Translations under genes and position numbers: made by a program
In this document: positions 1 through 32,000 of the stretch, one piece after another
How the letters are laid out: every line of letters begins with the position of its first letter
Numbering within the stretch: the stretch's first letter is position 1
Notes under the pieces: model-generated
What the model saw: only the letters and a program-made list of their open reading frames with translations
Databases searched by the model: none
Told to the model about the DNA's origin: nothing
NCBI RefSeq assembly: GCF_035285525.1
Contig: NZ_JAYKGW010000052.1
Span: forward strand, 1 to 32,000
DNA from: Okeania sp.
GTDB taxonomy: Bacteria; Cyanobacteriota; Cyanobacteriia; Cyanobacteriales; Microcoleaceae
DNA: 32,000 nt
Direction: 5' to 3'

Positions 1-118
1 AGAAATTTTAGAAGAGAAAAAACGATTAGATATTAAGCTGAGTTATGAAGTGCTGAAGTCTGCAGAAAAACAAAAAGAAACTCAAGGTAATCAGTTGAAA
101 TTTGATTTAGATATTTAG
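1..118 (+). CDS. 3' end of an unidentified ORF entering from the left edge (...EILEEKKRLDIKLSYEVLKSAEKQKETQGNQLKFDLDI*)
   Basis: Frame 2 is open from base 2 to TAG at 116-118. Composition is charged and coiled-coil-like. It is missing from the ORF track because it is open-ended. No family recognised. Confidence 0.35.
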   Translation, partial: EILEEKKRLDIKLSYEVLKSAEKQKETQGNQLKFDLDI

Positions 119-517
119 GGATTTTAAAATTAATCAAAAACAGGATTAAGAAGAGCAAAAATTAATCTTCAAGATAATCATTTTGACAATACAAAAGTAG
201 GGGCAGGTTAATAACTTCCCCTATACAAATTTAATGCTTTGATAGGCGCACAATATTTCAACTATGCCATAACTATCCGTGGAGTTCGGGGCATTTTATC
301 TATTTATTATAAAGCACAATAAAATAATTCAGTATATTTAAAAAAAAATAATACTTAATCTACAAAGTCTTTATCTTCCCGATCGTGGTAAATTTCTGAA
401 TATGAAGTTGCGATCGCTAACTCCAGAACCAAATTTTTATACTAAAAAATCAGGCGATCGCTCTATTAAACTTTAACAACAGAAGTTAATTTAGATTAAA
501 AATTAATAACTACTAAT

Positions 518-1435
518 GTGCAATTTTTTGACATTATTGAAGTTCCAGAAGATTCAATTTTAGAAACTGAACAACTTGGAACTAAAGATAAATTTTGGTA
601 TTGCCAGGATAAACTTAATTATTTATATAAAAAAGCTAGACTTAATACTGGGGAAGCTTGGTCAGAAAAAATAGCATCAGAATTATGTGAGTTACTAAAC
701 CTACCTCATGCACATTATGAACTAGCAATTTGGAAAGGATATTTAGGCACAATTTCTCCTTCTTTTGTACCAGAAAATAACACTCTTATTCTTGGTAAGC
801 AAATTTTAGTAAAAATAGATGAAAGTTATCTTGAATCTAGAGATAAGAAATATAGAGTTTCTGAACATACTCTTGATATTGTAGTTGAGGCGATCGCCAA
901 TAATTCTATTAAATTACCTTTAAACTGGAAACCTCCTGAAGGTATTGAAACAAAAATAGAAACTTTTGTTGGTTACTTATTATTAGATGCTTGGATAAGT
1001 AACCAAGATAGGCATGACGAAAATTGGGGATTTATTATGAATAATTCAATATATTTAGCACCAACATTCGACCACGCATCTAGTCTCGGTAGAGAATTTC
1101 AAGACTACCAAAAACAGAATAAAATAAATAATAAAGTTGTTAAAAATTATGTAGATAAATCAACGTCAGCAATGTATGACAAAATGGTAGATAAAAAATC
1201 TATGTTAACACTAGATTTATTTGAAAAAGCAGCACAAAAATATCCCAAAGCTGCTCTGATTTGGCTCCAAAATTTAGCCAATATATCAGCAGAGGATACT
1301 TTATCTTTATTTAAACGTATACCTAAAAATTATATCTCGGAAATTTCTATTGAATTTGCTCAAGAAATTTTGACAATTAACCAAAATAGACTTCTAAAAA
1401 TAAGAGAAAATTTGCAATTAAAAAATTATTCTTAG
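518..1435 (+). CDS. HipA-like Ser/Thr protein kinase, core (C-terminal) kinase domain only
   Basis: GTG start. The catalytic-loop-like motif LLDAWISNQDRHDENWGF fits the HipA D-x-H-x-x-N pattern. It is followed by APTFDHASSLG, a Mg-binding Asp region. LGTKDKFWY near the N-terminus resembles the HipA/HipT nucleotide loop. At about 305 aa it lacks the HipA N-terminal subdomain. Confidence 0.8.
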   Translation: MQFFDIIEVPEDSILETEQLGTKDKFWYCQDKLNYLYKKARLNTGEAWSEKIASELCELLNLPHAHYELAIWKGYLGTISPSFVPENNTLILGKQILVKIDESYLESRDKKYRVSEHTLDIVVEAIANNSIKLPLNWKPPEGIETKIETFVGYLLLDAWISNQDRHDENWGFIMNNSIYLAPTFDHASSLGREFQDYQKQNKINNKVVKNYVDKSTSAMYDKMVDKKSMLTLDLFEKAAQKYPKAALIWLQNLANISAEDTLSLFKRIPKNYISEISIEFAQEILTINQNRLLKIRENLQLKNYS

Positions 1436-2160
1436 CTTGGCAAGATTCCAATAGTCATGCTTGGTTTCCTGTAGGTTCTTTAACTTATAAAAATAATTGG
1501 TATGAATTTATTTATCTTAGAGGTGCAGAAGAAGCAAAAAAATTCGGCTTTTCTGGTGTTTGGTCTTTAAATGACTTTGATAAAATTTATCGCTCCCAGG
1601 AATTATTGCCTATATTTTCTCATAGAATTATGAAAAGAAGCAGACCAGATTATCCAGATTTTATTAGTTGGCAAAATCTCTCAGAAACAGAAGATAATCC
1701 TATGGTTTTGTTGTCTCGTAGCAGCGGTAAAAAAGTAACAGATAATTATGAAATTTTTCCTTATCCAGAACAAGATGAAAATGGTGTTTATCATCTATAT
1801 TTTTTTATTCATGGTTTCCGATATATGGCGTCTGAAACTATTGAAAAAATCAAAAAATTAGAGGTAGGAGAAACTTTGTATTTAATGCACGATGCACAAA
1901 ACGACTTTGACTCAAATGCTTTAATGCTACGCACTAAAGATTTTTACCTTTTAGGTTTTTGTCCGCGATATTTATTAAGTGATATTTTTCCCTTAGTAAA
2001 AGAGTATCGTAATTCAGTTCAAATAACATTAGATAAAGTCAATTTACCACCAGCACCATTACAAATGAGATTGCTTTGTCATTTAACAATAAAACATGAT
2101 AATTTTCAACCTTTTTCTAGCGAAATGTATGAATCTTTAGCTGTACCAATTTTTAGTTAA
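1417..2160 (+). CDS. HipS-like (HipA N-terminal subdomain-like) + HIRAN domain protein; start undefined
   Basis: Frame 1 is open from 1390. The stretch LAWQDSNSHAWFPVGSLTYKNNWYEFIYLRGAEEAKKFGF...YRSQELLPIFSHRIMKRSRPDY resembles the HipA N-subdomain/HipS. The C-terminal FIHGFRY...LEVGETLYLMHDAQNDFDSNALMLRT...LGFCPRYL matches HIRAN. There is no ATG/GTG/TTG between 1390 and the track's TTG at 1606, only ATT at 1417, so the 5' coordinate is nominal. Confidence 0.7.
   Translation: MKKLFLAWQDSNSHAWFPVGSLTYKNNWYEFIYLRGAEEAKKFGFSGVWSLNDFDKIYRSQELLPIFSHRIMKRSRPDYPDFISWQNLSETEDNPMVLLSRSSGKKVTDNYEIFPYPEQDENGVYHLYFFIHGFRYMASETIEKIKKLEVGETLYLMHDAQNDFDSNALMLRTKDFYLLGFCPRYLLSDIFPLVKEYRNSVQITLDKVNLPPAPLQMRLLCHLTIKHDNFQPFSSEMYESLAVPIFS
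1420..1426 (+). promoter_or_regulatory. Candidate -1 frameshift heptamer A_AAA_AAT (A6 tract) linking the kinase frame to the HipS-HIRAN frame
   Basis: Kinase zero-frame codons are AAA (1421-1423) and AAT (1424-1426), preceded by A1420, which is X_XXY_YYZ phasing. The -1 frame continues TTA TTC TTA GCT TGG, giving LFLAW. Function is untested. Confidence 0.3.
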
Positions 2161-2162
2161 AT

Positions 2163-2274
2163 AGGATTTACGCAGAAACCGGGTTTCTTGGTGGCTTTGC
2201 TTACAGTGCTTTTCCCGAAGTAGGGACGTTGCATGCAACGTCCCTACTAGATATGGTGGTTATGCGTAAGTCCT
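2163..2274. mobile_element. MITE-like element (TIR aggatttacgca / tgcgtaagtcct)
   Basis: 12-bp terminal inverted repeats with 1 mismatch. It contains the palindromic core agaaaccgggtttct (2174-2188) and a perfect 28-bp palindrome gtagggacgttgcatgcaacgtccctac (2220-2247). A related copy lies at 5787-5885. Confidence 0.6.
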
Positions 2275-2333
2275 GTTTGATATTCGATAAAATAAATAAA
2301 AAGAATTTAACCTGAAATAGGAGTAATAAGAAT

Positions 2334-3701
2334 ATGTCTGTATATATAAATCACCTTGAAGCTAAAGGAATTTATGGAATTTTTGATATAAATTTAGATT
2401 TTCATCAAGGAGTTAATATTTTATTTGCTAAAAATGGCAAAGGAAAAACTACTTTGCTACATATTATTGCTAATTTACTTAATGAAGACTATGAAAAATT
2501 TGCCTTTATTGATTTTGATTATATTAATATGACGATGAGTAATGAAAGTCAAATTGAGTTAAAAAATAATATAAATGATGAGGAAATTATATTATTTTTA
2601 GATGGAGTAGAAGCAACAAAAATTCCTGTAAAGGAAATTATCAAAAATCGCTATATTAGAAATCAATTATTCCGTCCAATTATCGAGCGGGTGTCACAAG
2701 AAGTTCCAGAACCAGTTCAAAAAATAATTGGATATAATTTTATTTCAGAGTTAAAAAAGGCAAATTTAACCATAAACATTGAAACCTCAGAATCATCAGA
2801 TCAAAAATTGAAAGCTGCTTATTTTCCAGCTTTTAGAAGTATGATAGAAGCTTGGGCATCAACAGAGGAAAAAAGTGGCAAACTAAGAGACGCTTCTGAT
2901 GAAGAAAAGCAGCGACAAAAAACAAATTTTGCACGTCAAATTTTTGGGAATTTTGTTCCGTTAATTAACTATCCATCTCTTCTAGAAATAGAACAAGTAT
3001 TAAACCAAAAAATTTCTCAGGCTTTTTATGAAGTTAAACAAGCAGAGCAAAAATATTTAGGTGGTATCCTATCTCAGATATTTAATACTCTTTCCAAAAA
3101 TTCAAATACAATTCTAGAAGAAAATTCAAATACAATTCTAGAAGAAATCAAACAACTGAGTAACGATCTAAAGCTTCAAATGCCTGAAGACCTCCGCACT
3201 GCTGTTGAATCATTTCAAGCTAATGAAAAATCGAAAGATGCTGCTGTCAGGATTTTAATTACCTACAGAGAAGCACTGCAAAAAATATCTAATGAACAGA
3301 AAACTTATTTTCAGAATATTGAGAAATATCTAGCTGCTGTTAATTCATTTTTAGATAGTAAAGAGATAGAAATTATCTTCAAAAATTTACCAACTTTAGG
3401 CATAAATTTCCAGAATGGTATGCCTCCTATCCCTGGAATAAGTAAAGCATTATCATCAGGAGAACGTCAAATTTTAACCATGATATATGCTGCCTCTCAA
3501 ATGAGCGAACAAGAAATAGTTTTAATTGATGAACCTGAAATTTCTCTTCATGTTGATTGGCAACGTAAATTATTAGAAAAAATCTCTCAACAGTTGGGTG
3601 AAAAACAAATTATTGCTTGTACTCATTCTCCAGTAGTAGGAGCTGACTATGAGGACGAAATAATAATACTTGAACCTCAAAAAATCAAAATTATTAAATA
3701 G
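2334..3701 (+). CDS. ABC/AAA-type ATPase (AAA_15/21-like), AriA-like component of a PARIS-like pair
   Basis: aggag SD lies 9 nt upstream. Walker A is AKNGKGKTTLLH. The C-terminal region has the ABC signature SSGERQ, Walker B IVLIDEPEISLH and H-loop ACTHSP. The long middle insert is helical. Confidence 0.8.
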   Translation: MSVYINHLEAKGIYGIFDINLDFHQGVNILFAKNGKGKTTLLHIIANLLNEDYEKFAFIDFDYINMTMSNESQIELKNNINDEEIILFLDGVEATKIPVKEIIKNRYIRNQLFRPIIERVSQEVPEPVQKIIGYNFISELKKANLTINIETSESSDQKLKAAYFPAFRSMIEAWASTEEKSGKLRDASDEEKQRQKTNFARQIFGNFVPLINYPSLLEIEQVLNQKISQAFYEVKQAEQKYLGGILSQIFNTLSKNSNTILEENSNTILEEIKQLSNDLKLQMPEDLRTAVESFQANEKSKDAAVRILITYREALQKISNEQKTYFQNIEKYLAAVNSFLDSKEIEIIFKNLPTLGINFQNGMPPIPGISKALSSGERQILTMIYAASQMSEQEIVLIDEPEISLHVDWQRKLLEKISQQLGEKQIIACTHSPVVGADYEDEIIILEPQKIKIIK

Positions 3702-3762
3702 TTTATACAGCGAAAGTATATGAGTAAAATTAGAATAAAAAGGAAGATAAATAATAGTAATA

Positions 3763-4737
3763 ATGCCAAAATGCACTCCCAAATTTACTCCAAAAGAGTA
3801 CCGAATTTACTTGATGAATAGTAATCAAAAACATATTTTAGTTGAAGGTAAAAATGATAAATATTTTATCGAAAGAATGTTGTCTTATCTAGCAAATGAA
3901 ATAGATAAACCAGAACTCAATGAACAAGTTGTTGTAGATTCAGCAGAATTTTTAATTAAAGCTGATTCAGGAACAGGTAATAATAAGGAAAAAGTTGAGG
4001 AAATTGCAAATAGCGTAGTTGATAAACCTTACAGTCAAAGATTTATTGCTTTCATAGACCGGGAATTATATTTATTTAATTGGGATTATGAACAAACTCA
4101 AATATTGCAAGACAATTTTCCCGCACATAATATAGAAAAACGAATTATCAGAACACGAGGGCATTCATTAGAAAACTATTTATTTGAACTAGACATAGTT
4201 AGTAATTTTTTTAATATAAATACAATAATACCTAATCCCCAAATAGCGACAAATTTATTTAGACAAATTTTTAAATCAGTAATATATTCAGCTTGTACTA
4301 TTGGTTTAGCTGCTACTAAAACTAAGCTGTTACAAAAAATAGAATCAGGTATTCTCTGGAGAAATTTTATTGAGTTAACCTCTGGAGAAATAAATTTTTT
4401 GTTAGAAGATTGGTTAGATTTTTTGACAGATAAACGTAGTGTACCGGATAGCAAAATTTTAGAAATCAAGCAAAATTATGAAATTTATATTCAACTTATT
4501 AATCAAACATCTTTTGAAATTGTGAGATGGCTATCTCATGGTCATATTGGTTATGATTTTTTGAGAGAAGCATATATTAAATGTGTTATGGAAGTTAGCA
4601 AAGAAGACATTAGTAATGTTGATTGGATAGCAAAAGATAAGAGGGTGAATCTGTTGACTAACTATTGGATTGAAGAAATATTAAGTAATAACAGGATGTA
4701 TTTTAAAGAAATATTTGAAATGTTAGATTTATCATAG
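3763..4737 (+). CDS. DUF4435 / Toprim (OLD-family-like) nuclease, AriB-like
   Basis: HILVEGKNDKYFIERML is a Toprim Glu motif typical of DUF4435. Also present are IAFIDRE and RTRGHSLENYLF. It lies 61 nt downstream of the ATPase on the same strand. An alternative start is ATG 3814. Confidence 0.75.
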   Translation: MPKCTPKFTPKEYRIYLMNSNQKHILVEGKNDKYFIERMLSYLANEIDKPELNEQVVVDSAEFLIKADSGTGNNKEKVEEIANSVVDKPYSQRFIAFIDRELYLFNWDYEQTQILQDNFPAHNIEKRIIRTRGHSLENYLFELDIVSNFFNINTIIPNPQIATNLFRQIFKSVIYSACTIGLAATKTKLLQKIESGILWRNFIELTSGEINFLLEDWLDFLTDKRSVPDSKILEIKQNYEIYIQLINQTSFEIVRWLSHGHIGYDFLREAYIKCVMEVSKEDISNVDWIAKDKRVNLLTNYWIEEILSNNRMYFKEIFEMLDLS

Positions 4738-4816
4738 CAATTTCTACAGTTATAGCAAATTACAAGTATATGAAGCACAAATTTAATAATTAAATCTTCA
4801 TAAGTAGCGATTTTTC

Positions 4817-4876
4817 GGGAACCGTGCATCTTGCTCGCTTAAGTGTACCTCATAAAGGTGGAATCTCTTGTATAAT
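4817..4876 (+). repeat. About 55-nt dispersed repeat unit (family D)
   Basis: gcatcttgctcgc...gtgtacctca...ggaatctcttgtataat. Related units lie at 12070-12120, 16035-16090, 17814-17868 (inverted) and 23971-24023. Confidence 0.55.
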
Positions 4877-4983
4877 CTCCCTATATCTTCCTTGGAAAAA
4901 GATACTTTTTGTTGAGTCCCCCCTTTCCATCTACCGTAAACAAAATTTAGTATAACTATTTTCAACTTTTTATTATTAATAAC

Positions 4984-5784
4984 ATGAAACTACCAACAGT
5001 TCAACAATTATTTATTCATCCAGTCAAGGGATTAACGCCTCAAACTTGTCAGAATATTTTCCTAAATGCAGGTCATGGTATTAAAGGCGATCGCGCATTT
5101 GCTTTAATGTTTATTGACTCTAAAAATGAAACTCAACCTAAAGAAATACCTTGGATGAGTAAAAAACATTTTGCTGTCCAGAATGATTGGCCTGCTTTAG
5201 CTGCTTTAGATTGTGATTTTGACCCAGAAACAGAGATTTTAACTGTGCGAAAGCAAGGAGTCGAGTTGCTTAAAGAAAATACAAATCTATCTGAAAGTCG
5301 CGATCGCCTTAGTGCTTTTTTTACAGATTATTTGACTACCCTAGAACCCAATAAAGGAGCGCGACATCCTCAAAAAGCACCTTTGCAGTTAGTGGGGGAT
5401 GGGAAAAATAGTCGTTATCCAGACAGGGAACCCGTACATATTTCTCTCATTAGTCAGGCAACCATGAATGATTTGGAAGCCAAGACTGGACGAGTATTAG
5501 ATGTGCGGAGATTTCGTCCTAATGTAGTTCTGGCAGCAATGGAACCTTGGTCAGAATTTGATTTAGTGGGGAAAACGTTGCGTTTGGGTGATGCTCAGAT
5601 TACTGTTACTGCTAAGATTGGACGGTGTATGAATATTGAAGTTGACCCCAAAACAGGCGATCGCGATGTTCCCTTATTATCCGTGCTGAAAGAAAAATAT
5701 GGTCACGTTGACACGGGAGTATTGGCAACTGTTGATCATGATGGAGCAGTAGCAGTTGGAGATATTTTGGAGATTTTGTCTTAA
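4984..5784 (+). CDS. MOSC domain protein (YcbX-like, N-terminal beta-barrel + MOSC)
   Basis: N-terminal LFIHPVKGL and central ISLISQATMNDLE...LDVRRFRPNVVL, with RCMNIEVDPKTG, are typical of the MOSC family. Confidence 0.85.
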   Translation: MKLPTVQQLFIHPVKGLTPQTCQNIFLNAGHGIKGDRAFALMFIDSKNETQPKEIPWMSKKHFAVQNDWPALAALDCDFDPETEILTVRKQGVELLKENTNLSESRDRLSAFFTDYLTTLEPNKGARHPQKAPLQLVGDGKNSRYPDREPVHISLISQATMNDLEAKTGRVLDVRRFRPNVVLAAMEPWSEFDLVGKTLRLGDAQITVTAKIGRCMNIEVDPKTGDRDVPLLSVLKEKYGHVDTGVLATVDHDGAVAVGDILEILS

Positions 5785-5786
5785 AC

Positions 5787-5885
5787 AGGACTTACCCAGA
5801 TGAACCCAGAAACCCGGTTTCTTGTAGACTTCTATTGCTCAAAACAACCATTTATCCTAGAAACCGGGTTTCTTTGCGTAAGTCT
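5787..5885. mobile_element. MITE-like element, same family as 2163-2274
   Basis: TIR aggacttaccca / tgcgtaagtct. Two copies of the agaaacc(c)ggtttct core lie at 5808-5822 and 5859-5873. Confidence 0.55.
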
Positions 5886-5888
5886 TCT

Positions 5889-5907
5889 CCCCCCTTTCAA
5901 AGGGGGG
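5889..5907. terminator. GC hairpin between convergent MOSC and hsp genes (possible bidirectional terminator)
   Basis: cccccc-tttcaaa-gggggg is a 6-bp G/C stem. There is no clean T tract on either side, so confidence is low. Confidence 0.3.
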
Positions 5908-5935
5908 CAGGGGGGATTCTTTCTCTTCCTAAATC

Positions 5936-6364
5936 TTAACCAACATTCACCTTCACAACCTTATTTTTCTCAGCTTCAGCTTTCGGTAAATGCAAATGTA
6001 AAATACCATCCTTATAGTCAGCTTTCACCCGATCATTTTGAACTCTAACAGGTAAAGAAATTATTCGTTGGAAAGTACCATAACGAAATTCCGAACGAGT
6101 CAAACCTTGTTTTTCTGTCTTATTTTCTTGACGACGTTCTCCTTTGATTGCCACCGCTTCCGCAGTAACTTGTACATCTAAATCTTTAGGTTCCAAACCA
6201 GGAATTTCTAATTTTAAATCAATTGCTTCATGGTTTTCCTGCATTTCCGCTGCTGGTTTAAAAGCAACTTCTGGCTCTTCACCAGCAAAAGTATCAAATA
6301 AACGATTCATTTCCTTTTGCAAAGAATCAATTTCACGCCAGGGAGAAAAACGAACAATAGCCAT
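5936..6364 (-). CDS. hspA: Small heat-shock protein, Hsp20/alpha-crystallin family
   Basis: MAIVRFSPWREIDSLQKEMNRLFD... is followed by the alpha-crystallin core (AIDLKLEIPGL...DLDVQV...AVAIKGER...GTFQRIISLP...ADYKDGILHLHLPK). A strong aggaggt SD precedes the ATG. Confidence 0.9.
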   Translation of the reverse strand: MAIVRFSPWREIDSLQKEMNRLFDTFAGEEPEVAFKPAAEMQENHEAIDLKLEIPGLEPKDLDVQVTAEAVAIKGERRQENKTEKQGLTRSEFRYGTFQRIISLPVRVQNDRVKADYKDGILHLHLPKAEAEKNKVVKVNVG

Positions 6365-6806
6365 ATTTATTACCTCCTAAAATTATGTTTTATCTGTGAT
6401 TTAATTTGTTATTTATGTTTCTACCTTAGAGTAGATTTAGTATTAAGTAAGTGTGGTGAATGGGAAATATGAAATCGCAATTACCGTACTAGAGTTTTTT
6501 GATAGCCAAGTATCCAAAATTTCCCAATTCTTTTCCACCGAAACTTTACTTAAATCTAAGTTGAAATCAATTAATTTTCTTCAACTTGTCTTGATTGTAA
6601 TCAAGGTCAAAAAAATATTTAATTCGGTTTGTTCATCCGATGCGATCGCAATTTCCGTACAAATATTAATTTTTATAAAAAGAGCTAAAGAGGGTTCTCA
6701 AAGGTGATTTTCATTAGCTAAAATCGTTTAAGGCAACTCCAGGAAAAGATTCTAATTTGGAGAAGTCTATATTCAGTAACTATATAATCTAGGAGTGTGA
6801 AAAAAA

Positions 6807-16127: not shown

Positions 16128-17357
16128 TTAACAACAATCAGAAGGAGTACAACAATCACTATTATTTTTAATATTTGTTGCTTGATAATCTAAGCCTTTA
16201 GTTTCTCTAGGATGACGAATTTTATTATCTCTACAATCAAAGTTTTCTGCCAAATCTAAAGGAATATTTGTATAAGGTTCAATCGCCAAAAAATCCTGAT
16301 AGTAAGGACCGTTTTTATCTGTATAAATCTGGAAAGTTTTATCACAAACAGCCATTCTTTTTCCTCTATCTAAAATATGACCATCATCATCAACTACCTG
16401 TTTCCACGGACCTTGGTAAATCACAGCTTGATTCCGGTCTAAACATTCTCCTTCCTTCCCTTTAAAAGCACGAACTGTCATAGAACGAAACTCTATCCCA
16501 TCAATGACTTGCCAAGGTTTTTCCTCGCGTTTCAGAATTTCAATCCCATAAAAACCAGCTTCTTCAAACATTTCTAAAAAAACATCTTCTCGAAATGCTC
16601 CAGCAATACAACCACTCCATAATTCCGGGTCATTCATAATTTTTGGAGTCGGAATTTCATCACAGACAATATCCGAAATAACTGCTCGACCGCCTCGATT
16701 TAAAACTCTATAAATTTCCTGAAATAACTTTTGTTTATCTTCAGGACGAACCAAGTTCAACACACAATTAGAAATCACAACATCTACACTATTATCTGCA
16801 ATTAAAGGTTGTTCTTGGCGCAAAGCATTACATTCATATTCAAAAGCAGCTAAAGCATCAATAGATGTAATTGGATTAGCAGTTAACCAGTTTTGCACCA
16901 AGTCTAAATCTAAAGCTAAATCTTGAATTTTTCCCTTGACAAACTTAGTATTTTGATATCCAATTTTGGCAGCAATTTCAGTTTGATATTTCCTAGCTAA
17001 TGCCAACATATCATCATTAAAATCTACTCCAATAACTTGCCCTTGGGCACCAACTTTTTGAGCAATCATATAACAATTTTTTCCAGCACCAGAACCTAAA
17101 TCTACAACTGTTTCTCCAGCAGATATGTAGCGAGTAGGGTCTCCACAACCATAATCTTTTTCAATAATTTCTAGAGGTAAAATATCAAGATAATTTCCTT
17201 GATAATCAGTTGGACAACATAAGCTAGGTTGTACCTGTTGAGCGCCTGCTTGATAACGTTCTAAAACTGCACTTTCTATGTTATAGTTAGCAGTCGATTG
17301 TTCATTTGTAGTTGTATCGTTCATTGATAAATTTTCTTCAAAGTTTTCCCAATTCAT
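16128..17357 (-). CDS. arsM: Arsenite S-adenosylmethionine methyltransferase ArsM
   Basis: The SAM-binding motif is VVDLGSGAGKNC. Conserved Cys sites are LCCPTDY and WSGCIAGA. The tail is Cys-rich (CCTPSDCC). ATG 17357 (MNWENF) is preferred; the track's TTG at 17369 is an alternative. Confidence 0.85.
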   Translation of the reverse strand: MNWENFEENLSMNDTTTNEQSTANYNIESAVLERYQAGAQQVQPSLCCPTDYQGNYLDILPLEIIEKDYGCGDPTRYISAGETVVDLGSGAGKNCYMIAQKVGAQGQVIGVDFNDDMLALARKYQTEIAAKIGYQNTKFVKGKIQDLALDLDLVQNWLTANPITSIDALAAFEYECNALRQEQPLIADNSVDVVISNCVLNLVRPEDKQKLFQEIYRVLNRGGRAVISDIVCDEIPTPKIMNDPELWSGCIAGAFREDVFLEMFEEAGFYGIEILKREEKPWQVIDGIEFRSMTVRAFKGKEGECLDRNQAVIYQGPWKQVVDDDGHILDRGKRMAVCDKTFQIYTDKNGPYYQDFLAIEPYTNIPLDLAENFDCRDNKIRHPRETKGLDYQATNIKNNSDCCTPSDCC

Positions 17358-17652
17358 TATGTCTACCAAATAATTAAACTAAATAGGCAAATATTAAGCA
17401 AAAGTTTAGATTAGACTGTATAAACTTTGTTTCATTTGCTGAAATTATATTGCTTGTCAGCATTTTCTGGGGAATGCTTACTATTGATTTATAATTCTAT
17501 TTAAAACATTAATAAATGAGTATTTCCTGAGAAAAGTTCAAAAATTAGATAAGATTAAAATAAATATAAGCATTTTTGCGGGAATAGGTAGGTTGGCAAT
17601 GGGCAATGGGTCATTTGAGTTATCAGTATAGAGTGAACCTTCGACTAAAGTC

Positions 17653-17722
17653 GGAGGCTTGAAGTACTGAGTTAAATATTTTTCATACCCTTAAAAGGGG
17701 AGGCTTTATAACTCATTTTTTG
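17653..17722. repeat. Dispersed repeat family E
   Basis: ggaggcttgaagtactgagttaaatatttttcatacccttaaaaggggaggctttataactcatttttt. Copies lie at 24041-24110 (direct) and 22575-22625 (inverted). Confidence 0.55.
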
Positions 17723-17813
17723 GTAAGAGTTTTAGAATTTATTTCTAGTTTTTGAATTGTTCTAACCTATTTAGGATTACTATATATATAATCAGTTAAA
17801 TATTGAATTATAA

Positions 17814-17924
17814 TATACAGCAGATTCTACCTTGGTGAGATATAATCGCGGGAGCAAGATGCCCGCACTAAAAATATTTAATTGATTAATATCTTTACTT
17901 CATATACTTGGAATCTGCTGTATA
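17814..17924. mobile_element. MITE-like element with perfect 14-bp TIR tatacagcagattc / gaatctgctgtata
   Basis: TIRs at 17814-17827 and 17911-17924. The left arm is an inverted family D unit. Confidence 0.6.
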
Positions 17925-17960
17925 ATACTCTTTTATTATTAATTATTAATTATTCCTTAC

Positions 17961-18638
17961 TTATAAATTTCGTAAAACATAACCCACTCCTCGGACAGTT
18001 TGAATTAAACGTTTTTCCTGATTAGCTTCTAACTTCAAACGTAAATAACGAACATAAACTTCAATAATATTTGAATCTCCCATAAAATCATAACCCCAGA
18101 CAGTTTCTAAAATTCTATCTCTGGTCAAAACTTGCCGAGGATGAGCCATTAAATACTCTAATAAATCAAACTCTTTTGCAGTTAATTCTATTTCCCTATT
18201 ATTCCGATAAACTTCTCTTGTACTTCTGTTTAAACTGAGGTCTTCAAACATTAATAAATCAGGATTAGGTTCTTGAGTTCTGCGGAGATGTGCCCTAACT
18301 CTAGCTAATAACTCTTCCACACTAAAAGGCTTTAAAACATAATCATCAGCTCCAGCATCTAAACCAGCCACGCGATCGCTCACATCATCCTTAGCTGTTA
18401 ATAAAATAACTGGTACTTTATCCCCAGTAGTTCGGAGACGACGACATAATTCTAACCCCGATAAACCAGGTAACATCCAGTCAAGAATTATCAAATCTGG
18501 CTTAATTTCCCGTGCCGTTGTTAATCCAGTAAATCCATCATTAGTTACAGTTACTTGATAACCTTCATATTTAAGTTCTAGTTCTATAAATTGAGCTAAT
18601 TTTACTTCATCTTCAACTATTAAAATTTGAGAAGTCAT
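17961..18638 (-). CDS. OmpR-family two-component response regulator (REC + winged-helix)
   Basis: ILIVEDE...DLIILDWMLPGLSGLE...LLTAKD...GADDYVLKPF is followed by the OmpR-type output domain (LTAKEFDLLEYLM...VRGVGYVL). No cognate kinase is adjacent. Confidence 0.9.
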   Translation of the reverse strand: MTSQILIVEDEVKLAQFIELELKYEGYQVTVTNDGFTGLTTAREIKPDLIILDWMLPGLSGLELCRRLRTTGDKVPVILLTAKDDVSDRVAGLDAGADDYVLKPFSVEELLARVRAHLRRTQEPNPDLLMFEDLSLNRSTREVYRNNREIELTAKEFDLLEYLMAHPRQVLTRDRILETVWGYDFMGDSNIIEVYVRYLRLKLEANQEKRLIQTVRGVGYVLRNL

Positions 18639-18866
18639 AGTCGATGCCTAAGCTAGTATAAAATCTTCGATTGAGATATATTTGCTAAGAAAACATAACA
18701 AATTTTATAATATCATAGTTTTATATCTATATGTATTTATATTTATTTATGCAAAAATATAAGTTTGATGTGATTATTTTTTTGTATTGACGAAAAAATC
18801 AAACTAGGTTAAACTTAACTTTAGGTACAGTTATGTCCACCATATAAGCTCAATTAATCTCTCTAG

Positions 18867-19007
18867 ATGTCCAGTCAAAGCCGATTTCTTCGCTCAAAAC
18901 GCCTACGAGCAGCCCTTTGGTATGCTGCTAATGGTAAGTGCCAGAAATGTGGATGCGATCTACCTAGAAATTGGCACGCAGATCATATAGAGCGGTGGGC
19001 CGAGACT
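18867..19007 (+). pseudogene. Truncated HNH endonuclease remnant
   Basis: GKCQKCGCDLPRNWHADHIERW fits the first half of an HNH motif (CxxC...H-x-DH). After about 19008 the reading frame runs into repeat sequence and the second half of the motif is missing. Confidence 0.5.
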
Positions 19008-19050
19008 TCCACTAGCACACCAAAGCACTGTAGTAATATTTTTATTCCAG

Positions 19051-19423
19051 TAGGGTGCGTTAGCGGTAGCGTAACGCACCAATACTATATATAGAGTACT
19101 GGTGCGTTGTGCGTTGTGCGCTTTTCATGTCGCCCAGCGTTTCGGCGCTTGAGCCGACATATAAAGCGTAGCTTTGCGGAACGCAAAACCTACCCTACCA
19201 ATAGCGTTCATGGCTTTAGTCCTATAGAAAAAAACCTACTTCTTGACTCAGCTATATTTGCAGCTTTGTCAAGAAATGGTACAAGACCTATCAACCTAAT
19301 GTCGCAACATTTTATCAAACAGGACTTACCCATGCGAAACTAGGTTTCTAGGGTAAATCATTGTTTTTGACAATAAACATCTAGGAGAAACCGGGTTTCT
19401 GGGTTCCCATGGCTTTAGTCCTG
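19051..19423. mobile_element. Nest of MITE-like repeats (gtgcgtt/aacgcac hairpin, gcttttcatgtcgc module, aggacttaccca...ggctttagtcct element at 19321-19423)
   Basis: Sequence modules are shared with 8251-8340, 20470-20538, 2163-2274 and 5787-5885. It contains the agaaaccgggtttct core at 19386-19400. Confidence 0.55.
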
Positions 19424-19434
19424 TCAAATTGCTA

Positions 19435-20250
19435 TTATTCAACTTCCGGTGCAAAAATTGGAAACTTTTCTCCTTTTAAATAAGCATCAAAATTTTGTTG
19501 AAAATAAACCCAAGAAGTCATATTATCCTGCTCCAAAATAGACATAGCAGCATTCTTAAATAAAGGAACACGAGTATTAATTTCATTTTGAATTAATAAA
19601 GGTAATTCTGTCACATTATTCACCTTTCCACCCCAAGCACTATAAATAAGATGACCAGAGCGATCGCCCATTTTCATCCAGGGCAACCACGGACCAACTC
19701 TATCCCATGCCAACATAATTTTAGAAACAGAAGTAGTCTCAGGATTTTGCAAATCTGCCGTTGATACTGTCAACTTAAACAGTTCGGTCGCTTGATAGAG
19801 AGGTTGAGGACTATATTCTGCAAACTGCGGGTCATCCACCAGAGGGTTAGGATAGTTAGAAAATAGGTCAAACTTAAAAGTAGTTAACTCCTCATTCACT
19901 AATGCTGGCATTGGCCTTTTAAATAATCCCTGTACGGGATTATTGGCCACATGAACCACAGGCAAAGTTTCATCAGTCCAGGGATTTTTCCAAATATCCA
20001 ACTTTTTGCCTGTTTCAGGGTCAAGATAAAAGGTCAGTTCCCTAGAAGTAAAGTCCCAACCTCCCTCAGACTTAGGAATACATCTGGCCACACTCATTCC
20101 TACAATATCAAACAAATGCTGTTTTGCTTCTCCTGGAATAAAGGCAAAAACTGAACCATACCAAGTTAGAAAAGATTGTTGAGCATCTGTACTCGCACGG
20201 ACTTTTACCCAGTCTTTTGCCTCAAGTAGTTTTTTTGTGAGATTGACCAT
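19435..20250 (-). CDS. Conserved hypothetical protein, DUF1838-like
   Basis: 271-aa ORF with globular composition (GGWDFTSRELTFYLDPETGKKLDIWKNPWTDETLPVVHVANNPV). The family name is recalled from memory and not verified. Confidence 0.7.
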   Translation of the reverse strand: MVNLTKKLLEAKDWVKVRASTDAQQSFLTWYGSVFAFIPGEAKQHLFDIVGMSVARCIPKSEGGWDFTSRELTFYLDPETGKKLDIWKNPWTDETLPVVHVANNPVQGLFKRPMPALVNEELTTFKFDLFSNYPNPLVDDPQFAEYSPQPLYQATELFKLTVSTADLQNPETTSVSKIMLAWDRVGPWLPWMKMGDRSGHLIYSAWGGKVNNVTELPLLIQNEINTRVPLFKNAAMSILEQDNMTSWVYFQQNFDAYLKGEKFPIFAPEVE

Positions 20251-20469
20251 TCCTTTGCTTTGGTTATTTTTCTATTATTTAATGATACAGGAATTATTTT
20301 TCAGAATACTTAATATCATCTCCGGATAATCAGTCGCGCCAGGAAACAGGGAACAGGAGACTATCACATTTGGACAATTATTATATCCGAGTCATTGCGA
20401 CGCTCACTTCGTCTAATAGGAAGCAATGACGATTATTCAAGTAGATTTTGAAGTTCAGTCTAATATATT

Positions 20470-20538
20470 AGGACTTACCCATGGACCCTATCTGTAGAGA
20501 TACGCTTTTCATGTCGCGTAGCGAAACGCACCCTACAG
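20470..20538. mobile_element. MITE fragment truncating the 3' end of the ATPase pseudogene
   Basis: aggacttacccatgg...gcttttcatgtcgcgtagcgaaacgcaccctacag. The pseudogene's terminal codons and stop lie inside it. Confidence 0.5.
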
Positions 20539-21926
20539 ATAGCTACAACCTTCCGAATATTTAGCTAAAACCTTCAGGATATCTTGTTGCCCTGATGCAT
20601 CTTGCCCTGCTTGCTGCCAAACTCCCGTGAAATAATAGCTCCCATTTTGGAATAGTTCGTTTTGGGCAATGATGGCATCCACATCGGCAACCTTAAAAAC
20701 AGGTTCCCTTGGTTTTCCTTCCTCGAAGGTTTCCTCGTTGTAGCGACCGACAAGTAAAAATCCCAATAGTTGTACTAGGTAGGGTTGTCCGAATGTGAGG
20801 TCATAAATGCGATCCATTGCTTCTGCTTCGTAGATGAGCAGGAACTCTGGCTTGGGGTTAGCAAGGAGTTGTCTGGTTGTTGCTCTATTCAAAAAACCGA
20901 CGCGGATGGGAATGACGCTGGCAAAAAATGGCTGAAAGTAATCTTCTGTCATTTCTTCAAGAGTGTGCAACCCGGCAAAGGCAAAAGCAATTTTCGGACT
21001 CATCTGCACGAACCCCCGCAATACTGCCATGAAGTTAACTGGGAGTTGTTAGATATTAATTAGTTTTTCAATTTCTTCAAATTCATCCAGGGCAATAATT
21101 AAGCGTTTGTTTTCTAATTTTTCAATTGCCTGTTGTAAGTAGAGTTTAAAAGTTTGTTGGGGAAGTTTCAGGAGTTCGTCTGTGTCTGGTGGGGGAAGGT
21201 GAATAGCATCTGAAATTTCATCAGCGATCGCTAAAAATAGCTCACCGATTCCCTGGGAAATAGCTCCTAAAGGTTGGAGGTTCACATAAACAACTTGTGT
21301 ATCTGCACCGGAAGATTTGGCAACATTCCGTAGAATTGATGTTTTTCCCATTGAATATTTTGTAAATCTATATATATTGGTTTTCGAGCTTCATTGAGAT
21401 ATTAACTGGCTTTTTGAGCGATCGCTTTCAACAGAGAAGATTTTCCCACTCCACTCTTGCCAATAATAGCAATACTACCGCCACTATTAAGTACCTCAAA
21501 AATTTTGGTAATTTCTTTTTCCCTATTAAAAAATAACTTTGGATTATCTATAATTCCATTTAAGGGAATAAAAGGATTAGGAAATTTTTCTGAAGATTCA
21601 GTTGGAATATTGGAATTTTGTTTTTCCGTATAGCGATTCTTATATTCTGTTTTTAACCATTATAATAAGATCGGAAACTTATTATTTCCAGTATTATTTA
21701 TCTCTTTTTTAAATTTACGATATACTTGCGATTTTCATTTTTTATAAGTAGCTTCCTCATTCTTCAAATTTTCATTACTCACTACAAGAGGAATAATTTC
21801 ATTATCATCTTTCTCCCAATTTCCTTTTTCAAACCTCGCGAAAAAGAACTTTTGTTCCTTTCGCTCCAATTCATATTCGCGAGAAATTTTATGCAGAAAA
21901 TTACTCCATTCCAATTTGCCATAACC
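20533..21926 (-). pseudogene. Decayed, chimeric P-loop (Arch-ATPase/STAND-like) ATPase gene
   Basis: The minus-strand reading is ...KLEWSNFLHKISREYELERKEQKFFFARF...ATYKK*(TGA 21736-38)KSQVYRKFKKEI...PILL*(TAA 21660-62)WLKTEY...NPFIPLNGIIDNPKLFFNREKEITKIFEVLNSGGSIAIIGKSGVGKSSLLKAIAQKAS*(TAA 21402-04)YLNEARKPIYIDLQNI. A second Walker A then follows in another frame: MGKTSILRNVAKSS...VVYVNLQ...IIALDEFEEIEKLINI*(TAA 21049-51)QLPVNFMAVLRGF.... Confidence 0.65.
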
Positions 21927-22574
21927 TCAACTTCTAGCCGTATTTAGTATAGTTGAAAATCTGCTTTATCACAAAAGGGGGAAATAATATTCCCCTAATT
22001 CCACTTAGTTAAATTCTTTAGGTGTAAGTTTTTGGTTCTTACAGAATCAAGAAATATTTCATATTCTGAAATTGTAGATTGATTGAGGATAAAAAATCAT
22101 GGATAGACAAAATTAATGTTAATAATATGGCTGTTTATTGGTGCGATATAAGAATAATAAAAACTATTATATTTGTCTTCAATGCAGTCGAAAATATTTG
22201 ACAAACCAACCCAAAAATAAATGGGATAAATTATTCCAAATACGAACAGCAATTATAATTACCCTATTAACTTATTTTGCCCCTCTAAATCAAGAAACAT
22301 TAGATACCCAGAAACAAACTATCCAACTTATCAAAAATTCCGTAATTATAACTAGACTAATTGTAAGATTTTACAGGAAATCAATAAACTAACAATCAAT
22401 CATAATGAGTTGAAAAATAACTCCCAATTCTCTGGTATACCACTACGCAAATAGGTTAGGACGTTTATAAATTCTCAAACTCAGTCAGAGATTATTTTTG
22501 AATGCATGAATTGCGTGTAGCGCTATATGTCGCAAACTTTTTTCTAATTGGTATTGACATAAAGAATACTTTTA

Positions 22575-22625
22575 CCAAAAAATTAAGGTCTAAAGACTCC
22601 CCTTTCAATACGGGACATGAAAAAC
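22575..22625. repeat. Family E repeat, inverted copy, followed by ctgataa x3 heptamer tract
   Basis: The reverse complement matches ctttttcatgtcc.tgaaaggggag.ctttagaccttaatttttt. It explains the phantom ORF at 22492-22683. Confidence 0.5.
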
Positions 22626-22820
22626 TGATAACTGATAACTGATAAGTGGGATTAACGGATGAAATAGTTAAAAAAGCTCCCAATTAAGTTAAAATAAAAT
22701 TATACACAATTAACTTTGGTCAGTTCCAATTTTTGGCATTGGTCCTGAGTTAATTGCCAAGTTGTACTTATGTGCATTTAAAAGTGCTAGGTTGCCAGAT
22801 CAGACTTAGGGAGAATAATT

Positions 22821-23138
22821 GTGGCCAAAAAAGACAACATAAAAAAGTCTAATCTTCTCTACCAAAGACTAAAAGAAGCATTAGAAAATGGCAGTAAAGT
22901 CCGCATTGAAGCTGAGGAGAGTTATTACGGTTTCCCTATTACTTTAACAAAAGATTTTGTAGAAATTATGGTCTTAGTGCCACCAGACGAATATGACGAA
23001 GAAGATGATTCTTTTAAACAAGTGACATGGTTAATTCGACTTTCGTCTATCTTTGCGATCGCCTACCCTACAGAATACTGGTCAACGGCAAGATTGGAAA
23101 AATTATTGGAAATAGGTTCAAATGTAAGTAGGGAGTAA
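22821..23138 (+). CDS. Hypothetical protein (105 aa)
   Basis: GTG start with gggag 8-12 nt upstream. Composition is balanced and acidic. It is immediately followed by a good terminator. No family recognised. Confidence 0.5.
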   Translation: MAKKDNIKKSNLLYQRLKEALENGSKVRIEAEESYYGFPITLTKDFVEIMVLVPPDEYDEEDDSFKQVTWLIRLSSIFAIAYPTEYWSTARLEKLLEIGSNVSRE

Positions 23139-23144
23139 AAAGTA

Positions 23145-23182
23145 GGGAATAGGAAACAGAACTTCCTATTCCCTATTTTTTT
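23145..23182 (+). terminator. Rho-independent terminator
   Basis: 11-bp stem gggaataggaa / ttcctattccc with a 7-nt loop, then tattttttt. It lies between convergent genes (22821-23138 + and exbD -). Confidence 0.65.
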
Positions 23183-23208
23183 GAAAAGTGAAAAATACTA
23201 AGATGACG

Positions 23209-23823
23209 CTATTGTGTGGATGTTTCCGGAGCCGGAGGTAACTGATATTGATTAGGATCGACTGTTTTTGCAGGAGTAGGTCGTTGGTTTGACTCGGAGG
23301 GAGTAACCGACTTCTCAGAAGTATTCCCAGTTTCAGTAGTTGTTGTGGGAGTAGGTTGTGGGTCAGACTCAGAGGGAGTAACCGACTTCTCAGAAGTATT
23401 CCCAGTTCGAGTTTGAGGTGAACTAGGTAAAGTTGCTAGAGCTACACGATCACCTCCCACCTCTCGTAATAAATCTAAAACTTGTACAACATCATTGTAT
23501 TTTGCTTCTTTCGGAGCATATAAAACAACAATTCCTGTAGGATTAAATTTATTATATCTACGGACAAACTTTTCCAGTTCCACTGCATTTACTTCTTGTT
23601 GTTCAATAAAAGTTTTTCCCACATCATTGACACTTACAAGTAGCATGTCTTGTGATTGAGCTTTACCTGTGCTAGCTTTAGGTAAATTGACATTAATTGC
23701 TTGTTGACGGGTTAACTGTAAAGCAGCTAAAAGAAAGAAAGTTAGAATACAAAAAATTACGTCAATTAGAGGTATTAGTTCAATTCTAACTTCTTCACTA
23801 GCCAATTCTTGATTAAGTTTCAT
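23209..23823 (-). CDS. exbD: ExbD/TolR-family biopolymer transport protein with repeat-containing C-terminal tail
   Basis: IELIPLIDVIFCILTFFLLAA is the TM segment and is followed by the ExbD periplasmic domain. The tail carries a 75-bp tandem repeat (23291-23332 and 23366-23407 core) encoding TGNTSEKSVTPSES twice. Confidence 0.85.
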   Translation of the reverse strand: MKLNQELASEEVRIELIPLIDVIFCILTFFLLAALQLTRQQAINVNLPKASTGKAQSQDMLLVSVNDVGKTFIEQQEVNAVELEKFVRRYNKFNPTGIVVLYAPKEAKYNDVVQVLDLLREVGGDRVALATLPSSPQTRTGNTSEKSVTPSESDPQPTPTTTTETGNTSEKSVTPSESNQRPTPAKTVDPNQYQLPPAPETSTQ

Positions 23824-23970
23824 AATTTTTTAGTTGTGAGAAATGGAAATTATGCCAAGCATGATAAATGTTTGTTACAAATGGTAGAGGTTATTTCAGT
23901 TATCGGTTATCAGTTACAGTAGATTCCCAGCATCAGAAGTACAGATATTAATAATTAATTAAATGTTTTT

Positions 23971-24110
23971 AGCATCTTGCCCGCGCGGACGTACATCACC
24001 CTTGCTGGAATTTGCTGTATCAGTACCTCTCAGCTTAAACCAGAGGCTTTAAATACTGAATTGAAACTTTTTCATGTCCTTGAAAGGGGAGGCTTTAGAC
24101 CTTATTTTTT
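23971..24110. repeat. Family D unit (23971-24023) + family E unit (24041-24110) in the exbB-exbD spacer
   Basis: The sequence matches copies at 4817-4876 and 17814-17868, and at 17653-17722. It explains the phantom ORF at 23977-24159. Confidence 0.55.
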
Positions 24111-24376
24111 AGTCAGGAAGAAGGAAGAAACCTTTAACAAAACAAAAAAGGATAAATGAATGATAGATATAACTATCTAAATTAATTCTAGCAGCTATTT
24201 TTAAGCATTTCCAATCAGCATCTAGCTTTTGACAACATTCTTTTTTCAAAATGGCATTACTGATAAATGATAACTAAAAATGACTAATTATTAATTCTCT
24301 AATAACAACAGATTTTTATCTGACTTCCAACTTACAAATCATCTAATTGCTAGATTTTTATTCAGTTATTATTGAG

Positions 24377-25342
24377 CTATTCTGAAGATTTATCAACATC
24401 AGTTTTCGGAGCAAAATCTGTATTTTCTTTCTCTGGTTTAAGAGTGTTAGAAACATGCTGAGAATTATTTGTATTTTCGGGAGACTTATCAACATCAATT
24501 TTCGGAGAAAAATCTGTATTCTTTGGCTCCTGTTCTAATTTTTTATCAACAGAATTTTGATAATTATGCATTTTTTCTGGAGGTTTTTCTACATCAATTT
24601 TCGGAGCAAAATCTGTAGTCTTTTTATCCGGTTCTAATTGATCAGAATGTTGCTGAGAAATTGGCACTAATGCAGAAAAATAAGGATTGTTTTTTGGTGT
24701 ATTGTATTGATTTAAAGATACCTGTTGCCAATGTTGTCGGTAGAGCAATTCTAACTCATTACCCGCTTTCCGAAAAACCTTCATTTGATTAAATAACAAA
24801 CTTTGAAATAATCGATAAAATACCAAACTAAAAATAGCCACTATCAAACCAGCAGCCGTACTAATTAAAGCTTCTCCAATACCTACTGTTACTCCTGCTG
24901 TCGAAGAAGTACCCAAATCACCCAAGCGAATAGAACCCAGGGAACCAATCAGACCCAAAACCGTCCCTAATAATCCTAGCATAGGAGCTAAAGCAATTAC
25001 TCCTTCTAGTAACTTATCTCCCTTGCGCATGGAGGCCAACTCATCCTCAGCAGCAGACTCCAGTGCCAATTTAAACACTTCTGGCTCTGGTTTTTGTAAT
25101 CTCAAAGGTGAATAGAGAAAACGACCAATAGGTTGTTTAATGGCACGTCTTGCCATTTCCGTTGCTATACTCCAGTCACGGCGTGCCGCTTCTAATACTC
25201 GGTTAACCGTTCGTTTTTCCCTAATTAACAGGTTTGTCCAGAACCATAGTCGATCGATTATGGTACTTAGGGATAAAATTGATAAAACTAACAGAGGCCA
25301 CATAGCAGGGCCTCCTTTTTGAATCAACTCTTCAAAAGTCAC
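24377..25342 (-). CDS. exbB: MotA/TolQ/ExbB-family proton channel with repeat-containing C-terminal tail
   Basis: GTG start with ggagtg [14 protein letters not shown]...[17 protein letters not shown]...[17 protein letters not shown] is the ExbB core. The tail has three TDF(A/S)PK(I/T)DV(E/D)K units. Confidence 0.85.
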
Positions 25343-25462
25343 AATATGTTCACTCCAGCACTTTCTAACTGATTATTTACTTGATACTTGTCTATTGTCT
25401 ATTTAGGGTTTGGTGAATTATTTATCAAAGTGTTTATGGGCATTGGTTTCAGCATTTACAAA

Positions 25463-25622
25463 GACTAATAAAGTACCAGCTTTTAGGTAATTCCAGTACG
25501 GTTCCCAAAAAATCATGCATTCTATTCTAGGATTTTGGGCAAGATATGAGTAGAAAATCAAGGTAAGGTTCTTCTAGCGACCTCTTCTATGATTCTCATT
25601 CCCATACTGATTCTGGATTCTG
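25463..25622. repeat. Family G repeat, inverted copy C
   Basis: The reverse complement reads cagaatccagaatcag...gaggtcgcta...cttgcccaaaat...aaaagctggtacttt. This parallels 15825-15964. Confidence 0.45.
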
Positions 25623-26340
25623 TTTGGGTTTGTGTAGCATCCCGTAGGGAAGCATGACAAACGGAAATTCTGGCTTATACCCTGACAAAAAGACTTTCCA
25701 TATGCAAACCCTATTTACTTTTTACTAAGTTCCTCATAACTATAGCGTTTCTCCAGCTCTTGAGGTAGATTATCTGTTTTTCTCTTTTTGTTCCCTGCTT
25801 CCTGTTCCCTCAAACCTAAATTTTTTCACAACTAAGCTGAAGACGTATTTAAAATGTGTCTTAGGACGTCAGATCAGGAAGCCCTGAGATTAGTGACATA
25901 CATGAAGTAATAAGGGTTGTTCTTGACTAGACACACAAAAAATATGTGGTTTAAATGTTTAACAGCTTATGGAAATTGCTATATTAAAATCTAATATACT
26001 ATAAAGAATATACATTGACTAAATTCATGTTAAATGATAGGATAAAACGTTAAAAAATATTAGTATTTTTATATGTTCTTTTTAGGCTTAATCTTTGTGT
26101 AAAGTTTCACCATACTTTTACCATTAACTTCAAAGACTGGTCTAAAAAAGAATCAAACGATCAGGTGCAGACTATTACATTAACTAAGTTTCAGACCCTT
26201 ATGATTAATTAAGGAAGTCTATGTTTCAATTTATATATTGCTTGTTAATAATGACCTCCCTAATTAATATTTAAAATGATTAGCTGCAAAATGTGGGGAT
26301 TAACATTAATTTAAAAAATATTTTGGGAATAGAGGTCGGT

Positions 26341-29300
26341 ATGACCAAGAAGTTATATTTCTCTCACCAAAGGAAATCTCCAAAATTTCATTATTTGGGA
26401 CAAAAGCCCACATTGACAATTTTTAGTAAACACCATCATAGTAACTGCAAGATGTTTATTCCCTCCATCAGTCAAGCTATTGATTATCATCCCCTTACCA
26501 CTTTACCTGAAACTCCTGTAGAAGATGTAATTGTCTCTATGAGTAGTACAGGTTCAAGTTGTGCACTTATTATAGAAAAATCTGATTCTGCTGATGCTAT
26601 AAAGACAGCAGAATCAGCCAATAATAGTACGGAACCCTCAGACCTCAAGCCAAGTGATAATTTTAACTGTTCCGATAGAAAAGCAAAATCTATAGGGCCA
26701 GTCATTGGTATATTTACTGAGCGAGATTTGGTACAGTTAGCCTCTATTGGCGCTCCTCTGAGTGGATTCCCAATTTCTAAAATTATGATTCGCTCCATCA
26801 TAACAGCTCGACTATCGGAAATTCAAGATATTTTTGCTCTCTTTGCACTATTGGAAAAACATCAAATTAGCCATTTACCAATTGTTAATGACTCAGAGGA
26901 ACTAATTGGTCTAGTTACTGGTCATAGTTTTATTCTCAATCAGCTTGAGATAAATAACAAAACTAAAAAATCAATAACTAAAAATGAAAAAAGACCACAT
27001 CTTGACCAGAATGGTATCGTAAATCAAGAATTGGAAACTGAGAAAAAAATCTTAAAAGATCAGAATAATTCACCATTATATTTAAAAACAAGTTTCAACT
27101 CATCTTTACAATTACCAGGGAGCTTAATCCAAATTAGTCAGCTTGAACAAAGCTATAAATCTCAAGTTGTTCAAGCTACATCATCTGCTTCAATTAGGCA
27201 CATTACTCAATTAATGTTTGCCCATAATGTTAATTATATTTTGATTACAGAAAACAAGTCTAGAATTCAGACAGATAGTCATCCCAAAAAACCAAATTCA
27301 CAGCCTCAAAAATCCAGCAAACTTATAGGTACAATTAGTACCAAAGATATAGTACAATTACAGGCATTAAATATAGACTTTAATATAACTAAAGCGGAAG
27401 TAGTTTGTAATAATTTACCAGTTTTAATACGCTCCCAGGCAAGTATAGAAGTAGCTTTAGGATTAATGCAAAAAAGATATTTCCTAGTACCTCTAATTGT
27501 GCAAGGTTCTACAGGAAAAATAGTTGATTTGATAACTCCTGGGAAAATTATTCAAAAAATATTTTTAAGTAAATCATTATATCAATCATTAATTCGCTTA
27601 CATAATTATATAGAACAAGTATCTATTCAATTACATCAAGCCGATGAAAAACTTAAGCAATCTGCTATTCAACGGAAAAAATTACAAGAAACTTACTCAA
27701 AAATACAAGATATTTCAGCTCTAGCTATTGAAGGAAATCAAGATGGAATTTGGGATTGGAACATCAAAACTAATGAAATATTTTACTCTTCTCAGTGGAA
27801 AAAAATGTTGGGTTATGAAGAGGATGAAATTTCCCATAATATTGATGAATGGTTGAATAGAGTTCATCCAGAGGATATAGAAAAAGTTAGTGCTGCTATT
27901 CAAGAACATTTATCTAAAAAAAATCCTGCTTATCGAATAGAATATCGAATTAAATGCAAAGATAATAATTTTATCTGGGTTCTTGACAGGGGAAAAGCAT
28001 TATGGAAATTAGGAGGCCCTGTGAGAATGGTGGGTACTTTTGTTAATATTACTAAGGTAAAAGAAAGAGAAATACAACAACGGTTGCAAACAAAAAATCA
28101 TAGGGAAGTAATTAATAATTTTCCGGAAATAGTGTGGCAAACCGATGGGCAAGGGAAGTTGATTTTTTTAAATGATAAATGGGAAAAAATTACAGGTTTT
28201 ACAACTGAAAATAGCTTAGGGAAAAGTTTTTTAGATTATATTCATCCAGAAGATATATATAAGTTAAGTTATCCAACAGAAGATCATGTAGAAAATACAG
28301 GTTCAAACAAATTAGTTGCAGGTTGCTATCAATTAAAATTGTTAACCAAAAATGGCGAATATTGTCCAATAGAAATGAAAAGTACATTGGTGATTGATAG
28401 CGAAAATAATATTAATGGTATGATCAGTACCCTAACTGATATTTCTGCAAATATTGCTAGTAAAGAACTTTTGCAATCAAGTGAAAAAGCAATCAGAGAA
28501 CTTTATGAAGTTACTTCAGTTGGAGATAGTTCTTTTGAAGGTCGAATAGTTGCATTATTAGAAATGGGATGCCGTCGGTTTGATATGGAAATAGGTTTAT
28601 TAGGGCAAGTTCTAGGAGAACGTTATGAAGTTATTGCAGCTCATTTACCAGACAACTTCTTATTTGGGATAGCTAAGGGAGATGCTTTCACCTTAGAACA
28701 AATCTTTGATCGAGAAGTATTGCGACACAATGATCCACTCGTGATTGAATCAGCTAAAGACTCTCAGTGGCGACATCATCCAGCTTATACGGTGCGTCGC
28801 GTGGCATCTTATATGGGTACAAAAGTTTTTGTCTCAGGAAGAGTTTATGGGACTCTCAGTTTTACCAGTCGCGTTGCCAAGAAGAAATGGAATTCAACGG
28901 ATATAGAGGTTTTAAAACTAATGGCAACTTATATTGGTAGTGAGTTGTTGCGACAAGATGAGACAGAAGCATTGAGAACAAAATATCAGCACTTCTTATT
29001 ACTGAAACAAATTACCCAAGAAATTCGTTCTAAGTTAGATACTAAAGAGATTGTTCAGACTACTGCTATCCAAATTGGACGAGTATTTGGAGTTAATCGT
29101 TGTTCTATTCATGGTTATGTTACTGATCCCTACCCACACCTTCCTTGTGTGGCAGAATATTTGGAAGCAAATTATGAATCAACACTGGATTTAGATATTG
29201 CTGTTACTTACAATTCTCATACGGAAAAATTATTAGCAGAAGATAAAGCGATCGCTTCTCCAGATGTATTTTCAGACTTGCTTTTAAAGTCATCTGCACC

Positions 29301-32000
29301 AATGTATCGGAGGTTAAAAGTTAGGTCGATGTTGGCAGTTCGGACCTCTTATCAAGGACAACCAAATGGCATTATTAATCTTCATCAATGTGATTATATG
29401 CGTCAGTGGAAACAGGATGAAATAGACTTGTTAGAAGAGGTGGCATCCCAGGTAGGATTAACATTAGCTCAAGCCCAAATTTTAGAGTCAGAAGTTAATC
29501 ATAAACAAGAATTAGAAGCTCATAATAAAGCTTTAGAACAAGCTCGACAAGCAGCAGAAGTAGCTAACCGTGCTAAAAGCGAATTTTTGGCAATGATGAG
29601 TCACGAAATTAGAACTCCAATGAATGGTGTAATTGGGATGACAAGTTTGTTATTAGATATGGATTTAACTATTGAACAACGAGATTTTGTGGAGACTATT
29701 CGCACCAGTGGAGATGCACTATTAACTATTATTAATGACATTCTTGACTTTACTAAAATTGAGTCTGGAAAACTGGAATTAGAACAAAATCCTTTAGATA
29801 TTAGAAACTGTGTTGAAGAAGCTCTAGAATTATTAGCACCAAGGGCAGCACATAAAAAATTAGAACTGGCTTGTTTGATTGATGATGCAGTGCCAGAAAT
29901 GATTGTAGGAGATGTGACTAGGCTACGACAAGTGTTGGTAAACTTACTAGGAAATGCTGTTAAATTCACAGAAACAGGAGAAGTAGTTGTTTATGTTAGT
30001 GCTAGAAAAATGAGTGATATTTATCAAGAAAACAATGTAGAAATAAATTACGAAGAAATATCTAACTTTATTGCTCCTGGTAAAATCACAGGTAATTATG
30101 AAATAGAATTTGCAGTTAAGGATACAGGTATTGGTATTCCTAGAGACCGAATGGATAGATTGTTTAAAGCTTTTTCTCAAGTAGATGCTTCTACAACTAG
30201 ACAATATGGTGGTACAGGTTTAGGATTAGCAATTAGTCAAAGATTGAGTGAGATGATGGATGGTCAAATGTGGGTGGTTTCTCAATCAGTAGAAATAAAC
30301 AATTTGCTAGGACAGAAAAAACCCAACTCACTGTTAAAAGTTAATCATAAAAATGGCAATGGCAACACTAATGGCAGAATAAATCAAGAGACTGGCGAGC
30401 ATATTGAGACTAATGATTTTATGGTGAATATTGCTGGAAATCCACCATCTCATTTTGTTAAACCAAAACCAGGAAAGAAAGGTTCAACCTTTTATTTTAC
30501 TATTAAAGCTAAAGCAATTACAATGCCAGTCCATGAAGAAAATGATAGTTTCTTAAAAGGTAAGGAGATATTAATTGTAGAAAATCATCCGGTTAATCAA
30601 GAGGTAATAAAACAACAGGTTCAGTCATGGGAAATGACACCTGTAGTTGCTAGTTCTGCTATTCAAGCTTTAGGTTGGTTGGAACAAGGAAAAACTTTTG
30701 ATATTGGGATTATTGCGATGAATCTTCCAGATATGGATGGGTTGACATTAGCTAGAAAAATTCGGAAATTGGAAACTAAACAAAATTCAAAACAAAGTAG
30801 CAATTCTGAGGCATTTTTACCGTTAATAATGTTCACCTATATTGACAAAGCAGAAGTTTTACGAGAATTGCAGGATGCCACAGTGAGTCTAGTTGGATTT
30901 GTGAATAAACCAGTCAAACAATCTCAGTTTTATAATGTTTTACTGCAAGTATTTGGAACTACAGAAACAGGAGAAGTTGATGCCAAAACTCCCAGTGCAG
31001 GTGTGAAATATTTCCAAGACTTGAGCGATAAAAGTAGCGATCGCGGTAATATCCGTATATTGTTAGCAGAAGACAATGTTGTCAATCAAAAAGTAGCAGT
31101 TCATTTACTAGAAAGAATAGGTTATCGTGCAGATGTGGTGGCGAATGGAATAGAAGTCTTGGATGCTCTCAAACGAGTCCCCTACGATGTGGTATTGATG
31201 GATGTGCAAATGCCTAATATGGATGGAATAGAAGCAACTCAAAAAATATGTGAGATTTACTCTGAAGAAAAACGTCCTTGGATTATTGCGATGACAGCTA
31301 ATGCGATGCAGGGCGATCGCGAGAAATGTCTAAATGCTGGTATGGATGATTATGTGACTAAACCTATTCATCGCGAAAAATTAGCACAAGCATTAAGCAG
31401 GTTCAAACCAAAACGAAACAAAACATCCCAATCTACCACTGATTCAACAAATGGAGTCGGTAGTGATTCATCATTTGCAAGTTCGACATTAGTGAAGATA
31501 GCTCCTCCCTCTCCTCAAAGGGGAGACGCTCCGAGGGGGAGAGGCGGAGAGAGGGAAAATCAAAAAACAATTCCTCAAAAAGAGGAACCTACTAATGGTA
31601 AAGTCAAGTCAACGGCTCCATTGGAGAAAATAATATCGGCAAAAAGTGCATTACCTGTTCTTGTACCTAAGAATACAGAAAAAGATTCACAGAAATTAGT
31701 AGAAGTTGATAATTTAATTGATGTGGATGCAAAGGATATGCAACTTACTGAAGAAACTACAGCGTTAAATTTAGATTTCTTAGACAAGATTTTAGAATCA
31801 AACGATGATCAAAAATCAGCACTCGATCCCAAAGTTATAGAAGACTTTCGCTCTCTTTATGATGATGAACCAGATACTCTAGCTATTTTAATACAAGACT
31901 ATCTTCTTGACGGGGAGAAACATATAAGTACAATTAGGAAGTCTATCAAAAAACATGATTATAAAGCACTAAAAGGAGCTGCTCATACATTTAAGTCTAG
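26341..32000 (+). CDS. Hybrid sensor histidine kinase, 3'-partial: CBS pair x2, PAS x2, GAF x2, HisKA, HATPase_c, pseudo-REC, REC, Hpt
   Basis: Frame 1 is open from 26284 to the window end. It is not in the ORF track because there is no stop. ATG 26341 has agagg upstream; ATG 26452 is an alternative. The H-box is [10 protein letters not shown] (His codon 29602-04). The G-boxes are DTGIGIP and [13 protein letters not shown]2 reads ILLAEDN...[12 protein letters not shown]...KP. The Hpt motif is GAAHTFKS (His codon 31984-86). Confidence 0.9.

What the first reader, a model, noticed from the sequence alone, without database searches (positions are those of the whole stretch)
1..4980. Compact AT-rich defence island joining two translation-targeting abortive-infection modules
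Four co-directional genes (Hip kinase, HipS-HIRAN, ATPase, DUF4435) occupy 518-4737. This stretch is visibly more AT-rich than the housekeeping genes to the right. The island is punctuated by a MITE with a perfect 28-bp palindrome (2220-2247) between the modules. It is bounded on the right by a family D repeat (4817-4876), and an unidentified coiled-coil ORF ends at 118 on the left. Established knowledge for the two families says that Hip kinases inactivate aminoacyl-tRNA synthetases and PARIS effectors cut tRNA. Co-location of a synthetase-poisoning and a tRNA-cutting system, one with a DNA-end sensor and one with an anti-restriction-protein sensor, suggests layered or possibly coupled defence. 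Whether the four genes act as one unit is open, and this is the most likely place for an undescribed system in this window.
Basis: inference. Interest (0 to 1): 0.65.

Follow-up and report, generated by a model that had tools for sequence, protein, structure and literature searches.

The report
Defence island: hipIN next to PARIS
Two separate, already described anti-phage-type gene pairs (a HipA-like kinase module and a PARIS system) sit side by side in an AT-rich island of a marine filamentous cyanobacterium, but the pairing occurs in one narrow lineage only and shows no sign of being a single four-gene system.

Summary
The four co-directional genes, the AT-richness, the MITE with its perfect 28-bp palindrome and the right-hand repeat are all real.

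- **Genes 3–4** are a bona fide, intact PARIS system. AriA matches PDB 8ux9_B at E = 3e-71 and AriB matches 8ux9_A at 9e-11, with all ATPase and TOPRIM motifs kept.
- **Genes 1–2** are the predicted hipIN module (HipI kinase plus HipN with a HIRAN domain), which is PADLOC candidate PDC-M03.
- **The "coiled-coil ORF"** at the left edge is the 3′ end of a DNA methyltransferase–Mrr fusion, so the island runs off the window.

The four-gene order recurs only in one *Okeania*/Microcoleaceae clade (six distinct lineages). There PARIS was lost at least three times, once leaving an AriB remnant, while hipIN stayed. hipI is broken in one locus whose PARIS is intact. About 70 more distant hipIN loci and four more distant PARIS loci never show the pairing. 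The MITE between the modules is absent from every relative, so it is a late insertion.

In this genome both hip genes have lost their ATG. A 1-nt deletion leaves hipI with only a GTG start, and hipN has ATG→ATT.

Verdict: an ordinary defence island made of known kinds. Functional coupling is unsupported, though not formally excluded.

The parts
1..118 (+). 3' end of a DNA methyltransferase (N6_N4_Mtase) fused to an Mrr-type endonuclease domain. It is the left-hand member of the island and is cut by the window edge.
   Evidence: The last 38 aa are 97% identical to the C-terminus of the 553-aa ORF L004 6899-8560, which also lies just upstream of hipI there. Pfam on that ORF gives N6_N4_Mtase 2.9e-42 and Mrr_cat 3.9e-08.
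516..518 (+). Ancestral hipI ATG, now out of frame because of a 1-nt deletion (TTTATTT to TTTTTT, around 524-529).
   Evidence: All 7 aligned relatives read ATG TGC/TCC (A/G)AT TTA TTT..., i.e. M-C/S-N/D-L-F-(D/K/N)-I-I-E-V. Only L008 was translated explicitly, giving MCDLFDIIEV. In the window the ATG frame gives MCNFLTLLKFQKIQF*.
518..1435 (+). hipI: short HipA-family Ser/Thr kinase (305 aa), readable only from the GTG at 518.
   Evidence: PADLOC PDC-M03A 1.1e-113. Pfam HipA_2 5.9e-07 and HipA_C 3.4e-06. Conserved G21-T22-K25, D164-R-H-x-x-N169 and D185 are kept. Only 1 of 68 conserved columns deviates, N94K.
1417..2160 (+). hipN: N-terminal HipA-N/HipS-like domain plus C-terminal HIRAN domain (248 codons). 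The start codon is ATT where all relatives have ATG. It overlaps hipI by 19 nt.
   Evidence: establish the start. PADLOC PDC-M03B 1e-62. Pfam HIRAN 9.8e-09. AF2 pLDDT 86, with the C-terminal half matching HLTF HIRAN at probability 1.0.
2163..2275 (.). MITE-like insertion with 12-bp terminal inverted repeats, an AGAAACCGGGTTTCT core and the perfect 28-bp palindrome at 2220-2247.
   Evidence: Absent from every relative at this position. Hairpin of -58 kcal/mol, z = -7.9. The core recurs 5 more times in the window (family D3). The palindrome is identical at other sites in L011, L084 and L096.
2276..2333 (+). Conserved ariA leader: a promoter-like TTGATA-18-AAGAAT and a Shine-Dalgarno AGGAG.
   Evidence: Aligns with the hipN-ariA spacer of L008, L009, L011 and L084. 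The promoter-like hit is at 2277-2306, but that scan is not above chance overall.
2334..3701 (+). ariA: PARIS ABC ATPase (455 aa), intact.
   Evidence: PDB 8ux9_B AriA 3.1e-71. Pfam AAA_15 1.3e-18 and AAA_21 4.1e-14. Walker A GKGKTT, signature LSSGERQ, Walker B LIDEPE and H-loop CTHSP are kept.
3763..4737 (+). ariB: PARIS TOPRIM (DUF4435) nuclease (324 aa), intact.
   Evidence: PDB 8ux9_A AriB 8.7e-11 over residues 8-283. PADLOC AriB 7.3e-17. E28, D32, the D-R-E motif and the E of GHSLENY align with E. coli E26, D30, D88/E90 and E122.
4783..4876 (.). Dispersed repeat at the right boundary of the island. Homology with relatives' PARIS ends at about 4733, and MOSC homology starts at 4977.
   Evidence: Inverted copy at 17814-17865 (I4). 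86% matches between mnmG and hipI in L001 and L010.

Best explanation
This is a small, horizontally shuffled defence island made of independent, already described modules. From left to right they are a DNA methyltransferase-Mrr fusion (only its 3' end is in the window), the two-gene hipIN module, and a two-gene PARIS system.

PARIS (shown by homology; mechanism inferred from E. coli B185): AriA hexamers hold AriB inactive. A phage trigger protein binding AriA in an ATP-dependent way releases AriB, which dimerises and cleaves specific host tRNA, stopping translation.

hipIN (mechanism inferred only): the short HipI kinase is presumably held in check by HipN. The HIRAN domain of HipN may sense free DNA ends and release the kinase onto an unknown target in translation.

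The two modules became neighbours once, in the ancestor of an Okeania/Microcoleaceae clade, and have since been kept, lost or inactivated independently. In this genome a MITE later inserted between them. It places a very stable hairpin upstream of ariA, so PARIS most likely relies on its own conserved leader at 2276-2333.

The hip module here is probably attenuated or on its way to decay. hipI has lost its in-frame ATG and has only a GTG start, and hipN has ATT in place of ATG. Both ORFs are otherwise intact.
For: Identity of the parts:
- AriA matches 8ux9_B at 3e-71 with all ATPase motifs kept. AriB matches 8ux9_A at 9e-11 with all five TOPRIM acidic residues kept.
- HipI/HipN match PDC-M03A/B at 1e-113 and 1e-62. 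The HIRAN fold is confirmed.
- The module type is described as hipIN by Gerdes 2021.

Independence of the modules:
- In a syntenic Okeania locus (mnmG - hipIN - X - fam22 - DUF29), X is PARIS in L008, L009, L011/L084 and L031. In L004 mnmG lies upstream of hipIN-PARIS, but fam22/DUF29 were not found downstream.
- X is an unrelated C-type lectin gene in L001, L006 and L010. It is a 216-nt ariB remnant in L005. No PARIS hit in L007.
- On a hipIN tree the PARIS-negative loci are nested among PARIS-positive ones, and the outgroups lack PARIS. This fits one gain and at least 3 losses.
- hipI has a premature stop in L004 while its ariA and ariB are intact.
- 0 of ~70 hipIN loci with under 70% HipN identity have AriA/AriB within 10 kb.
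- AriB relatives at 50% and ~40% identity (L085, L086, L089, L091) have ariA-ariB without hipIN.
- No defence partner recurs near hipIN in 82 loci.

Island status:
- The block is 29.2% GC against 34.8% elsewhere.
- Three MOSC relatives have Wzy_C directly upstream of MOSC and no island.

Other points:
- The MITE is absent from all relatives.
- The start-codon lesions are shown.
Against: - The four-gene order has survived roughly 11% nucleotide and 14-28% protein divergence in six lineages. In the window and in L004 it also travels with the same methyltransferase. Some selective benefit of the linkage therefore cannot be excluded.
- The ancestral hipN-ariA spacer is short (about 60-100 bp), with no recognisable terminator, so co-transcription in relatives is possible.
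- No expression or phenotype data exist for any of these loci.
- hipIN has never been tested experimentally, so its role in defence is itself a prediction.
- The start-codon lesions rest on one genome plus one identical short-read contig from SRR19514071, which may be the same sample.
- GTG and AUU can both initiate translation, so 'attenuated' is an inference.
Confidence: 0.8

Rival explanations
1. The four genes form one integrated system. HipN-HIRAN and AriA act as two sensors, and HipI and AriB as two effectors that jointly shut down translation. They would be co-transcribed and selected as a unit.
For: - The order hipI-hipN-ariA-ariB is conserved in six distinct lineages (window, L004, L008, L009, L011/L084, L031) at 72-87% protein identity.
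- The ancestral spacer is short.
- The block occurs with different right flanks in the window and in Okeania.
- Both known family mechanisms target translation.
Against: - All occurrences trace to a single clade and are consistent with one event.
- PARIS was lost at least 3 times with hipIN retained, once leaving a remnant.
- hipI is broken in L004 with PARIS intact.
- The pairing is never seen in ~70 other hipIN loci or 4 other PARIS loci.
- E. coli PARIS is sufficient for defence as a two-gene system.
- In the window a MITE hairpin separates the modules, and both hip genes have impaired starts.
Confidence: 0.06
2. hipIN here is a chromosomal toxin-antitoxin or addiction module, not a phage-defence system, and it merely stabilises the neighbouring island DNA (the methyltransferase and PARIS). 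The linkage would then be 'selfish' rather than immunological.
For: - In Nostocales, hipIN sits at a conserved locus flanked by housekeeping-like genes in 20-32 loci.
- The decay pattern is typical of toxin-antitoxin pairs: the kinase is broken in L004, L006 and L007 (with late truncations in L009 and L010), while hipN stays intact in all loci but L031.
- Gerdes 2021 classify it as a toxin-antitoxin module.
Against: - PADLOC lists it as a defence candidate, and it lies among defence genes in this clade.
- In the window it is the putative antitoxin that has lost its ATG while the kinase ORF is intact. That is the opposite of what an addiction module would tolerate, unless the kinase is also down-tuned by its GTG start.
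- No experiment exists either way.
Confidence: 0.12
3. The hip module in the window is a recent pseudogene pair and only PARIS is functional. The 'island' would then be effectively PARIS plus relics.
For: - The ATG of hipI is out of frame through a 1-nt deletion, and hipN has ATG changed to ATT.
- hipI decays often in sister genomes.
Against: - Both ORFs are full length.
- HipI deviates at 1 of 68 conserved columns and HipN at 1 of 65, which is within the normal range for relatives.
- GTG is a common bacterial start codon, and AUU with translational coupling can still initiate.
Confidence: 0.3

Closest known systems
PARIS (phage anti-restriction-induced system) AriA/AriB of E. coli B185 (PDB 8ux9, 8v45-8v49; Rousset 2022; Burman 2024, PMC11464382)
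   Same: - Two adjacent co-directional genes, an ABC ATPase of ~455 aa followed by a TOPRIM/DUF4435 nuclease of ~324 aa.
- Direct sequence matches to both solved chains.
- Walker A, Walker B, signature and H-loop motifs of AriA are kept.
- The five acidic TOPRIM residues of AriB are kept.
   Different: - Cyanobacterial, and chromosomal rather than carried on a P4-satellite or prophage hotspot.
- AriB scores only 45 bits against the E. coli protein.
- The arginines of the AriA radial pore (R168/R172) are not conserved (L184/S188), and the central-pore region does not align. Trigger specificity, and whether an Ocr-like anti-restriction protein is sensed, is therefore unknown.
- The tRNA target is unknown.
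hipIN toxin-antitoxin-like module (HipI kinase + HipN; Gerdes, Baerentsen & Brodersen 2021, PMC8262856), which is PADLOC candidate system PDC-M03
   Same: - A short HipA-family kinase lacking N-subdomain-1, followed by a two-domain protein whose C-terminus is HIRAN.
- The genes overlap.
- Gerdes et al. noted a mixed Proteobacteria/Cyanobacteria HipI subclade.
   Different: - In this genome hipI starts at GTG after a frameshifting deletion, and hipN has ATT instead of ATG.
- The 'HipS-like' assignment of the N-terminal domain gets only weak support here.
- No member of the family has been tested experimentally.
HipBST (HipT kinase neutralised by HipS; target TrpS) and HipBA (HipA; target GltX)
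   Same: - The same kinase superfamily.
- The idea that a separate HipA-N-like polypeptide restrains a truncated kinase.
   Different: - There is no HipB-type HTH partner.
- The gene order is kinase first.
- A HIRAN domain is added.
- The target is unknown.
- Sequence similarity to solved Hip kinases is marginal (best PDB hit CtkA, E = 0.008).
HipL (single-chain kinase-HipS-HIRAN)
   Same: The same three domains in the same order.
   Different: Here they are two overlapping ORFs in different frames. All relatives carry a separate ATG for hipN, so this is not a frameshifted HipL.

Membership tests
PARIS (AriA/AriB) | AriA: an ABC-type ATPase homologous to E. coli B185 AriA, with Walker A (K39), Walker B (E393), signature motif and H-loop | tested here: met
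   phmmer against PDB gives 8ux9_B at 3.1e-71. GKGKTT, LSSGERQ, LIDEPE and CTHSP all align to the E. coli motifs. Pfam AAA_15 and AAA_21.
PARIS (AriA/AriB) | AriB: a TOPRIM/DUF4435 nuclease with acidic residues E26, D30, D88, E90 and E122 | tested here: met
   8ux9_A at 8.7e-11 over residues 8-283. Window E28, D32, D-R-E in FIDRELY, and E in GHSLENY align to these residues. PADLOC AriB 7.3e-17. The current Pfam DUF4435 model is not hit by this copy, but close homologues carry PF14491 and the name DUF4435.
PARIS (AriA/AriB) | ariA immediately followed by ariB on the same strand | tested here: met
   2334-3701 and 3763-4737, with a 61-nt spacer. The same pairing is seen in L004, L008, L009, L011, L084, L085, L086, L089 and L091.
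PARIS (AriA/AriB) | Activation by a phage anti-restriction protein (Ocr-like) and cleavage of host tRNA | not testable with these tools
   This needs phage and trigger assays. The radial-pore arginines R168/R172 of E. coli AriA align to L184/S188 here, so the trigger may differ.
hipIN / PDC-M03 | [quoted passage not shown] | tested here: met
   PDC-M03A 1.1e-113. Pfam HipA_2 at 29.4 bits exceeds the 27-bit cut-off. G21-T22-K25, D164-R165-H166...N169 and D185 are conserved in 51 relatives and in the window.
hipIN / PDC-M03 | Downstream partner with a C-terminal HIRAN domain | tested here: met
   Pfam HIRAN 9.8e-09. The AF2 model matches HLTF HIRAN 4s0n/4xzg at probability 1.0 and TM(target) 0.57-0.71.
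hipIN / PDC-M03 | N-terminal domain of HipN is HipS-like (homologous to HipA N-subdomain-1) | tested here: inconclusive
   28 of 41 family members hit Pfam Couple_hipA (best 5.7e-05), but the window copy does not. Foldseek of a pLDDT-92.6 model finds no PDB hit at E <= 0.001. hhalign against E. coli HipA 1-108 gives probability 0.42 and E = 0.14.
hipIN / PDC-M03 | Both genes translatable from canonical start codons, as in other members | tested here: not met
   The hipI ATG is out of frame, leaving only a GTG. hipN has ATT where 13 relatives have ATG. This bears on function in this genome, not on homology.
hipIN / PDC-M03 | Kinase toxicity neutralised by HipN; anti-phage activity | not testable with these tools
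   No experimental study was found in the held literature.
   It recurs only within one clade with >=81% HipN identity. It is absent from all ~70 other hipIN loci and all 4 other PARIS loci examined.
   hipIN persists without PARIS in L001, L005 (remnant), L006, L007 and L010. PARIS is intact with a broken hipI in L004.

The most novel reading that the evidence does not exclude
The clade-wide retention of hipI-hipN-ariA-ariB reflects real functional cross-talk. One example would be a HipN-HIRAN or HipI phosphorylation input that modulates release of AriB from AriA. Another would be the two modules backing each other up against phage tRNA or anti-defence countermeasures. Either would make this a composite translation-targeting system not yet described.
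Probability: 0.05. Interest if true: 0.6.

Novelty: new member of a known kind. Interest (0 to 1): 0.25.

Why it matters
The practical value is modest.
- It documents an intact cyanobacterial PARIS system only distantly related to the E. coli prototype (45 bits for AriB). Its trigger-pore residues differ, which would be useful for asking how PARIS trigger and tRNA specificity vary.
- It gives a natural series of hipIN loci: intact, kinase-broken and start-codon-impaired. That series could guide the first experimental test of whether HipN really is the antitoxin or sensor of HipI.
- It does not open a new class of system. As a case study it shows that adjacency within a defence island, even when conserved across several genomes, can be explained by one ancestral juxtaposition followed by independent loss.

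Tried and rejected
1. **Programmed -1 frameshift.** The A_AAA_AAT run at 1420-1426 could in principle fuse HipI to HipN, giving a HipL-like protein. Rejected: all 13 relatives carry a separate in-frame ATG for hipN at that spot, and the A-run is simply Lys-Lys codons.
2. **TTG at 1606 as the true hipN start.** Rejected: it would delete 63 conserved N-terminal residues that are present and conserved in every homologue.
3. **Relaxed constraint in the window's Hip proteins.** The window is not an outlier, with one deviation each in 68 and 65 conserved columns.
4. **Metagenome scan with an AriA alignment.** It returned a single locus because the chosen peptide patterns were too specific. The reverse test was done instead through an AriB protein search plus four neighbourhood look-ups.
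5. **Structural test of the HipS-like domain.** The model was confident but Foldseek found no significant PDB neighbour. A profile search against PDB sequences also found nothing.
6. **Promoter and terminator scans.** Counts were no higher than in shuffled sequence, so they are uninformative.
7. **tRNA genes and Rfam families near the island.** None were found.
8. **A conserved third partner gene of hipIN**, like the diDNase seen in Actinobacteria. None turned up in 82 cyanobacterial loci.
9. **Whether the block 'moved as a unit'.** This cannot be decided. The window shares the left-hand methyltransferase with L004, and only the right junction (a dispersed repeat at 4783-4876, then MOSC) is demonstrably different. 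A single rearrangement breakpoint would explain that equally well.

Full report
**What is in the sequence**

Four co-directional ORFs occupy 518-4737. The block 491-4737 is 29.2% GC against 34.8% for the remaining 27 kb. None of 231 equal-length windows elsewhere is as AT-rich, and GC3 is 0.17-0.19 against 0.22-0.27 for the three neighbouring genes measured, MOSC, Hsp20 and the RTX ORF.

The perfect 28-bp palindrome at 2220-2247 is real. It lies inside a ~113-bp element (2163-2275) with 12-bp terminal inverted repeats and an AGAAACCGGGTTTCT core. That core recurs five more times in the window. The element folds at -58 kcal/mol, z = -7.9.

The repeat near 4817-4876 has an inverted copy at 17814-17865 and 86% matches in two *Okeania* genomes. 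HIP1 sites (GCGATCGC) and the closest homologues place the window in an uncultured Microcoleaceae cyanobacterium related to *Okeania* and *Trichodesmium*. The only other assembly with identical proteins is a 4.7-kb contig from SRR19514071 that spans exactly window 95-4810.

**Genes 3 and 4 are PARIS**

The 455-aa product of 2334-3701 matches the solved *E. coli* B185 AriA (8ux9_B) at E = 3.1e-71. Walker A (GKGKTT), the signature motif (LSSGERQ), Walker B (LIDEPE) and the H-loop (CTHSP) are all aligned.

The 324-aa product of 3763-4737 matches AriB (8ux9_A) at 8.7e-11 over residues 8-283. It keeps the acidic residues that Burman et al. list as the TOPRIM metal site: E26, D30, D88, E90 and E122 correspond to E28, D32, the D-R-E motif and the E of GHSLENY in the window. 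PADLOC models agree (AriA 7.5e-30, AriB 7.3e-17).

The current Pfam DUF4435 model does not reach this copy. Several close homologues carry PF14491 and are named DUF4435 by NCBI.

The radial-pore arginines that *E. coli* AriA uses for trigger sensing (R168/R172) align to L184/S188, and the central-pore region does not align. Calling this AriA an "anti-restriction-protein sensor" is therefore an extrapolation, and the tRNA target is unknown.

**Genes 1 and 2 are hipIN (PADLOC PDC-M03)**

The kinase matches PDC-M03A at 1.1e-113 and passes Pfam HipA_2. It keeps the Gly-rich loop (G21-T22-K25), the catalytic D164-R-H-x-x-N169 motif and the Mg-binding D185, all of which are invariant in 51 relatives.

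Gene 2 was mis-delimited. The listed ORF starts at a TTG at 1606, but frame 1 is open from 1390. Every homologue is ~248 aa and begins MK(K/T)LFLAWQD, exactly where the window reads A-I-KKLFLAWQD. The real gene is therefore 1417-2160, overlapping hipI by 19 nt as in *Okeania*.

Its C-terminal half is a HIRAN fold: Pfam 9.8e-09, and an AF2 model with pLDDT 86 matches HLTF HIRAN at probability 1.0. This is the hipIN organisation of Gerdes et al. 2021.

The "HipS-like" label for the N-terminal domain has only weak support here:
- 28 of 41 family members hit Pfam Couple_hipA (best 5.7e-05), but the window copy does not.
- A pLDDT-92.6 model has no Foldseek neighbour in the PDB at E <= 0.001.
- hhalign against *E. 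coli* HipA 1-108 is not significant.

No experimental study of hipIN or PDC-M03 was found; it remains a predicted defence or toxin-antitoxin module. The HipI target is unknown, so "synthetase-poisoning" is an extrapolation from HipA and HipT.

**Both hip genes have damaged starts in this genome**

All 13 relatives have ATG at the hipN start. The window and its identical contig have ATT, a G-to-T change at 1419.

Relatives start hipI with ATG TGC AAT TTA TTT GAC. The window lacks the A, so the ATG at 516 now opens a 15-codon out-of-frame peptide, and the kinase frame is reachable only from the overlapping GTG at 518.

Both ORFs are otherwise intact and are not outliers at conserved columns: N94K in HipI and G103S in HipN, one deviation each. 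The lesions are therefore recent or tolerated. I infer reduced expression of both proteins, but this is not shown.

In sister genomes hipI carries premature stops (L004, L006, L007; late truncations in L009 and L010) while hipN stays intact. That is the usual decay pattern of a toxin gene.

**Is the four-gene order a unit?**

A scan of 185,579 species-representative genomes found 315 loci encoding HipN relatives. I kept the best 80, each with 10-kb flanks.

The order hipI-hipN-ariA-ariB appears in L004, L008, L009, L011 and L031 (where every gene is decayed), plus the metagenome contig L084, which is near-identical to L011. All belong to one clade with at least 81% HipN identity.

In that clade the locus is syntenic: mnmG, hipIN, a variable slot, then a 494-aa ORF and DUF29 genes. 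L004 departs from this, because the 494-aa ORF and DUF29 genes were not found downstream of its PARIS. The slot holds:
- PARIS in the loci listed above;
- an unrelated C-type lectin gene in L001, L006 and L010;
- a 216-nt ariB remnant joined directly to the hipN stop in L005;
- no PARIS hit in L007.

On a hipIN tree the PARIS-negative loci are nested among PARIS-positive ones. L005 is sister to L001/L010 at 94% bootstrap, L006 groups with the decayed L031, and the outgroups L012-L014 lack PARIS. This indicates one ancestral juxtaposition and at least three losses.

Conversely, L004 has intact ariA and ariB next to a hipI that has lost its N-terminal third.

None of the ~70 more distant hipIN loci has AriA/AriB within 10 kb. 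No defence-type partner recurs near hipIN at all; the recurrent neighbours are housekeeping genes, reflecting synteny in Nostocales.

From the PARIS side, AriB relatives fall from 79-86% identity (this clade) to 50% and about 40%. In four of those more distant loci, ariA-ariB stands without hipIN, next to RelE, HepT/MNT, an OLD-family nuclease or GmrSD.

**Island boundaries**

The ORF ending at 118 is the C-terminus of a 553-aa N6_N4 methyltransferase-Mrr fusion. The same gene lies just upstream of hipI in L004, so the island extends beyond the window's left edge.

Nucleotide homology with relatives covers 491-2162 and 2276-4733 at about 89%. The gap corresponds exactly to the MITE, which is absent from every relative and is therefore a late insertion. 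Without it the hipN-ariA spacer is about 60-100 bp, and its ariA-proximal half, including the AGGAG Shine-Dalgarno sequence, is conserved.

On the right, three MOSC relatives (77-84% identity) have a Wzy_C gene directly upstream of MOSC and no defence genes. The island is thus absent from that site in relatives.

Whether the block transposed, or only the right flank was rearranged at the dispersed repeat (4783-4876), cannot be decided without the sequence left of the window.

**Conclusion**

The proposal of an undescribed coupled system is not supported.

This is an ordinary defence island made of known kinds:
- an intact, divergent PARIS;
- a hipIN/PDC-M03 module with impaired start codons;
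- a methyltransferase-Mrr gene.

They were juxtaposed once in one lineage and have evolved independently since. Residual probability of real coupling is about 5%.

Noticed in passing
window 516-530 and 1417-1419: Both genes of the hip module have lost their canonical ATG in this genome. A 1-nt deletion puts the hipI ATG out of frame, leaving only the GTG at 518. The hipN start is ATT where 13 relatives have ATG. It is unusual that the putative antitoxin start is hit while the kinase ORF stays intact.
   Followed up: yes
window 797-799 (HipI residue 94): HipI carries K where 98% of 51 relatives have N, in a conserved G-N pair. This is the only deviation at 68 conserved columns. It could attenuate the kinase, but the role of this residue is unknown.
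   Followed up: partly
window 1417-1761 (HipN N-terminal domain): A confident AF2 model (pLDDT 92.6) of the ~115-aa N-terminal domain has no significant Foldseek neighbour in the PDB, although the literature calls it HipS-like. Either the fold differs from the solved HipS/HipA-N structures or Foldseek is insensitive for a domain this small.
   Followed up: partly
window 1-118; L004 6899-8560: The left-edge ORF is the end of an N6_N4 DNA methyltransferase fused to an Mrr-type (PD-(D/E)xK) endonuclease domain. L004 also carries a degenerate second copy of the same gene and a second, unrelated methyltransferase on the other strand between mnmG and hipI.
   Followed up: partly
L004 10881-11283 vs 11518-11915, and 12841-13206: In Okeania sp. 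SIO3I5 the 5' part of ariA is duplicated upstream of the intact gene, and a ~122-bp unit is repeated three times between ariA and ariB. This points to local duplication activity in this island.
   Followed up: no
window 5853-5878, 8299-8324, 10600-10625, 19329-19354, 19380-19405; also 5802-5872 vs 19336-19406: There are further copies of the AGAAACCGGGTTTCT-core MITE family scattered through the window, including a 71-nt inverted pair at 82% complementarity. One copy lies just downstream of MOSC.
   Followed up: no
window 6807-8114: A 435-aa ORF carries ten RTX calcium-binding nonapeptide repeat matches (HemolysinCabind, 3.8e-51). It underlies a 27-nt periodic DNA repeat with 15 copies.
   Followed up: partly
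window 8410-8498: A run of C-rich 7-8-nt tandem units (CCCCGACT / CCCTACT), with an inverted counterpart at 15324-15347.
   Followed up: no
L018-L083 (hipIN loci of Nostocales and other cyanobacteria): In 20-32 distant loci hipIN is flanked by the same housekeeping-like genes, which look by their sequence motifs (no family search was run) like a LuxR-type regulator, a PfkB-type sugar kinase and a gluconokinase-like P-loop protein. Across much of the Cyanobacteria, hipIN therefore looks like a stably inherited chromosomal pair rather than a fast-moving defence cassette.
   Followed up: partly
window 24368-24659: Three tandem ~97-nt repeats at 68-73% identity. These are probably a repeated peptide module in a minus-strand ORF.
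   Followed up: no

Follow-up and report, generated by a model that had tools for sequence, protein, structure and literature searches.

Two genes at the beginning of a 32,000-nucleotide stretch of Okeania sp. DNA (contig NZ_JAYKGW010000052.1; hereafter the window) form, judged by their architecture, a hipIN-type module. [quoted passage not shown] The copy in the window differs from the hipIN modules described so far in its ATT start codon and its destroyed ATGA junction.

Modules consisting of HipI and HipN were reported by Gerdes, Baerentsen & Brodersen in 2021 (mBio, PMC8262856), including a Proteobacteria/Cyanobacteria subclade. Their set held 14 hipIN modules and six cyanobacterial kinases of any type, and they already proposed HIRAN as a sensor of phage DNA ends and the kinase as the agent of abortive infection. 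Both the architecture and the DNA-end-sensing idea were thus published in 2021, and the window adds no new principle. The novelty claimed in the original prediction was overstated for this reason. It also stated that such modules lack functional characterization in cyanobacteria; in our literature search, neither hipIN nor PDC-M03 turned up with a validation or an experiment, and a 2025 paper still terms these pairs 'predicted'.

[quoted passage not shown]

ORF1 begins with GTG, ends with a stop codon at 1433–1435 and encodes 305 residues. Its sequence identifies it as a HipA-superfamily Ser/Thr kinase with intact core motifs. It scores above the curated threshold of Pfam HipA_2 (29.4 bits, cut-off 27) and just below that of HipA_C (27.3 bits, cut-off 30.5), and PF07804 is precomputed on its homologues. 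PDC-M03A matches it with E 1.1e-113 over profile positions 2–303 of 305. The catalytic loop NQDRHDENW (1001–1027), with D164, H166 and N169 as the HipA D-x-H-x-x-N motif, is invariant in 35 homologues and aligns to GNFDRHNGNWGF of CtkA and GNNDMHLRNFG of HipT. The putative Mg-binding Asp motif PTFDHAS (1061–1081; D185), read from the sequence, aligns to APIFDCGS of CtkA and APVYDFVS of HipT, and its residues P182, D185 and H186 are invariant in 35 homologues. All 49 invariant columns of the family are kept. The 305-aa kinase with DRHDEN and FDHAS signatures that had been proposed here is thus confirmed.

The absence of the HipA N-terminal subdomain from this kinase, also part of the original prediction, holds as well. 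A Pfam scan found no Couple_hipA match in ORF1. The Gly-rich loop region, EQLGTKDKFW, is reached already at residues 18–27 (569–598), as in a core kinase that lacks N-subdomain-1. The family consensus here is GTKxKFW; E18, K23 and W27 are invariant and G21, K25 and F26 nearly invariant in 35 homologues. A Gly-rich loop near the N-terminus is described for HipI-type kinases, as is a length range of 279–321 aa for short kinase families without N-subdomain-1 (PMC8262856). The best 120 homologues of the kinase are all about 300 aa long.

A search of the PDB with the family profile of ORF1 retrieved CtkA (JHP0940, Helicobacter pylori, PDB entry 3akj) with E 4.9e-11, while the HipT chains reached merely E about 0.4–0.6. 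CtkA shares the catalytic motifs and is, of the solved structures, the nearest in sequence profile; the alignment spans profile positions 49–299 and so leaves out the Gly-rich loop region at the N-terminus. We know of no HipN-like partner of CtkA.

HipN joins a HipS-like domain to a HIRAN domain

ORF2 comprises 247 codons, and its frame contains AQNDFDSNALML. The frame opens right after the stop codon at 1387–1389, and the first ATG, GTG or TTG within it is the TTG at 1606. The start had been predicted at 1390, where the frame merely opens. Homology places it at 1417, an ATT in the window and an ATG, TTG or GTG in relatives; the missing start codon had gone unnoticed. Homologues of 244–260 aa are found, with identities of up to 87% by tblastn to genome contigs (locus L007) and up to 84% to catalogued proteins. 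PDC-M03B matches ORF2 over profile positions 5–242 of 245 (E 5.9e-85), and all 25 invariant columns are kept. The AF2 model of HipN has a pLDDT of 93.1 and a pTM of 0.88.

The N-terminal domain of HipN (residues 1 to about 118; 1417–1770) is, by profile comparison, homologous to HipA N-subdomain-1 and is supplied in trans. The corresponding Pfam family is Couple_hipA, to which HipS belongs. An hhalign comparison of a 106-sequence profile of the HipN N-domain with a HipA N-subdomain-1 profile aligned HipN 17–117 to HipA 11–107 with a probability of 92.6% (P = 4.6e-7, 95 co-linear columns). The controls gave P values of at least 0.0055, the reversed profile 0.39 and the best of 60 column-shuffled profiles 0.0055. 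This agrees with the subdomain-like sequence that had been proposed for the second ORF. Weaker profiles gave P = 0.0036 when built from HipA sequences of Table S1 of Gerdes et al. (PMC8262856), and P = 0.015 for a poor profile from a search with E. coli HipA residues 1–112, which consisted almost only of E. coli fragments. Sub-threshold Couple_hipA matches occur in 17 of 51 HipN members. Around the conserved FxN motif, R70 and R76 are invariant in the hhalign alignment and D78 is nearly so. No conserved Trp was seen near this motif in a reading made without an aligned HipS sequence, so that a wedge like Trp65 of HipS is not evident.

The likeness to HipS was detected by profile–profile comparison with a deep and diverse N-domain alignment only. 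A Foldseek search of the PDB with the model of the N-domain, itself confident (pLDDT 90.7), returned noise alone and neither HipS nor HipA, and a HMMER profile search of the PDB with HipN likewise recovered neither of the two.

The C-terminal domain (residues 125–225; 1789–2091) is assigned as HIRAN from both its sequence and its modelled fold. Pfam HIRAN matches ORF2 with 34.3 bits (cut-off 24.7; E 1.9e-8). A profile match to PDB entry 3k2y has E 4.5e-4, and the segment QNDFDSNAL aligns to NNPYDKNAI of the HIRAN domain of HLTF. Foldseek places the model close to 3k2y (E 3.5e-6, TM 0.73–0.77) and to the HLTF HIRAN domain (E about 1e-4). The fusion of HIRAN to the second ORF was correctly foreseen. 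Profile and structure searches had been proposed as a check of the whole assignment; HipA_2, HIRAN and the HipS-like hhalign match came out in its favor, and Foldseek did not in the case of the N-domain.

The pair lies in a low-GC defence islet

As originally stated, no HipB-like HTH gene accompanies the pair, and the only ORF upstream of the kinase is one of 24 codons at 402–476. The forward strand before 518 contains no ORF of at least 40 aa, and a HipB-type HTH gene was found neither at the locus nor in the operons of relatives. Immediately downstream, on the forward strand at 2334–4737 and outside the module, follows a PARIS-like pair, AriA (2334–3701; PADLOC E 7.5e-30) and AriB (3763–4737; PADLOC E 7.3e-17), with Pfam AAA_15 and AAA_21 matches. 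The GC content is 28–30% across the first 5 kb and 30–42% in the rest of the window. The hipIN pair is thus located in a small low-GC defence islet beside PARIS-like AriA/AriB. Among the loci examined, the four-gene block hipI-hipN-AriA-AriB is confined to an Okeania / Microcoleaceae-type clade. The window had no hit in Rfam and tRNA scans, and the hits of a promoter and terminator scan of positions 1–2400 did not outnumber those in shuffled sequence.

One base change alters both genes at their junction

In 11 of the 12 closest relatives the two genes overlap in ATGA, the normal coupling of hipN to the kinase. The window has ATTA at this place (1417–1420, forward strand). The single G-to-T change at 1419 turns the ATG of hipN into ATT and the TGA of the kinase into TTA, and because of the lost ancestral stop codon the kinase is five C-terminal residues (LKNYS) longer than in these 11 relatives. 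All of the about 237 related loci (86 and 151) have a canonical hipN start, ATG, GTG or TTG; ATT is unique to the window, which therefore lacks the canonical start taken as a sign that hipN can be expressed. Apart from this, both reading frames are intact and every invariant residue is retained. The lineage-specific changes in hipN number 13 synonymous and 12 non-synonymous, with no stop codon and no frameshift. Two substitutions specific to the window fall on conserved positions of HipN, namely G103S (at a position where at least 90% of sequences agree) and R14H (R in seven of the seven closest relatives).

The kinase always occurs with HipN, the reverse is not so

In loci centered on hipN, a kinase gene lies directly upstream in 77 of 86. 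In loci centered on the kinase, comprising metagenome and viral loci with enough flank, hipN is downstream or fused in 152 of 152; inspection of locus L123 found hipN beside the kinase. An orphan hipN occurs at about seven loci and an orphan kinase at none of the 152. The kinase is thus never without hipN while hipN is sometimes alone, an asymmetry in keeping with a toxin and its regulator. The putative role of HipN as neutralizer, proposed by analogy with HipBST, fits the same pattern. Two loci (L133 and L162) encode natural single-chain fusions of kinase and HipN. At one close relative, Okeania sp. KiyG1 (L039), the kinase is frameshifted and hipN is truncated.

The family is large and widespread. 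The HipN N-domain has 925 representatives at 50% identity, 490 genome loci are found, and the family occurs in hundreds of cyanobacterial genomes. Related pairs travel on prophages: the pair is present at 78 viral-contig loci, PHROG families cover both kinase and HipN, and in Vibrio Vinavirales prophages the pair adjoins the integrase.

Comparison with known systems

[quoted passage not shown] It also corresponds to PDC-M03 (A, HipA-like; B, HIRAN), described as a HipA + HIRAN pair (PMC13245101), as both models are matched by adjacent genes on one strand; in PADLOC, PDC-M03 has the status of a candidate phage-defence system only.

HipBST of E. coli O127:H6 consists of the kinase HipT, the antitoxin HipS and HipB. 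As in the window, N-subdomain-1 is lacking in its kinase and supplied in trans. However, the Okeania locus has neither a HipB HTH gene nor a free-standing HipS of about 100 aa nor a HipT-clade kinase. Its HipS-like domain is fused to HIRAN, its kinase gene comes first, and the kinase is distant from HipT in the PDB profile search. HipS inhibits the kinase in HipBST, the only trans case studied (PMC10627512).

HipL, a published fused family (PMC8262856), has the kinase, HipS-like and HIRAN parts in the identical order, and the fusions among the kinase relatives resemble it. In contrast, the kinase is separate here, as it is in its best 120 homologues. The window does not encode a single polypeptide, as the kinase stops at 1433–1435 and the two frames are one base apart. 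HipAD / DS-6, a HipA-family kinase with a DUF3037/DUF1829 partner, also has a partner other than HipB, but one without HIRAN and without a HipS-like domain. It is validated as anti-phage, and the catalytic residue of its kinase is needed for defence (PMC13092281).

A HIRAN-triggered kinase as a possible mechanism

As a joint explanation of these observations, and by analogy with the systems above, we consider it moderately probable that this hipIN-type (PDC-M03) module is a kinase held by HipN and triggered through HIRAN, which acts by abortive infection. HipN would bind the kinase through its HipS-like domain and keep it inactive, as suggested by the analogy to HipBST and by the co-occurrence of the two genes. 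On contact of HIRAN with free 3' DNA ends, which phage infection could provide in the form of injected, replicating or degraded DNA, the kinase would be set free or activated. The kinase would then phosphorylate an essential factor of the host, which, as with other Hip kinases, most likely belongs to translation, and the resulting arrest of the cell would abort the infection. In the window, HipN is probably still translated from AUU at a reduced level, aided by the ribosomes that finish the kinase 16 nt downstream. Several observations stand against this explanation. Foldseek matched the confident N-domain model to neither HipS nor HipA. The nearest solved kinase, CtkA, is not a toxin–antitoxin kinase, and HipT is only a distant match. 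A strictly required antitoxin should not tolerate the loss of a canonical start codon, unless initiation at AUU suffices. And a covalently fused partner, as in the natural kinase–HipN fusions, cannot be a classical labile antitoxin.

Some of these observations bear on another role of HipN, not as an antitoxin but as a subunit that the kinase cannot do without and that activates or targets it. With its HipS-like domain HipN would complete the kinase fold, like N-subdomain-1 in HipA, the kinase alone would be harmless, and HIRAN would tether the active kinase at DNA ends so that phage or host proteins associated with DNA become phosphorylated there. An intact kinase beside a hipN that has lost its canonical start is more readily tolerated if that kinase does nothing on its own. 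In HipA, the homologous subdomain belongs to the enzyme itself, and CtkA stands outside any toxin–antitoxin pair; the natural fusions and the published fused family HipL point in the same direction. But such a subunit predicts that kinase and HipN are lost equally often, whereas about seven orphan hipN loci face no orphan kinase in 152, the asymmetry of a toxin–antitoxin pair, and HipS is inhibitory in HipBST (PMC10627512). We give the activating role a modest chance of being correct. The substitution at 1419 might also be real and simply tolerated, with an intact HipI kinase alongside a trace of HipN from AUU or none at all, which we regard as distinctly doubtful. HipN would in that case not be a classical stoichiometric antitoxin, and the kinase would need HipN, which would make the module a DNA-end-activated kinase and not a toxin–antitoxin system. 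Alternatively, this lineage would have a hair-trigger system with a very low ratio of regulator to kinase.

It is unlikely, in our judgment, that the pair is in early decay, with hipN silenced by the G-to-T change and the module no longer functional; the kinase would then perhaps be poorly expressed, or the change recent. None of about 237 related loci shares the ATT start, the KiyG1 relative has decayed, G103S and R14H affect conserved positions, and a start at the TTG at 1606 would cost 63 residues including the invariant A7, W8, W16, L22, F31, Y33 and Y58. However, both ORFs are otherwise intact with all invariant residues present, and the 13 synonymous against 12 non-synonymous changes of hipN look constrained, not neutral. 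Moreover, AUU is a known though weak bacterial start codon, with infC as precedent, and a terminating ribosome arrives 16 nt away. Alternatively, the T could stem from an error in sequencing or assembly or represent a minority allele of the sampled population, the true junction being a normal ATGA. The kinase protein of the window is recorded on one contig, so that the base lacks independent confirmation, and it is one base from the state of 11 of the 12 closest relatives. Yet consensus substitution errors are rare, errors next to homopolymers are typically indels and not G-to-T changes, and with the closest relatives merely 78–87% identical a real divergence at 1419 is unremarkable, which leaves an error very improbable. 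Hardly credible is a programmed -1 frameshift at A AAA AAT (1420–1426, kinase frame) that would yield a HipL-like fusion of about 547 aa. The heptamer fits X XXY YYZ, the -1 frame is that of hipN, the ancestral TGA ahead of the A-run is gone and natural fusions exist in the kinase family. But no stimulatory structure lies downstream (MFE z-score -0.56), the heptamer is unconserved because the single G-to-T mutation produced it, and the best 120 kinase homologues have the length of the kinase alone. We rejected the frameshift on the missing structure and the unconserved site. A broken HipL fusion, in which one added A in the A6 run at 1420–1425 would join the ORFs, was also rejected: the best 120 homologues are about 300 aa long, and in relatives hipN is a gene apart whose start codon sits at the corresponding place.

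Returning to the HipN-held, HIRAN-triggered kinase, the window supplies a clean cyanobacterial example of hipIN in a defence islet beside a PARIS-like pair. It also supplies evidence, from the comparison of loci, for a dependence of the kinase on HipN but not of HipN on the kinase. As a natural start-codon mutant, it could distinguish between inhibition and activation by HipN. Should the published hypothesis be correct, modules of this large and widespread hipIN / PDC-M03 family would place a protein kinase effector of bacterial immunity under the control of a sensor for free DNA ends.

Kinase gene and protein

The first gene of the module lies on the forward strand at 518-1435, starts with GTG and encodes a kinase of 305 aa. 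The HipA catalytic signatures named in the original prediction are present and intact, with NQDRHDENW at nucleotides 1001-1027 and PTFDHAS at nucleotides 1061-1081, both read from the sequence. In the HipA profile search, HipA_2 of Pfam is matched above its cut-off (29.4 bits, cut-off 27) and HipA_C stays below its own (27.3 bits, cut-off 30.5). The best 120 homologues are all free-standing proteins of 300–324 aa, cyanobacterial for the most part, and identity to the Okeania and Microcoleaceae relatives is 80–83%. All 49 invariant positions in a 35-sequence alignment are kept by the window protein, including E18, K23, W27 (Gly-rich loop region), K38, D164-R165-H166, N169, and D185-H186. The closest solved structure to the family profile is H. 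pylori CtkA (PDB entry 3akj, E 4.9e-11). HipT chains reach E 0.4–0.6 only, yet they are aligned across the catalytic loop. By these comparisons, the protein is a core kinase of the HipA superfamily that lacks N-subdomain-1, as had been predicted, and it is not closely related to HipT.

Domains of the partner protein HipN

Downstream of the kinase comes an open frame spanning 1390-2160, with AQNDFDSNALML in it. These positions had been proposed as the second gene. The open frame is there, but it lacks a start codon, and the gene start by homology is 1417. In relatives, a protein of 247–254 aa is encoded directly 3' of the kinase, with the two genes overlapping.

The C-terminal half of HipN is a HIRAN domain (Pfam E 1.9e-8), in agreement with the predicted fusion. 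A HipN profile search against the PDB found L. plantarum lp_0118 (3k2y, E 4.5e-4), and the HIRAN domain of HLTF aligns over the motif NNPYDKNAI, which reads QNDFDSNAL in the window protein. The AlphaFold2 model of HipN (pLDDT 93.1, pTM 0.88) matches 3k2y in Foldseek with E 3.5e-6 and a TM of 0.73–0.77, and the HLTF HIRAN–DNA complexes at about 1e-4. F164 and D165 of HipN occupy the positions of Y93 and D94 of HLTF, so that both the aromatic residue and the Asp are kept. In the HLTF structures these two residues contact the 3' end.

The N-terminal half of the window HipN has no match in Pfam. Of the two profiles proposed for this protein, HIRAN was matched and Couple_hipA only below threshold, in 17 of 51 family members; these matches span almost the full length of the model, as where residues 21-110 align with profile positions 9-91 of 99. 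No Hip protein was found with the HMMER profile of HipN against the PDB. The N-domain alone was also modelled with confidence (pLDDT 90.7), but Foldseek with this model gave noise only, a negative that we regard as a miss. Profile–profile comparison yielded P = 0.015 against a shallow HipA profile and P = 0.0036 against 12 diverse HipA N-domains taken from Table S1 of Gerdes et al., the P value falling as the profiles became deeper. The final hhalign, for which a 106-sequence N-domain profile was built from an exhaustive search, aligned HipN 17-117 with HipA 11-107 over 95 co-linear columns (92.6% probability, P = 4.6e-7). As controls, reversed HipA sequences gave P = 0.39, and none of 60 column-shuffled HipA alignments did better than P = 0.0055. 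On this evidence we accept the N-domain as a homologue of HipA N-subdomain-1, the family of HipS, which bears out the earlier reading of this ORF.

Gene linkage and mobility

Of 86 hipN-centred loci, 77 have the kinase immediately 5' of hipN. Among the loci with full upstream flank, about seven carry an intact hipN with no kinase upstream: L017 (4001-4762), L050 (4001-4765), L053, L075, L080, L082, and L084. Two of them, L050 and L017, were checked by eye. Upstream of hipN, L050 has an unrelated 231-aa ORF without similarity to the kinase, and L017 has two short ORFs, one with transposase-like sequence. Conversely, hipN adjoins or is fused to the kinase in all 152 metagenome and viral kinase loci with enough downstream DNA (L123 counted as positive after inspection), and none of them has a kinase without hipN. 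The kinase is strictly dependent on hipN in gene occurrence, whereas hipN is sometimes alone, as one would expect if a kinase lacking its partner does harm. Two metagenomic relatives are natural in-frame, HipL-like fusions of both proteins (L162, 2998-4689, 563 aa; L133, 3022-4443, ~474 aa).

The module occurs in defence islets and travels on mobile elements. The pair is found on 78 IMG/VR contigs, and PHROG families exist for both proteins. It also adjoins the integrase in 14-kb Vinavirales prophages (PM2-like capsid) of Vibrio cyclitrophicus, where the HipA-like and HIRAN genes (L246, PQ189359.1, 3956-5649) are cargo and overlap by 4 nt, an overlap also seen at the ATGA junctions in close relatives of the window.

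Start codon of hipN

The ancestral arrangement is a two-gene operon coupled by ATGA: in 11 of the 12 closest relatives the ATG of hipN overlaps the TGA of the kinase. The window reads ATTA instead. A single G-to-T substitution at 1419 thus cost hipN its start codon and the kinase its stop codon, and the kinase ends five codons later than its ATGA-type relatives, at TAG 1433-1435. No ATG, GTG, or TTG precedes TTG 1606 in the hipN frame, 189 nt downstream of the ATT at the homologous position; near-cognate options are limited to the ATT codons at 1417, 1510, and 1585. A start at TTG 1606 would remove 63 residues, seven of them invariant. A canonical start (ATG, TTG, or GTG) is present at or within 21 nt of the homologous position in 86 of 86 hipN-centred loci, and each of another 151 hipN ORFs, taken from metagenomes and viral contigs, has one as well (131 ATG, 12 GTG, 8 TTG).

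Most likely, AUU still initiates translation of the window hipN, though at a lowered level, and ribosomes terminating 16 nt downstream would help this initiation. Apart from its start codon the gene looks intact from its sequence: all 25 invariant residues are present, and the changes specific to the window lineage comprise 13 synonymous and 12 non-synonymous substitutions, with no stop codon and no frameshift. The module may nevertheless be in early decay. The copy in Okeania sp. KiyG1 (L039, 3103-4441) is decaying, with its kinase broken across two frames at residue 222 and its hipN match truncated. The T at 1419 may also be a base-calling error. Furthermore, HipN may be an activator.

Two other solutions were considered. 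A single HipL-like fusion of 547 aa, which one extra A in the A6 run at 1420-1425 would create, is rejected because the close homologues all have a separate kinase of ~300 aa and because relatives start hipN separately at the homologous position. Nor is there support for -1 slippage at the A AAA AAT heptamer that the mutation created (downstream fold z-score -0.56).

Surroundings of the module

No forward-strand ORF of at least 40 aa lies upstream of 518, so that, as predicted, no HipB-like HTH gene precedes the kinase. The 24-codon ORF at 402-476, described as the sole one there, is present and carries two GCGATCGC palindromes. The two genes directly 3' of hipN resemble a PARIS defence pair, an AriA-like ATPase (2334-3701, forward strand, PADLOC E 7.5e-30) and an AriB-like protein (3763-4737, forward strand, E 7.3e-17). 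Only relatives of the closest, Okeania/Microcoleaceae-type clade share this four-gene block (L001-L003, L007, L010, L011, L039). The GC content of the first 5 kb (1-5000), with hipIN and PARIS, is 28–30% against 30–42% in the remaining 27 kb, consistent with a horizontally acquired islet.

The AriA-like gene contains a perfect 24-nt tandem duplication (3097-3147, 2.1 copies) that gives the in-frame protein repeat NSNTILEE-NSNTILEE. A 30-nt perfect palindrome in the hipN–ariA spacer (2219-2248, AGTAGGGACGTTGCA/TGCAACGTCCCTACT), occurring once in the window, may serve as a terminator hairpin or as a site bound by a protein. The short palindromic element AGAAACCSGGTTTCT has three intergenic copies (2174-2188, 5808-5822, 5859-5873) and is probably a dispersed cyanobacterial repeat.

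The remainder of the window holds ordinary housekeeping genes. An RTX calcium-binding repeat protein with 10 HemolysinCabind stretches and 27/54-nt tandem repeats is encoded at 6807-8114, followed 3' by a CTCCCCGA/CCCTACT microsatellite (8415-8498). Long stretches have no ORF of at least 110 aa (14184-16127, 21031-23208, 25343-29600, 29970-32000), and Rfam and tRNA scans of the window gave no matches. Coding sequence is unusually sparse for a bacterium, as has been reported for Trichodesmium-like genomes.

Relation to known systems and proposed mechanism

The hipIN family was defined as a short kinase HipI with HipN, a HipS-like domain fused to HIRAN, and a subclade with Proteobacteria and Cyanobacteria was recorded along with the fused HipL family (Gerdes, Baerentsen, Brodersen 2021, PMC8262856). 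The same paper put HIRAN forward as a sensor of invading phage DNA ends, upon whose detection the kinase is activated and infection aborted; the hypothesis of the original prediction is this published proposal. Both window proteins also match the PADLOC candidate system PDC-M03 almost end to end (kinase to A, E 1.1e-113; HipN to B, E 5.9e-85). A 2025 NAR paper still describes such HipA–HIRAN pairs as 'predicted' to act in defence. HipA-family kinases with other partners are validated in defence (HipAD/DS-6).

In HipBST, HipS inhibits HipT with Trp65 wedged beside the Gly-rich loop. In hhalign, invariant R70 and R76 and a nearly invariant D78 lie in the region of HipN's conserved FxN motif, but no conserved Trp is seen there in an alignment that contains no HipS sequence; inhibition by HipN may thus differ in detail. 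HipN would keep the kinase inactive via its HipS-like domain, and binding of free 3' DNA ends by HIRAN would lift this inhibition. The released kinase would then arrest the infected cell by phosphorylating an essential factor, probably one of translation.

The finding is real, and its domain-level interpretation was right. The module belongs to a kind already described and, as far as our literature search found, never put to experiment; nothing but the start-codon mutation is peculiar to the window.
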